Shown here piece after piece: positions 1 to 48,547 of a DNA stretch of 48,547 nucleotides. The position numbers and the translations under genes are program-made. Origin of the DNA: a bacterium (GTDB taxonomy: Bacteria; UBA6262; WVXT01); assembly GCA_046759165.1 (NCBI GenBank), contig JBHIBS010000012.1, positions 1 through 48,547 on the forward strand. Reading direction: 5' to 3'. The notes under the pieces were generated by a model. The model was not told the origin of the DNA, made no database searches, and saw only the letters and a program-made list of their open reading frames with translations. How positions within the stretch are numbered: the first letter of the stretch is position 1; each line of letters opens with the position of its first letter.

Positions 1-56
1 TCAGGGAGGGTGGACACACTGTTGGTGCAGGAGTAATTTCGGAGATAATAGAATAG
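1..56 (+). CDS. tuf: Elongation factor Tu, C-terminal fragment (truncated by window edge)
   Basis: Frame from nt 3 reads REGGHTVGAGVISEIIE-stop, the EF-Tu C-terminus; lies directly upstream of rpsJ. Confidence 0.95.
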   Translation, partial: REGGHTVGAGVISEIIE

Positions 57-59
57 ATG

Positions 60-276
60 ATGCTCGGGATTTGGTTCGCTCGCTGATAATTTTTTGGTCT
101 TTGACCACCGCCAAAAATCTCAGGAGTTTCTCCCGTTTAGGGGACTAAACTCTTTTCTTCGATTTTTGGCTAAAAATTCTAGTGCTCCCTACGCCAAATT
201 TCCTCGCATTAGGGGAATAGGGCGTCCTTGTTTATTGGCTAAAATTCCAAACGCTCTTTACAAATTATTTTTTAAA
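60..276 (+). repeat. Structured intergenic repeat, copy A
   Basis: Aligns along its length with 6824-7051; nested helices GGGATTTGGT(66-75)/GCCAAATTTC(193-202), GCCAAAAATC(110-119)/GATTTTTGGC(161-170), GAGTTT(124-129)/AAACTC(147-152). Confidence 0.9.
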
Positions 277-318
277 CTTCACGAGGTAATCTTTAATAGG
301 GAGAATTGGATTTAGAGA

Positions 319-627
319 ATGGCTAATCAGAGGATAAGGATACGGCTTAAGGCTTACGACCACAGGATGCTCGACCAGTCTCTAAAGGAGATCGTAGCAA
401 CGGCTAAGAGGACTGGAGCGAAAATTTCAGGACCGATTCTGTTACCGACTAAAATTCGCAAGTATACGGTTCTCAGGTCCACGAATATAGACAAGAAGTC
501 GAGGGAACAGTTTGAAATGCGAATTCACAAGAGGCTTGTGGATATACTTGAGCCACTTCCTCAGACAATAGACGCGCTTATGAAATTGAATCTTCCGGCT
601 GGGGTAGATGTAGAGATAAAACTTTAA
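319..627 (+). CDS. rpsJ: 30S ribosomal protein S10
   Basis: [11 protein letters not shown]...[13 protein letters not shown]...[11 protein letters not shown]. Confidence 0.99.
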
Positions 628-655
628 GAAAACAGCAAGGAAGGATGTGGAGTAA

Positions 656-1297
656 ATGATGGTAGGGATTCTTGGTCAGAAAGTGGGAATGTCTCAGGTC
701 TTTTCTGAGAAAGGGGAAGCTCTCCCTGTTACAGTGATTAAGGCAGGTCCCTGTTTCGTATTACAGAAGAAGAGCGATTCAAAAGAAGGTTATAATGCTA
801 TCCAGATAGGCTACGGTGAAAGAAAACAAAAAAGCTTAAATAAACCAAAAAGAGGCCATTTTGAAAAAGCAAAGGTTAGACCTCTGAAATATTTGAGGGA
901 ATTTCGCGTTCATAATGTGGACGAATATCAACTTGGCCAGGAGATCCGGGTAGACATCTTTAAAGTTGGAGACTATATAGATGTCAAGGGCACCTCAAAA
1001 GGTAAGGGCTTTGCGGGTGCTGTAAAGCGTTGGGGATTTAAAGGTGGCCCTGCTTCTCACGGTTCCAGGCAGCACAGGAGGGTTGGTTCGATTGGCGGAA
1101 GTTCATTCCCCTCGCGAGTTTTTCCTGGAACCAAGATGGCTGGAAGGATGGGGGGAAGTTCGAGCGTGGCGAAGAGACTGGAAGTGGTAAAGATTATCCC
1201 AGAAGATAATCTAATTTTAGTTAAGGGAGCTGTCACCGGGGTTAAGAAAGGCCTAGTTGTCATATCGAAAAGCAAGAAAAAGGAGAAACAGAGCTAA
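656..1297 (+). CDS. rplC: 50S ribosomal protein L3
   Basis: GQKVGMSQVF, SKGKGFAG, RVFPGTKMAGRMG; operon position. Confidence 0.99.
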   Translation: MMVGILGQKVGMSQVFSEKGEALPVTVIKAGPCFVLQKKSDSKEGYNAIQIGYGERKQKSLNKPKRGHFEKAKVRPLKYLREFRVHNVDEYQLGQEIRVDIFKVGDYIDVKGTSKGKGFAGAVKRWGFKGGPASHGSRQHRRVGSIGGSSFPSRVFPGTKMAGRMGGSSSVAKRLEVVKIIPEDNLILVKGAVTGVKKGLVVISKSKKKEKQS

Positions 1298-1325
1298 AGG
1301 ATCACATGTGGAGAAGAGGGAATTA

Positions 1326-1949
1326 ATGCCAGAAGTGGATCTACTCAACTCTAAAGGAAAAAATGTGGGTAAGATTAGCTTACCTGATGAAATTTTTGGC
1401 CAGAAGGTCAATCCAGGATTGGTTCATGAGGCTTTGGTCAGTCAGTTGGCAATGGCCAGGCAGGGGACAGCTTCGACCAAGACGAGAGCAGAAGTTTCGG
1501 GGGGTGGAGCTAAACCCTGGCGGCAAAAAGGCACAGGCAGGGCACGGGTTGGAAGTAATCGATCACCTCTCTGGCGGCACGGAGGGGTTGCCTTTGGCCC
1601 AAAACCACGTTCATACAGGATAGCTTTTCCCAAAAAAAAGAGAAGAAATGCCATAAAACAGGCCTTATCAGAAAAAATACGTGGAAATAGACTTAAAGTT
1701 ATAGATTCGTTGATGCTGGAAGAGGGAAAGACTAAGAAAGCAAAAGCGCTATTGGAAAAGATGGGCGCCTTGGTGGGGACTCTGCTAATTGCAAAAGGTA
1801 GGGATGCAAATTTGTCGAGGGCCTTCGCTAATTTACCTAAAGTTAAATTGATTCCTGTTGAAAGCATCAATATATACGATCTCTTAAATTATGAGAAAAT
1901 AATTATTGCTCGCGATGCCATAGGAGCTATTGTGGAGGGGCTATCCTGA
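1326..1949 (+). CDS. rplD: 50S ribosomal protein L4
   Basis: RQGTASTKTRAEVSGGGAKPWRQKGTGRAR; start moved to ATG 1326. Confidence 0.98.
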   Translation: MPEVDLLNSKGKNVGKISLPDEIFGQKVNPGLVHEALVSQLAMARQGTASTKTRAEVSGGGAKPWRQKGTGRARVGSNRSPLWRHGGVAFGPKPRSYRIAFPKKKRRNAIKQALSEKIRGNRLKVIDSLMLEEGKTKKAKALLEKMGALVGTLLIAKGRDANLSRAFANLPKVKLIPVESINIYDLLNYEKIIIARDAIGAIVEGLS

Positions 1950-2240
1950 ATGTTCGATCCATATCAGATAATCAAGGGCCCATTAGTAACGGAGAAATCT
2001 ACGGCTCTTCGGGGAGAGGAGAACAAGTACAGTTTCTTTGTATCTCTTAGGGCCAGTAAGACTGAGATTAAGAAGGCCATCGAAGAGCTTTTCAAGGTGA
2101 AAGTGGTTAAAGTAAACACGTTCAATCTCAAGGGCAAAAAGAAGAGACTGGGAATTCACCAAGGATATACACCGAGAAGAAAGAAAGCAGTGCTTACCCT
2201 TAAATCGGGGGATACTATAAGAACGTTTGAAGGGGCGTAA
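1950..2240 (+). CDS. rplW: 50S ribosomal protein L23
   Basis: [30 protein letters not shown]. Confidence 0.98.
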
Positions 2241-2244
2241 AATT

Positions 2245-2278
2245 ATGCCCGGGATTTGGTTCGGCTTGCCGGAGAATT
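2245..2278 (+). repeat. 5' fragment of the structured intergenic repeat (copy C)
   Basis: ATGCCCGGGATTTGGTTCGGCTTGCCGGAGAATT vs ATGCTCGGGATTTGGTTCGCTCGCTGAGAATT in copy B. Confidence 0.7.
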
Positions 2279-2296
2279 CTGTTAAAGGGGAAAGAG

Positions 2297-3130
2297 ATGG
2301 CAATAAAGAAATATAAACCCACATCGCCAGCTCGGAGGTCAGCCGTAAGAGTGGCGACAGATGAAATTACGAAAACCGAGCCGCAGAAGACGCTAACTGT
2401 TGGTCTCCGTTCCCATGGAGGAAGGAATGCTTCTGGACGGATTACGGTGAGGCATAGGGGAGGGGGACACAAACGAAGGTATAGAATTATCGATTTTAAG
2501 AGAGATAAGTTTAACATCCCGGCCAAGGTTGCGGCTATAGAATATGATCCCAATCGTTCTTGCCGAATTGCTCTTTTGCAATATGCTGACGGGGTGAAGA
2601 GATATATCCTTCAGCCTCTCGGCCTGCGAGTGGGTGATACTGTTGAGAGTGGAGATTCTGTCCCTATTAGTACAGGCAACAGTCTCCCCTTAAGAAACAT
2701 TCCAGTGGGCTCGATGGTTCATAATATCGAGTTAAGACAGGGTTCTGGTGGCCAGTTGGCTAGAAGTGCCGGGTCATCTGCCCAGATAATTGCTAAAGAA
2801 GACAGATTTGCTCAATTGAAACTCCCTTCTGGAGAAATTCGACTTGCGCTTCTCGATTGTAGAGCTACTATTGGGCAATTGGGAAATATTGAACATGGAA
2901 GTATTAAGTTGGGGAGTGCAGGAATCAAGCGCCGTCTGGGCATTCGACCAAGAGTGAGGGGAGTAGCAATGAATCCGGTCGACCATCCGATGGGAGGTGG
3001 CCGGGGGAAGAGCAAGGGCCGTAATTTACCTCGTTCCCCGTGGGGACAACTATCTAAGGGCTTGAAAATGAGAAAAAAGAAGAAATCTGACATACTAATT
3101 TTGAAAAGGAGAAAGTATAAAGGTGTCTAG
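2297..3130 (+). CDS. rplB: 50S ribosomal protein L2
   Basis: [42 protein letters not shown]. Confidence 0.99.
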
Positions 3131-3410
3131 GTCTACAAAAAAGGGTCCCTATGTGGACGAGAATCTTCTCAAAAAGATTCAAGAGATGAATGCCTCCGGT
3201 CAAAAGAAGGTAATAAAAACCTGGGCAAGAAGTTCAGTAATAACTCCAGAATTTGTTGGGCACACCGTGGCAGTTTATAATGGAAAGAAGTTCATTCCTA
3301 TCTATTTAGCTGAGAATATGGTGGGACATCGGTTAGGAGAGTTTGCTCGCACCAGATTTTTTAGGGGCCATGGTGCCGCCCATACTAAAGAGGTCACGGC
3401 GTTGGCGTAA
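3123..3410 (+). CDS. rpsS: 30S ribosomal protein S19
   Basis: [24 protein letters not shown] start. Confidence 0.99.
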
Positions 3411-3426
3411 AATATGGAGGGCTGAA

Positions 3427-3771
3427 GTGGCAACAAGGGCGGTCGCCAGATTTGTAAGGTTAGGCCCCAGGAAAGTTGGTCAAGTCTTAGATTTGATTCG
3501 AGGTAAAGGGGTATCGGAGGCTTATCAAATTTTAAAATTTACTCCCCGCCGGTCGGCTAAGGCTGTGGAGAAGGTATTGAAGTCAGCAGTCGCTAATACT
3601 CGAACACCTGGAGACGAACCGAATCTATATATCGCAGAAGCTTATGTTGGACAAGGTCCTGTCTTAAAACGTATCAGGCCTAGGGCCATGGGTCGAGTAG
3701 CGATCTATCGAAGGAAAACTTGCCATATTTATATAGTTGTGGAGAGGCGTAAGGTTTTAGCAAGGGGGTAG
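3427..3771 (+). CDS. rplV: 50S ribosomal protein L22
   Basis: PRKVGQVLDLIRGK, LKSAVAN, LKRIRPRAMGR; GTG 3427 after GGAGG. Confidence 0.97.
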   Translation: MATRAVARFVRLGPRKVGQVLDLIRGKGVSEAYQILKFTPRRSAKAVEKVLKSAVANTRTPGDEPNLYIAEAYVGQGPVLKRIRPRAMGRVAIYRRKTCHIYIVVERRKVLARG

Positions 3772-3775
3772 AAAG

Positions 3776-4483
3776 TTGGGACAAAAAGTTCATCCGGTTG
3801 GAAGTCGTCTTGGTTTCATTAAGACCTGGGATGCAAAATGGTTTGGGGGAAAGAACCTTCGCCGTATGCTCCACGAAGATATAGCTCTAAGGGAGTTTAT
3901 CAAAAAGAAGCTTCATCAAAGTGGAGTGGGCAAAATAAAAATGGAACGGGCCGGTAAATCTTTGCGAGTGGATATCCATACGGCAAGGCCAGGACTGGTG
4001 ATTGGCAAGAGAGGTGCTGATATTGAAAATTTAAGAACGGACCTAGAAGAAATGACAGATCAGAAAGTCTTTATTAACATTATCCCCATAAAGAAACCTG
4101 AAATGGACGCTCAGGTTGTGGCTGAAGGGATCGCGATGCAGTTGGAGAAGAAGATGCCTTATCGGAGAGTAATGAAAAGGGCAATTTCGCGAGCAATGGA
4201 AAGCGGAGCAGGGGGGATTAAGGTATGCGTTAGTGGTCGCCTTGGTGGGGCAGAGATAGCCCGTACCGAGTGGCTAAAAGAGGGACGTATTCCCTTGCAG
4301 ACTTTTCGAGCCGATATCGATTATGGCTTTGCCGAAAGCTTTACCACATATGGTCAAATTGGAGTTAAGATCTGGATCTTTAAGGAGGACGTTGGCGAAC
4401 CTGCTCATACGGAAGAGAAGGAAAAAGTAGAACAGAGTCAAAAAGATGAGGTGAAGACAGATGCTAATGCCCAAGAAAGTTAA
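3776..4483 (+). CDS. rpsC: 30S ribosomal protein S3
   Basis: [33 protein letters not shown] start. Confidence 0.99.
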
Positions 4484-4871
4484 GTATCGCAAGGCGCAGC
4501 GTAGAAGGAGGAAGGGCATAGCTTTACGCGGAAATAGGATAAATTTTGGCGAGTTTGGATTACAGGCTCTTGAACCGGCTTGGCTTTCAGCCCAGCAGAT
4601 TGAGGCTGCGCGAGTGGCTTTGACTCGCTCTTTAAAGAGAGGAGGAAAGGTTTGGATTAGAATTTTTCCGGACAAGGCGGTTACCAAGAAACCAGCAGAG
4701 ACTCGGATGGGAAAGGGGAAGGGTGCCCCCGCCGGGTGGGTAGCTGTGGTCAAGCCTGGAAGGATCCTCTTTGAAATCGAGGGAGTCGGACGTCCTCAGG
4801 CAGAAGCCGCGATGAACTTGGCCAGTCATAAATTGCCGATAAGGACGGCATTTTTAGCAAGGGGAGAATGA
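4461..4871 (+). CDS. rplP: 50S ribosomal protein L16
   Basis: [24 protein letters not shown]. Confidence 0.99.
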
Positions 4872-4911
4872 CAAAATTTCTAATGTTCGAAATGGCTAAC
4901 GGGAAACGAAG

Positions 4912-5118
4912 ATGAAAGCGAGCAAATTGAGAGAGCTGAGTGTGGCCGAATTGGAGCAGAAGTTGAACGAGACTATGCAGAAACTATTTCAGTTAAAATT
5001 CAAAAATGCCTCAGGTCAATTGAAGAATCCGCTGGAGATCAGGCTACTCCGCAGGGATATTGCACGGGTTAAGACAGTTCTGGCAGAAAGGGAACTGTCT
5101 AAAGAAAAAGAAGGCTAA
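4912..5118 (+). CDS. rpmC: 50S ribosomal protein L29
   Basis: LFQLKF...IRLLRRDIARVKT. Confidence 0.98.
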   Translation: MKASKLRELSVAELEQKLNETMQKLFQLKFKNASGQLKNPLEIRLLRRDIARVKTVLAERELSKEKEG

Positions 5119-5128
5119 AGGAGAAAGG

Positions 5129-5395
5129 ATGGCAGAAGGTCAAGGAAAACGCAAGATCAGGATTGGTGAAGTGGTCAGTGATAGGATGGGGAAGACCAGA
5201 GTAGTAGTAGTGGAGAGATTGCTTAGGCATCCTCGGTATCAAAAAATTATCAAAAGAAGAAAGAAATTTATGGTGGATGACCCCAAGAACGAATTGCACA
5301 TGGGAGACAAGGTGAGAATTGCTGAAACTAGACCCTTGAGTAAAAGGAAGAGGTGGCGAGTTCTGGAAATTCTGGAAAAGGCAGAGAGAGTCTAA
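5129..5395 (+). CDS. rpsQ: 30S ribosomal protein S17
   Basis: [25 protein letters not shown]; start at ATG 5129. Confidence 0.98.
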
Positions 5396-5396
5396 T

Positions 5397-5765
5397 ATGA
5401 TACAGATGCAGACGAGACTAAATATAGCTGACAATACTGGAGCAAGAAAAATTGCTTGCATAGGAATCTTAGGCGGAACTAAGAAAAGATATGCAAGAGT
5501 GGGCGATATAATTAGGGCTTCAGTAAAAGATGCTTTGCCAGACGCTACGATTAAGAAGGGGGAAGTTGTGAGGGCAGTGATTGTTAGAATGAAGAAATGG
5601 ATTCGTCGACCTGATGGTTCCTATGTCAGATTTGACGAAAACGGTGCAGTAATTGTGGATGCTAACAACGAACCCAAGGGGACTCGAATTTTTGGGCCAA
5701 TTGCTCGTGAGCTGAGAGATAAGGGATTCACTAAGATAATCTCTCTGGCTCCTGAAGTAGTATAA
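5397..5765 (+). CDS. rplN: 50S ribosomal protein L14
   Basis: [16 protein letters not shown]...[10 protein letters not shown]. Confidence 0.99.
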
Positions 5766-5802
5766 TATTACATTATTCATATCATATGCCAGGAGAATTG
5801 AT

Positions 5803-6114
5803 GTGTTGACAATCAAAAAGAAGGATAAGGTAGTAGTAAAGACGGGTAAAGACAAGGGCAAAAGTGGTGAAGTCCTGAAGGTGTTTGCCGAGACTTCTCG
5901 AGTAATAGTAAGCAAGATAAATTTTATAAAGAGGCATGCCCGGCCAACAGAGACCACGCCGGGGGGGATAACAGAGAAAGAATCTCCAATTCATATCTCC
6001 AATGTACAGTTGATTTGCCCTAAATGTAACCAGGCTACTCGAGTAAAGATAGACCATCTAAGTGATGGTAAGAAGATAAGGATTTGTCGAAAATGCGGAG
6101 AAATGATAGTGTAA
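5803..6114 (+). CDS. rplX: 50S ribosomal protein L24
   Basis: TGKDKGKSGEV, ESPIHISNV; two CxxC pairs. Confidence 0.98.
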   Translation: MLTIKKKDKVVVKTGKDKGKSGEVLKVFAETSRVIVSKINFIKRHARPTETTPGGITEKESPIHISNVQLICPKCNQATRVKIDHLSDGKKIRICRKCGEMIV

Positions 6115-6124
6115 GCAACTACCT

Positions 6125-6219
6125 AATTATAAATTATCATATATGAATTATGAATTTTGAATAAAACTTCGCTTTGGTTGGTCGCTTAAATCGTAATCTA
6201 TAGGGCATAATTAATAATT
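6125..6219. repeat. AT-rich heptad (NAATTAT) inverted-repeat element
   Basis: AATTATAAATTAT (6125-6137) vs ATAATTAATAATT (6207-6219), 12/13 complementary; internal ATGAATTATGAATT; resembles 14513-14609. Confidence 0.5.
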
Positions 6220-6239
6220 CTTTCCTGAAGGAAAGAACG

Positions 6240-6785
6240 ATGGCGAGATTAAGAGAATTATATAAGAAAAAGATTGTTCATCAACTGATGAAGCGTCTGA
6301 AATATGAGAATATTATGGAAGTGCCCAGAGTAGATAAGATAGTAATCAATATAGGTGTTTCGGCAGCAAAGGAGGATATCAAGGTTTTGGACGAAGCAGT
6401 GGAAGAGTTGGCAGCAATAACAGGACAGAAGCCTATTGTGACCAGGGCAAAAAAGTCGATCTCCAACTTCAAACTTCGTAAGGGAATGCCGATAGGCTGC
6501 AGAGTCACCCTCCATGGAACTATGATGTACGAGTTTCTGGACCGTTTGATTAATGTTGCAGCGCCCAGGGTTCGTGATTTTCGGGGAATTTCCCCTGATG
6601 GATTCGATGGCCAAGGAAATTATAATCTGGGAATTCAAGAACATATAATTTTTCCTGAGATTAATATGGATAAGGTCGGTAAAATCAAAGGAATGAACGT
6701 GAGTATAGTAACCACAGCCAGAAATAGAGATGAGGCATATGAGTTATTAAGTCTTTTCGGTATGCCTTTTCGAAAGAAGGGGTGA
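6240..6785 (+). CDS. rplE: 50S ribosomal protein L5
   Basis: [31 protein letters not shown]. Confidence 0.99.
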
Positions 6786-6790
6786 TAGAA

Positions 6791-7051
6791 TTTAAAAATA
6801 GTTTGTTCATCGCTTAAGAATATATGCTCGGGATTTGGTTCGCTCGCTGAGAATTTTTTGCTCTTCGAGCACCGCCAAAAATCTCAGGAGTTTCCCGAAA
6901 TTCCCTTTGGTCAGTTTCGGCTAAACTCTAATCTTCGATTTTTGGCTAAAAATTCTAATGCTCACTACACCAAATCCCCTCGCATTAGGGGAAGAGGCCG
7001 TTCTCGTTTTTTGGCTGAAATTCCAAGAGTTTTTCACAAACTATTTTCAAA
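6791..7051 (+). repeat. Structured intergenic repeat, copy B, with terminal inverted repeats (MITE-like)
   Basis: TTTAAAAATAGTTTGT (6791-6806)/ACAAACTATTTTCAAA (7036-7051), 15/16 complementary; same inner helices as copy A with compensatory changes. Confidence 0.9.
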
Positions 7052-7091
7052 TGTTGGGAATTAAGGGTAGATTCACACAAGGAGGAATTTT

Positions 7092-7277
7092 TTGGCAAAG
7101 AAAAGTTTAATTGCTAAGGCTAAACGGCCACCAAAGTTTATTACAAGAAAATATAACCGGTGCCATCTTTGTGGTAGGGCGCGAGGATATATACGCGACT
7201 TTGCGCTGTGCAGGATATGTTTCCGTAAATTGGCGCGCCAGGGGGAAGTCCCAGGAGTGATAAAATCCAGCTGGTAA
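7092..7277 (+). CDS. rpsN: 30S ribosomal protein S14, zinc-binding type
   Basis: 61 aa, RCHLCGR...LCRICFR; TTG start. Confidence 0.98.
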
Positions 7278-7291
7278 AAGGAGGAAATAGA

Positions 7292-7690
7292 TTGTCCATC
7301 TCTGATCCTGTTGCAGATCTGCTTACTAGGATTCGCAATGCCAATCAGAAGATGAAGGGGAAAGCGGATATTCCCGCATCAAAGTTAAAAGAGAAAATAG
7401 TAAAAGTTTTGAAGGAAGAAGGGTATATAGCTAACTATAAGTTTATCTCAGATCGCAAACAGGGGATTTTGAGAGTTTATCTCAAGTATGCCCCCAGCCA
7501 GGAGAAGATTATTAAGGGTCTGAGGCGAATTTCTCGGCCCGGGATGAGGGTTTATTGCAGGGCTGAAGAGCTTCCCAGAGTGTACAGGGGACTTGGTATA
7601 GCCGTTATTTCAACTTCTCAGGGAGTGATGACTGATAAGAAGTGTCGGGAAGCAAACCTTGGCGGAGAAGTAATCTGTTATGTTTGGTGA
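7292..7690 (+). CDS. rpsH: 30S ribosomal protein S8
   Basis: [32 protein letters not shown]. Confidence 0.99.
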
Positions 7691-7695
7691 AAGGG

Positions 7696-8253
7696 ATGTC
7701 TAGGATAGGTAGGAAACTGATTGCAGTGCCAGATGGAGTGGAAGTAAAAATAAGCGATGATCTCGTCGAAGTGACTGGTCCTTTAGGAAGACTAACCCAG
7801 AAAATTTATCCCAAAATAAAAGTTACCAAAAGGAATGGTCAAGTTTTTGTAGAAAGGCTTTCGGATAATAAATACTATCGCTCGCTCCATGGATTGACTC
7901 GCAGTCTTATTAATAATCTGATCATAGGAATAACCAAAGGTTTTCGGAAAGAACTGATTATTACAGGTATGGGTTATCGAGCACAGTTAGAGGGTAGAGT
8001 CTTAAATTTACAATTGGGTTATTCCCATCCTGTAAAATTTCCGTTGCCCGAGGGAATTGAGGTAAAAGTGGAGAAGCAGACGCAAATTGTCGTATCCGGT
8101 ATTGATAAGCAACTGGTGGGTGAAGTTGCTGCTAAGATAAGGAGGTTCAGACCACCTGAGCCTTATAAGGGGAAGGGGATACGATATATAGGTGAACGGA
8201 TCAAAAGGAAAGTCGGGAAAGCTGCCGCAGTAAGTGGTGAGGCTCCTAAATGA
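7696..8253 (+). CDS. rplF: 50S ribosomal protein L6
   Basis: [20 protein letters not shown]; start at ATG 7696. Confidence 0.99.
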
Positions 8254-8263
8254 GGGAAATAGT

Positions 8264-8623
8264 TTGGTTTCTCGTTCGGTTCGTAGAAAAAGAAGACATC
8301 TGAGAGTAAGAAAGAAGGTTTTCGGAATGAGCTATCATCCTAGATTATGTGTCTATAGGAGCTTACGACACATTTATGCCCAAATAGTAGATGATCAGCT
8401 TGGTAAGACCATTGTGGCAGCCTCTACGCTCTCTCCTGAAATCAAGAAGAAAGTTGAGAAATTGAAGAAGGGCCAAGCGGCAGCTCTGGTGGGAGAACTA
8501 ATCGCTGAGAAGTCGAAAGTCGTGGGTGTTAATAGAGTGGTGTTCGACAAGGGTGGATACGGTTACCATGGGAGAGTAAAGAGTCTGGTTGAGGCTTGCC
8601 GCAAAGGCGGATTAAAGTTTTGA
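8264..8623 (+). CDS. rplR: 50S ribosomal protein L18
   Basis: [29 protein letters not shown]; start (TTG 8264) uncertain. Confidence 0.97.
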
Positions 8624-8636
8624 TAGAGGAGATAGA

Positions 8637-9131
8637 TTGGCAAGGATGAGTGCAGAAGGGTTGGAACTGAAACAGATAGTTGTAAGTGTCAATAGAGTGG
8701 CTAAAGTAGTTAAGGGAGGTAAACGGTTTGGCTTTACCGCGCTGGTAGTTGTAGGGAATGGGAATGGTTATGTGGGATGTGGGATGGGCAAGGCGAAAGA
8801 AGTTCAAGCTGCTATTCAGAAGGGTACTGCAAGAGCCGAAAAGAACCTCATTGCTGTTCCCCTGAATGGCACCACAATTCCTCATGAGGTAATTGCTCGC
8901 TTTGGGGCTGGTCGGGTGCTGTTAAAGCCTGCTAGCCCGGGGACTGGGATAATAGCGTGCGGTCCGGTAAGGGCAGTAGTGGAAGCAGTGGGCATAAAGG
9001 ATATTCTGACTAAATCGCTTAAGTCGAATAATCCGGTCAATGTAGTCTATGCTACAATGAAAGGACTTGAAAGTCTAAGGACGAAGGACAAAGTTGCAGA
9101 ATTGCGAGGCAAAAAGATAGAAGAATTATGA
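8637..9131 (+). CDS. rpsE: 30S ribosomal protein S5
   Basis: [25 protein letters not shown] start. Confidence 0.99.
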
Positions 9132-9161
9132 CCCCATTAGAAATTCCATTTCTAAAAGGGT
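9131..9161. repeat. Short palindromic repeat (TTAGAAA/TTTCTAA family), copy 1
   Basis: ACCCCATTAGAAAT-TCC-ATTTCTAAAAGGGT; near reverse complement of 23238-23268. Confidence 0.8.
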
Positions 9162-9174
9162 AAAGGAAAAAGGA

Positions 9175-9618
9175 ATGCAGTTGTCGAAACTCACTTGCAA
9201 CATCGGCAGTAGACACAAGAAGAGGGTAGGTCGGGGCCCGGGTTCAGGCCACGGTGGCACAAGCTGTCGGGGAACTAAAGGGCAGAGAAGCCGATCAGGG
9301 GGAGGAGTACGCCTCGGTTTCGAAGGAGGTCAGATGCCACTTATTCGGCGTCTTCCCAAGAGGGGATTTACCAGGATCTTTAAGGAGGAGTATAACATAG
9401 TGAATCTTAGAAGTCTTGAGGAGAAGTTTAATGATAATGACGAAGTTACCCCTTCTAGCCTTAAAGAGAGGGGATTAATAAAAAAGGACTTGCCGATAAG
9501 GATTCTGGGAAGTGGGGAAATAACAAAAAGGTTGAAGGTAAAAGTGGCTGGCTTCAGCAAGAGCGCCAGAGAGAAGATTTTAAAAGCCGGTGGCACTGTT
9601 GAAATTTTAGCGAGATAG
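9175..9618 (+). CDS. rplO: 50S ribosomal protein L15
   Basis: RVGRGPGSG, GFEGGQMPLIRRLPKRGF. Confidence 0.99.
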   Translation: MQLSKLTCNIGSRHKKRVGRGPGSGHGGTSCRGTKGQRSRSGGGVRLGFEGGQMPLIRRLPKRGFTRIFKEEYNIVNLRSLEEKFNDNDEVTPSSLKERGLIKKDLPIRILGSGEITKRLKVKVAGFSKSAREKILKAGGTVEILAR

Positions 9619-9629
9619 GAGAATTGGTA

Positions 9630-10964
9630 ATGTTAAAGGGCCTGACTGATATTTTCAAAATACCAGAATTGAAGAAGAAGATACTATTTACTCTGGGAAT
9701 TTTAGCAGTATACAGGGTGGGAGCAGCTATTCCTACTCCAGGAATCGATGCTTCAGCGTTGAAAGCTTTTTTTGAAACTCAAAGGGGAACTCTATTCGGC
9801 TTTTTAGATATGTTCTCCGGAGGGGCTCTCAACAGACTGTCTATTTTCTCTTTAGGTATTATGCCCTACATTAACGCCTCTATTATTATGTCTCTTTTAC
9901 AGACAGCCGTTCCCTATCTTGAGAGACTGTCAAAAGAGGGAGAATTCGGTAGAAGAAAGATCACTCAGATAACTCGTTACAGTACAGTGTTCATAGCCGC
10001 TATTCAAGCTTTCGGATTGACTTTCTGGATGCAATCGATGAAAGCGCCAAATGGGGCTGCTATTGTCAAGAATCCTGGCCTTAGTTTCCAAATGATAACT
10101 ATTTTGACTTTAATAACCGGGACTGTCTTTATTGTGTGGCTTGGAGAGCAGATTACGGAAAGGGGTGTGGGTAACGGGATCTCCCTTATTATCTTTGCCG
10201 GTATCGTAGACCGGTTGCCGGTAGCGGTGGGAAATGTCTTTCGTCTGTTCCGAATTGGAGAGATGCAACTCTATCACGTCGTACTTTTGGCAGCATTAGT
10301 ATTTGCTATCACTGCCAGCGTAGTCTGGGTGGAACAGGCTCAGAGAAAGATTAGAGTAGAGTATGCCAAAAGGATTATTGGACGCAAGATGTATGGAGGC
10401 CAGAGCACATTCCTTCCTCTCAAGGTAGACCAATCGGGAGTAATTGCGGTCATCTTTGCTGTGGCTATAATGATGTTCCCAGCAACCGTTGCTCAATTCT
10501 TTCCCAATGTAGGCTTTATGCAGAAAGTTGGTGGCTTCCTGCGACCTGGCCAGTGGGCTTATACAGTTATGTATGGTGGTTTGATTATATTCTTCTGTTA
10601 CTTCTATACGGCAATTACATTCAATCCCAATAATCTGGCTGAGAATATGAAGAAGTGGGGTGGTTTTATTCCGGGGATAAGGCCTGGACAACCGACAGCT
10701 TCCTATATTGACCGGGTATTGACCAGAATTACTCTGGCAGGCGCGTTATTTGTGGTCTGTATTGCGATTCTCCCAGAATATCCTATAAGCTGGGTTAATG
10801 CTCCTCGCAGTCTTGCCTATATCTTCGGAGGAACCGCAATATTGATTGTGGTCGGTGTTGGTTTAGACACTATAGGACAGATAGAATCTCATCTGATTAT
10901 GCGTCATTATGAAGGATTTATGAAGAAGGGAAGAATAAAAGGAAGATACTTTAACATTAGGTAA
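9630..10964 (+). CDS. secY: Preprotein translocase subunit SecY
   Basis: SIFSLGIMPYINASII, GNGISLIIFAGI, FIPGIRPG; ATG 9630 after AGGAG. Confidence 0.99.
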   Translation: MLKGLTDIFKIPELKKKILFTLGILAVYRVGAAIPTPGIDASALKAFFETQRGTLFGFLDMFSGGALNRLSIFSLGIMPYINASIIMSLLQTAVPYLERLSKEGEFGRRKITQITRYSTVFIAAIQAFGLTFWMQSMKAPNGAAIVKNPGLSFQMITILTLITGTVFIVWLGEQITERGVGNGISLIIFAGIVDRLPVAVGNVFRLFRIGEMQLYHVVLLAALVFAITASVVWVEQAQRKIRVEYAKRIIGRKMYGGQSTFLPLKVDQSGVIAVIFAVAIMMFPATVAQFFPNVGFMQKVGGFLRPGQWAYTVMYGGLIIFFCYFYTAITFNPNNLAENMKKWGGFIPGIRPGQPTASYIDRVLTRITLAGALFVVCIAILPEYPISWVNAPRSLAYIFGGTAILIVVGVGLDTIGQIESHLIMRHYEGFMKKGRIKGRYFNIR

Positions 10965-11054
10965 AGCCCGTTAGAAATCAAAGATTTCTAAACTGCATAA
11001 ACCTCGTTATAAACTTTGCTTTACAACCTTTGAATAGGATGTTTCTAACGGGGT
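10965..11054. repeat. Palindromic repeat (TTAGAAA/TTTCTAA family), long copy 2
   Basis: CCCGTTAGAAATC-AAA-GATTTCTAA, then ~50 nt, then TTTCTAACGGGGT. Confidence 0.75.
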
Positions 11055-11087
11055 AAAGTTCAAATGCGTAATTGAGATTTTTCGGTT

Positions 11088-11738
11088 ATGAGATTGGTTC
11101 TTTTAGGTGCTCCTGGGAGTGGTAAGGGCACCCAGGCGAAGAGGCTTGCAGAAAAATATGGTCTTCCTCATGTTTCAACTGGAGACATCCTGCGAGTGGG
11201 TTTTGGAGAAGGGGCTTACATAGATAGAGAAACTCGAGAGGTTGTCCGCTCAGGTGGGCTGGTTCCTGACAGGATCGCTGTGGAAATCGTAAAGAAGAGA
11301 TTGGAAGAAGAGGATTGTCGAAAAGGATTCATTTTGGACGGTTTCCCCAGGACACTTGCGCAGGCGGAATCGTTAAATGGTTTTTTCAAAGAGAGCAATA
11401 GGGCGATCGATCGCGTTATTTACTTGGAGCTAAGTGAGCAGGAGGCAGTTAAACGATTGAGTGGCAGGAGGATTTGTCCTCGGTGTGGAGCCACTTTCCA
11501 TTTGGTCTTTAATCCACCACGTATTCCCGATTTATGTGACCAATGTAGGGCCAGATTGTCCCAGCGCGAAGATGATAGTGAACTCACGGTAAGAGAGAGG
11601 ATGAAGACTTATCAGAAGGAGACATACCCTCTTATTGAATATTATCAAAGTCGTGGTCTCTTAGCGAAAATTGATGTCAATAGGGGCATAGAAGAAGTTT
11701 TCGAAGACTTATGTAAAGTGCTGGATGGTGGCAGTTGA
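11088..11738 (+). CDS. adk: Adenylate kinase with Zn-type LID
   Basis: GAPGSGKGTQ, GFILDGFPRT, CPRC...CDQC. Confidence 0.97.
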   Translation: MRLVLLGAPGSGKGTQAKRLAEKYGLPHVSTGDILRVGFGEGAYIDRETREVVRSGGLVPDRIAVEIVKKRLEEEDCRKGFILDGFPRTLAQAESLNGFFKESNRAIDRVIYLELSEQEAVKRLSGRRICPRCGATFHLVFNPPRIPDLCDQCRARLSQREDDSELTVRERMKTYQKETYPLIEYYQSRGLLAKIDVNRGIEEVFEDLCKVLDGGS

Positions 11739-11764
11739 AGGCGAAAAGGTTCGGTTAACTGTAT

Positions 11765-12514
11765 ATGATTATATTGAAGTCGGCCAAAGAAATAGAAAAA
11801 ATGGCAAGAGGTGGCCAAATTACTGCCCAGGTCTGTCAGAAATTAACAGAAAGGGTAAAGCCCGGAGTAACTACAAAGGAGTTGGACAGAATTGCTTCCA
11901 CGTTAATAAGAATGTATAGAGCCGTTCCAGCATTTCTGGGATTTCGAGGGTTTCCAGCCTCCATCTGTACTTCGGTTAATGACCAGGTGGTTCATGGGAT
12001 TCCTGGAAGCTACAGGTTGCATGAGGGAGATATTATCAGCATCGACTTCGGAGTTCTTTACCTTGGTTACTATACTGACATGGCCGTAACTCTACCTGTG
12101 GGAAATATATCCGGAGATGCCCAAAGGTTGATACGGGTTACTAAAAGTGCTTTAACTTCTGGAATTACTCAAATGGTCCCGGGTAGAAGACTCTACGATA
12201 TATCTGCAGTAATTCAAGAATGTGCCGAAATTAACGGGTTCTCTGTGGTCAGGGACTTAGTAGGCCACGGAATTGGACAGAAAATGCATGAGGAACCCCA
12301 AATTCCCAATTTTGGGAAGAGGTCTACCGGTCCCTACTTGAAGGCAGGAATGGTCTTTGCGCTTGAGCCTATGGTTAATATGGAAGGATATGGGGTAAAA
12401 ACCCTTGAGGACCACTGGACAGTTGTTACTGCTGATGGGAGTTTATCTTGCCATTTTGAACATACTGTTGCAATTGCAGATAACGGCCCTGAGATACTTA
12501 CGGAACTGCATTAG
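11765..12514 (+). CDS. map: Methionine aminopeptidase type I
   Basis: SVNDQVVHGIP, GHGIGQKMHEEP, HFEHTVAI. Confidence 0.98.
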   Translation: MIILKSAKEIEKMARGGQITAQVCQKLTERVKPGVTTKELDRIASTLIRMYRAVPAFLGFRGFPASICTSVNDQVVHGIPGSYRLHEGDIISIDFGVLYLGYYTDMAVTLPVGNISGDAQRLIRVTKSALTSGITQMVPGRRLYDISAVIQECAEINGFSVVRDLVGHGIGQKMHEEPQIPNFGKRSTGPYLKAGMVFALEPMVNMEGYGVKTLEDHWTVVTADGSLSCHFEHTVAIADNGPEILTELH

Positions 12515-12532
12515 TTATTTTTGGGAGGGGCT

Positions 12533-12751
12533 ATGCCTAAGGAAGAAAAGATTGAAGTAGAAGGGACAGTCATCGAAGCTTTACCTAATGCTATGTTCAG
12601 AGTTGAACTGGAGAATGGTCACCGAATTTTAGCTCACATTTCCGGCAAGATGAGGATGCACTTCATTAAGATACTGGCTGGGGATAAGGTTAAGGTAGAA
12701 CTTTCTCCGTACGACTTAACTAGAGGAAGGATAGTTTATCGCCGTAAATAG
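12533..12751 (+). CDS. infA: Translation initiation factor IF-1
   Basis: [16 protein letters not shown]...[10 protein letters not shown]; start at ATG 12533. Confidence 0.99.
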
Positions 12752-12760
12752 AGGTTCTCA

Positions 12761-12874
12761 ATGAAGGTAAGGGCGTCCATTAAACCGATATGTAAGAAAT
12801 GTAAAATAATTAAGAGAAAAGGAGTAGTAAGGATAATCTGCACCAACCCAAGACATAAACAGAGGCAAGGATGA
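12761..12874 (+). CDS. rpmJ: 50S ribosomal protein L36 (not in ORF track)
   Basis: Translates to [37 protein letters not shown]. Confidence 0.98.
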
Positions 12875-12892
12875 GGGGGAAAGGAGTAGCCT

Positions 12893-13282
12893 ATGGCTCG
12901 TATAGCAGGAATTGAATTGCCTTCGCAGAAGAGAGTCGAAATTGGTTTAACTTACATTTATGGAATTGGGAAGAGTTCGTCCAATGAGATTCTCTATGAG
13001 GCAGGAGTCAACCCTGATACCAGAGTAAAGGAACTGACCGAAAGTGAAATTAACACCATACAGACAATAATCCAGAGGAATTTCAGAGTAGAAGGGGAGC
13101 TTCGGCGAATTGTTCAGGGGAACATTAAGAGATTGATTGATATCGGGTCCTATCGAGGTCTTCGCCACCGTCGTGGATTGCCAGCGCGGGGTCAAAGGAC
13201 AAGGACTAATGCTCGTACCAAGCGGGGCAGAAGGAAGACAGTTGGTACTGTCAAAAAAGAGGCGAGGGAGGAGAAAGGATAA
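12893..13282 (+). CDS. rpsM: 30S ribosomal protein S13
   Basis: [29 protein letters not shown]. Confidence 0.99.
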
Positions 13283-13285
13283 GAT

Positions 13286-13693
13286 ATGGCTGAGAAAAGA
13301 GCTACTCCACCCCAAAAGGTTTATCATAGGGAGAAATTGGGAAAGAATGTCCTTGAAGGCAGGGCATATATTCAGGCTACCTTTAATAATACCTTAATTA
13401 CCATAACTGATAAAAGCGGAAACGCTATTGCACAGGGTTCAGCTGGAGTCTCAGGCTTTAAGGGAGCCCGTAAGGGAACTCCCTTCGCTGCCCAATTGGC
13501 GGCCACAGCTACTGCCAGAAAGGCAATTGAGCAGGGTATGAAGCAGGTTGCTGTCTTCGTGAAGGGACCCGGGTCGGGGAGAGAAACAGCTATCCGCTCC
13601 CTACAATCCGCAGGATTGGAAATTACCAGCATTAAAGACGTAACGCCAATTCCCCATGACGGTTGCCGCCCACCAAAACAGAGAAGAGTGTAA
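13286..13693 (+). CDS. rpsK: 30S ribosomal protein S11
   Basis: [26 protein letters not shown]. Confidence 0.99.
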
Positions 13694-13711
13694 AGCATAA
13701 TTATATAGCCT

Positions 13712-13796
13712 GTGGCAAAAGTCGGTCCAGGCTAATGGCTATACAGATTTCGAAAACCTGCCTGGTGCAGGCAGGGATCACGTAGATTTTTGCCAC
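13712..13796. repeat. Composite palindromic insertion with a nested REP-like hairpin
   Basis: GTGGCAAAA (13712-20)/TTTTGCCAC (13788-96); inner CCTGCCTG-GTG-CAGGCAGG (13757-75). Confidence 0.65.
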
Positions 13797-13885
13797 GAGT
13801 ATTTAATCTGTGGAATATAAATCTTAATCGCTGTAATCAAGGGCGAAGTTTTGCGAACCCCTATAATTATCCGAAGGAGGTTATA

Positions 13886-14512
13886 GTGGCCAGATATCGA
13901 GGTCCAGTATGTAAATTGTGTCGCCGGGAAAATGTAAAATTGTTCTTGAAGGGAGAGAGATGTCTTACTCCTAAGTGTGCAATTGAGAGGCAGGGTTCTG
14001 CTTCAGGGGGACGTAGAGAGAGGGCCCAGAGATTATCCAAGTATGGGATGCAACTAAGAGAGAAACAGAAGGCCCGGCGAATCTCGGGAATTCTGGAAAA
14101 ACAGTTTCGTAAATATTTTAAAATAGCAAGGCACAGGAAAGGGTTACCAGGTGAAGATCTTCTGAGGCTATTGGAATGTAGGCTTGACAATATCGTTTTT
14201 CGTCTCGGATTTGCTTCCTCTAGAAATCAGGCCCGTCAGTTAATCCGGCACCGACATATAAGAGTGAATGGGCGGTGTGTCAATATACCATCTTATCAGG
14301 TGAGGGTTGGTGACAGAATCTCTTTGGGTGAGAAGAGTAAAAACCTGGAAATTGTCAAGGTTGCGCAGGAAAAGGCTAAGGAGCGGGGCATTCCAGCTTG
14401 GATAGAATTCGACCAGTCGACCAATACCGGGACAATATTAGAGCTTCCTAAAAGGGAAGAGATTTCTATTCCAGTTCAAGAACAGATAATTGTGGAATTA
14501 TATTCCAAGTAA
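13886..14512 (+). CDS. rpsD: 30S ribosomal protein S4
   Basis: [37 protein letters not shown] 13886 after AAGGAGG. Confidence 0.98.
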
Positions 14513-14609
14513 AATTATGATTTATGAGTTATGAAGGAAAGCCCAGTGCAAATTTTTTTTGAATTTTAATTTATTGTAATTTGCAGATCATAATTCATAA
14601 ATCATAATT
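14513..14609. repeat. Long AT-rich hairpin built from 7-nt repeats
   Basis: AATTATGATTTATGAGTTATGA (14513-34)/TCATAATTCATAAATCATAATT (14588-609), one G-U; inner TGCAAATT/AATTTGCA. Confidence 0.75.
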
Positions 14610-14624
14610 CTTGAGGGGGGTAAT

Positions 14625-15632
14625 ATGAGGCTTAAAGATTTCGAGTTGCCAAAAAGACTTATCTGTGATGAAGAGACCAGCAGTGATAGTTATAGCAAGT
14701 TTACTGCTGAGCCGTTCGAAAGGGGGTACGGGCATACGATTGGGAATTCGCTACGCAGGATCCTGCTTTCGTCGTTGGAAGGTGCAGCAGTTACTGCGGT
14801 GAAAATTAAGGGAGCGATGCATGAGTTTTCCACGATCCCAGGAGTTGTTGAAGATGTTACTCAGATAATCTTAAATTTGAAGTCTCTCAGGTTCAAACTT
14901 TACAGTGAAGGGCCAGAAAGGATATATTTAAATGCAACAAAAAAAGGAGAAGTAATGGCAAAAGACATTAAGTTGAACAGTAACATCGAGGTGTTAAACT
15001 CAGCTGCCCATATAGCCACTCTCGACAGAGATACCAACCTGGAGATGGAAATAGAAGTTTCTAAGGGTCGCGGATACTTGCCTGCTGAGCAGAACCCCCA
15101 CGCTGGTCAACAGCCGGGGATGATATCTGTTGATGCAATTTTTACTCCGGTCTTAAAAGTAAACTATAATGTTGAAAATGCGCGAGTGGGACGATCGATA
15201 GATTACGATAGATTGATTCTGGAAATATGGACTGATGGCAGCGTAAGGCCGGTTGATGCTTTAGCTTATGCAGGCAAAATTTTGAAAGATTCGCTGAATA
15301 TATTTATCAATTTTGAGGAGCAACCCGAGGAGGAAGAGAAACCGCCGGAGAAAGAGAAGTCTGAGGAAGTCTTGGAGAGCGTTTTAGCTCTTCCGGTGAA
15401 TATCATAGAGCTAACCGTCCGTTCTATAAATTGCTTAAATCGTGCTAAAATTAAGACTATCAGAGATCTGGTAAAACAAACTGAGGATAAATTACTATCC
15501 TTTCGAAACTTCGGTAAGAAGTCCTTAAATGAAATAAAGAAAAAGATTGCCGAATTGGGCAAACAGAAGAGGGTGGATCTATCCTTGGGAATGGTTCTCC
15601 CTGAAAAGTTTAAAGAGAAACAGAAGAAGTAA
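14625..15632 (+). CDS. rpoA: RNA polymerase alpha subunit
   Basis: EPFERGYGHTIGNSLRRILLSS, NFGKKSLNEI. Confidence 0.99.
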   Translation: MRLKDFELPKRLICDEETSSDSYSKFTAEPFERGYGHTIGNSLRRILLSSLEGAAVTAVKIKGAMHEFSTIPGVVEDVTQIILNLKSLRFKLYSEGPERIYLNATKKGEVMAKDIKLNSNIEVLNSAAHIATLDRDTNLEMEIEVSKGRGYLPAEQNPHAGQQPGMISVDAIFTPVLKVNYNVENARVGRSIDYDRLILEIWTDGSVRPVDALAYAGKILKDSLNIFINFEEQPEEEEKPPEKEKSEEVLESVLALPVNIIELTVRSINCLNRAKIKTIRDLVKQTEDKLLSFRNFGKKSLNEIKKKIAELGKQKRVDLSLGMVLPEKFKEKQKK

Positions 15633-15644
15633 AGGAATCCACAC

Positions 15645-16016
15645 ATGCGTGAGGGAAGAGCCGGAAGAAAGTTGGGTCGCACTACAAGCGAGCGTAAAGC
15701 ATTGTTGGTTAATCTTGCCACAGCATTATTCAGGCATGAAGAGATTATAACCACAGAAGCAAAAGCCAAAGAACTAAGAAGGTTCGCTGAGAAGGTGATT
15801 ACTAGGGCAAAAAGGGGAGGCTTAAATAGCTTTCGAGAAGTAAAGAGGGAAATTAGAGATAAAGAGATAATAAAGAAAATATTTGAGACATTAGTACCGA
15901 GATTTAAGGAGAGGAAAGGGGGCTATACGAAAATTGTTAAATTGGGTTATCGACAAGGGGATAGGGTAAGGGTAGATTTGGTTAAGCTTTGCGGCCCTTT
16001 GGAGAAGTCGGAATAG
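15645..16016 (+). CDS. rplQ: 50S ribosomal protein L17
   Basis: [23 protein letters not shown]. Confidence 0.98.
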
Positions 16017-16026
16017 AGGAGAAAGG

Positions 16027-17043
16027 ATGTTTAATTTCCTTTTAGGGTTATTTTCCAATGATGTGGGTATAGATCTTGGGACATCTACTACGCTTGTATA
16101 TGTGAAAGGGCAAGGTATTGTGCTCTGGGAACCTTCGGTAGTGGCATTCAGTCAAGATAATGGAGAGATTTTAGCGGTGGGTACCGAAGCCAAGAGGATG
16201 TTGGGGAAAACGCCTGCCAATATAACCGCTCTTCGTCCGATGAGGGATGGAGTTATTGCCGACTTTGAAGTAACACAGAAAATGATTCGACATTTCATAA
16301 AGAAGGTGCATAACCGACGGAGCTTACTCCATCCGCGGGTGGTGATTGGAGTTCCCTCCTGTATTACTGAGGTGGAAAAGCGCGCTGTTAGGGATGCTGC
16401 TGAACAGGCGGGAGCACGGGAGATACACTTGATCGATGAACCAATGGCTGCAGCTATCGGTGCTGAAGTTCCGGTTCAAGACCCAGCTGGGAATATGATA
16501 GTGGATGTTGGAGGGGGCACGACTGAAGTGGCGGTTATTTCCTTAGGGGCCATGGTGCTTTCCAGGTCAGTTCGAGTAGCTGGTAATGAAATGGATGAAG
16601 CCATTATAAGCTATTTTAAAAAGGAAAGGAATCTATTAATTGGAGAGAGGACAGCTGAAGAAACAAAGATCAGAATTACTTCTGCTCTGCCGCAGAAGGA
16701 AGAGAAGACAATTGAAGTTAAAGGTCGCGATCTTGCTAGTGGCTTGCCAAAAACTGCCAAGGTTTCTTCTCGAGAGATAAGCGAGGCAATGAAAGGCCCA
16801 ATCAAGACAATTGTCACTCTGATCAAGGACACCTTAGAGGATACTCCTGCCGAGTTGTCTGCTGACCTTGTTGACCGGGGGATTATTATGGTGGGGGGCG
16901 GAGCTTTGCTCTCCGGGCTCCCTGAACTAGTAAGCAAAGAGACTGAACTTCCGGTCAATCTCGCCCCTGACCCACTAACCTGCGTAGTCTTGGGAGCTGG
17001 CACCTATCTGGAGGAACTGGAAAAATTAAAGCAAAGAAGATAA
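16027..17043 (+). CDS. mreB: Rod shape-determining protein MreB
   Basis: [32 protein letters not shown]. Confidence 0.98.
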
Positions 17044-17077
17044 GAAACACAAGATTTATCTTACAATGGTGATTTAG

Positions 17078-17911
17078 GTGTTACTCAGCAAGAAACATAA
17101 ACTGCTCAGGCTATTAATAGTTTATGTCTCAATTTCACTTCTCCTTTTGATCTCTAGAACGGGTCGGATAGTTGAAGTGGGTAGAGCCCTTTTCTTATAT
17201 TTATTGGCTCCCAATCCCAGGATAGTAAGTAAGTTATTAAATGAGACTGGTCGAATTGGGGAGAGCGTATCTCGGCTCGTTTCTGCCCGTGAAGAGAATA
17301 AGACCCTCAGGGAGAGATTAAATTTTCTTCTCCGGGAGAGGGAGAAGCTCCAAGAGACCATTTCAGAGAATAAGAGATTAAAGAGAATCCTCAATTACCA
17401 ACAAGAAGCTCCTTACAAACTGGTTTCAGCCAGAGTGATAGGATGGACTCCTTCCTTATTGCCTTCTGCTTTGCTCATCGATAGGGGAATAAATCATGGA
17501 ATTGAAAAAGATGCCCCTGTGGTTGCTTGGCAGGAGGCTGGGAATCCATCGGATAATGGAATGGCGGTAGTGGGCAGGATTAGTGAGTCTGGCCCTGATA
17601 TGAGTAAGGTTTTGTTAATAACTGATTCAAACAGCGAGTTGGCGGCTATGGTTCAGAGGAGCCGAGAGAAAGGAGTGATTGCCGGGATAGGGAATAGGTT
17701 CCTTTTGCTAAAATATCTATCTCCCACTGCGGACCTGAAAGTTGGTGACCTAATTATAACTTCCGGGATGGGAAGAATATTTCCGGCTGGACTGGCTATT
17801 GGCTCGGTTGAGGAAGTTTTAACCGGGGTGGGAGGATTAGAGAAGAGGGCTAGGGTGGTTCCCAGGTTAAATATAAATCAGTTAGAGGATATCCAGATAA
17901 TTAGAAGATAA
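17078..17911 (+). CDS. mreC: Rod shape-determining protein MreC
   Basis: N-terminal TM, coiled coil ENKRLKRIL, TSGMGRIFPAGL; follows mreB. Confidence 0.95.
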   Translation: MLLSKKHKLLRLLIVYVSISLLLLISRTGRIVEVGRALFLYLLAPNPRIVSKLLNETGRIGESVSRLVSAREENKTLRERLNFLLREREKLQETISENKRLKRILNYQQEAPYKLVSARVIGWTPSLLPSALLIDRGINHGIEKDAPVVAWQEAGNPSDNGMAVVGRISESGPDMSKVLLITDSNSELAAMVQRSREKGVIAGIGNRFLLLKYLSPTADLKVGDLIITSGMGRIFPAGLAIGSVEEVLTGVGGLEKRARVVPRLNINQLEDIQIIRR

Positions 17912-17930
17912 TCTATAAAGGGTTGGTAGA

Positions 17931-18448
17931 ATGAAAAGATATATCTTCTTTTTAATATCCCTCCTTCTATTTGTAACAATTCAGATTGTCCTTCTCCCTC
18001 GCTTGGCCATAAGAGATGTGACTCCCGACCTGATATTAATAGGAGTTGTCTACTTGTCGCTGAAGCATGGTCCTGCATTGGGGATCCCGATCGGTTTTTT
18101 TTTGGGCTCCTCCAGGACCTTTTTGCTTTTGGGCTTTTCGGGGCTAACTGTTTAATCAAGACCCTGATTGGCTTCTCTGTGGGAACATTCCAAAAAAGAC
18201 TGGTTAGAGGGAATCCAATGGGCCAGATCTTTTTGGTATTTTTTGCCTGCCTTTTTCAGTATTGGAGTATGTATTGGTTAAAAATTTTCTTTGGTGAACC
18301 CCGACCTCAGGTACTGTTTTTTGTAGCAATTTTTTATCCCGTTTATAATAGTCTCCTGGCTCCTTTATTGTTTTGGATAATAGAACAATGGGAAAAGTTG
18401 TGGGGGAGAAGAGTTTATGAACCAAAGCGCAATCGATCAACAATTTGA
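17931..18448 (+). pseudogene. mreD: Rod shape-determining protein MreD, frameshifted at a T9 run (true lesion, slippage site or sequencing error)
   Basis: Two ORF halves; one extra T in 18095-18103 gives GFFFGLLQDLFAFGLFGANCLIKTLIG and a continuous 172-aa protein. Confidence 0.85.
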
Positions 18449-20228
18449 GGCGAGACTTCAGAGATCTCTGGTGTGGTTTAGATATTTTATAATCGCCACC
18501 CTTTCGATTCTTTTCATAAGGATATTCAGCCTTCAAATAGTCAAGAAAGGGGAACTTTACAAGCTTTCAGAAGCCAACCGCATCCAGCTTTTTTTCGACC
18601 CTGCTCCCCGGGGAATTATCTACGACCGGAACGGGAAAGTTATTGTGGAGAATATAGGTTCGTTTTCAGTTCTCTTCTCGCCCACCAATTTGACTTGGGG
18701 GGAAACGGAAGAGATACTAAAGAAATTAAGCGAGATTCTAAATCTTAACTACGATTCGATGTTAGCAAAGGTGCGCTCTTCGATTCGCCAACCATTGAGT
18801 AGTATCCTTCTGGCTGAGAATGTTCCCCGCCCAAAGGTCTTCTGCCTGGCAGAGGAGAAAGTTAACCTTCCTGGTGTAAATATTGAGGTGGAACCTAAGC
18901 GCCATTATCTACACAGAAATTTCGCCAGCCATCTTTTTGGTCATCTGGGAGAGATTGGACCAAAGGAGCTACTGGCTCTATCTGGAGCTGGATACAAGTT
19001 AGGGGATATTATCGGGAAATCTGGCATAGAGAAGATTTACGATAATTTTTTGCGAGGCATGAGTGGTGGTCGACAAATAGAGATAGATGCTAACGGTCGC
19101 CACCTTCGAATAATTAACAACGTTTTGCCTGAGGAAGGCGATAGTTTAATTCTGACTTTGGATGAGAGAATCCAGAAGCTCTGTGAGGATTCCCTGGAGG
19201 GCAAAGCAGGTGCAATCTGTGCAATTAACCCTGCCAATGGTGAGGTCTTAGCCCTGGTGAGTAAACCCGATTTCGACCCCAATCTGTTTACCGAACGTCT
19301 CAGCCCATCTCGTAGTCGGCAGTTATTTACAGACCCAGGACTTCCCATGTTCAATAGGGTAATTCAAAGTCATTATGCTCCTGGCTCTCTATTTAAAATT
19401 GTTACAGCCATAGCTGCTCTGGAGGAGAAAGTCATCACTCCAGATGAGACTATGGACTGCCGAGGGAGCTTGAGAATCGGAGATAGAGAGTTCAAGGGTT
19501 GGAAAGAAGGAGGGCATGGGCGTCTGAACATTGTTCAGGCGATTGCTCAATCTTGTGATATATTTTTCTATCAGCTCGGTTTAAGAGTGGGTGCGGACAA
19601 GCTAGCAAAATATGCTCGGATGCTGGGATTGGGGAAAAAGATTGGCATTTCCCTTCCCTCAGAGGCAAGGGGTCTCATCCCGGATTCCACTTGGAAAAAG
19701 CTACATTTTGGTGAACAGTGGTATCATGGTGATACAGCTAATATGAGCATTGGTCAGGGTTATCTGGAAGTCACTCCTCTACAAATGGCAAGTTTAATCA
19801 GCCTGTTAGCTAATGGAGGTGTGATTTATAAACCTCTTATTGTTAAAAAAATAATCGATGGGTCGGGGAAGATAATTGACACTTTTCAGCCCAAAGTGGT
19901 TGCAAAGGCGAGAATTTCTTCCGAGACGCTCTCCATCATAAGAAAGGGACTCAGAGAAGCTGTTATCTCTGGCACTTCTCAGGCAGTAAAGTTTAAAAGA
20001 TTGAGTGTGGCTGGCAAGACGGGAACTGCTGAGAATCCCCATGGGGAAGATCATGCCTGGTTTATCTGCTATGCGCCAGAAGAGGCTCCGAGAATTGCTT
20101 TAGCGATCCTGGTCGAACATGGGGGGCATGGAGCCAGTGCGGCTGCACCTCTGGCCAGACAGATATTGAATGGAGTATTTACTCTTGAAGGAGAGAAAGA
20201 GCCAGAGATTTTTGTCTATAAGGACTAA
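18417..20228 (+). CDS. mrdA: Penicillin-binding protein 2
   Basis: APRGIIYDRNG, SxxK (SLFK), SCD, KTGT. Confidence 0.97.
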   Translation: MNQSAIDQQFEARLQRSLVWFRYFIIATLSILFIRIFSLQIVKKGELYKLSEANRIQLFFDPAPRGIIYDRNGKVIVENIGSFSVLFSPTNLTWGETEEILKKLSEILNLNYDSMLAKVRSSIRQPLSSILLAENVPRPKVFCLAEEKVNLPGVNIEVEPKRHYLHRNFASHLFGHLGEIGPKELLALSGAGYKLGDIIGKSGIEKIYDNFLRGMSGGRQIEIDANGRHLRIINNVLPEEGDSLILTLDERIQKLCEDSLEGKAGAICAINPANGEVLALVSKPDFDPNLFTERLSPSRSRQLFTDPGLPMFNRVIQSHYAPGSLFKIVTAIAALEEKVITPDETMDCRGSLRIGDREFKGWKEGGHGRLNIVQAIAQSCDIFFYQLGLRVGADKLAKYARMLGLGKKIGISLPSEARGLIPDSTWKKLHFGEQWYHGDTANMSIGQGYLEVTPLQMASLISLLANGGVIYKPLIVKKIIDGSGKIIDTFQPKVVAKARISSETLSIIRKGLREAVISGTSQAVKFKRLSVAGKTGTAENPHGEDHAWFICYAPEEAPRIALAILVEHGGHGASAAAPLARQILNGVFTLEGEKEPEIFVYKD

Positions 20229-20234
20229 AGGTAT

Positions 20235-21539
20235 ATGCGCCTTAAAGATATTTCTGTAAGATTCGATTTCTATCTAATTTTAGCCATGATTCTCCTTATT
20301 GCCATTGGCTGCTTAATGATTTATAGTGCAATGTATGGAAGCCCGGCGAAAGCTCCTTTCTATGCAAGACAGGGTCTTTATGCTCTCCTGGGGATGGTAG
20401 TAATAATAGTTGTAATGGGGATAAATTACCAGTTATTCAACCAGTATGGGAAATGGATATACCTATTTTCACTTCTTCTATTGGTTCTAGTTCTATTCTT
20501 CGGTAAGAGTGTGCGTGGTGCGCGGAGTTGGCTTCCTATTGGCAATCTTACGTTTCAGCCAGCGGAGTTCGCCAAGCTCGGTCTAATTATTATGCTCGCT
20601 CACTACTTAAGCAATTACCCTGAGGCGATGAAAAGAATTTCTGGACTGATAGTTCCTTTCTTGTTAACTCTTACCCCTTTCGCACTTATCATGTTGCAAC
20701 CCGACCCTGGTTCGGCTCTGGTCTTTCTGGCGATATTCTTGGTAATGTTATATCTTGGAGGAGCGAGGATAATCTATCTGATATCCTTTATCTCTATGGG
20801 AATTTTAGCTTTGGGGATTCCTCTTCTTTTGGCTCTCGACTCTCAAAATAAGACTTTTCTTTCCAGAATTTTCAGTAACTTTTCGTCCACTTTTGGCTTC
20901 ATAATAATTGTCATGGTAGCTATTGGGTTTCTCTGTTATATCTTATCAAGGCTTAGGTTTCGTGTAAGGGTTAACCATTTTCTCTTCGCTTCCTTAGTCG
21001 TCTGTGGCGGAATTATGCTCTCCTATCCTCTAAAGCTGTTTTTAAAGGAGTATCAGAAGATGAGATTGGTCTGCTTCATTAAACCGAGCATCGACCCATT
21101 GGGTGCTGGATATCAGATAATCCAATCCCAAATCTCCATTGGTTCAGGTGGGTTTCTGGGGAAGGGGCTCTTAGCAGGAACTCAAGGGAAACTGGGCTTT
21201 CTTCCAGCGCAATATACAGATTTCATCTTCTCTCTTCTCTCGGAAGAAATGGGATTCATTGGTGCTGCCTTCTTGATTTTACTCTTCTCTATTTTGCTCT
21301 TGCGGGGAATAAGAATTGCATCCCTGGCAAGGAATCGCTTTGGAATCCTGTTAGCAGGGGGCATTGTTGCCCTCTTCCTTTTTCAGATTACTGTTAATCT
21401 GGGAATGACTATGGGAATTATGCCGGTTACGGGGCTCCCTTTACCTTTTGTCAGCTATGGAGGCTCCGCTCTGATTACTTTCATGGCTGCGGGGGGTATT
21501 CTTTTGAACATTTACAGTCGCCGCTTTATGTATTGGTGA
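20235..21539 (+). CDS. rodA: Rod shape-determining protein RodA (SEDS family)
   Basis: FQPAEFAK, TDFIFS, PVTGLPLPFVSYGGS; follows mrdA. Confidence 0.96.
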   Translation: MRLKDISVRFDFYLILAMILLIAIGCLMIYSAMYGSPAKAPFYARQGLYALLGMVVIIVVMGINYQLFNQYGKWIYLFSLLLLVLVLFFGKSVRGARSWLPIGNLTFQPAEFAKLGLIIMLAHYLSNYPEAMKRISGLIVPFLLTLTPFALIMLQPDPGSALVFLAIFLVMLYLGGARIIYLISFISMGILALGIPLLLALDSQNKTFLSRIFSNFSSTFGFIIIVMVAIGFLCYILSRLRFRVRVNHFLFASLVVCGGIMLSYPLKLFLKEYQKMRLVCFIKPSIDPLGAGYQIIQSQISIGSGGFLGKGLLAGTQGKLGFLPAQYTDFIFSLLSEEMGFIGAAFLILLFSILLLRGIRIASLARNRFGILLAGGIVALFLFQITVNLGMTMGIMPVTGLPLPFVSYGGSALITFMAAGGILLNIYSRRFMYW

Positions 21540-21567
21540 GAAAAAAATTTACTTCTGGAGTTAGAAT

Positions 21568-23247
21568 TTGGAAAGGACTGTGCTGGATGACATTTTACCC
21601 CTTGTTTCTAAACCGGGCAGGTATCTGGGTAATGAGTGGAACGTGGTTCATAAAGATTGGGAAAGCGCCCAGGTAAAAGTTGCTTTATGTTACCCTGATA
21701 TCTATGAACTGGGCATGTCTAACCTGGGATTGCAAATTCTCTATTCTATAATTAACCAGAGGGAAGACTCACTTGCCGAAAGGGTCTATGCACCGGGGTT
21801 AGATATGGAAGAAATATTAAAGGGGAGAGGAATTCCCCTCTTCTCTCTTGAGTCGAAAAAGCCTCTCAAGGATTTCGATATTATTGGTTTTACTTTACAG
21901 CATGAATTATCTTATACCAATATTTTGAATATATTAAATTTGGCAAAGATTCCGCTTCGTTCCCAGAACCGAGATGGAAAATTTCCCTTAATAATAGCGG
22001 GCGGTCCTTCTGCTTCTAATCCTGAACCCTTGGTAGATTTTATTGATGCTTTTGTTCTGGGAGATGGGGAGGGGGTGATAGAGGAGATTATAGAAACTTA
22101 TAAGAAGTATAGGGGAAGTGGGATCCTTAAAGCACTGGCAAAGATTCCCGGGGTCTATGTGCCATCGTTATATGAAGTAAATTATAGAGAAGATGGCACT
22201 ATCGGAGGGATAGATAGGAAGGAAGCCGGAATACCAGAGAGGATAGAGAACAGAGTGGTAGATCTGGAGACCTCTCACTATCCTCTGGCGCCTCTGGTAC
22301 CGTTAATTGATATATCGCAGAATCGGTTGAACTTAGAGGTACAGCGAGGCTGTCCCCACAGTTGCCGTTTCTGTCAAAGCCAAGCGGTATATGGACCCTG
22401 CCGGGTAAGGTCCAAGAAGAGGTTGCTCGAAATTGCTGAAGTCTCCTTGAGATCCACGGGTTATGATGAGATATCTCTGACCTCCCTTTCATCTACCGAT
22501 TATCCTGGAATTGAGGGACTCATTGGCGAATTCTTAGCTCACTATGAAAAGAATCACACTTCCATCTCTTTGCCTTCTTTAAGACCGGATAAGTTTTCCC
22601 TCGATCTGGCAATCCGGATTCAAAAGGTTAGGAAGACGGGATTAACTTTTGCTCCGGAGGCTGGAAGTGAAAGATTACGCAGATTAATTGGTAAGGAAAT
22701 TAGTGATGAAGATTTCGTTTCTGCCATTTCCCAGGCCTATAACGCTGGTTGGAGGCTGGTGAAATTATACTTTATGATTGGTCTACCTACTGAAGAGAAA
22801 GAGGATATTGAGGCGATAATAAAACTGGTAAAAGAACCAAAGAGAAAACACAAGAACTTAAACTTTAACATAACCATTGCTCCATTTGTTCCCAAACCGC
22901 ACACTCCTTTTCAATGGCTCCCAATGGAGAAGCTTACAGAATTGAGAAGGGAAAAGGATTATCTTTCTCGCCGACTTCCCGCGCAGATTAAGGGTCATAC
23001 TGTGGAATCCTCTTTCTTAGAAGCTGTCTTCAGCCGGGGAGATAGGAGACTGGGCATGGTTCTGGAAAAAGCTTGGGAAATGGGTTGTGAATTTGATCAA
23101 TGGAAAGAACATTTTCGTTTCAATATCTGGGAGGAAGCTTTCTCTCATTGTTCTGTTGACCCGGAGTTCTATGTCTATCGAAAGAGAGACCTTGGGGAAA
23201 TACTGCCTTGGAGCCATCTCATTTACGATAGAAGTAGACTCCGTTAG
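21568..23247 (+). CDS. TIGR03960-like radical SAM protein
   Basis: KPGRYLGNE, YPDIYELGMSNLG, RGCPHSCRFCQ, FVPKPHTPFQW. Confidence 0.85.
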   Translation: MERTVLDDILPLVSKPGRYLGNEWNVVHKDWESAQVKVALCYPDIYELGMSNLGLQILYSIINQREDSLAERVYAPGLDMEEILKGRGIPLFSLESKKPLKDFDIIGFTLQHELSYTNILNILNLAKIPLRSQNRDGKFPLIIAGGPSASNPEPLVDFIDAFVLGDGEGVIEEIIETYKKYRGSGILKALAKIPGVYVPSLYEVNYREDGTIGGIDRKEAGIPERIENRVVDLETSHYPLAPLVPLIDISQNRLNLEVQRGCPHSCRFCQSQAVYGPCRVRSKKRLLEIAEVSLRSTGYDEISLTSLSSTDYPGIEGLIGEFLAHYEKNHTSISLPSLRPDKFSLDLAIRIQKVRKTGLTFAPEAGSERLRRLIGKEISDEDFVSAISQAYNAGWRLVKLYFMIGLPTEEKEDIEAIIKLVKEPKRKHKNLNFNITIAPFVPKPHTPFQWLPMEKLTELRREKDYLSRRLPAQIKGHTVESSFLEAVFSRGDRRLGMVLEKAWEMGCEFDQWKEHFRFNIWEEAFSHCSVDPEFYVYRKRDLGEILPWSHLIYDRSRLR

Positions 23248-23268
23248 AAATGGAATTTCTAATGGGGT
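23238..23268. repeat. Short palindromic repeat (TTAGAAA/TTTCTAA family), copy 3
   Basis: ACTCCGTTAGAAAT-GGA-ATTTCTAATGGGGT; contains the TAG stop of the upstream gene. Confidence 0.8.
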
Positions 23269-23321
23269 AAAGAATCTTTGATGAAAGACACCATTTTGGA
23301 CAATGCCCGCAAAAGCGCATA

Positions 23322-23990
23322 ATGGATAGTGTTCAAAGAGTCAGAATAGAATATAGCAAGAAGGAGCCCATACGCTATATTGGACATCTGGACTTAATGC
23401 ATACGTTCTTTCATGCCCTCAAAAGAGCTAATTTACCTGTGAGTTATACTCAGGGATTTAATCCTCGAATTAAGTGCTCTTTTTCACCTGCCCTCACTTT
23501 GGGATTCGAAAGTGAAGCTGAATATATAGAACTATATCTGGATAAGAAAATCGATATTGCCAGTTCGATAGATAACATACAGAAAAATTTGCCCGAAGGT
23601 CTGACTGTTCACGATATGAAAAGACTTCCCTTGTTCGGTAAATCCAGTAATGGAAAGATAAGAGGGGTTGCATATAGAATTAACCTCCACCAATTTTCTG
23701 GGAAGTCCACAGTTTCTGCTCCAGCAAGTAAGAAAGAAATAGAAGAAAGGATAAGGAATCTTCTGGATAGAGGAGAGATCTTCGTTACAGATAAGAGGGG
23801 GAGGAGAGTAAATGTCCGCCCTCTAATTTTGAGTATAGAAGTGGATAGAGACTGGAGCATCAGACTCTTGCTGAAGACAAGAGGAGGATTCAATCTCAAT
23901 CCCAGAATAATAATCAAGACACTTCTGGGAGTTGAGGAGGAGAAGTTAGCTTTTGTCGAGTTTACCAGAGAGAAATTCTTATTCTGGTAA
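23322..23990 (+). CDS. Radical SAM-linked protein (TIGR03936/DUF2344-like)
   Basis: RYIGHLDL...RANLPVSYTQGFNPR; usual neighbour of the upstream radical SAM gene. Confidence 0.85.
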   Translation: MDSVQRVRIEYSKKEPIRYIGHLDLMHTFFHALKRANLPVSYTQGFNPRIKCSFSPALTLGFESEAEYIELYLDKKIDIASSIDNIQKNLPEGLTVHDMKRLPLFGKSSNGKIRGVAYRINLHQFSGKSTVSAPASKKEIEERIRNLLDRGEIFVTDKRGRRVNVRPLILSIEVDRDWSIRLLLKTRGGFNLNPRIIIKTLLGVEEEKLAFVEFTREKFLFW

Positions 23991-24013
23991 AAACCTGTCA
24001 AGGAGAAAATTCT

Positions 24014-25420
24014 GTGAGAAGGGAAATATTAGTTGAGGTAGCTGAAGATGAAGTGAGAATTGCTCTGGTTGAAGATGGCCATCTCGTCGAGTTATTTATT
24101 GAGAGAACAGAGGAGAAGAGTATAGCAGGAAATATCTATCAGGGCAGAGTTGTGAACGTTCTTAAAGGACTTAGGTCTGCCTTTCTGGATTTAGGATTGG
24201 AAAAGAATGCTTTTCTCCCCTTAGTAGATCTTCCACCGGATAAGAGACAGATAAAGAAGGGCGATCGTTTATTGGTTCAGATAATAAGTGAGCCGATTGG
24301 AAATAAAGGGGCTAAGGCCACAGCCAAGATAAGCCTTCCCGGAAGGTATCTTGTGTTCATGCCCAATGTGGAGCATATCGGGATATCAAAGAAAATCCTC
24401 GATGATGAGGAACGGAGGAGATTAAGAGGAATAATTAAGGAGATTACTCCGCCAGGAGCAGGATTCGTTGTTCGCACAGAAGCCAGCGGTCATCATGAGA
24501 AGGATTTGATTCGCGAATGTAAGTATCTTTTGAATTTGTGGCAGATGATAAACAGAGAGAAAGAAGCAATTGGCGAGGGGTATCTTGTTCACAAGGCATT
24601 TGGTCTAATCTTTTATGTAGTGCGAGAACTATTTACTGAGGAAGTAGACCGTCTAATCATAAATTCCCGGGCGGAGTATAAACAAGTGAGAAGTTATGTG
24701 AAGATGATGGATCCTCATCTTCTGAGGAAGCTAGGTCTCTATAAGAAGGAATCACCACTTTTTGAGGTGCACAATTTGGAAAGTCAAATGTCCAAAGTGA
24801 AAGACCAGAAAATTCTATTGCCTTGCGGAGGATCCATTATCATTGAGCAAGGGGAGGCTTTGACTGCGATTGACGTCAACACAGGCAGGTTCGCCGGGGG
24901 GAAAAGTCCGGAAGAGACAGCCTTCCTCACCAATTGCCAGGCAGCTGAGGAGATTATGCGTCAGGTACGCCTTAGGAACATTGGGGGACTGATCATTATA
25001 GACTTCATTGAGATGAAACAGAAAAAATACAGAGACAAAGTTATGAATATTCTACGCCAACAGTCTCTAAGGGATAGAGCGAAGATGGATTTGCTACCCA
25101 TTACCAAGCTGGGACTGGTGGAAATGAGCCGTCAGAGGAGAAGGGAAAGCATCATTAATACACTTTGTCAACCCTGCCCTTACTGTGAAGGCAGCGGATT
25201 GGTATTTTCAGAAAAGACTATGTTTATAAAGATCAAGAAAGAAATTTTAAGGACTGCAACCCAAACAGAGAATAAATATCTTAATATCTTTATGAATCCC
25301 AGAATTGCCCCCCTGTTTGATGGGAAGAGAGTAGAGTACATTTCTAAAATAACTGGTAAGAGGATAAGAATCAGACCCGATTATAAGCTACACATGGAGG
25401 AGTTCAAGATCACCCCGTAG
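24014..25420 (+). CDS. rng: Ribonuclease E/G family endoribonuclease
   Basis: GNIYQGRV, AIDVNTG, RLRNIGGLIIIDFIEM, CPYCEG. Confidence 0.93.
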   Translation: MRREILVEVAEDEVRIALVEDGHLVELFIERTEEKSIAGNIYQGRVVNVLKGLRSAFLDLGLEKNAFLPLVDLPPDKRQIKKGDRLLVQIISEPIGNKGAKATAKISLPGRYLVFMPNVEHIGISKKILDDEERRRLRGIIKEITPPGAGFVVRTEASGHHEKDLIRECKYLLNLWQMINREKEAIGEGYLVHKAFGLIFYVVRELFTEEVDRLIINSRAEYKQVRSYVKMMDPHLLRKLGLYKKESPLFEVHNLESQMSKVKDQKILLPCGGSIIIEQGEALTAIDVNTGRFAGGKSPEETAFLTNCQAAEEIMRQVRLRNIGGLIIIDFIEMKQKKYRDKVMNILRQQSLRDRAKMDLLPITKLGLVEMSRQRRRESIINTLCQPCPYCEGSGLVFSEKTMFIKIKKEILRTATQTENKYLNIFMNPRIAPLFDGKRVEYISKITGKRIRIRPDYKLHMEEFKITP

Positions 25421-26837
25421 AAACGATTTTTTTGTTTCCGGCAGTGAGCTTGCCACTTTTCTCCCTCTTCCTTTCTTCCCAGAGAGGGTCATAGATACTG
25501 TGAATTTCCCGACTATAGGAATTGAGACCCTCGGCAATCTCCCCTCTCAGTAACCCATCTCCGTCGTCTGTAGCTCTGGCACCATAGCTATTAACCAGTT
25601 TTCTTAGCACCCATGGCTGGTCGATAATCATACAGGGCGTCAGGAGGTTATCGCTGTAGGAATGTGCAGCCTTTCCAGCTTGTTGCATTCTCCTTATGGC
25701 TTTAAAGAAAGGCGAGTTCATTACTTCCCAGAGAGTTTTGCCGTGAATGTTATCCACAGCAAAATGGACAAAAGCACAGGGTTCTACATCTCCTTTATTG
25801 TTAATATGCAGGAATAACCTTCCGGCAATGCAACCTTCCACGTGTGGTCCGTCGTTCCAGAAATCTCCTATAAAGATCTCCTTAGTATCTCTCCACTTAG
25901 TCACCTTTTGTCTCAATCTATTTCTCTGTTGGGGTGTGGGCATCATTTCCAGATCTGGTTCCTTTCCTATGGGAACGTACTGAAAGTACCAGCCAAGATA
26001 ACAACCTTTTTCTACCATAAGCTCAACGAACTCATCGCTAGTGAGCACATCTGCATTCTGCCGTGTCATTGTGGCCGAAAAACCGAAAATACATCCTTCC
26101 TCGCTCAAATTATCCATTGCTTCCATAATTTTCTTCCAGACACCTTTGCCCCGACGGCTCTCGGTCTCTTTTTCGAAGCCTTCCACACTGAGATTTACCT
26201 CGACATTTCCTAAATCTGCCAGCCTCCTGGCTGTTTTTCTATCTATGAGTGTCCCGTTGGAATAGACTTGGAAATACGCATCATCGTGCTTTTCGTATAT
26301 ATAGAACATATCTTTTCGCAAAAACATTTCTCCTCCCTGCGTTGTGATAAAATATATCCCCAGATCTTTAGCCTCTAAAATTATTCTATCTATGGTTTCG
26401 AAGGGGAGGTCGTTTTCTGTTGAGTATTCTCGCGTGGAGCATCCCGCACAATTTAAGTTACAGCGCATAGTGGGGCTCAAAACTAAGAAGAAGGGAGGTC
26501 TGACCCCCTCTCTTAATTCTATCTCCTCTCTTTTCCCACTTCCCACAAGGATATTATTAATAAAGAAATTCTCGACGAGCTTGTTTACACATTTTTTGTT
26601 TGGACGGGAAAGTAACTTCTTACCCACTTCTATAGACGGATGGCCTGATTCAAAAATTTTTATTAAATTTCCGATTTTCTTTTTATTATCCAAGTCTCTT
26701 GGCAACTTCCGTGCCAATCGAAGCATGGTGACCAGATTCCTGTCGGAGGCCTTTGGCACTAGCTTGAGGATCCTTCTTATAAGTTCTTTTTGACTATAGC
26801 TTTTAATTTTTCTTTTTGTCTGTTCAAGGATATACAT
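25410..26837 (-). CDS. Radical SAM protein with SPASM/twitch domain, paralog 1
   Basis: SPTMRCNLNCAGC; DFWNDGPHVEGCIAG...HINNKGDVEPCAFVH; PCMIID; clear paralog of 31016-32458. Confidence 0.9.
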   Translation of the reverse strand: MYILEQTKRKIKSYSQKELIRRILKLVPKASDRNLVTMLRLARKLPRDLDNKKKIGNLIKIFESGHPSIEVGKKLLSRPNKKCVNKLVENFFINNILVGSGKREEIELREGVRPPFFLVLSPTMRCNLNCAGCSTREYSTENDLPFETIDRIILEAKDLGIYFITTQGGEMFLRKDMFYIYEKHDDAYFQVYSNGTLIDRKTARRLADLGNVEVNLSVEGFEKETESRRGKGVWKKIMEAMDNLSEEGCIFGFSATMTRQNADVLTSDEFVELMVEKGCYLGWYFQYVPIGKEPDLEMMPTPQQRNRLRQKVTKWRDTKEIFIGDFWNDGPHVEGCIAGRLFLHINNKGDVEPCAFVHFAVDNIHGKTLWEVMNSPFFKAIRRMQQAGKAAHSYSDNLLTPCMIIDQPWVLRKLVNSYGARATDDGDGLLRGEIAEGLNSYSREIHSIYDPLWEERKREKSGKLTAGNKKIVSTG

Positions 26838-26877
26838 CAATATCCCTTATCTGACCATATCTCATTTTCGTTGAGAG

Positions 26878-26898
26878 ATATTTCGTAGAACGAAATAT
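26878..26898. promoter_or_regulatory. Operator-like palindrome
   Basis: Perfect ATATTTCGT-AGA-ACGAAATAT just downstream of the - strand -10 box. Confidence 0.75.
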
Positions 26899-26906
26899 TC
26901 AATTGT

Positions 26907-26934
26907 ATTATAACTTAGTCAAGCAATTTGTCAA
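26907..26934 (-). promoter_or_regulatory. Sigma70-type promoter for radical SAM paralog 1
   Basis: - strand TTGACA-N16-TATAAT. Confidence 0.8.
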
Positions 26935-26975
26935 GAAAAAATTGGAGCTTTTTTCGTTATATTGTGTAGTAGCGC

Positions 26976-27004
26976 TTGACAAAAAGGAAATAAATATATA
27001 AAAT
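26976..27004 (+). promoter_or_regulatory. Sigma70-type promoter for rplU-rpmA-obg
   Basis: TTGACA-N17-TAAAAT. Confidence 0.75.
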
Positions 27005-27032
27005 TTACATAAATTTCATCTGGGGCGTAGTT

Positions 27033-27347
27033 ATGTATGCGGTAATCGAGACTGGTGGGAAACAGTATAAGGTGGAAGAAGGGTCGGTGGTGAGTATTGA
27101 GAAGATTAGTAAAAAACCTGGAGATATTATCGAATTGAGCAATATCCTCCTATTGGTAAATGGTGAAAGAGTAGAGGTAGGAAGACCCTACCTTGATAAA
27201 GGAACGGTATTAGTAGAAGTCAAAAGACATGTTAAGGGAAAGAAAATTATAGTTTTTAAGAAACGGCGGCGGAAAGACTATAAGAAAACACTCGGACACA
27301 GACAACAACATACGGAAGTAAAAATAAAAGAGATAAAGATAGTCTGA
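27033..27347 (+). CDS. rplU: 50S ribosomal protein L21
   Basis: MYAVIETGGKQYKV, GHRQ. Confidence 0.99.
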   Translation: MYAVIETGGKQYKVEEGSVVSIEKISKKPGDIIELSNILLLVNGERVEVGRPYLDKGTVLVEVKRHVKGKKIIVFKKRRRKDYKKTLGHRQQHTEVKIKEIKIV

Positions 27348-27368
27348 CTTCAAAAGGTGGTGGATTTT

Positions 27369-27620
27369 ATGGCTCACAAGAAAGGACAAGGTTCCACAGG
27401 AAACGGCCGAGATAGTGCAGGACGGAGATTGGGAGTGAAAGCTTGTGCCGGTGAATTTGTATCGGCAGGTAGTGTCTTAATTCGTCAAAGAGGTACGAAA
27501 TTCTATCCGGGAATTAATGTAAGCAGGGGAGGTGATGATACCCTGTTTGCTTTGATTTCGGGGCGGGTTAGTTTTGAGCATTTTGGCAAGAGAAGGAGAC
27601 GGGTCAGCGTTTACCAGTAG
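27369..27620 (+). CDS. rpmA: 50S ribosomal protein L27
   Basis: [22 protein letters not shown]. Confidence 0.99.
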
Positions 27621-27668
27621 AGAATCTTGAGAGACCGGAAGTAATCTCGGTCTTCAGGAAAGGCTTGT

Positions 27669-28649
27669 ATGTTCGTTGATCAGGCTAAAATATTTGTGCA
27701 AGCCGGAAATGGGGGCAATGGCTGTGTCTCCTTTCGACGCGAGAAGTTTATTCCTCGTGGCGGTCCAGACGGAGGGGATGGTGGGAAGGGTGGCAACGTC
27801 CTTATTGTAGCATCTTCCGGCATGAAGACTCTCCTCGATTTCTCTCGCCAGCCCCATTATCGAGCCCAAAATGGGGCACACGGGTCAGGAAACAATCGTT
27901 CCGGGAAGGCGGGATCAGATCTGATTTTAAAGGTACCTTGGGGAACCCTTGTCTACAAGGGAGAGGAAGTAATCTGTGACTTAGTGAATGAAGGACAGAG
28001 TGTCATTGTGGCACGTGGCGGTCGGGGTGGAAGGGGCAATGCGAAGTTCAAGTCGCCCTCGGAGCCTCTCCCACGCTTTGCCAAAGAAGGTGAGGTTGGA
28101 GAGAGTGCTACTTTAAGATTGGAATTGAAGTTGATTGCCCAGGTGGGCCTTCTCGGCTATCCCAATGCCGGAAAGTCAACTCTTCTCTCAGCTATTTCCA
28201 GTGCCCGTCCAAAGATTGCCGATTATCCCTTCACTACTTTAGTGCCAAACCTGGGACTATTACGGCTTGGCGAGGGCGAGAGTTTCGCAGTGGCAGACAT
28301 TCCGGGACTAATTGCTGATGCCCATAAAGGTAAAGGTTTGGGTGACCAATTCCTGCGCCATATCGAAAGGACTGAAGTTTTGGTTCATCTGGTTGATATT
28401 CAGGGCTATGAAGGAGCGAGTCCTTTTGATAATTATATGGCAATTAATGCAGAATTGAAAGCTTTCAATCCCAAACTATTGAAGAAGCCGCAGATAATCG
28501 TTGTTAATAAAATGGACATTCCCTCCGCATCAACCAAATTAAGGACTTTTCGTTCCAGGATTAGAAAGAAGGTCTATCCCATTTCAGCCCTTACCAGGGA
28601 AGGCATAAAAGAACTACTTCATGCGATTAGGAGAAGATTGAAAAAGTGA
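27669..28649 (+). CDS. obg: GTPase Obg (short form)
   Basis: FRREKFIPRGGPDGGDGG, GYPNAGKST, YPFTTL, DIPG, NKMD. Confidence 0.98.
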   Translation: MFVDQAKIFVQAGNGGNGCVSFRREKFIPRGGPDGGDGGKGGNVLIVASSGMKTLLDFSRQPHYRAQNGAHGSGNNRSGKAGSDLILKVPWGTLVYKGEEVICDLVNEGQSVIVARGGRGGRGNAKFKSPSEPLPRFAKEGEVGESATLRLELKLIAQVGLLGYPNAGKSTLLSAISSARPKIADYPFTTLVPNLGLLRLGEGESFAVADIPGLIADAHKGKGLGDQFLRHIERTEVLVHLVDIQGYEGASPFDNYMAINAELKAFNPKLLKKPQIIVVNKMDIPSASTKLRTFRSRIRKKVYPISALTREGIKELLHAIRRRLKK

Positions 28650-29746
28650 AGAAGAGAATAGTGATAAAGATTGGCACCACTGTTTTAACCAAACCTTCCG
28701 GGGTTATCAATGAGGTCACTATAAAGAGGATTGTGGACGATGTGGCGGAACTCCTCAACTCAGGTGCGGAGGCAATCATTGTGACTTCTGGTGCAATTGG
28801 CGCGGGCCTGGGGAGGTTGAAATTGCAGGGCCGCTCCATCCGCGAAAAACAGGCACTGGCCAGTATTGGACAGGGCCATCTCATGAGTATATACGAGAAA
28901 TTTTTCAGGAAGCATAATCGCCTGGTGGCTCAGGTTCTATTGACCAGCGACGACCTCGCCCAGCGGCAGAGGTATCTCAATGCCAGAAATACTCTGTTGA
29001 CGCTTCTCGGCCTGGGTGTGGTTCCTGTGGTAAATGAGAACGATACAGTTGCTGTGGAGGAAATTAAATTTGGAGATAATGACAGGCTTTCAGCACTGGT
29101 GGCCAGTAAGGTGGAGGCTGATCAGTTGCTGATTTTGACCGATGTCGATGGCTTCTTTTCTGCAGATCCCCGGGCAGAAAGGAAAGTGAAATTAATAAAG
29201 GAAGTGGAATCGATTACACCCGAGCTGGAGGAGAAGGCTAGTGGGAGGGGAAGCCAGAGAGGAACTGGGGGAATGGTAACGAAGCTTGAGGCAGCCAAAA
29301 TTGCCACTGCCAGCGGCATTACAATGTATGTGGCAAATGGTAATAGAAAAGAAGTCCTCAAAAAGATCTGGAATGGGGAAAACCCGGGAACAAAATTTCT
29401 ACCTGCAAAGGAGAAAATAGTATCCCGTAAACGCTGGATAGCTTTTGATACTAAAATGGAAGGGAAGATTGCTGTTGACGAGGGAGCCAGGGATGCGCTC
29501 CTGAGAAGAGGGAAGAGTTTGCTGCCTTCGGGGATTAGTTCGGTAGAAGGTAGATTTAATCCGGGAGCCTGTGTGGCCGTAGTGGATATGGAAGGAAAGG
29601 AATTCGCTCGTGGATTGACTTCCTATTCATCTGATGAGATAGAAAAAATCAAAGGGAAGAAGTCCTCCCAGATAGAGAAAACTCTCGGCTATAAGGATTA
29701 CGATGAGGTGATACATAGGGATAACCTGGTTGTCTTAAGAGAGTAG
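28646..29746 (+). CDS. proB: Glutamate 5-kinase with PUA domain
   Basis: VIKIG, NENDTVAVEEIKFGDNDRLSA, GTGGMVTK. Confidence 0.97.
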   Translation: MKKRIVIKIGTTVLTKPSGVINEVTIKRIVDDVAELLNSGAEAIIVTSGAIGAGLGRLKLQGRSIREKQALASIGQGHLMSIYEKFFRKHNRLVAQVLLTSDDLAQRQRYLNARNTLLTLLGLGVVPVVNENDTVAVEEIKFGDNDRLSALVASKVEADQLLILTDVDGFFSADPRAERKVKLIKEVESITPELEEKASGRGSQRGTGGMVTKLEAAKIATASGITMYVANGNRKEVLKKIWNGENPGTKFLPAKEKIVSRKRWIAFDTKMEGKIAVDEGARDALLRRGKSLLPSGISSVEGRFNPGACVAVVDMEGKEFARGLTSYSSDEIEKIKGKKSSQIEKTLGYKDYDEVIHRDNLVVLRE

Positions 29747-29771
29747 TATGGGATCTTCAGTGCCAAATATC

Positions 29772-29969
29772 CTTTTTGGCGGAAGGGCAGTTTGTTCGTC
29801 TCTGGCAATTTTTTAACGCTGCGGAAGCCATCTCTCCTCAGGCGCAAAAGCACACTCGTTCCGACTATATCGGAACTCGGACGAGCTTTTGCTTAATTAG
29901 AGATATAGCCCAGATGGTTTCTTCGCTAAAAATTGCAATGTTTCTCACAAACTGCGCCTTAGCCCAAAG
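29772..29969 (+). repeat. Long multi-helix element, probable divergent member (D) of the structured repeat family
   Basis: Helices GCAGTTTGT/ACAAACTGC, GCAATTTTT/AAAAATTGC, GCGGAAGCCATCT/AGATGGTTTCTTCGC, GCAAAAGC/GCTTTTGC, TTCCGA/TCGGAA; shares junction motifs with copies A and B. Confidence 0.65.
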
Positions 29970-29998
29970 TTGTGGAGGGAAAAAGGGTCCAATTTTTG

Positions 29999-30027
29999 TT
30001 GACAAACCCTTGAAGATAAAGTACAAT
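29999..30027 (+). promoter_or_regulatory. Sigma70-type promoter for marR
   Basis: TTGACA-N17-TACAAT. Confidence 0.75.
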
Positions 30028-30058
30028 TAAATAAATTCGCTTGCTGAAGGTGAAATTT

Positions 30059-30520
30059 ATGAGGGGAAAAGAAATTAAAAAATACGCTTCGAGAATGGAT
30101 GATGTATTGCCAGTTTTGGTCAAGAATTTTCAGGTTCCCCGGCTCCCTAAATTGTATGGTACTGAAGTTACTTTGCCACAATATTTTGCCCTGACCACCA
30201 TAACTCGAAAAGGCAAATGTATGGTAGGAGAATTAAGCAAATTATTGGGAGTTAGTGTGAATACTGTAAGTGAACTTGTTGGTCGCCTGGTAAAGAAGCG
30301 CTTCGTTAAAAAGGAAAAGGATGAGAAAGACCGGCGCAGAGTCCATATTCATCTTACCCAATTAGGAAAGAAAATCATTCGCAAGGTTGATTATTGGAAA
30401 AAGAGGCACATCAAGGGAATTTTAAGAAACTTGACCGAAGATGACTGCCGCGTTTTGATTCAGATAATGGAGAAAATGACCGGCACTCCTCAAGAGTTGG
30501 GAGAAGCCAGAAGGCTATAA
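30059..30520 (+). CDS. MarR-family transcriptional regulator
   Basis: VTLPQY, ELSKLLGVSVNTVSELVGRLVKK, DRRRVHIHLT; ATG 30059 preferred. Confidence 0.92.
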   Translation: MRGKEIKKYASRMDDVLPVLVKNFQVPRLPKLYGTEVTLPQYFALTTITRKGKCMVGELSKLLGVSVNTVSELVGRLVKKRFVKKEKDEKDRRRVHIHLTQLGKKIIRKVDYWKKRHIKGILRNLTEDDCRVLIQIMEKMTGTPQELGEARRL

Positions 30521-30532
30521 ATTTTTCAAAAA

Positions 30533-30553
30533 ATAGTTCGTATGCCGAAATAT
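30533..30553. promoter_or_regulatory. Second copy of the operator-like palindrome
   Basis: ATAGTTCGT-ATG-CCGAAATAT; 16/18 arm positions identical to 26878-26898. Confidence 0.7.
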
Positions 30554-30580
30554 TAAACTATATTAAGGGGGTAAAGTAGG

Positions 30581-30886
30581 ATGAAATTCAAGACTTCGGA
30601 TTTAGTCAATAAATTATTGTTAGCCGGATTAGGTTTAGCCACCTTGACTCAAGAGAAGGCAAAAAAATTGGTAGAACAGTTATTAGGAATAGAAAAAATA
30701 GGCAAGGGAGAGACTTCTGCTTTCGTGGAAGAACTGGTGAAAAGAGGAAGACAGACGCAGAAGAAGTTAGAAGACTTAGTGAAGAAAGAGGTAACCAAAA
30801 TCCTGGCAAAAGTTAACTTTGCTTCTAAGAAAGATATAACAGAACTTAAAAAAAGAATTGAAAAACTTGAGGCAAAAAGGAGATGA
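30581..30886 (+). CDS. Phasin/PhaF-like amphipathic coiled-coil protein
   Basis: LLAGLGLATLTQEKAKKLVE...ASKKDITELKKRIEKLE pattern. Confidence 0.75.
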   Translation: MKFKTSDLVNKLLLAGLGLATLTQEKAKKLVEQLLGIEKIGKGETSAFVEELVKRGRQTQKKLEDLVKKEVTKILAKVNFASKKDITELKKRIEKLEAKRR

Positions 30887-30983
30887 TGCGCAAATTGAAT
30901 CTATGCCTACAACAGGCACGAATTCAAATCGCACTGGAGTTCTCCCGAAAGGGAGGGATGACCTTGCTTTCGCAAGGACTCCA
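30887..30983 (+). other. Structured intergenic segment (hairpin plus three-way junction)
   Basis: TTGAAT/ATTCAA and TGCC/GGCA hairpin; TGGAGT/ACTCCA enclosing CTCCC-GAAA-GGGAG and CCTTGC-TTTC-GCAAGG. Confidence 0.55.
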
Positions 30984-31015
30984 AATGAATTTTGTAAAAA
31001 GGAGGTAGAGAAAAG

Positions 31016-32458
31016 ATGAGCAGAGTCATTCAAAAAATTAAGAATTTAGCGATTGAGCAAATAGCCAATCAGGCTATTAAGTTGATGGCTAATTGTTCTG
31101 ATGCAAACTTAGTCAGGTTCGTCTCTCTATTGGAAAAGATTGCTGAGAAATCAAACTCCTCGCGGCGCAAAGGAGAACTCAAATTTGCCAGGAAGCTATT
31201 TGAGACCAGGCACCCTTTGACCCAATGGATGAAGAGAATAGGTAGTGAATTGAATCCGAGGTGCAGAGACCAATTCATTAGACTTGTTATTGTGAAAAGT
31301 CACTTTACAAATCAAGAAAAGAGAAATAGTTTCAGAGAGAAACATGGCTTTTTCGCGCCTACCCAACTGGTTATCAGCCCGACAATGAGGTGCAACCTTC
31401 GGTGTGAGGGTTGCTGGGCTGGGAGCTATGCGGCGGTTCCGGATATGGAAATGGACTTGTTAGAGAGGATTATTGTTGAGGCGAGAGATGAGATGGGTAT
31501 TCATTTCTTCACTATTACTGGCGGTGAACCATTCATTAGAAAAGAGTTGCTTGACCTTTATGAGAAGTTCTCCGACTGTTATTTTCATATTTACACAAAT
31601 GGACTTTTAATCAGTGAGAAGGCTGTAGAGAGGATGGCGAGATTGGGAAATGTAGCTCCTATGATAAGTTTGGAAGGAGGCAGGGAAACTACGGATGCTA
31701 GGCGAGGTAAAGGAGTCTATGACAAAATTACGGCCACCATGAAAATGTTACGGGATAAGGGAATATTTTTTGGGTTCTCAGTTACTGAGACCAGATATAA
31801 TGCCGAAGAGGTAAGTAGTGACGCTTTCATTGATGAGATGCTAAAGCTGGGATGTTTTAATGGCTGGTATTTCCAGTATATTCCCATTGGCTTAAACCCG
31901 AACCCTTCTCTTATGATAACACCAGAGCAGAGAGATATGCTGCGCAAGAGAATATATAAATTCAGAAATACCAAGCCTATCTTCGTCGTTGATTTCTGGA
32001 ATGACGGTCCTGCTATTAATGGCTGTATGGCAGGGGGCAAAAGATATTTACACATTAATTGTCAAGGAGATGTGGAGCCCTGTGTGTTTGCCCATTTCGC
32101 TTGTGACAATATAAAAGAAAAAAGTTTAACAGAAATACTGGAATCTCCATTTTTTACAGCTATCAGGGAAGGCATTCCTTATGATGGAAACACTCTGCGT
32201 GCTTGTATGATTGTTGACCGACCAGAGTTCCTCCGCGAATATTGTAGGAAATTCAATGCCCATCCTACACATAAAGGTGGAGAGTCGATTATTGACCAGT
32301 TAAGTGGTGAAATAGACAAGTATGCTCAAGGAATTGCCAAAATTTATAATAGAGCCTGGCAAGAAGGTGATTGGATAAAACTCTTCTACCTTAGAGAGCG
32401 AAAAGAAGAAGTTGAGGTAGATTTAGACACCTCGCAGACTTTATCCCTACAAGAATAG
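31016..32458 (+). CDS. Radical SAM protein with SPASM/twitch domain, paralog 2
   Basis: SPTMRCNLRCEGC; DFWNDGPAINGCMAGG...HINCQGDVEPCVFAH; ACMIVD. Confidence 0.9.
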   Translation: MSRVIQKIKNLAIEQIANQAIKLMANCSDANLVRFVSLLEKIAEKSNSSRRKGELKFARKLFETRHPLTQWMKRIGSELNPRCRDQFIRLVIVKSHFTNQEKRNSFREKHGFFAPTQLVISPTMRCNLRCEGCWAGSYAAVPDMEMDLLERIIVEARDEMGIHFFTITGGEPFIRKELLDLYEKFSDCYFHIYTNGLLISEKAVERMARLGNVAPMISLEGGRETTDARRGKGVYDKITATMKMLRDKGIFFGFSVTETRYNAEEVSSDAFIDEMLKLGCFNGWYFQYIPIGLNPNPSLMITPEQRDMLRKRIYKFRNTKPIFVVDFWNDGPAINGCMAGGKRYLHINCQGDVEPCVFAHFACDNIKEKSLTEILESPFFTAIREGIPYDGNTLRACMIVDRPEFLREYCRKFNAHPTHKGGESIIDQLSGEIDKYAQGIAKIYNRAWQEGDWIKLFYLRERKEEVEVDLDTSQTLSLQE

Positions 32459-32476
32459 AGGAGATTAATTTCTGGC

Positions 32477-33592
32477 ATGCGAAGCAAAATACTTTTCTTC
32501 TACACTTCTCAGGATTCCGGGCACCATAGGGCAGCCCGGGCTATAGAGACGGCGTTCAGGCCATATTCTGATGTGGAAACTTTAGCATTAGATTCTATTA
32601 AATGCGCTTACCCAAGAACGGGGAGAATGATGATTAATTGGTACCCGAAAGTTATCAGAAAGATGCCTCAGATCTGGAGGGCTCTCTATGACAATCAGGA
32701 CCTTGCCGATGCCATGAGAGACGTCCGGAAGGTCATGAATCGGCTATATTTTGCAAAGATGGAGAGGATACTGGAAGAGCATAAGCCCAATGCTATCATT
32801 TGCACCCAGGCTGCTCCCTGTCATGTAGCAGCTGCTTATAAAAAGGAGAAGGGAAACGGCCTTCCCCTGGTGGCTGTTATTACTGACTACCTAGTTCACC
32901 CCTATTGGCTTCATGACCAAGTAGACCTCTACATTGTACCAACAGAGGAAGCAAAGGAGACTCTCATAGAGAGAGGTATTCCTGGGGGAAAGATTAAGGA
33001 GATAGGTATTCCTATCGACCCCAAATTTGTGAGTTCTTATGATAAACTGAAAAGGAGGTCGGAATTGGGGCTGGCTCGCGAGGTGACTACGCTGTTAATT
33101 ACAGGGGGGAGCCGGGGTATGATTCCTGTAAAGAAGATTCTGAGGTTACTTTCTCAAGTGAATGCTCTATTTCAGGCAATTATGGTTGCGGGCAGAAACA
33201 GGAGGCTCTGGCTGAGAGTAAAGAGAATGGAGAGAAACCTGGCGTTTACAACTAAAGTGCTGAGTTATACCGAAAGCATGGATAGCTTGATGGATGCCAG
33301 TGACCTGATAATTACCAAGCCTGGCGGGCTGACTATTGCCGAAGCATTAGCCAAGGGTCTACCGCTAATTATTGTTAGACCGATTCCTGGTCAGGAAGAG
33401 AGAAATGGTCGCTACCTAATTGACCAAGGGGCAGCTTTGGCAGTAGACCATCTGAAGGAACTGCCAGAAGTTATGGAGGAGTTATTGTTATCTCCCCTGA
33501 AGATAGAAGAGATGAGCCGAAAAGCTCAAGTCTTAGCAAGGCCGAAGGCAGCTGAGGAATCAGCGAGAGCAATCATGGAACTCGTGGAGTGA
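32477..33592 (+). CDS. MGDG synthase/UgtP-like lipid glycosyltransferase (GT28)
   Basis: SGHHRAARAI, VITDY-VHPYW, ITKPGGLTIAEA, PIPGQEERN. Confidence 0.88.
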   Translation: MRSKILFFYTSQDSGHHRAARAIETAFRPYSDVETLALDSIKCAYPRTGRMMINWYPKVIRKMPQIWRALYDNQDLADAMRDVRKVMNRLYFAKMERILEEHKPNAIICTQAAPCHVAAAYKKEKGNGLPLVAVITDYLVHPYWLHDQVDLYIVPTEEAKETLIERGIPGGKIKEIGIPIDPKFVSSYDKLKRRSELGLAREVTTLLITGGSRGMIPVKKILRLLSQVNALFQAIMVAGRNRRLWLRVKRMERNLAFTTKVLSYTESMDSLMDASDLIITKPGGLTIAEALAKGLPLIIVRPIPGQEERNGRYLIDQGAALAVDHLKELPEVMEELLLSPLKIEEMSRKAQVLARPKAAEESARAIMELVE

Positions 33593-33596
33593 ATGG

Positions 33597-34568
33597 ATGA
33601 GAGCATTGGTAACTGGTGGTAATGGATTTATTGGTAGCCATCTGGTGGAAGCATTAAAAAAGAGGGGCTACTCGGTTACTTGCCTCATCAGGAAGACGAG
33701 CAATCTTAAATGGCTCAAGGGCTTGGATGTAAAATTTGTTTATGGAGATTGTACAGAAAGAGAAAGTCTGTATGAGGCAGTAGAAGGTGCGGATTATGTC
33801 TATCATCTGGCAGGAGTAGTGAGGGCTGTCGATCGAGAGACTTACTACGGGGTGAATTTTCTGGGAACAAGAAATTTACTTGAAGTATGTAATAGAATAA
33901 ATCAAAAGATAAAGAAGTTCGTATACCTCTCCAGCCAGGCAGCGATGGGGCCGATTAGTCCTGAGGGTGAAGGGGATTGTCATCCAATCACTGATTATGG
34001 CAAAAGTAAACTTAAGGGAGAAATTGTGGTTCATAATTATAGTGAGAGATTGCCAGTCTTGATTATTAGAGCGCCGGCAATTTATGGACCTCGAGACAAA
34101 GATATCTACACATATTTCAAGTTTCTTAAGAGAGGAATAAAACCTGTCCCGGGGAATGGAGAGGGGCATATGCCCCCACTCTTCTATGTTGGGGACCTGA
34201 TAAAGGGGATGATCTTAGCGGCAGAAAGAGAAAGTTCGAGTGGCGAAACTTACTTTTTTGCAGATGAAAGGTCCTATTCCTGGAAAGAAGCTGCTGATAA
34301 AGCAGCCCGGGCACTGGGAGTAAAAGCAATCAAGATAAACATACCCGGTTGGCTCATTTCGGCATTTGCTTTTTTGTCAGAGTTCTCCTCAGGAATAACC
34401 CATAGGCCAGCTTTAATTGACAGGCAGAAGGCGAAAGAGCTACTCCATGAAGGATGGTTCTGTGATATAAGTAAAGCAAGAGAACGTCTGGGTTTTAAGC
34501 CCAAGTTTAGCCTGGAGGAGGGACTGAGGATAACTGCCGGTTGGTACAAAGATAATGGTTGGCTCTAA
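33597..34568 (+). CDS. Extended SDR (NAD-dependent epimerase/reductase); candidate 3-keto sphingoid/ceramide reductase
   Basis: VTGGNGFIGSHL, HLAG, YGKSK; adjacent to the SPT-like gene. Confidence 0.85.
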   Translation: MRALVTGGNGFIGSHLVEALKKRGYSVTCLIRKTSNLKWLKGLDVKFVYGDCTERESLYEAVEGADYVYHLAGVVRAVDRETYYGVNFLGTRNLLEVCNRINQKIKKFVYLSSQAAMGPISPEGEGDCHPITDYGKSKLKGEIVVHNYSERLPVLIIRAPAIYGPRDKDIYTYFKFLKRGIKPVPGNGEGHMPPLFYVGDLIKGMILAAERESSSGETYFFADERSYSWKEAADKAARALGVKAIKINIPGWLISAFAFLSEFSSGITHRPALIDRQKAKELLHEGWFCDISKARERLGFKPKFSLEEGLRITAGWYKDNGWL

Positions 34569-34600
34569 CTGAACGAACAAATATTACACAGGAGGGAGAA

Positions 34601-35917
34601 ATGGATATTTTCGAAAAATGCGCCAAATTTACAGCTGCCAGGGAGGTAATGGCCGGTGGCTATTATCCCTATTTCAATACAATTGAATCTGCTCAGGACC
34701 CGGAAGTCATTGTCAATGGGAAACCAATGATTATGATTGGCTCGAATGACTATCTGGGACTCACCACCCACCCCAGACTCAAAAGGGCAGCAGCCAGGGC
34801 TTTGAGAAAATATGGGACAGGTTGTACTGGTTCGAGGTTCTTGAACGGGACTTTCGATATTCACGAGGAACTGGAATGCAAGCTGTCTGAATTTGAAGGA
34901 AAGGAAGCAGCTCTCTTTTTTACTACGGGATTTCTCACCAACTTAGGCACTATTGCTGGCTTAGTGGGAAAGGATGACGTGGTTATCACTGATAAACTTG
35001 ACCATGCCAGCATCGTTGACGGCTGTCGGCTCTCATTTGGTGAGACGAGGAGGTTCAGGCATAATAATATGGAAGATTTGGAGAGGACTCTGGAGTCCAT
35101 TGATCACTCGCGAGGTAAATTCATTGTGGTGGATGGAGTGTTCAGCACGGAGGGAGACATTACTAATCTGCCGGAGATAGTGAGGTTGGGCAAGAAGTCT
35201 GGAGCCAGAGTTATGGTTGACGATGCCCATGCCATTGGCGTTTTGGGGAAAGGTGGTAGAGGTACAACCGAGCATTTTGGTTTACAGGATGAAGTGGACA
35301 TCATAATGGGAACTTGCAGTAAGTCTCTGGCCTCTATTGGAGGATTTGTCGTTTCTTCTGAAGAGGTGATTCACTATTTGAAGCATCATGCACGGGCATT
35401 GATCTTTAGTGCCAGCCCTCCACCGGCTTCGGTAGTTGTAGTTTTAGAGGCCTTGAAAATTATAGAGGAGGAACCTGAGCGCCGAGAACAATTATGGAGA
35501 AATACGAGAAAGATGAAAAAGGGCTTCCAGGAGATGGGATACGATACGGGCACCAGTGAAACCCCTATCATTCCTCTTCTCGTTGGAGATGATATGGAGG
35601 CCTTTAAGATGCGAAAAATTCTCTTCGAAAATGGCGTATTCTCCAACCCGTTTATTAGTCCAGCTGTTCCTAAAGGGAAAGCTGTAATTCGTACCAGTTA
35701 TATGGCTACCCATACAACCGAACAATTAGACAGAGTCCTGGAAATTTTTGAAAAGGTGGGAAAACAGTTAGGGATAATTCCTGGTCGAAGACTCCCACGG
35801 AGAAGGCGGCCCCCCACCCTGAGGGCCAGAATGAGAAGGGGAAGAATGGTGATGAAAGAGGGGATCAGGAGAAGATTTAAGAGTTGGATGGAGAGAATAT
35901 ATGGAGTGAGGCAATAG
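34601..35917 (+). CDS. spt: PLP-dependent alpha-oxoamine synthase, serine palmitoyltransferase-like, with Arg-rich C-terminal tail
   Basis: YYPYF...GSNDYLGLTTHP, GTGCTGSRFLNGT, HASI, DDAH, GTCSKS; N-terminus resembles Bacteroidota-type SPT more than BioF/Kbl. Confidence 0.75.
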   Translation: MDIFEKCAKFTAAREVMAGGYYPYFNTIESAQDPEVIVNGKPMIMIGSNDYLGLTTHPRLKRAAARALRKYGTGCTGSRFLNGTFDIHEELECKLSEFEGKEAALFFTTGFLTNLGTIAGLVGKDDVVITDKLDHASIVDGCRLSFGETRRFRHNNMEDLERTLESIDHSRGKFIVVDGVFSTEGDITNLPEIVRLGKKSGARVMVDDAHAIGVLGKGGRGTTEHFGLQDEVDIIMGTCSKSLASIGGFVVSSEEVIHYLKHHARALIFSASPPPASVVVVLEALKIIEEEPERREQLWRNTRKMKKGFQEMGYDTGTSETPIIPLLVGDDMEAFKMRKILFENGVFSNPFISPAVPKGKAVIRTSYMATHTTEQLDRVLEIFEKVGKQLGIIPGRRLPRRRRPPTLRARMRRGRMVMKEGIRRRFKSWMERIYGVRQ

Positions 35918-35980
35918 TGGTTTGAGTTTCGGTTCTTAATTTTCATAGCTTAGTTCTGATGGTTTGGGGGAAAGGGAAGA

Positions 35981-36772
35981 ATGGAGTTTTTGGTATGGCT
36001 TTGGCGAAATTACCTCGTTAATATCTTAGACATTCTAATCGTAGCATATATAACATACAAATTATTTATGTTGCTCAAAGGCACTCGAGCCATTCAGGTT
36101 GTGCGTGGACTATTCATTCTAATTTTAGCTACCTTGGTGGCTGGGGCGCTCCAGTTTCGGACTGTGAGTTGGATATTGAAGGGTTTCTGGGTTGCTGGCG
36201 TAATTGCAATAGTTATTGTCTTTCAGCCAGAACTGCGAAGCGTCCTGGCACAGATTGGAAGAGGCCCTGAACTGAAAACATTTTTCGGCGAAAAGTTAGT
36301 TTTTGTTGACGAGATTGTCAAAGCCCTGGAGAGGCTTAGCAAGAAAGGTTTTGGGGCTTTAGTTGTCCTTGAGCAGAATACAGGGCTCCGTAACTATATC
36401 GAAAGTGGCGTAATTATTAATGGGGAAGTCACAGCTGATCTCCTCTGCTCTATATTTATGAGCCGTGCACCCATCCATGATGGTGCAGTCATCATTCAGA
36501 ATGAGAGACTCATTGCTGGTGGATGCGTCTTGCCTCTAACTCACCAGCCCGGGGTGAGCAAAATTCTTGGTACCCGGCACAGGGCAGCAATCGGGATTAC
36601 TGAGCTCTCTGATGCCTGGGCAATAGTCGTTTCGGAGGAGAGTGGCGATATTTCTCTGGCACGTGATCGAAAATTGGAAAGGAAAATAGATATAAAAGAA
36701 TTGCACTCCGAGTTAACTAAACTCTATAAGGCGAAGCTGGCAGAAGCGAAAGAGCGGTTCATTCAAATCTAA
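35981..36772 (+). CDS. cdaA: Diadenylate cyclase CdaA
   Basis: Three N-terminal TMs, VFQPELR, HDGA, GTRHRAA. Confidence 0.95.
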   Translation: MEFLVWLWRNYLVNILDILIVAYITYKLFMLLKGTRAIQVVRGLFILILATLVAGALQFRTVSWILKGFWVAGVIAIVIVFQPELRSVLAQIGRGPELKTFFGEKLVFVDEIVKALERLSKKGFGALVVLEQNTGLRNYIESGVIINGEVTADLLCSIFMSRAPIHDGAVIIQNERLIAGGCVLPLTHQPGVSKILGTRHRAAIGITELSDAWAIVVSEESGDISLARDRKLERKIDIKELHSELTKLYKAKLAEAKERFIQI

Positions 36773-36788
36773 TTCATCACCGATTCAA

Positions 36789-36884
36789 ATGTTAAAGAAA
36801 TTTAAAGAGAACTTAGGAATAAAGATTATAGCTCTACTTTTGGCAATTTTCTTATGGTACTATGTCAAATACCTGGGAAAGTAG
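36789..36884 (+). CDS. 31-aa mini-CdaR, membrane anchor only (not in ORF track)
   Basis: MLKKFKENLGIKIIALLLAIFLWYYVKYLGK; resembles the CdaR/YbbR N-terminal TM and occupies the cdaR slot. Confidence 0.65.
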   Translation: MLKKFKENLGIKIIALLLAIFLWYYVKYLGK

Positions 36885-36899
36885 TTTCAGGAAGAGTTT

Positions 36900-38285
36900 A
36901 TGGTAAGGCTATTCGGTACCGATGGGATTCGAGGTATTGCCGGTAAGTATCCTCTCACTCCTGAGTTCGTTGAAAAAATTGGAATTGTCTCTGCTGAAAC
37001 TCTGACCCACCACTTTCTTCCTTCCAGGTCAGGCTCACAAGAGGTCCCTTTTCCCAAACCAACTATCATTATAGGTCGTGATACCAGAGAATCGGGGAAG
37101 ATGATTTTTGATGCCCTGGCAAATGGATTAATTGAAAGGGGAGTTGATGTTTGGGATTGTGGGGTGATCACCACACCAGCCATCTCTTACTTAACCCAAG
37201 CTACAAACTCCCTTGCGGGCATTGTTATTTCAGCCTCCCATAATCCATACCAGTATAATGGAATAAAATTCTTCTCCAATTCTGGAATGAAGCTTCCAGA
37301 TGAAGTGGAGAGTGAAATAGAAGAGAAGGCGGCGGCTCTTGACCTCTCTAAGAGAGAAAAAAAAGAAAGGAAAGGTAACATTATTCCTTTCCAGGAAGCT
37401 AAGGGAAAGTATATCGATTTTATAAAGAGAAGCATCCCTGAGGGGACAAATTTTTCTGGACTCAAAATGGTTATTGATTGTGCCAATGGCTCGGTTTCCG
37501 AAATCGCTCCAAAGATTTTTAGTGACATGGGGGCAGAAATCATCGTGGTCAACGATACTCCAGATGGGAAGAATATCAACGATGGGTGCGGTTCTCTCCA
37601 TCTGGAAGTAACCCAGAAAGCTGTAAAGGCAAATCGAGCCCACTTAGGATTTGCCTTTGATGGCGATGGAGACCGAGTGCTTTTTACCGATGAGAAGGGA
37701 AGCGACCTCGATGGCGACCATCTTATGGCATTGTGTGCTGAGTGCCTGAAGAGAAAGGGAAAATTGAACAATAATACCTTGGTGGTGACATCTATGTCCA
37801 ATTTAGGACTTCTTCTGGCAATGGAGAAGTTAGGAATTCGCGTGCTCCAGACCAAAGTTGGAGACCGCTACGTTCTGGAAGAAACGCTGAAAAGTGGAGC
37901 CGTATTGGGTGGTGAACAGGCAGGACATATTATATTTCTCGATTATTGTAAAACTGGAGATGGATTAATTACAGCCCTGAGAGTACTCTCTATAGTAAGA
38001 GAGGAGAAGAAGCCCTTATCTGAATTGGCAGGAATAATGGAGAGAGTCCCTCAGGTTCTCATAAATATCGAAGTTAAGGAGAGAAAACCCTTTACCGCTC
38101 TTCCCCTGACTTCCAGGCTCATTCAGGAGGCAGAATCCACACTGGAAAAAGAAGGCCGAATACTGGTTCGTTACTCTGGCACAGAACCTCTGGCCAGGGT
38201 AATGGTTGAGGGAAAAGATAGAGAAAAGATAGAAAGAATTGCCAAAAAGATTAGTGAAGCAATCAGAAAAGAACTGAACCCCTAG
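36900..38285 (+). CDS. glmM: Phosphoglucosamine mutase
   Basis: LFGTDGIRG, ISASHNP, DGDGDR, RYSGTEP. Confidence 0.97.
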   Translation: MVRLFGTDGIRGIAGKYPLTPEFVEKIGIVSAETLTHHFLPSRSGSQEVPFPKPTIIIGRDTRESGKMIFDALANGLIERGVDVWDCGVITTPAISYLTQATNSLAGIVISASHNPYQYNGIKFFSNSGMKLPDEVESEIEEKAAALDLSKREKKERKGNIIPFQEAKGKYIDFIKRSIPEGTNFSGLKMVIDCANGSVSEIAPKIFSDMGAEIIVVNDTPDGKNINDGCGSLHLEVTQKAVKANRAHLGFAFDGDGDRVLFTDEKGSDLDGDHLMALCAECLKRKGKLNNNTLVVTSMSNLGLLLAMEKLGIRVLQTKVGDRYVLEETLKSGAVLGGEQAGHIIFLDYCKTGDGLITALRVLSIVREEKKPLSELAGIMERVPQVLINIEVKERKPFTALPLTSRLIQEAESTLEKEGRILVRYSGTEPLARVMVEGKDREKIERIAKKISEAIRKELNP

Positions 38286-38289
38286 TATG

Positions 38290-38314
38290 CAGTGGCAGAG
38301 CAGCGGTTTCGTAA
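38290..38314 (+). other. tRNA-Thr(CGT)-like fragment, possible att scar
   Basis: CAGTGGCAGAGC-A-GCGGT-TTCGTAA fits D-loop/D-stem 3' strand, anticodon stem 5' strand and the anticodon loop; no acceptor or T arm. Confidence 0.5.
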
Positions 38315-38434
38315 GGCGAAGAAGGGCAAACGAAAAAGTCCTTAAAATTTAAGAGGAATCAGTAATTTCAATACTTTTTCTGAATTCCCCTCCTTATGAG
38401 AATTTATGAAATTTTAGGGGAATTAATACTTTAG

Positions 38435-38454
38435 TGGTCACAATTTGGTCACAA
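38435..38454 (+). repeat. Direct repeat resembling integrase arm-binding sites
   Basis: TGGTCACAA twice with 11-nt period. Confidence 0.5.
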
Positions 38455-38482
38455 ACACGAAGCGGGAACATAAAGGGGAAAT

Positions 38483-39052
38483 ATGCAGATAGACTGGGGA
38501 AAAACTTCCGAACTTATTCAGAGACAAATAGAAAAAGATGAAGATTTTTTGTCGGAATCAGGTAAAGATATCCTTGATAGACTTTCAACTAATCTTTCCC
38601 ACCAAAGGAGCATGATAACCCATATTGCTATAGTAGGGGGTGCTTTAGCAAGTTTCTCTTTGTTAATACTCAATAGTTCTTGGGTCTACTGTAAAACATT
38701 CCTTATTCTGGCTATAGTAATCCTACTGGGCGTGATTGGATGGTCTTTTTATTCCTTGAATACTATTCTTGACTATGAAAATAGGGAATTGACTAAATTA
38801 TCGAATCAGTATCCCGATATGATTTCTAAAAGGATTAAGGCCAGAATACAAGTGCTGGAAGATAAGAATGTAAAAAAATATGTTGAAGCTCTGGAAAAAA
38901 TAAACATGGAACTTATTTCGATACGCAAGGAAGAAGCAGAATCCGAGAAAAAATGGAAATTTAAGTTCGATTGGGACAGAAGTAAGAAAATTTTGATATA
39001 CGCCTTTCTCTTTGCGTTGTTTTTTATTGGATTATCTTTTATAAGGTTATGA
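38483..39052 (+). CDS. Hypothetical membrane protein (about 3 TM segments)
   Basis: 189-aa ORF with AAGGGG RBS and hydrophobic segments. Confidence 0.75.
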   Translation: MQIDWGKTSELIQRQIEKDEDFLSESGKDILDRLSTNLSHQRSMITHIAIVGGALASFSLLILNSSWVYCKTFLILAIVILLGVIGWSFYSLNTILDYENRELTKLSNQYPDMISKRIKARIQVLEDKNVKKYVEALEKINMELISIRKEEAESEKKWKFKFDWDRSKKILIYAFLFALFFIGLSFIRL

Positions 39053-39157
39053 ATAATTAGTATGCGTGAATGAGATAATCACAGGTATTATTTATCTCTC
39101 GAGCAAGGTAGCGGAGCGGTCGATATTCTATTTGCTCTCAAATAGACAGGGGAAAAT

Positions 39158-39418
39158 ATGGGACAAAATCAGAATGAGGAATTACCTAAGGCAGAAAGAG
39201 ATTTTCTTGAAGCGAGTGAAGAGGCCAACAAATTTACTGGAGGTATAAAAAACGGTTCATATCGAATCCCAGAAATAACTACACTTAAAAAATTGTGTGA
39301 GGTAGAGAATAGAAGGAAAGAAACGGGTAGGAAATATTACAGATTACTATTTAAGAAAGAAGGCTGCGACGATAGTCTGATAGATGAATGGTTGAAGAAG
39401 TCGGGTTTTGAAGATTAG
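39158..39418 (+). CDS. Hypothetical protein
   Basis: 86-aa ORF with AGGGG RBS; hydrophilic, protein-like composition. Confidence 0.55.
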   Translation: MGQNQNEELPKAERDFLEASEEANKFTGGIKNGSYRIPEITTLKKLCEVENRRKETGRKYYRLLFKKEGCDDSLIDEWLKKSGFED

Positions 39419-39623
39419 TGTGCATATCTACCATGATGAACCCCTATGAGATGGGAAGAGATGAATGCAAAATAAGGGTCTTCGGTCTTAGAAGCCACTG
39501 CGTTACCCGTTACGTTTCAGGTAGACTTATAATTCTCCTTATTTAGAAATGGTTTTATAAGAATAGAGCTTATAAGTTATTTGGAAATGCTTCTCTGTGA
39601 ATACTTTGTGACTAGAAGACCCC

Positions 39624-39712
39624 TGTCGCAAACGTGAAACTTTTACGACATTCAAATAAGAAGAAATATTTAGCGACGAGAGCAGGAAAAAGGTTTCTGA
39701 ACCCTTGCGACA
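39624..39712. promoter_or_regulatory. Inverted repeat resembling a recombinase/resolvase or repressor site
   Basis: TGTCGCAAA-N9-TTTACGACA plus a third half-site TTGCGACA (39705-12). Confidence 0.35.
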
Positions 39713-39727
39713 TTCAAGGAGGACCCT

Positions 39728-39856
39728 GTGAAGATTGTGCTTGATCCAAAACAACTGGAGACTCTTAAGGAGATGCTTGATAAAGTAGTGAGCGTGGGTG
39801 AGAAACTGGCTACTGAGTTGAAACGTGCGAATGACTTAAAAGAGAAAGAATCATAA
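39728..39856 (+). CDS. Small hypothetical protein, 42 aa (not in ORF track)
   Basis: AAGGAGG RBS then GTG; MKIVLDPKQLETLKEMLDKVVSVGEKLATELKRANDLKEKES. Confidence 0.55.
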   Translation: MKIVLDPKQLETLKEMLDKVVSVGEKLATELKRANDLKEKES

Positions 39857-39867
39857 AGCATGGAGGC

Positions 39868-40182
39868 ATGAGGATGGAGCTTTTCTTGAAACTCTCGGGG
39901 ATTTTATTAGGTGTCCTGGCCAGGACCTTAGTGCCATATTTGAGAAAGCTAAGGCAAGGAAAGGTTAAGGAATTCAAAAACGGATACTGGTTGTCAGCCC
40001 TGGCTTCGTTTATCTTAGGCTTAATTACTACGTTGTTGATTTTTCCAGAATTCGACATTGCTCAACCCGGGGTCGGTGTTGAGGCATGGATTAGACTATT
40101 CTGCCTTGCCTTCGGTTTTGGCTTTGGTTGGAATTCCTTGGTTTCAGAAGGGGCCAAATGGGGAGAAAGGGTCAAGAGGTAA
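39868..40182 (+). CDS. Small membrane protein (about 3 TM segments, holin-like topology)
   Basis: 104-aa ORF after GGAGG; three hydrophobic segments, basic loop and tail. Confidence 0.7.
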   Translation: MRMELFLKLSGILLGVLARTLVPYLRKLRQGKVKEFKNGYWLSALASFILGLITTLLIFPEFDIAQPGVGVEAWIRLFCLAFGFGFGWNSLVSEGAKWGERVKR

Positions 40183-40217
40183 GCAGATAATAGACGGAAG
40201 AGCCGATGAGATAAGAA

Positions 40218-40538
40218 GTGATTAAAGTAAAGAGATATTTAGCAATTTTCATAATGGCCCTTGTAGTGTTAGGAATAACTACAGGGGCTTTTTGCTATGA
40301 GGCTGAGGTAATAGATATTAGCGGGACTAAATATTTTCCTGCCGTAAAAGAGGCTCTGTCAAAAGCAGAGGAGTCAATATATCTAGTGATGTTTATAATA
40401 AAGTTGTCCCCATACGAAGAAAGGTCAAAAGCTAATCAGCTGGTCGATGAACTGATAAAGGCACAGATGAGAGTCGGAGCCCATAACATAAATGTAGGAA
40501 GGTGTTTTTTTTTCAGAGCTTTTGAAGAATTTTCTTGA
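40218..40538 (+). pseudogene. Truncated secreted phospholipase D-family protein
   Basis: Signal peptide, then YFPAVKEALSKAEESIYLVMF...LVDELIKA; ends before any HxK motif. Confidence 0.6.
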
Positions 40539-40591
40539 CAAGGAATTTATAGATATTTATAATTTCCATAAGAAACTGGTAGCTACTGGTA
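40535..40591 (+). promoter_or_regulatory. Consensus sigma70 promoter with a downstream direct repeat
   Basis: TTGACA-N17-TATAAT (40535-40563); ACTGGTA at 40575 and 40585. Confidence 0.8.
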
Positions 40592-40609
40592 AATCATTTA
40601 GAGGTTATT

Positions 40610-40819
40610 ATGCATTCCAAATTGCTCACAGTAGATGAACTCTCCGCATATTTGAAAATTCCTAAACCTACAGTCTATTATTTAGCCCAGACCGGGCGTA
40701 TACCTGCCTCTAAAGTTGGTAGACACTGGAGATTTGAGGAGAAAGAGATCAGGAAGTGGCTTAGAGAGCAACAGGTAGCGTATAGAAATAGAAATAGGGA
40801 AAAATTAGGAAGGAAATAA
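40610..40819 (+). CDS. Excisionase-family (HTH_17-like) DNA-binding protein
   Basis: LLTVDELSAYLKIPKPTVYYLAQTGRIPASKVGRHWRF. Confidence 0.9.
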   Translation: MHSKLLTVDELSAYLKIPKPTVYYLAQTGRIPASKVGRHWRFEEKEIRKWLREQQVAYRNRNREKLGRK

Positions 40820-40876
40820 CTTTTACTATCGGTCTTCCATCTGGAAAGAGGGAAGAGATAGAGAGGAGGTAAAGGT

Positions 40877-41965
40877 TTGATAAAATTATTGATAGTGGAA
40901 GATGAGCCTAATATGCGTGAGTTTTTGAAGGATTTCTTTGAAAGGCAGCAGTATGAGATTTGTACTGCCTCCAATGGAGAGGATGCTTTAAGTTTGATAA
41001 AGCATTGGAGGCCCCACCTGGCATTTTTAGATGTAGGCTTGCCAGGTATGTCTGGAATAGATGTTCTGGCTCGTATGAAAGAGTTTGATAACACAATTAA
41101 GGTGATTATGGTTACTGCCATTGATGACAAGCAGAAAATTGAAGAGGCTACAAGGCTGGGAGCGAGTGATTATGTTATGAAGCCTTTTAGTTTTGAATAC
41201 CTGGAGAAGGTGGCATTGGGCAAGGTGCATACACAATTATTCGAAGATTTGCGGAAAGAGGTGAGAGAGAAGGAGCTCCTTTATAAGGAGTTAGAGAAAA
41301 AAGCAGATGAACTCCAGAAAGCGTATGGGAAACTGGCACAGACCGCTGTGCAAGCTCTCTATGCTCTTGCTAAGGCCTTAGAGGCGAGGGACCCTTACAC
41401 TCACGGCCACTCTGAATCGGTTACCCGATATGCTACCTGGATAGGAGATAAGCTGAAAGGCAAGCCCGGCTGGGAGAAGGTGACATTAGAGGCTGGGAGA
41501 GTTCTCGAAGATGGCGGTCTTTTGCATGATCTCGGCAAAATCGGAATTATTGATGGAATCTTGAATAAACCCAGTAAGCTTACTGAAGAGGAGTGGGCGA
41601 GCGTTAAAGAACATCCTGGGAAGGGAGCTCATATACTGGAAGGTGTCGAGGAGTTCAAGGAGTATGCTCTGATGGCCCGTCACCACCACGAAAGGTGGGA
41701 TGGGGAGGGCTATCCGGACGGCTTAAAAGGGAAAGAGATTCCTCCTGGTGCAAGAATCTTGGCAGTAGCTGATGCTTTTGATGCTATGACTTCTAACCGT
41801 CCCTACAGGAGAGCAATGCAGCCCATAGAGGCGGTAAAAGAATTAGTGAGATGCAAGAGGACACAATTCGATCCTGAAGCAGTAGATGCATTCATAATTG
41901 CTCTTAAAGACCAGGACATTTTGACTGAAAAGGATGTAAAGAAAATAAGAAAAGGACAAGAATAA
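40877..41965 (+). CDS. Response regulator, REC plus HD-GYP phosphodiesterase (RpfG-like)
   Basis: LIVEDE, FLDVGLPG, KPF; LLHDLGK, HHERWDGEGYPDG. Confidence 0.93.
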   Translation: MIKLLIVEDEPNMREFLKDFFERQQYEICTASNGEDALSLIKHWRPHLAFLDVGLPGMSGIDVLARMKEFDNTIKVIMVTAIDDKQKIEEATRLGASDYVMKPFSFEYLEKVALGKVHTQLFEDLRKEVREKELLYKELEKKADELQKAYGKLAQTAVQALYALAKALEARDPYTHGHSESVTRYATWIGDKLKGKPGWEKVTLEAGRVLEDGGLLHDLGKIGIIDGILNKPSKLTEEEWASVKEHPGKGAHILEGVEEFKEYALMARHHHERWDGEGYPDGLKGKEIPPGARILAVADAFDAMTSNRPYRRAMQPIEAVKELVRCKRTQFDPEAVDAFIIALKDQDILTEKDVKKIRKGQE

Positions 41966-41995
41966 AAACCGCAGCTATCTTGGATGGAGGGTTTA

Positions 41996-42709
41996 ATGGC
42001 AAATTTAGGAGTAAATATTGATCATGTGGCGACTCTCCGGCAGGCGAGATTTACTGCTTACCCTGACCCCATAGAAGCTGCAAAGATTTGTGAGAAGGCA
42101 GGAGCAGATGGAATCATTGTGCACTTGAGAGAAGACCGCAGGCATATCCAGGATAGAGATGTCTACTCTTTGAGGAAAATAGTCAAGACAAAATTGAATC
42201 TGGAAATGGCTGCAACCCGGCAGATGGTGGAGTTTGCTTTAAGAGTTGTGCCAGATGAGGTTTGTCTGGTTCCTGAGAAGAGGAGAGAGTTAACCACAGA
42301 GGGCGGGCTGGATATTTGGGGACAGAGGAGAAGATTGGCCTGGGTGGTTAAGAGGCTTAAAAAGAAGGGGATTTTGGTGAGTCTTTTTGTCGATCCCCAA
42401 GCCAGACAGATTAGAGCGGCTAAGGAAGTTGGTGCCAAATGTGTGGAACTCCATACGGGAGCCTACGCAGAGGCAAAAGTTAAAACGAGGAGGCTAAAGG
42501 AACTGAGGAAATTGAAACAGGCGGCTAAGTTGGCGGTGGAGTCGGGGTTACGCCTTAATGCTGGCCATGGACTCAATTACGATAATGTGAAACCTGTGGC
42601 AAAAATTCCTGCTCTGGAAGATTTGAATATTGGACACTCTATTATTTGCCGTTCTGTGTTTGTTGGTCTCGCTCAAGCTGTGAGGGAGATGAAAAGATTA
42701 ATTCAGTGA
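41996..42709 (+). CDS. pdxJ: Pyridoxine 5'-phosphate synthase
   Basis: [36 protein letters not shown]. Confidence 0.98.
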
Positions 42710-42733
42710 AAGAGAGATTGACAGAGGTGTCTT

Positions 42734-44578
42734 ATGTGCGGAATTGTGGGCTATGTTGGGAATAAGGATGTTGGTCCGATCTTAATTGATGGATTAAAGA
42801 GGCTGGAATATCGAGGCTATGACTCAGCAGGTATTGGTGTAATTGAGAATGGCAGGCTGGAACTGAGAAGATGTGTGGGCAAGATTTGTAATCTGGAAAA
42901 TGTATTGAAGGAGAATCCCACCAGGGGGAATATAGCCCTGGGGCACACGAGGTGGGCAACCCACGGCAGACCGTCTGAAGAGAATGCACATCCCCATACC
43001 GATTGCCAGGACAGATTGGTTGTGGTTCACAATGGAATTATTGAGAATTATCTCACATTGAAGAAAGGGTTGATAAAGGAGGGCCATAGATTTAAATCTG
43101 AAACAGATACTGAGGTTTTGGCCCATCTTGTAGAAAAGTATCTTGTCAAATCGAGAGGGAAAAGGAGCCTTCTTCTTGCACTCCAGAGGGCGCTTAAGGA
43201 GGTGGAGGGTTCCTATGCCTTAGGAGTTATCTCTGTTGATGACCCGGAGAAGATCGTTTGTGCCCGGAAGGATAGCCCCCTGGTTATTGGACTGGGGAGG
43301 AAAGAATATTTTATTGCTTCTGATGTTCCAGCGATCCTGGGACGTACGAGAAGAGTAATCTATCTCGACGACGATGAGACAGCTCAACTGAGTGCCAGTG
43401 GGGTGGCGGTCTACGATCAGTCGGGGAGGAGAATAGAAAAGAAGGTATTTCAGATAAGCTGGGATGCAATCATGGCCGAAAAGGGCGGTTATAAGCATTT
43501 TATGTTGAAGGAGATTCACGAACAGCCCAGGGCTATCCGCGACACATTTCGGGGAAGGATGGCGCCGGATAAAGGTGAGGTCTATCTGGAAGAAGTGGGA
43601 CTTTCGAAAGAAGAGATTAGAGGGATTGAGAAGGTATATATCGTTGCCTGTGGCACTTCATACCATTCTGCGCTCTATGGGGAATTCCTTCTTGAGGAAC
43701 TGGCGAGGCTTCCCTGTGAGGTCGACATCGGTTCCGAATTTCGTTATAGAAACCCTATCGTAAATGGCAAGACTCTTGTTCTTTTGATTTCCCAATCGGG
43801 AGAGACTGCCGACACGCTGGCGGGATTGAAGGAAGCAAAAGAGAAAGGAGGGAAGACTTTAACTATCTGCAATGTGCTTGGTTCTACAGCCACTCGGGAA
43901 GCAGATGGCGTGATATATACCAGGGCCGGGCCGGAAATTGGTGTGGCTTCCAGCAAAGCATTCACAGCCCAACTTACGGCTCTATGCCTTTTGGCAATCT
44001 ATTTCGGGAGAGTAAGGGGAACTTTGGGAAAAAAAGAAGCCAGGAATATATTGGTGCATCTCCTCCGCATTCCTCACCAGGTGGAAGAGGTCTTAGAAAA
44101 TCAAAAGGAGATTATAGCCTGTGCACAAAGTTACTTCAAGAAGATAGATTTTCTCTTTTTGGGACGCTACATAAACTATCCCGTCGCTCTGGAAGGCGCG
44201 CTGAAATTGAAAGAGATATCATATATTCATGCAGAGGGCTATCCTGCTGGCGAGATGAAGCACGGTCCGATTGCTCTAATCGATGAGAATATGCCTGTCT
44301 TAGCTATTGCCACCAATAGCAAAGTCTATGAAAAAATCCTGGCAAATATAGAAGAAGTGAAAGCCCGTGATGGGATTGTAATTGCCTTAGCTACCAAGCA
44401 CAATAAGGAGATTAAGAAGAAAGTCGACCAGGTGTTTTATCTATCCGAGACGATTGAGATACTATCTCCTATTGTCAATGTGGTCTTGCTCCAGCTCTTA
44501 GCTTACCACATTGCTGCCCTCAGAGGTTGCGATGTGGACCAACCGCGCAACCTTGCCAAGAGCGTTACCGTGGAGTAG
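42734..44578 (+). CDS. glmS: Glutamine-fructose-6-phosphate transaminase
   Basis: MCGIVG, GHTRWATHG, SQSGETADT, PRNLAKSVTVE. Confidence 0.99.
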   Translation: MCGIVGYVGNKDVGPILIDGLKRLEYRGYDSAGIGVIENGRLELRRCVGKICNLENVLKENPTRGNIALGHTRWATHGRPSEENAHPHTDCQDRLVVVHNGIIENYLTLKKGLIKEGHRFKSETDTEVLAHLVEKYLVKSRGKRSLLLALQRALKEVEGSYALGVISVDDPEKIVCARKDSPLVIGLGRKEYFIASDVPAILGRTRRVIYLDDDETAQLSASGVAVYDQSGRRIEKKVFQISWDAIMAEKGGYKHFMLKEIHEQPRAIRDTFRGRMAPDKGEVYLEEVGLSKEEIRGIEKVYIVACGTSYHSALYGEFLLEELARLPCEVDIGSEFRYRNPIVNGKTLVLLISQSGETADTLAGLKEAKEKGGKTLTICNVLGSTATREADGVIYTRAGPEIGVASSKAFTAQLTALCLLAIYFGRVRGTLGKKEARNILVHLLRIPHQVEEVLENQKEIIACAQSYFKKIDFLFLGRYINYPVALEGALKLKEISYIHAEGYPAGEMKHGPIALIDENMPVLAIATNSKVYEKILANIEEVKARDGIVIALATKHNKEIKKKVDQVFYLSETIEILSPIVNVVLLQLLAYHIAALRGCDVDQPRNLAKSVTVE

Positions 44579-44622
44579 TCTATGTTGGCATAAGTCGAGG
44601 AATCCGCATTTGGAAAAAGGTC

Positions 44623-44651
44623 TTGATTTTCCTGAGACTTTTTTGTATCAT
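44623..44651 (+). promoter_or_regulatory. Probable sigma70-type promoter
   Basis: TTGATT-N17-TATCAT, about 175 nt upstream of acpS. Confidence 0.5.
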
Positions 44652-44664
44652 AAGCTAAAATTTG

Positions 44665-44813
44665 AAGCGTCAGAGACTGAAATCCTCCCGAAAGGCTGGA
44701 GGGCGACCACCCCGTTTATGCGGGTAAATTGCAAGTTGCCCCTACGCGTCCCGAGTCCTTCCGAAAGGAAGGTTTCATAGACCGAATAAGCGTAAGAGCG
44801 ACTTTCTCTGCTT
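44665..44813 (+). ncRNA. Unassigned structured RNA or leader of acpS-nnr
   Basis: GC-rich; end pairing CAGAGA/TCTCTG, GGGCGAC/GTTGCCC, CCCGT-TTAT-GCGGG, CCTTCC-GAAA-GGAAGG, TACGC/GCGTA. Confidence 0.5.
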
Positions 44814-44824
44814 AAGGGGAAAAA

Positions 44825-45175
44825 ATGCCAATTTCTGGCACGGGCATAGATATAGTTGAAATCAGTAGAATTAAGAAGTTAATGGAAAAAGATAATCGGC
44901 TGAAGAATCGCGTATTTACTGGGAACGAGATCAAGTATTGTGAGAAGAAGAGGAAAAAGTATCACCACTATGCAGTTCGCTTTGCTGCTAAGGAGGCTGT
45001 TTGGAAGGCGCTCGGGAAAGGAGGTGTTGGTTTAAGAAATATAGAGATTAGAAATAGGTCGAACGGTCAACCCCAAGTCTATCTGAAAGGTAAGAGACTG
45101 GACTCCATAGAAGTTCTGGTTAGTCTAACCTACTCCCGTGACTATGCAGTTGCCCAGGCCATAGTAATTAAATAA
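44825..45175 (+). CDS. acpS: Holo-ACP synthase
   Basis: GTGIDIVEISRI, RFAAKEAVWKALG. Confidence 0.95.
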   Translation: MPISGTGIDIVEISRIKKLMEKDNRLKNRVFTGNEIKYCEKKRKKYHHYAVRFAAKEAVWKALGKGGVGLRNIEIRNRSNGQPQVYLKGKRLDSIEVLVSLTYSRDYAVAQAIVIK

Positions 45176-45184
45176 TAGAGTGAT

Positions 45185-46747
45185 ATGAAGATAGTTTCTT
45201 GTGAACAGATGAGAGAAATGGATAAGAGGGCGATTTCCAGAGGCACTCCTGGAATCGAATTGATGGAGCGGGCTGGAACTGGACTGGTTTCGGTTCTCAG
45301 GGAAGAAATTGCCGATATAGCCAAGAAAAAGTTCGTTGTTTTTGTGGGAAGTGGGAATAATGGGGGAGATGGGCTAGTAGTGGCGAGGAGATTGAAGGAG
45401 TTGGGGGCTCGGGTTAGAGTGGCTCTTCTTGCAGAAGAGGGGGAAATGAGGGAGGATACAAGAACCAATCTGACTCGGGCAAGGGGAGCGGAGATAGATA
45501 CCATCCCCCTTAAGGACCTTTCTACGGAGGGAATAAGAGAAGAGATTTCCAATAGCGATATAATAGTTGATGCCATTTTTGGTACAGGATTTTCAGGCAT
45601 TATAAGCGGGATACCAAGAGATACAATTGAAGCTATTAATAGTTCAAGGAAGTACGCGATTGCCTGTGACATCCCCTCAGGAGTAAATGGGGATACGGGA
45701 GAAGTTGGGGGCACCTGTGTGGCTTCTGATTTGACCGTTACTTTCGCTTATCCCAAGAGGGGACTTTTCCTCTATCCAGGCTACAGGTTTGCCGGAAGTA
45801 TCAGGGTTGTCGATATTGGAATAGAGGAGGAAGATTTACCTTCCAAATGGAGCATGCTTACCTCTTCCGAAATCAGGGAGATATTGCCAAAGAGGAGAAC
45901 GGATGCCCATAAGAAAGACTTCGGACACGTACTAATTCTGGCTGGCTCTTCTGGCATGACAGGAGCGGCAACTTTGACTTGTCAGGGAGCGTTAAGGGTT
46001 GGAGCTGGGCTGGTAACCTTGGGAATTCCTGAAAGCCTTAATACCATTATGGAAGTTAAAATTACTGAAGCTATGACATTTCCTCTACCCGAAACAGAGG
46101 AGAGGAGTTTGAGTTCAAAAGGAGTGGGTAAAATCTTAGATTTTATAGAAAGGAGGCGGGTGGACGTTATTGTTATTGGTCCCGGGCTATCGACCAATAG
46201 GGATACTGGAAAGCTGGTGAAGAAGATACTTTATGAAGCAGATTTGCCTTGTATCCTGGACGCAGACGGAATAAATTTGTTAGTAGAGGAGGCAAGTCTG
46301 GCTAAGGCAAGAGCTGAAATTATTATCACTCCCCACCCTGGAGAACTGGGGAGATTGTTGGGAAAGAAAGCAGAGGAAATACAGAGAGAGAGGATAAGAT
46401 ATGCTTTCGAATTCTCTAAGGAGAATAATTTGATATGTGTTCTGAAGGGGTACCAGACAGTAGTTGTAAAAGGAGAAGATATCTTTATTAATCCCCTTGG
46501 CAATCCAGGAATGGCCAGCGGAGGTAGTGGTGATGTTCTATCCGGGATGATTGGTGGTCTTGTGGGTCAACTTCGACTAACGAAGAGTGAAGATAAAGAT
46601 AGCTTGCTTTCTGCTGCAATCGCTGGAGTCTACCTACATAGTCTGGCAGGAGATATGGCCAGAGGTGATAAAGGAGAGATGGGCCTTATCGCCTCAGATA
46701 TAGTGGAGAAGATACCAGGGGCGGTAAGAGAAGTATTGGAAAATTGA
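45185..46747 (+). CDS. nnr: Bifunctional NAD(P)H-hydrate epimerase/dehydratase
   Basis: LMERAG, GSGNNGGDG, DIPSG, DADG, TPHPGE, GGSGDVLSG. Confidence 0.96.
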   Translation: MKIVSCEQMREMDKRAISRGTPGIELMERAGTGLVSVLREEIADIAKKKFVVFVGSGNNGGDGLVVARRLKELGARVRVALLAEEGEMREDTRTNLTRARGAEIDTIPLKDLSTEGIREEISNSDIIVDAIFGTGFSGIISGIPRDTIEAINSSRKYAIACDIPSGVNGDTGEVGGTCVASDLTVTFAYPKRGLFLYPGYRFAGSIRVVDIGIEEEDLPSKWSMLTSSEIREILPKRRTDAHKKDFGHVLILAGSSGMTGAATLTCQGALRVGAGLVTLGIPESLNTIMEVKITEAMTFPLPETEERSLSSKGVGKILDFIERRRVDVIVIGPGLSTNRDTGKLVKKILYEADLPCILDADGINLLVEEASLAKARAEIIITPHPGELGRLLGKKAEEIQRERIRYAFEFSKENNLICVLKGYQTVVVKGEDIFINPLGNPGMASGGSGDVLSGMIGGLVGQLRLTKSEDKDSLLSAAIAGVYLHSLAGDMARGDKGEMGLIASDIVEKIPGAVREVLEN

Positions 46748-46791
46748 AAGTTGCCAGAAGAGGCAACCATTTTTAGGAGGAGGTGAACGGA

Positions 46792-47052
46792 ATGGGTAGT
46801 ATTATTGGCGGATTAGTGGTTGCAGCCATTGGCGTGATCTGGTTTATCATCGGAAGGCTCTGGTCCGAATTGTGGGTGGTTGTGAAAGGAGTTCTTCCGG
46901 CCCTGTTAGTGGGAGGAGGAGTGATTGCCGTAGTTGCTGGTATTAGCAGCATAAAGGAAAAAATCCAAACTAAGAAGGAAGAAGCAGCGGCAAAGGCCTC
47001 TCAAGAGAAGAAAGAGGAAGAGAAGAAAAAAGAAGAAGAGAAGAAGGAATAA
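46792..47052 (+). CDS. Small two-TM protein with Lys/Glu-rich tail
   Basis: AGGAGG RBS, two hydrophobic helices, EKKEEEKKKEEEKKE tail, terminator follows. Confidence 0.8.
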   Translation: MGSIIGGLVVAAIGVIWFIIGRLWSELWVVVKGVLPALLVGGGVIAVVAGISSIKEKIQTKKEEAAAKASQEKKEEEKKKEEEKKE

Positions 47053-47068
47053 TTCAGACATAAAATAG

Positions 47069-47097
47069 AGGGGCTCTTCTTAAGGAGCCCCTTTTTT
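47069..47097 (+). terminator. Rho-independent terminator
   Basis: AGGGGCTCT-TCTTAA-GGAGCCCCT followed by a T run. Confidence 0.85.
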
Positions 47098-47111
47098 CTT
47101 TACAGACTTCG

Positions 47112-48176
47112 ATGAAGATATCAAGAGTTGGCGAGTTCGAATTGATAGAACGAATAAAGAGGAAAGTGGAAAAACACTACCCCACTTCCCAGATTAAGAG
47201 GATTGTTGCTGGCATTGGGGATGATGCGGCAGTGATTGAGCCTTATGGTGAGAAGCTTTTGGTGGTTACCACTGATACAATGGTGGAGAGCGTCCATTTC
47301 AATACTGAGGATGCGGATTTTGATCAGATAGGTTATAAAGCTATGGTCTCCTGCATTAGCGACATCGTTGCTATGGGTGGAAAGCCAAAGTATGCTCTGA
47401 TTTCTTTAGCAGTCTCTAAAGACAATTTGACCAAAGATGTAGATGGTTTGTACGAAGGTGTGCTGAGGTCTGGAAGGAAATTTGGAGTTAGGATAGTTGG
47501 TGGTGATATAGTTTCTTCTCCCCAGAATGCTGTAATCACTCTTACTTTGCTTGGAGAAGTGGCAAGAGGCAGGGTTATCTATCGCTCTGGAGCTAAATTA
47601 GGAGACGGGATACTGGTTACCGGGAATTTTGGAGATTCAGCTGCCGGGTTAGAAATACTTAGAGGGAGATGGAAAATTCCAGCGAAATCCGACTATGTTC
47701 GGAAGTTTAAGAAGAAGCTTATAAAGAAACATCTGCTTCCACAGCCGAGAGTGGTGGAGGCAGAAGTTATCTCTCGAAAGAGACTGGCAACAGCTATGAT
47801 TGATAGCAGTGATGGATTGGACCTATCGATAAGGTTCATCTGTCAGGCCAGCAAGGTTGGCGCTAAAATCTGGCTGGAAAAGATTCCCATTTCTCCTTCT
47901 TTAAGGTATCTCACTTCTCAGAAAGAGATGGTATCTTCTTCAGAACTTGAAGGGACTATCAGGAGATTAATCTTTGCTCTCTATGGTGGGGAGGACTATG
48001 AATTGGTGTTTACGGTTCCCGGCCGGAAGGTTGAGAGGGTATTGAGAGATATTCCCCATACTACAATGATTGGCGAAATTGTGCCGGCAAGATGGAGAGT
48101 AAGGTATCTGGATAAGGAAAGTAGAGAGGTTAGATTGAAAGGTCGGGGATACGAACATTTCAAAATCTCCCCATAA
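47112..48176 (+). CDS. thiL: Thiamine-monophosphate kinase
   Basis: GEFELI, GIGDDAA, SDIVAMGG, IDSSDGL, GGEDYEL. Confidence 0.96.
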   Translation: MKISRVGEFELIERIKRKVEKHYPTSQIKRIVAGIGDDAAVIEPYGEKLLVVTTDTMVESVHFNTEDADFDQIGYKAMVSCISDIVAMGGKPKYALISLAVSKDNLTKDVDGLYEGVLRSGRKFGVRIVGGDIVSSPQNAVITLTLLGEVARGRVIYRSGAKLGDGILVTGNFGDSAAGLEILRGRWKIPAKSDYVRKFKKKLIKKHLLPQPRVVEAEVISRKRLATAMIDSSDGLDLSIRFICQASKVGAKIWLEKIPISPSLRYLTSQKEMVSSSELEGTIRRLIFALYGGEDYELVFTVPGRKVERVLRDIPHTTMIGEIVPARWRVRYLDKESREVRLKGRGYEHFKISP

Positions 48177-48262
48177 TATAAAATGGTAGTCGCACCGATT
48201 CATCGGAGTGTCTTTGCACGTTGGCCTTAGAAATTTTGGAGGGGCTTTAAAAGGAATTTATT

Positions 48263-48547
48263 ATGCCTGATACATTTGCTATAACTATAGTTTCTATTAT
48301 CATATTTACAGTGGTTGCTGCTTTTATTAGAGGAAGAATTAGGGATAAATGCCTGAGGGATTTTTCAGAGGACTTGGTAACCCTGGAAGAAACAACTGGC
48401 AAAATAATTTGGGGTGAACTGAGTGTGCAAAATACGGGTTTAGAATTAATTTATCCAACCAAGCACAAAGATAAAAGTGGACACGATGAGATGAGCTACA
48501 TTCTCTATAAACACGAGTATCCTAATATTCAAGCCTTAATTCGCTAC
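48263..48547 (+). CDS. Hypothetical membrane-anchored protein, truncated by window edge
   Basis: Open from ATG 48263: MPDTFAITIVSIIIFTVVAAFIRGRIRDKCLRDF... Confidence 0.7.
   Translation, partial: MPDTFAITIVSIIIFTVVAAFIRGRIRDKCLRDFSEDLVTLEETTGKIIWGELSVQNTGLELIYPTKHKDKSGHDEMSYILYKHEYPNIQALIRY

Follow-up and report, generated by a model that had tools for sequence, protein, structure and literature searches.

Within the 48,547-nt stretch of DNA analysed here (the window), related non-coding sequences with nested helices lie between the genes of a ribosomal protein operon, which raises the question of whether they are RNA modules retained for their function in the transcript or copies of a mobile repeat. 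On balance, we think it fairly likely that the two long copies, A and B, belong to a lineage-specific, non-coding, non-autonomous and probably mobile family of nested inverted repeats, a mosaic in the manner of MITEs and REPINs.

Copies between ribosomal protein genes

The family is represented in the window by copy A (about 59-276), copy B (6790-7052) and a 34-nt fragment (2245-2278), and all three pieces lie on the + strand, like the ribosomal protein genes. The preliminary description had proposed two diverged copies and a 5' fragment co-oriented with the transcript. This is borne out by alignment of copies A and B, which are 81-85% identical over ~220 nt, and by the 14-mer CGGGATTTGGTTCG, which occurs three times in the window (at 65, 2250 and 6829, each on the + strand) against a chance expectation of 0.02, a count reached in 0 of 100 shuffles. 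These three occurrences confirm the fragment, a remnant of the 5' end of the core termed core I, in the L23-L2 spacer.

Copy A (nhmmer E 1.9e-73) follows the 3' end of tuf, encoding EF-Tu (1-57, + strand; translation REGGHTVGAGVISEIIE, stop codon TAG at 55-57), whose full-length orthologous ORF in a related genome, G007, scores 717 bits against TIGR00485 EF-Tu, and precedes rpsJ, encoding ribosomal protein S10 (319-627, + strand; NF001861, 162 bits). It consists of core I (59-215), which begins 2 nt past the EF-Tu stop codon, and a right outer module (216-276), and has neither the left outer module nor the left inverted-repeat arm. Its outer helix, P1 (66-75 with 193-202), contains three G-T pairs, and its P3 hairpin, GGTC-TTT-GACC (96-106), is a compensatory variant of that in copy B.

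Copy B (nhmmer E 2e-85 for 6793-7051) is a complete type I composite element between rplE, encoding ribosomal protein L5 (6240-6785, + strand; NF000585, 283.6 bits), and rpsN, encoding type Z ribosomal protein S14 (7092-7277, + strand; NF005974, 109 bits). The terminal inverted repeats attributed to it exist, but they are 17 nt long rather than 16 bp and 94% complementary (6790-6806 with 7036-7052), and the boundaries of both copies were corrected to those given above. The nested inner element, core I (6824-6985), is closed by its own inverted repeat, with P0 pairing 6824-6827 with 6982-6985 and P1, 10 nt long and 100% complementary, pairing 6830-6839 with 6969-6978. Within it, a helix of A/T runs, P2 (6847-6858 with 6877-6887), encloses the P3 hairpin GCTC-TTC-GAGC (6860-6870), and P4 (6888-6893 with 6923-6928) bears the apical hairpin (6894-6921). 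The right outer module (6992-7052) includes the right inverted-repeat arm. The covarying side hairpin, the G-T pairs of copy A and the replaced apical hairpin (TCCC..GGGA in copy A versus CCGAAA..TTTCGG in copy B) are all as first described.

Architecture and distribution of the repeat family

The element is built of three nested palindromic layers: the outer element, the core and the apical hairpin. The outer element comprises left and right modules of ~35 nt and ~65 nt, respectively, is bounded by a terminal inverted repeat of 13-17 nt and holds either of two cores. Type I elements (~260 nt) contain core I, which is ~165 nt long, has its own 16-nt inverted termini and bears an exchangeable apical hairpin; at least five unrelated apical inserts occur among the copies, and all form hairpins. 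Type II elements (~180 nt), a sister type more abundant than type I, have an unrelated palindromic core between ends common to both types. That copy B is a nested composite, and that it has a commoner sister type with the same ends, had been missed in the preliminary description. In all, 39 distinct full-length copies have both terminal arms, element lengths range from 120 to 270 nt, and core I is found alone, without the outer ends, at many loci. The commonest piece is the right module, with ~30 nhmmer matches covering HMM positions 197-261 only, and canonical-looking REP units (GTAG plus a hairpin) adjoin or nest in many copies. As a result of indels, the ORFs within copies are not conserved in length.

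A genome-wide nhmmer search supports the dispersed family suggested earlier, with 72 matches at E<0.01 in the 1.9-Mb genome of the window (G000). The family is present in 8 of 8 genomes of the same taxonomic family and in 0 of 32 other genomes searched. An exact 26-mer was found in 48 stretches among species genomes, each of them in a MAG of this group, and a 19-mer from the left end in more than 120 metagenome stretches; some of the metagenome contigs are possibly the same assemblies as the MAGs, and since the copies are related to one another, neither these counts nor the orientation counts below represent independent events. The earlier failure to recognise a named family agrees with our search of Rfam covariance models, which gave no match at gathering score across the whole window and none at E<=10 for copy B. 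The family also went unmentioned in the literature searched, a search aimed at general background and not at the family itself. We conclude that this repeat family is previously undescribed and lineage-specific, so far belonging to one family of uncultured bacteria.

Copies of core I have a mean identity of 90.4%, both within and between genomes, and orthologous rplE-rpsN spacers are 86-92% identical, compared with 67-84% at the four-fold sites of rplE. Judged from these sequence comparisons, identity above that of four-fold sites points to constraint or homogenisation. Since a purely selfish, decaying element would need neither, this identity counts against a simple mobile-repeat reading.

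Folding, orientation and turnover at spacers

The principal rival explanation, which we regard as possible though improbable, is that the copies are domesticated cis-acting RNA modules kept in operon transcripts for a function of the folded RNA, for example protection from 3' exonucleases, RNase entry that uncouples cistrons, or insulation of adjacent translation. The conservation of the spacers above rplE four-fold sites and the diversity of apical inserts that all form hairpins would fit such a module, as would the compensatory changes in the helices. Pairs changed on both sides number 12, compared with 3.9±1.4 in shuffles, none of 500 of which reached 12, and with 3-8 in slid controls; 92.1% of cells are paired. 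The covariation check proposed earlier thus finds an excess of compensatory changes, confined to helices P1, P3 and P4. In P1, 96.7% of cells are paired and three pairs are changed on both sides; in P3, columns 58/66 form a CG pair in 45 copies but GC in 6; and in P4, four of six pairs have changed on both sides. The A/T-run arms of P2 can alternatively pair with 6937-6956, and the two arrangements, with 92.1% and 92.9% of cells paired, have no covariation of their own.

What speaks against an RNA module is that nothing in the wobble counts or the folding shows strand-specific RNA selection. G-U pairs had been taken as a sign of selection on the + strand RNA, yet over 43 copies G-U and A-C pairs occur at 41:27 (p=0.11), and folding of the minus strand is no weaker than that of the plus strand (-81.9 versus -76.6 kcal/mol). 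The lack of an Rfam match likewise weighs against this rival, and nothing was found in support of the ribozyme or processing-signal options raised at the outset. On the mobile-repeat reading, the compensatory changes would reflect upkeep of the palindromes, which DNA hairpins or RNA folding alike could produce.

The orientation of the copies bears on both readings. Copies lie between co-directional genes and often start at, or a few bases from, the upstream stop codon; given this position, co-transcription with the neighbours is presumed. Scored on a gene map from a crude ORF caller (greedy choice among ORFs of 80 aa or more), the 55 matches in G000 without an overlapping ORF call comprise 45 with both neighbours in the same direction, 7 with a single, same-direction neighbour and 3 with mixed neighbours. 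In relatives the corresponding figures are 37, 13 and 4 of 54 matches, and at 80 metagenome loci they are 61, 15 and 4. No copy opposes both neighbours in any of these three sets where both genes were called. Co-orientation with transcripts, first noted in the window, therefore extends far beyond it, and it would be expected of a domesticated RNA. However, REP-like repeats of G000 likewise follow the direction of genes (20:2 and 17:2), which shows that the bias is not peculiar to this element. Insertion sequences show family-specific orientation bias relative to replication, especially in Firmicutes, according to an excerpt of PMC3971601, and single-strand HUH transposition is described as coupled to the lagging-strand template in the portion of PMC6006769 consulted. 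For a mobile repeat, uniform orientation could arise from insertion tied to the direction of replication, from purging of copies antisense to transcription, or from both; transcription and replication are inseparable as causes here because the gene-strand bias is too strong, a point that the preliminary description also missed.

The same junctions of the S10/spc operon are occupied in three genera, in keeping with domestication; against it, the same spacers in close relatives hold unrelated cores, REP-like inserts or nothing. Across genomes, the insert at a given junction may be of type I or type II, core-deleted or REP-like; in the L23-L2 spacer, G007 has a full core I together with the right module, and G003 has a full type II element. 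Because spacers are variably filled in close relatives, no single site needs the element. A comparison for empty sites did reveal presence/absence polymorphism, in that G003 and G006, whose rplE genes are 98.5% identical, differ in the presence of whole elements at rplE-rpsN and rplR-rpsE. The 5-nt repeats at the junctions in these two filled/empty comparisons (ATTTA and AAATA) resemble deletion microhomology, and the "empty" sites in G006 and G008 have the appearance of microhomology deletions rather than of untouched targets. No direct repeat consistently flanks the 39 full-length copies as a target-site duplication would. A mobile family could persist at such spacers through gain and loss of elements, and through exchange of cores between copies with common end modules, presumably by recombination or gene conversion.

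A further, rather doubtful reading is that the host has retained the element as a transcript-embedded RNA module, a counterpart of exapted SINEs, that sets segmental mRNA stability or uncouples cistrons, with the exchangeable apical hairpin and cores tuning the effect, including in the S10/spc operon. If true, it would explain the absence of copies opposing their neighbouring genes, the retention of copies at junctions across genera and the conservation above synonymous sites.

Candidate mobilising partners and known systems

A non-autonomous mobile element, one of the options offered in the preliminary description, fits best in its inverted ends, many copies, non-coding nature and presence/absence variation; no autonomous partner was found in the assemblies and loci searched, and no clear target duplication among the copies compared. 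In the fragmented MAG assembly of G000 and at 80 metagenome loci, no transposase is enclosed by the element ends and no copy longer than 420 nt contains one, so the autonomous partner once envisaged did not emerge from the MAG assemblies or metagenome loci. Genes for DDE_3 and DDE_Tnp_1 transposases (1 of 9 genomes each) lie on small contigs of G000 only, and the ends of these contigs do not match the element. TnpA/TnpB genes are present in 3-4 of 9 genomes.

It is unlikely, in our estimation, that the element is REPIN-like and mobilised in single-stranded DNA form by a RAYT (REP-associated tyrosine transposase) of the host, in which case the inverted end modules would constitute the REP doublet and the orientation bias would stem from action on one replication strand. 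The nested hairpins that fold on either strand, the co-oriented REP-like repeats and the lack of an evident target duplication are compatible with this, and 7 of 9 family genomes have Y1_Tnp genes. G000 itself has two RAYT-like genes (one, at C4:49789-50478, scores 85.8 bits against NF047646, cut-off 80), each lying between inverted copies of a short repeat of its own. These flanking repeats are not the ends of the element, however. The element ends read ...AAAGATAGTTTGT and are without the GTAG or GTGG tetranucleotide canonical for REPs in the part of PMC6006769 consulted; nor do they occur at the Y1/TnpB loci among the matches listed (L148-L167). Moreover, no Y1_Tnp match was found in G006 (92% complete) or G007 (83% complete), though G007 has the most type I copies.

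A portable promoter/terminator cassette, in which the right module acts as an outward promoter or the element modulates read-through, is very improbable: the right module outnumbers the other pieces and ends 20-140 nt 5' of the next start codon, and terminator-like hairpins flagged on the minus strand only, in both copies, could explain counter-selection of inverted copies, but a consensus scan found no sigma-70-like site in copy A or B, the minus-strand terminators are weak (a total of 9 in the region, within the shuffle expectation of 6.0±2.4), and the ribosomal protein operons in which the elements sit are tightly co-transcribed and have no need of an internal promoter.

As a probably mobile family, these repeats have spread even into the most compact and highly expressed operons of an uncultured lineage, where they break MAG assemblies, several contigs of which end at them. 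Their nested build, core swapping at fixed junctions and absence of opposing copies provide a natural case for the study of repeat orientation. In annotation, copies should be masked as repeats and not labelled novel regulatory RNAs, and ORFs such as 94-315 and 6858-7064 should not be called as genes.

Structured ends are also a feature of IS200/IS605-derived palindrome-associated elements and of TnpB guide-RNA ends. IS200/IS605 elements show strand-specific behaviour tied to replication and produce no target duplication, as set out in an excerpt of PMC6006769. They differ from our element in being without terminal inverted repeats, and the TnpA/TnpB loci listed do not carry its ends.

REPs are defined by a GTAG or GTGG tetranucleotide 0-2 nt 5' of a hairpin, in the portion of PMC6006769 drawn on here. 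Like the REPs, BIMEs and REPINs covered in parts of PMC3116915 and PMC6006769, our element consists of extragenic palindromes, inverted doublets and module mosaics, its inverted doublet can form one long hairpin, RAYT genes are present in the same genome and target duplication is not obvious. It departs from them in that its ends are not tagged hairpins, its length greatly exceeds that of a REP doublet, and the repeats on either side of the two RAYT genes of G000 are different ones.

Pneumococcal BOX elements are modular, transcribed and strongly folding, with common end modules and a variable middle. Compared by description, not sequence, our element shares the modular build with common ends and variable middle, the strong folding and, presumably, transcription, whereas BOX has tandem boxB units in place of nested inverted repeats.

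Bacterial MITEs include Correia/NEMIS of Neisseria, ERIC, RUP, Nezha and bcr1. With MITEs, generally described in an excerpt of PMC3184786, our element shares its small size, non-coding nature, multiple copies, terminal inverted repeats, intergenic location, long stem-loops, variable presence between relatives and, presumably, co-transcription with neighbouring genes. It differs in having no definable target-site duplication and no autonomous element with the same ends in the fragmented assemblies and metagenome loci searched, in never opposing both called neighbouring genes, and in its construction from three palindromic layers with exchangeable cores.

Repeat copies in the ribosomal protein cluster and their architecture

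The window opens on the last 18 codons of EF-Tu (by translation; the ortholog was confirmed in a relative) and continues into the S10/spc cluster, which includes S10 (319-627), L23 (1950-2240), L2 (2297-3130), L5 (6240-6785), type Z S14 (7092-7277), L18 (8234-8623) and S5 (8637-9131). Two of its spacers are filled by the repeat, tuf-rpsJ by copy A (59-276) and rplE-rpsN by copy B (6790-7052); the two copies align at 81-85% identity. The details listed in the preliminary description of these copies, made by a model from sequence alone, could all be read in the sequence: the side hairpin exists as GGTC/GACC and as GCTC/GAGC, the apical hairpin is replaced between copies A and B, the outer helix of copy A contains three G-T pairs, and copy B has a terminal inverted repeat, which is 17 nt long at 94%. 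The 5' fragment that it placed at 2245-2278, a position in the L23-L2 spacer, is supported by a 14-mer of the copies' 5' part that occurs a third time at 2250, with 0.02 occurrences expected by chance. Rfam gave no match at gathering score, and for copy B none at E<=10 either. Mechanical ORF calling reports 73 aa (94-315) and 68 aa (6858-7064) entirely within copies A and B; since the indels that distinguish copy lengths are not multiples of three, these ORFs are unlikely to be genes.

A profile built from eight full copies yielded 72 matches in an nhmmer search of the genome (G000; 1.885 Mb, 165 contigs) at E<0.01, and about 30 of these cover only the last ~65 profile positions. Inspection of right-end-only matches revealed a second, commoner element of ~180 nt, type II. 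It has both ends in common with copy B (left ...AAAGATAGTTTGTTCATCGC..., right ...TTTTGGCTAAAATTCC...ACAAACTATCTTT...) and differs in its palindromic middle. The corresponding middle of type I, core I (about 6824-6985 in copy B), is closed by an inverted repeat of its own, consisting of ATGC/GCAT and a perfect 10-bp GGGATTTGGT/ACCAAATCCC, and is frequently solitary, without the outer ends; copy A likewise lacks the left outer end. Helix P4, within core I, carries an apical hairpin that is wholly different among copies. Of at least five variants, one is REP-like (GCAGAGCG...CTCTGC) and another is a perfect 20-nt palindrome repeated elsewhere in the genome. The outer ends, the inverted repeat of core I and the apical hairpin therefore make the element a nest of three palindromic layers. 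The 20-nt palindrome, GGGTTCGATTTATCGAACCC, has 49 strand-counted matches genome-wide, or about 25 sites; it lies inside copies on, for example, contigs C9 (36300) and C26 (600), and at some sites part of core I is replaced. A consensus scan of the right module found no sigma-70 promoter. A conserved mini-ORF opening core I (ATG...TGA, 8 codons) was dismissed because its ATG is missing from several copies.

Complementarity and strand

Compensatory changes in the helices, as proposed in the preliminary description, are borne out for P1, P3 and P4. The alignment used here contains 51 of 62 distinct copies of core I; the 11 excluded were the most rearranged or the last found. RNAalifold recovered P1 from this alignment and otherwise gave weak structure (-11.5 kcal/mol). 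With helices P0-P5 as defined here, 92.1% of cells are paired and 12 pairs change on both sides, compared with 3.9±1.4 in shuffles (0 of 500 reach 12) and 3-8 in slid controls. Covariation is confined to three helices, with three pairs in P1, a CG to GC change in six copies in P3, and four pairs in P4, seen in single copies. The four A/T-run arms can be paired in two alternative ways that fit equally well (92.1% and 92.9% paired), and neither pairing covaries in the 51-copy alignment. In several copies, the outer inverted repeat likewise has arms that vary in concert, such as GATGGTTTGT with ACAAACCATC in the relative G003.

The complementarity is real, and palindromes maintained at the level of DNA would look the same as RNA helices. 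G-U pairs had been taken as a sign of selection on plus-strand RNA. Once 8 of the 51 rows with a replaced P2/P4 segment are omitted, G-U outnumbers A-C mismatches by 41:27 in 43 rows, a difference that is not significant (p=0.11) and whose counts are not independent; moreover, the minus strand of copy B folds as well as the plus strand (-81.9 kcal/mol, z -5.8, and -76.6 kcal/mol, z -5.0, respectively). Strand-specific wobble was accordingly rejected as evidence for RNA. The element may nonetheless be a selected RNA structure or a ribozyme, an option that the same description had raised.

Turnover, conservation and distribution

Comparison with eight relatives of the same family (G001-G008) indicates turnover of the repeats. 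At rplE-rpsN, the element has identical junctions in the genome of the window, G003, G004, G005 and G007; G001 has only a ~75-nt remnant, and in G002, G006 and G008 the element is absent or other repeats stand instead. Here G003 and G006 differ by the entire element, the junction being marked by the 5-nt repeat ATTTA, despite near-identical rplE genes (98.5% identity; 97% at four-fold sites). At rplR-rpsE, G003 carries type I and G007 type II, the junctions being unchanged; a REP-like composite stands there in G005, and in G006 and G008 the flanks abut with a 5-nt AAATA overlap. Since G000 has at this position a TGA followed directly by the ribosome-binding site and nothing else, the state of G006 and G008 is more probably what a deletion left behind than an untouched target. 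A third site, at which the upstream gene's stop codon lies in the left inverted repeat, holds, depending on the genome, a type I copy, a type II copy, a minimal hairpin whose core is deleted, or REP-like composites. At L23-L2, where G000 has its fragment, G007 has a complete core I with the right module and G003 a complete type II. Copies are thus gained, lost, shortened and given new cores while the junctions stay fixed, and exchange between copies with common end modules would be the simplest account of this turnover. In G004, G005 and G008, the same spacers are taken by longer GTAGC...GCTAC composites with two hairpins. The genus of G002 carries different repeats in the rplE-rpsN and tuf-rpsJ spacers (L045, L060), namely AT-rich ATGAATT repeats and tandem heptamers (GTTCGTA-like) arranged as long inverted arrays, which suggests that spacer colonisers are particular to each genus.

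With the apical hairpin excluded, core I copies have a mean identity of 90.4%, within and between genomes alike. Orthologous rplE-rpsN spacers are 86-92% identical over aligned positions, compared with 67-84% at four-fold sites of rplE, a gene whose overall identity between G000 and each relative is 86-91%. The elements are therefore better conserved than nearby synonymous sites, a sign of constraint, of copies homogenising one another, or of ongoing spread from sources that are themselves conserved.

In BLAST-level searches, the family was found in 8/8 genomes of the same family, spanning three other genera, and in 0/32 outside it, including two of the same order and one of the same class. 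An exact 26-mer of core I matched 48 stretches in a species-representative collection, all of them in metagenome-assembled genomes (MAGs) labelled 'uncultured Clostridia bacterium' or 'bacterium', and a 19-mer of the left end matched at least 120 metagenome stretches. Several MAG contigs break in or beside these repeats, either in the L23-L2 spacer or close upstream of rpsJ (window position 1; G003:C24, G004:C118/C72, G005:C72, G008:C59, G002:C95), and the family thus fragments MAG assemblies of its lineage.

Orientation, candidate partners and relation to known repeats

No copy was found opposing both of its neighbouring genes. On a crude gene map (ORFs >=80 aa, picked greedily, covering 88% of the genome), 55 of 64 hits in G000 had no overlapping ORF call; 45 of these share the orientation of both neighbours, 7 that of their single neighbour, and 3 are mixed. 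The respective numbers are 37, 13 and 4 for 54 hits at relatives' loci and 61, 15 and 4 for 80 metagenome loci, related copies being not independent and some metagenome contigs possibly duplicating MAGs. Gene-strand bias is itself very strong, with 88% of genes on the majority strand (G000 contigs >=15 kb) and 21 of 884 co-directional spacers on the minority strand. Because only about 1 of 42 elements would be expected in minority-strand spacers and 0 were seen (p=0.36; 1 of 45 in a looser count), replication and transcription are inseparable as causes of orientation in G000. Other repeats of this genome are similarly biased, at 20:2 for a REP-like unit of GTAG plus hairpin and 17:2 for the repeat flanking one RAYT-like gene, so the bias seems to be a property of the lineage's intergenic repeats in general rather than of this element alone. 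The REP-like unit (GTAG, 1-3 nt, then the GCAGAGCG...CTCTGC hairpin) has 25 occurrences in G000, 20 co-oriented with genes and 2 opposite, none of them in the window; it often adjoins the right end of the element on the 3' side or is nested inside core I, and follows many type II copies (e.g. C4:14530, C19:7590).

No transposase gene lies between a pair of ends in G000 or in the 80 metagenome loci, an absence limited in meaning by MAG fragmentation. End pairs 400-20000 nt apart in G000 were chance pairs around ordinary genes, and the one 1143-nt pair in the metagenome loci, considered as an autonomous element, proved to be an ordinary gene between a solo left end and a type II copy. The transposase search covered DDE_3, DDE_Tnp_1, Y1_Tnp and TnpB. 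DDE_3 (PF13358) and DDE_Tnp_1 (PF01609) occur on small contigs of G000 only, each in one of nine genomes, and were rejected as partners because the contig ends are unlike those of the element. All DDE genes found in the nine genomes are on 1.6-3.5 kb contigs (C113, C129, C112, C89, C137, C127, C103, C158), which may be collapsed insertion sequences or contamination (estimated at 3.5% for G000). Y1_Tnp genes are present in 7/9 genomes, three to four of these with IS200/IS605-type TnpA and TnpB, and include ~225-aa RAYT-like genes; among the matches listed, relatives included, no element ends were found at Y1_Tnp/TnpB loci. The two RAYT-like genes of G000, at C4:49700-50500 (L152; 229 aa; 85.8 bits against NF047646, the NCBIfam REP-associated tyrosine transposase model, cut-off 80) and C40:2340-3090 (~224 aa), are flanked by inverted copies of their own ~20-nt repeats, AAAAGGGGTCAGAGTCATTTTTT and AAAAGGGGACAGGCTACTTTTT respectively, neither of which matches the element's ends. 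The repeat of the C4 gene has 23 genome copies, 17 co-oriented with genes, and in G006 and G008 it occupies the tuf-rpsJ spacer as well. No consistent target duplication was seen in 39 full-length copies, and a TA duplication of the IS630/Tc1-like kind was rejected because the base adjoining the repeat varies.

Of the interpretations in the preliminary description, the non-autonomous mobile element is the best supported; the test for strand-specific RNA selection fails on the G-U to A-C ratio. The standout features are the lack of copies opposed to the neighbouring genes, cores swapped at fixed junctions, and tolerance inside ribosomal protein operons. Published work describes an orientation bias relative to replication that differs between insertion-sequence families and is especially noted in Firmicutes (PMC3971601), and states that HUH transposition of single strands is coupled to the lagging-strand template (PMC6006769). 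Altogether, the repeats form a real, lineage-restricted and so far undescribed family of mosaic elements that resemble MITEs and REPINs.

Follow-up and report, generated by a model that had tools for sequence, protein, structure and literature searches.

The window analysed here, namely the whole 48,547-nucleotide stretch of DNA, carries a gene for a MarR-family regulator located between the genes of two paralogous radical SAM/SPASM proteins, the second of which lies in a cluster of lipid-related genes. The features of this region are as follows.

25410 to 26840, minus strand: radical SAM/SPASM paralog 1, 476 amino acids from a TTG codon (ATG at 26837), PF04055 and PF13186
26878 to 26898, no strand assigned: site 1, candidate operator, ATATTTCGT-AGA-ACGAAATAT, a perfect 9-3-9 palindrome
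26907 to 26934, minus strand: promoter of radical SAM paralog 1, TTGACA-16-TATAAT, 12/12 consensus positions
29999 to 30027, plus strand: marR promoter, TTGACA-17-TACAAT, 11/12 consensus positions
30059 to 30520, plus strand: MarR-family regulator, 153 amino acids from the ATG used by homologues (the ORF starts with TTG at 30041)
30516 to 30521, plus strand: TATAAA, which resembles a -10 box and overlaps the marR stop codon; possible internal promoter with no recognisable -35
30533 to 30553, no strand assigned: site 2, candidate operator, 3' of marR and 5' of the phasin-like gene, ATAGTTCGT-ATG-CCGAAATAT, with two mismatches over 18 specified positions
30581 to 30886, plus strand: phasin-like protein, 101 amino acids, the first gene past site 2, PF05597 at 31.7 bits (cut-off 28.8)
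31016 to 32458, plus strand: radical SAM/SPASM paralog 2, 480 amino acids, identified with Pfam, 41% identical to paralog 1
32477 to 33592, plus strand: GT28/MGDG-synthase-like glycolipid glycosyltransferase, PF06925 and PF04101
33597 to 34568, plus strand: NAD-dependent epimerase/SDR, PF01370
34559 to 35917, plus strand: serine palmitoyltransferase (SPT)-like alpha-oxoamine synthase, PF00155

The regulator can be assigned to the MarR family by domain threshold, with both PF01047 (46.6 bits; cut-off 24.6) and PF12802 (42.3 bits; cut-off 27) above their cut-offs, and also by near end-to-end alignment with solved MarR proteins; indeed, 48 MarR-type matches were obtained in the PDB, the best of which was 2rdp (5e-13, residues 20-146 of 159). 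A scan of 62 window ORFs revealed no other DNA-binding regulator. The 22 close relatives of this MarR (74-100% identity) all share the recognition-helix sequence VNTVSELV.RL, in keeping with the invariant DNA core described below, and two cysteine residues, C54 and C130, are nearly invariant among them. An AF2 model of the regulator based on these 22 homologues had a pLDDT of 45.8, too low for any use.

For comparison, we examined the window together with seven related MAG loci (L001-L007), in which MarR is 78-88% identical. The phasin-like gene is found in all seven related loci, and the NCBIfam phasin-related matches of its product all fall below cut-off. In terms of the lipid genes, the GT28 protein scores 222 bits with the diglucosyl-DAG synthase model (under the cut-off of 500), and the top NCBIfam match of the SDR is HpnA-like (136 bits, also under cut-off). 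The SPT-like protein has NF047600 (SPT, CFB type) as the best of 18 families at 552.9 bits (cut-off 640), followed by BioF/Kbl at 432.7 bits (cut-off 535). The genes from radical SAM paralog 2 onwards are 4-18 nucleotides apart or overlap, and the order of phasin, GT28, SDR and SPT is the same in all loci of sufficient length; paralog 2 is missing between phasin and GT28 in four of the eight loci (L001, L002, L003 and L005).

The two radical SAM paralogs are 41% identical over 457 amino acids, and paralog 1 is an antisense insertion between rng and rplU. For paralog 2, the AF2 model (pLDDT 91.7) has SuiB, SkfB, CteB and anSME as the nearest solved folds by Foldseek; the predicted fold would be that of a generic SPASM radical SAM protein, with peptide maturases at the top, and makes no choice between a lipid and a peptide substrate. 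A protein atlas placed paralog 2 only in clusters of "radical SAM/SPASM, Bacillota". A Tes/GDGT-MAS tetraether synthase assignment was also considered and rejected: the profile match to 7tol (1.8e-11) is limited to the radical SAM core (positions 116-223), there is no single-sequence match to 7tol at 1e-5, and 7tol is not among the Foldseek matches listed. Homologues of the radical SAM enzyme Mss, a membrane-spanning lipid synthase, have been defined by E <= 1e-50 together with at least 30% identity to Mss of T. ethanolicus or T. maritima (PMC13159169).

A preliminary description of this DNA had claimed a pair of 21-bp palindromes, one of which was said to lie just downstream of a consensus promoter for paralog 1. 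Direct reading of the sequence confirms both points; namely, site 1 is perfect and site 2 is a 16/18 match, and the 12/12 promoter on the minus strand faces the radical SAM ORF at 25410-26840, with site 1 lying 8 nucleotides beyond its -10 box. Site 2 lies between the stop codon of marR (30518-30520) and the start of the phasin-like gene (30581). The recurrence of the palindrome is not random. When up to three mismatches were allowed, the window held two matches against 0.02 expected, and none of 100 shuffles reached two. The chance of a second site was obtained by an exact calculation and 5000 shuffles: 0.0025 sites with up to two mismatches are expected per window (0.012 if an AT-rich composition is assumed), and nine of the 5000 shuffles held any such site. 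The half-site ATANTTCG has no further copy anywhere in the window, and the composition profile gave no foreign-DNA signal near either locus. A third TTCG-N5-CGAA at position 38308 was rejected as a site; the flanks differ from those of the two sites, the 30 best matches listed all score higher with the matrix, conservation is lacking at the corresponding position of L002 and L004, and the sequence is part of a tRNA-like fragment (ARAGORN found no tRNAs in the window or in L004).

Phylogenetic footprinting in the relatives agrees with the earlier proposal that the two loci share an element, in that the letters of the sites are kept and their neighbours vary. Site 2 is present in all eight loci, always 11-12 nucleotides past the marR stop or the overlapping TATAA(A/T) box, and 13 of its 18 specified positions are invariant, compared with 11 of the 49 remaining non-coding columns. 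Every locus that has paralog 1 also has site 1 (4/4: the window, L004, L006 and L007), and 14 of the 18 specified positions of site 1 are invariant, compared with 62 of 202 elsewhere in the intergenic region. The hexamers and 16-nucleotide spacer of the paralog 1 promoter are identical in these four loci, and site 1 starts 8 or 10 nucleotides later. Across the sites, the core ATAnTTCGT-N3-nCGAA is invariant and the flanks drift. The half-sites occur in two variants (CGAAATAT and CGAAC(T/C)TT), for which a correlation with MarR residues has no power with eight related sequences and an invariant recognition helix. In L006, the spacer of site 1 is longer by one nucleotide (TTCG-N6-CGAA), a change that a rigid MarR dimer would perhaps tolerate poorly. 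Since the eight loci represent one narrow clade, the conservation is in part due to relatedness.

A scan of 132,330 nucleotides (the window and its relatives) with a matrix derived from these very sites likewise confined the motif to the two types of loci: the known sites score 22-29, and the next best match, within a coding region, scores 10.6. In L001, L002 and L005, furthermore, different DNA with SBBP and PorV-like genes lies upstream of the marR promoter and site 2 is retained, so that marR, site 2 and the phasin-like gene appear to be one travelling module. The two sites are therefore one conserved class of cis-element, tied to marR and to radical SAM paralog 1.

On these grounds, we consider it fairly probable that both palindromes are operators for the adjacent MarR (30059-30520), by which paralog 1 and the phasin/lipid locus would be co-repressed. 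Binding by this MarR is what we infer from the linkage, and the size, dyad symmetry, AT-rich flanks and position at the transcription start would also fit a repressor of the MarR type. The inverted pentamers (T/G/C)TTCG and CGAA(A/C) have their centres about 10 bp apart, and the two recognition helices of a MarR dimer could contact them from successive major grooves, with the wings of the dimer in the AT-rich ATA/TAT flanks. Site 1, as a candidate operator, would lie approximately at +2 to +23 of the paralog 1 transcript, where a bound dimer would shut off the perfect-consensus promoter. At site 2, a dimer 11-12 nucleotides past the TATAA(A/T) box might occlude a weak internal promoter; this box is present in 8/8 loci, is retained despite a Leu/Val codon change and is followed by an invariant TTTTTC. 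The promoter scan, nonetheless, did not call the box at 30516-30521 and found no complete promoter upstream of site 2. Given that only a -10-like box is available, site 2 may instead be a roadblock to polymerases that start at the conserved marR promoter (TTGACA and a TA[ACG]AAT box in 8/8 loci) and run on past the gene. The marR promoter itself has TTCG-N5-CGAA in none of the eight loci (stray TTTCGT half-sites occur in two or three), and the usual autoregulatory layout of MarR is thus absent. Occupancy of site 2 would hold down the phasin-like gene and probably radical SAM 2, GT28, SDR and SPT as well, whereas a signal, presumably a ligand, would free the repressor and turn both loci on together. 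The earlier reading of the two loci as one regulon is partly supported: the conserved element stands at both, whereas a complete promoter is not recognisable upstream of site 2, and paralog 2 is missing from the cluster in half of the loci.

An unlikely alternative is that the palindrome serves a different regulator encoded elsewhere, with MarR acting through another sequence or on other genes. The sequence scanned amounts to 84 kb from relatives and 48.5 kb from the genome itself, which leaves room for such a regulator, and the absence of the motif from the marR promoter is unusual for MarR systems. Against this, the distance of site 2 from the box at the marR stop is kept in 8/8 loci despite the upstream rearrangement, and no other conserved palindrome of MarR size was found in the marR-phasin module. 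To our knowledge, furthermore, the motif does not resemble the operators of CcpA (cre), CodY, Rex, Zur, LexA (Cheo box), Spo0A (0A box) or PurR (PurBox).

Somewhat less probable is that MarR binds both sites but site 2 governs the phasin-like gene alone, the lipid genes using their own promoter in the 130-nucleotide gap at 30887-31015; the regulon would then consist of paralog 1 and phasin. This gap between the phasin-like gene and radical SAM 2 is hairpin-rich and variable among the loci, which makes it less than certain that site 2 controls the lipid genes further on, and a weak promoter-like match (9/12) is found at 30858-30887. No terminator was called in the gap, however, and the tight packing from radical SAM 2 onwards and the constant gene order also argue against this reading.

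We regard it as more improbable still that the palindromes act as RNA hairpins, one in the paralog 1 mRNA, at its 5' end, and the other in the marR-phasin intercistronic RNA, serving as elements for stability, processing or protein binding. Both sites are probably transcribed, site 1 of the window folds at -7.7 kcal/mol (z = -4.4), and the longer loop of L006 would do a hairpin no harm. The other six folds are nonetheless weak (-1.8 to -5.3 kcal/mol, z from +0.42 to -3.0), and the minimum-energy fold at site 2 of the window differs from the palindrome hairpin. The 12 aligned sites, furthermore, give no covariation: four of the nine pairs are invariable, three depart by unpaired cells only, two positions are unpaired in 6/12 sequences, and pairing amounts to 83.3%, compared with 80.9% in shuffled sequences. 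There were no Rfam matches in the window at gathering thresholds, no terminator or attenuator was called at site 2, and no terminator was called at site 1. With such energies in seven folds and no covariation, a structured RNA element was rejected. Chance similarity without function is hardly credible, for while a lone perfect palindrome with 9-bp arms is, by a rough estimate, no great rarity in AT-rich DNA of this length (48.5 kb), a second site is scarcely expected and both positions are conserved in the clade amid varying adjacent bases.

If the two sites are indeed MarR operators, the regulator-operator pair itself is conventional, and it is the genes under its control that are poorly understood. 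As a speculation to which we give little weight, MarR might switch on an envelope-lipid programme used conditionally by an uncultured lineage of diderms (probably related to Elusimicrobiota). The programme would comprise an SPT-like/SDR/GT28 pathway to a sphingolipid-like glycolipid, a phasin-like coat protein and two SPASM paralogs that their co-regulation would mark as modifying lipids (e.g., by Mss-like tail coupling) rather than peptides, with one operator acting as an intercistronic roadblock. The large SPASM radical SAM family counts over 5000 relatives in databases, spread across anaerobic phyla, and through the common candidate operator it is tied to a phasin-like protein and to a gene cluster for a sphingolipid-like glycolipid. 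This link offers a testable hypothesis for the role of the radical SAM proteins, and the repressor and its signal would provide a handle on the timing of lipid remodelling. Should the radical SAM enzymes act on lipids, the link would also be relevant to efforts to find bacteria that make unusual membrane lipids.

Among the papers listed by our literature search on MarR operators and roadblocks, phasins, bacterial sphingolipids and radical SAM clusters, none dealt with this regulator, motif or cluster. We compared them with known systems. TIGR04472 (radical SAM mobile pair MarR) likewise describes a MarR-type regulator associated with two radical SAM genes. Membership of our MarR in this family was rejected (19.6 bits; cut-off 240); as further differences, the two radical SAM genes are here paralogous and separated by 4 kb, and no mobile-pair radical SAM model appeared in the best 25 of 49 and the best 25 of 63 family matches. 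The streptococcal FabT, to which the preliminary description had drawn an analogy, is also a MarR-family protein with lipid-related targets (PDB 6jbx matches at 1.7e-8), and its model NF050133 is the second-best NCBIfam match of our MarR. The analogy thus holds at the family level but not as orthology, given 49.2 bits against a cut-off of 200 and no fab genes among the 62 scanned window ORFs. The operator of FabT is a different palindrome, and with acyl-ACP as its co-repressor FabT works in the opposite sense to a repressor that is released by a ligand.

The layout would be unusual among MarR systems if site 2 truly acts as a roadblock; we know of no MarR case in which the operator is an intercistronic roadblock directly past the repressor's own stop codon. 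In marRAB of E. coli, the operator precedes marR and is autoregulatory, whereas the marR promoter here is operator-free and the candidate operator lies past the marR stop. The general MarR paradigm is a winged-helix protein of about 150 amino acids with a pseudo-palindromic operator of about 20 bp overlapping the core promoter (PMC3936728), and E. coli MarR/marO would have these features in common with our system. MepR of Staphylococcus aureus (mepR/mepA) binds GTTAG-N4-CTAAC over the -10 box and the transcription start site with its wings in AT-rich flanks (PMC3936728), and it represses its own promoter. MepR thus differs from our MarR, whose promoter has no site and which has one candidate operator 3' of its gene; its target is furthermore an efflux pump rather than radical SAM and lipid genes, and the likeness does not extend to orthology in sequence. 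Nonetheless, the two systems would share inverted pentamers with a short spacer (here nTTCG-N5-CGAAn), AT-rich flanks, an operator at the -10 box and transcription start, and one regulator for two promoters.

Two copies of one palindrome in the window are, on the reading of the sequence that we consider moderately probable, operators of the MarR protein encoded beside them. The window itself is core chromosome, and its genes and the two sites are arranged in the following order.

S10/spc/alpha ribosomal operons, then mreB-mreC, PBP2 and rodA
TIGR03960 radical SAM gene, DUF2344 gene and rng
25410-26840, minus strand (opposite to its neighbours): radical SAM/SPASM paralog 1
26878-26898: palindrome, site 1
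rplU-rpmA-obg-proB, then the MarR gene (start codon ATG at 30059; product of 153 aa)
30533-30553: palindrome, site 2
Phasin-like gene (start 30581), radical SAM/SPASM paralog 2 (31016-32458), GT28/MGDG-synthase-like transferase, NAD-epimerase/SDR and SPT-like alpha-oxoamine synthase
cdaA, glmM and more housekeeping genes

Paralog 1 alone is on the minus strand in this co-directional 48-kb stretch, and its 3′ end overlaps that of rng (plus strand) by 11 nt (25410-25420).

Site 1 is a perfect 9-3-9 palindrome, ATATTTCGT-AGA-ACGAAATAT, and site 2 reads ATAGTTCGT-ATG-CCGAAATAT. The preliminary description was correct in the coordinates of both palindromes, in the 16/18 match of site 2 to site 1, and also in the TTGACA-16-TATAAT promoter at paralog 1 (12/12; 26934..26907, minus strand). 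When the window was searched with up to three mismatches, sites 1 and 2 and none besides were matched (0.02 expected), and two matches were reached in 0/100 shuffles. Because one of the sites is the seed, the proper statistic is the number of chance second sites at no more than two mismatches, which amounts to 0.0025 expected per window by exact calculation and to 0.012 at 70% A+T; any such site occurred in 9 of 5000 shuffles. Within the window, the half-site ATANTTCG is confined to the two sites.

Species-representative genomes were scanned with an alignment of MarR relatives, and 33 stretches matched, eight of which encode a relative and represent seven distinct loci in related MAGs (L001-L007; MarR 78-88% identical). 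The phylogenetic footprinting proposed earlier for relatives turned out in favour of the sites; namely, site 2 is present in all eight loci including the window, starting 11-12 nt past a TATAA(A/T) box overlapping the stop codon of marR, and site 1 is present in all four loci with paralog 1 (the window, L004, L006, and L007), beginning 8 or 10 nt (8 nt in the window) after an identical TTGACA-16-TATAAT. With up to four mismatches, a scan of the window and the loci gave 10 sites, every one at either orthologous position. Both sites of L006 fall outside that scan, site 2 having five mismatches and site 1 a spacer longer by one base (TTCG-N6-CGAA), and were recovered by reading the intergenic DNA. 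In L003, neither paralog 1 nor a site between rng and rplU was found, the absence of site 1 being uncertain due to a run of N there. In L001, L002, and L005, genes for an SBBP-repeat protein and a PorV-like protein lie upstream of the marR promoter, unlike in the window, and the paralog 1 region is thus not on those contigs; marR, its promoter, site 2, and the phasin-like gene stay together there. Site 2 is also kept in the four of the eight loci (L001, L002, L003, and L005) where paralog 2 is absent between the phasin-like gene and GT28.

Several further features of these loci were noticed. The replaced upstream DNA spans 1-2385 in L002, 1-430 in L001, and the part upstream of 2640 in L005; the SBBP beta-propeller protein has a weak match to a T9SS sorting tail (19 bits), and the PorV-like outer-membrane protein scores 23 bits, under the cut-off of 27. 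In L006, an SBBP-like repeat ORF was read by eye at 9400-9960, between proB and marR. The loci without paralog 2 have a conserved small GGCACGGTTTTAACCGTGC-like hairpin before GT28 instead. Between proB and the marR promoter, about 250 nt of the window (29747-29990), nominally an 84-aa ORF without family match, contain nested hairpins (e.g., GTTCCGACTATATCGGAAC); this stretch is kept in L004 and L007, replaced in L006, and N-masked in L003, and Rfam gave no match in this region. The third TTCG-N5-CGAA of the window is contained in a tRNA-like fragment (38290-38330; L004, 19765-19815) with a D-arm-like GTAGCTCAGTTGGTAGAGCA (L004) followed by an anticodon-arm-like CGGTTTCGTAA.CCGAAG; a tRNA was called here by neither ARAGORN nor Rfam, and the fragment could have come from the decay of a tRNA or be the scar of an integration. 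While the MAG records of the relatives are titled "Clostridia bacterium," 17 of the 20 organism-named relatives of SecY (9624-10964; 63-69% identical) are Elusimicrobia, Elusimicrobiota, or Endomicrobiales, and the other three are plain "bacterium," with no Clostridia; the lineage probably belongs to diderms close to Elusimicrobiota.

Among the specified positions of site 2, 13 of 18 are invariant in the eight loci, compared with 11 of 49 among the remaining non-coding columns from the marR stop to the phasin start, and six of those 11 are the TTTTTC directly after the stop. At site 1, 14/18 positions are invariant in four loci versus 62/202 elsewhere in the intergenic region, and each of the four promoter hexamers is invariant (6/6) in the loci with site 1. 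As a consensus, the sites read ATAnTTCGT-N3-nCGAAnT(A/T)T. In 132,330 nt scanned, a position matrix from 11 sites gave 22-29 to its own sites, and the best non-site score was 10.6, within the SDR gene; trained on the same sites, the matrix shows only that these 132,330 nt hold no further site.

Such palindromes might alternatively act as hairpins in RNA, and indeed, among the seven of 12 sites taken for folding, site 1 of the window folds well as a hairpin (-7.7 kcal/mol, z = -4.4). The remaining six reach only -1.8 to -5.3 kcal/mol, and the palindrome hairpin is not the best fold of site 2 in the window. Of nine putative pairs, four are invariant and three depart by unpaired cells only, and two positions are unpaired in 6/12 sequences; the paired fraction (83.3%) is close to that in shuffles (80.9%) and was reached by 31 of 500. 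Neither an Rfam match nor a terminator call was obtained at the sites, and the RNA hairpin was rejected. The letters within each half-site are conserved and the pairing is not, which argues for a protein site on duplex DNA.

As a MarR operator, site 1 would lie at about +2 to +23 behind the perfect-consensus promoter of paralog 1. MarR repressors commonly act around such a start-proximal position, and the MepR operator is GTTAG-N4-CTAAC with AT-rich flanks taking the wings (PMC3936728). The marR promoter (29999-30027; 11/12) is conserved in 8/8 loci, none of which was found to have a palindrome of this type there. Its -35 box is within a 5-2-5 inverted repeat, TTTGT-TG-ACAAA (29995-30006), whose length does not suffice for a MarR dimer; all eight loci share the TTGTTGACAA core, which could be promoter conservation only. 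An operator behind the stop codon of its regulator, together with a regulator promoter free of operators, is an unusual feature of the predicted arrangement.

The preliminary description had placed the radical SAM gene and the lipid operon in one regulon co-repressed by this MarR. This reading is supported in part; conserved sites by marR and paralog 1 speak for it, but no full promoter was called in the scan from marR to the phasin-like gene, i.e., before site 2. MarR might occlude a -35-less promoter before site 2; TATAA(A/T) is kept in 8/8 loci despite a Leu to Val change of the last codon, and its distance to site 2 equals that from the -10 box to the operator at site 1, both of which argue for such an internal promoter. 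Alternatively, the operator at site 2 might be a roadblock halting read-through transcription from the marR promoter. Either way, the phasin-like gene would be repressed. Tight packing and conserved gene order suggest that site 2 also controls paralog 2, GT28, SDR, and SPT, while a hairpin-rich gap of 130 nt after the phasin-like gene leaves room for a separate promoter. This gap (30887-31015) has GNRA-type hairpins, CTCCCGAAAGGGAG and CCTTGCTTTCGCAAGG, which recur in several relatives in variable arrangements and may serve to stabilise or process the mRNA.

No DNA-binding regulator other than MarR was found among 62 scanned ORFs of the window. The MarR protein passed the Pfam MarR threshold (46.6 versus 24.6 bits) and matched 48 solved MarR-type sequences, and only 22 close database relatives (74-100% identity) were found. 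In the protein (30059-30520), Cys54 and Cys130 are nearly invariant among 22 homologues, most of which have a third Cys at position 113, where the window has Trp; a thiol-based signal is conceivable from these residues.

GT28, SDR, and SPT-like proteins together resemble a pathway of the sphingoid or glycolipid kind, each being under its NCBIfam equivalog cut-off; for the SPT-like protein, the CFB-type SPT model scores highest (553 versus 640). The radical SAM paralogs share 41% identity over 457 residues and belong to a very large family (5229 of the 8000 candidates that were scored have E <= 1e-10). The model of paralog 2 (pLDDT 91.7) is a SPASM radical SAM protein with an extra N-terminal helical domain, and the solved structures closest to it in fold are SuiB, SkfB, and CteB, which are peptide maturases, and anSME (TM ~0.5). 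The GDGT-MAS match covers the radical SAM core only; Mss, a bacterial membrane-spanning lipid synthase, is likewise a radical SAM enzyme of anaerobes (PMC13159169). At present, the shared candidate operator is the sole argument that the radical SAM enzymes may act together with the lipid genes. In several relatives, the phasin-like proteins carry variable Lys/Glu/Asp-rich C-terminal tandem repeats of GAGGACAAA units (3′ ends at ~1260-1350 in L001, ~10820-10900 in L004, and ~8560-8630 in L007), which the window copy does not have.

The main use of this finding would be to give a large orphan family of radical SAM enzymes a link with a lipid pathway. In the portion of the literature covered by our search, no prior account of the regulator, the motif, or the cluster was found. 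The MarR passed none of the NCBIfam equivalogs (BilQ, 55 versus a cut-off of 125) and is a member neither of FabT (49 versus 200) nor of the "radical SAM mobile pair" MarR (TIGR04472; 19.6 versus 240). The likeness is to the classical MarR repressor-operator system, for which the family tests run were passed, and it concerns the working of the present system.
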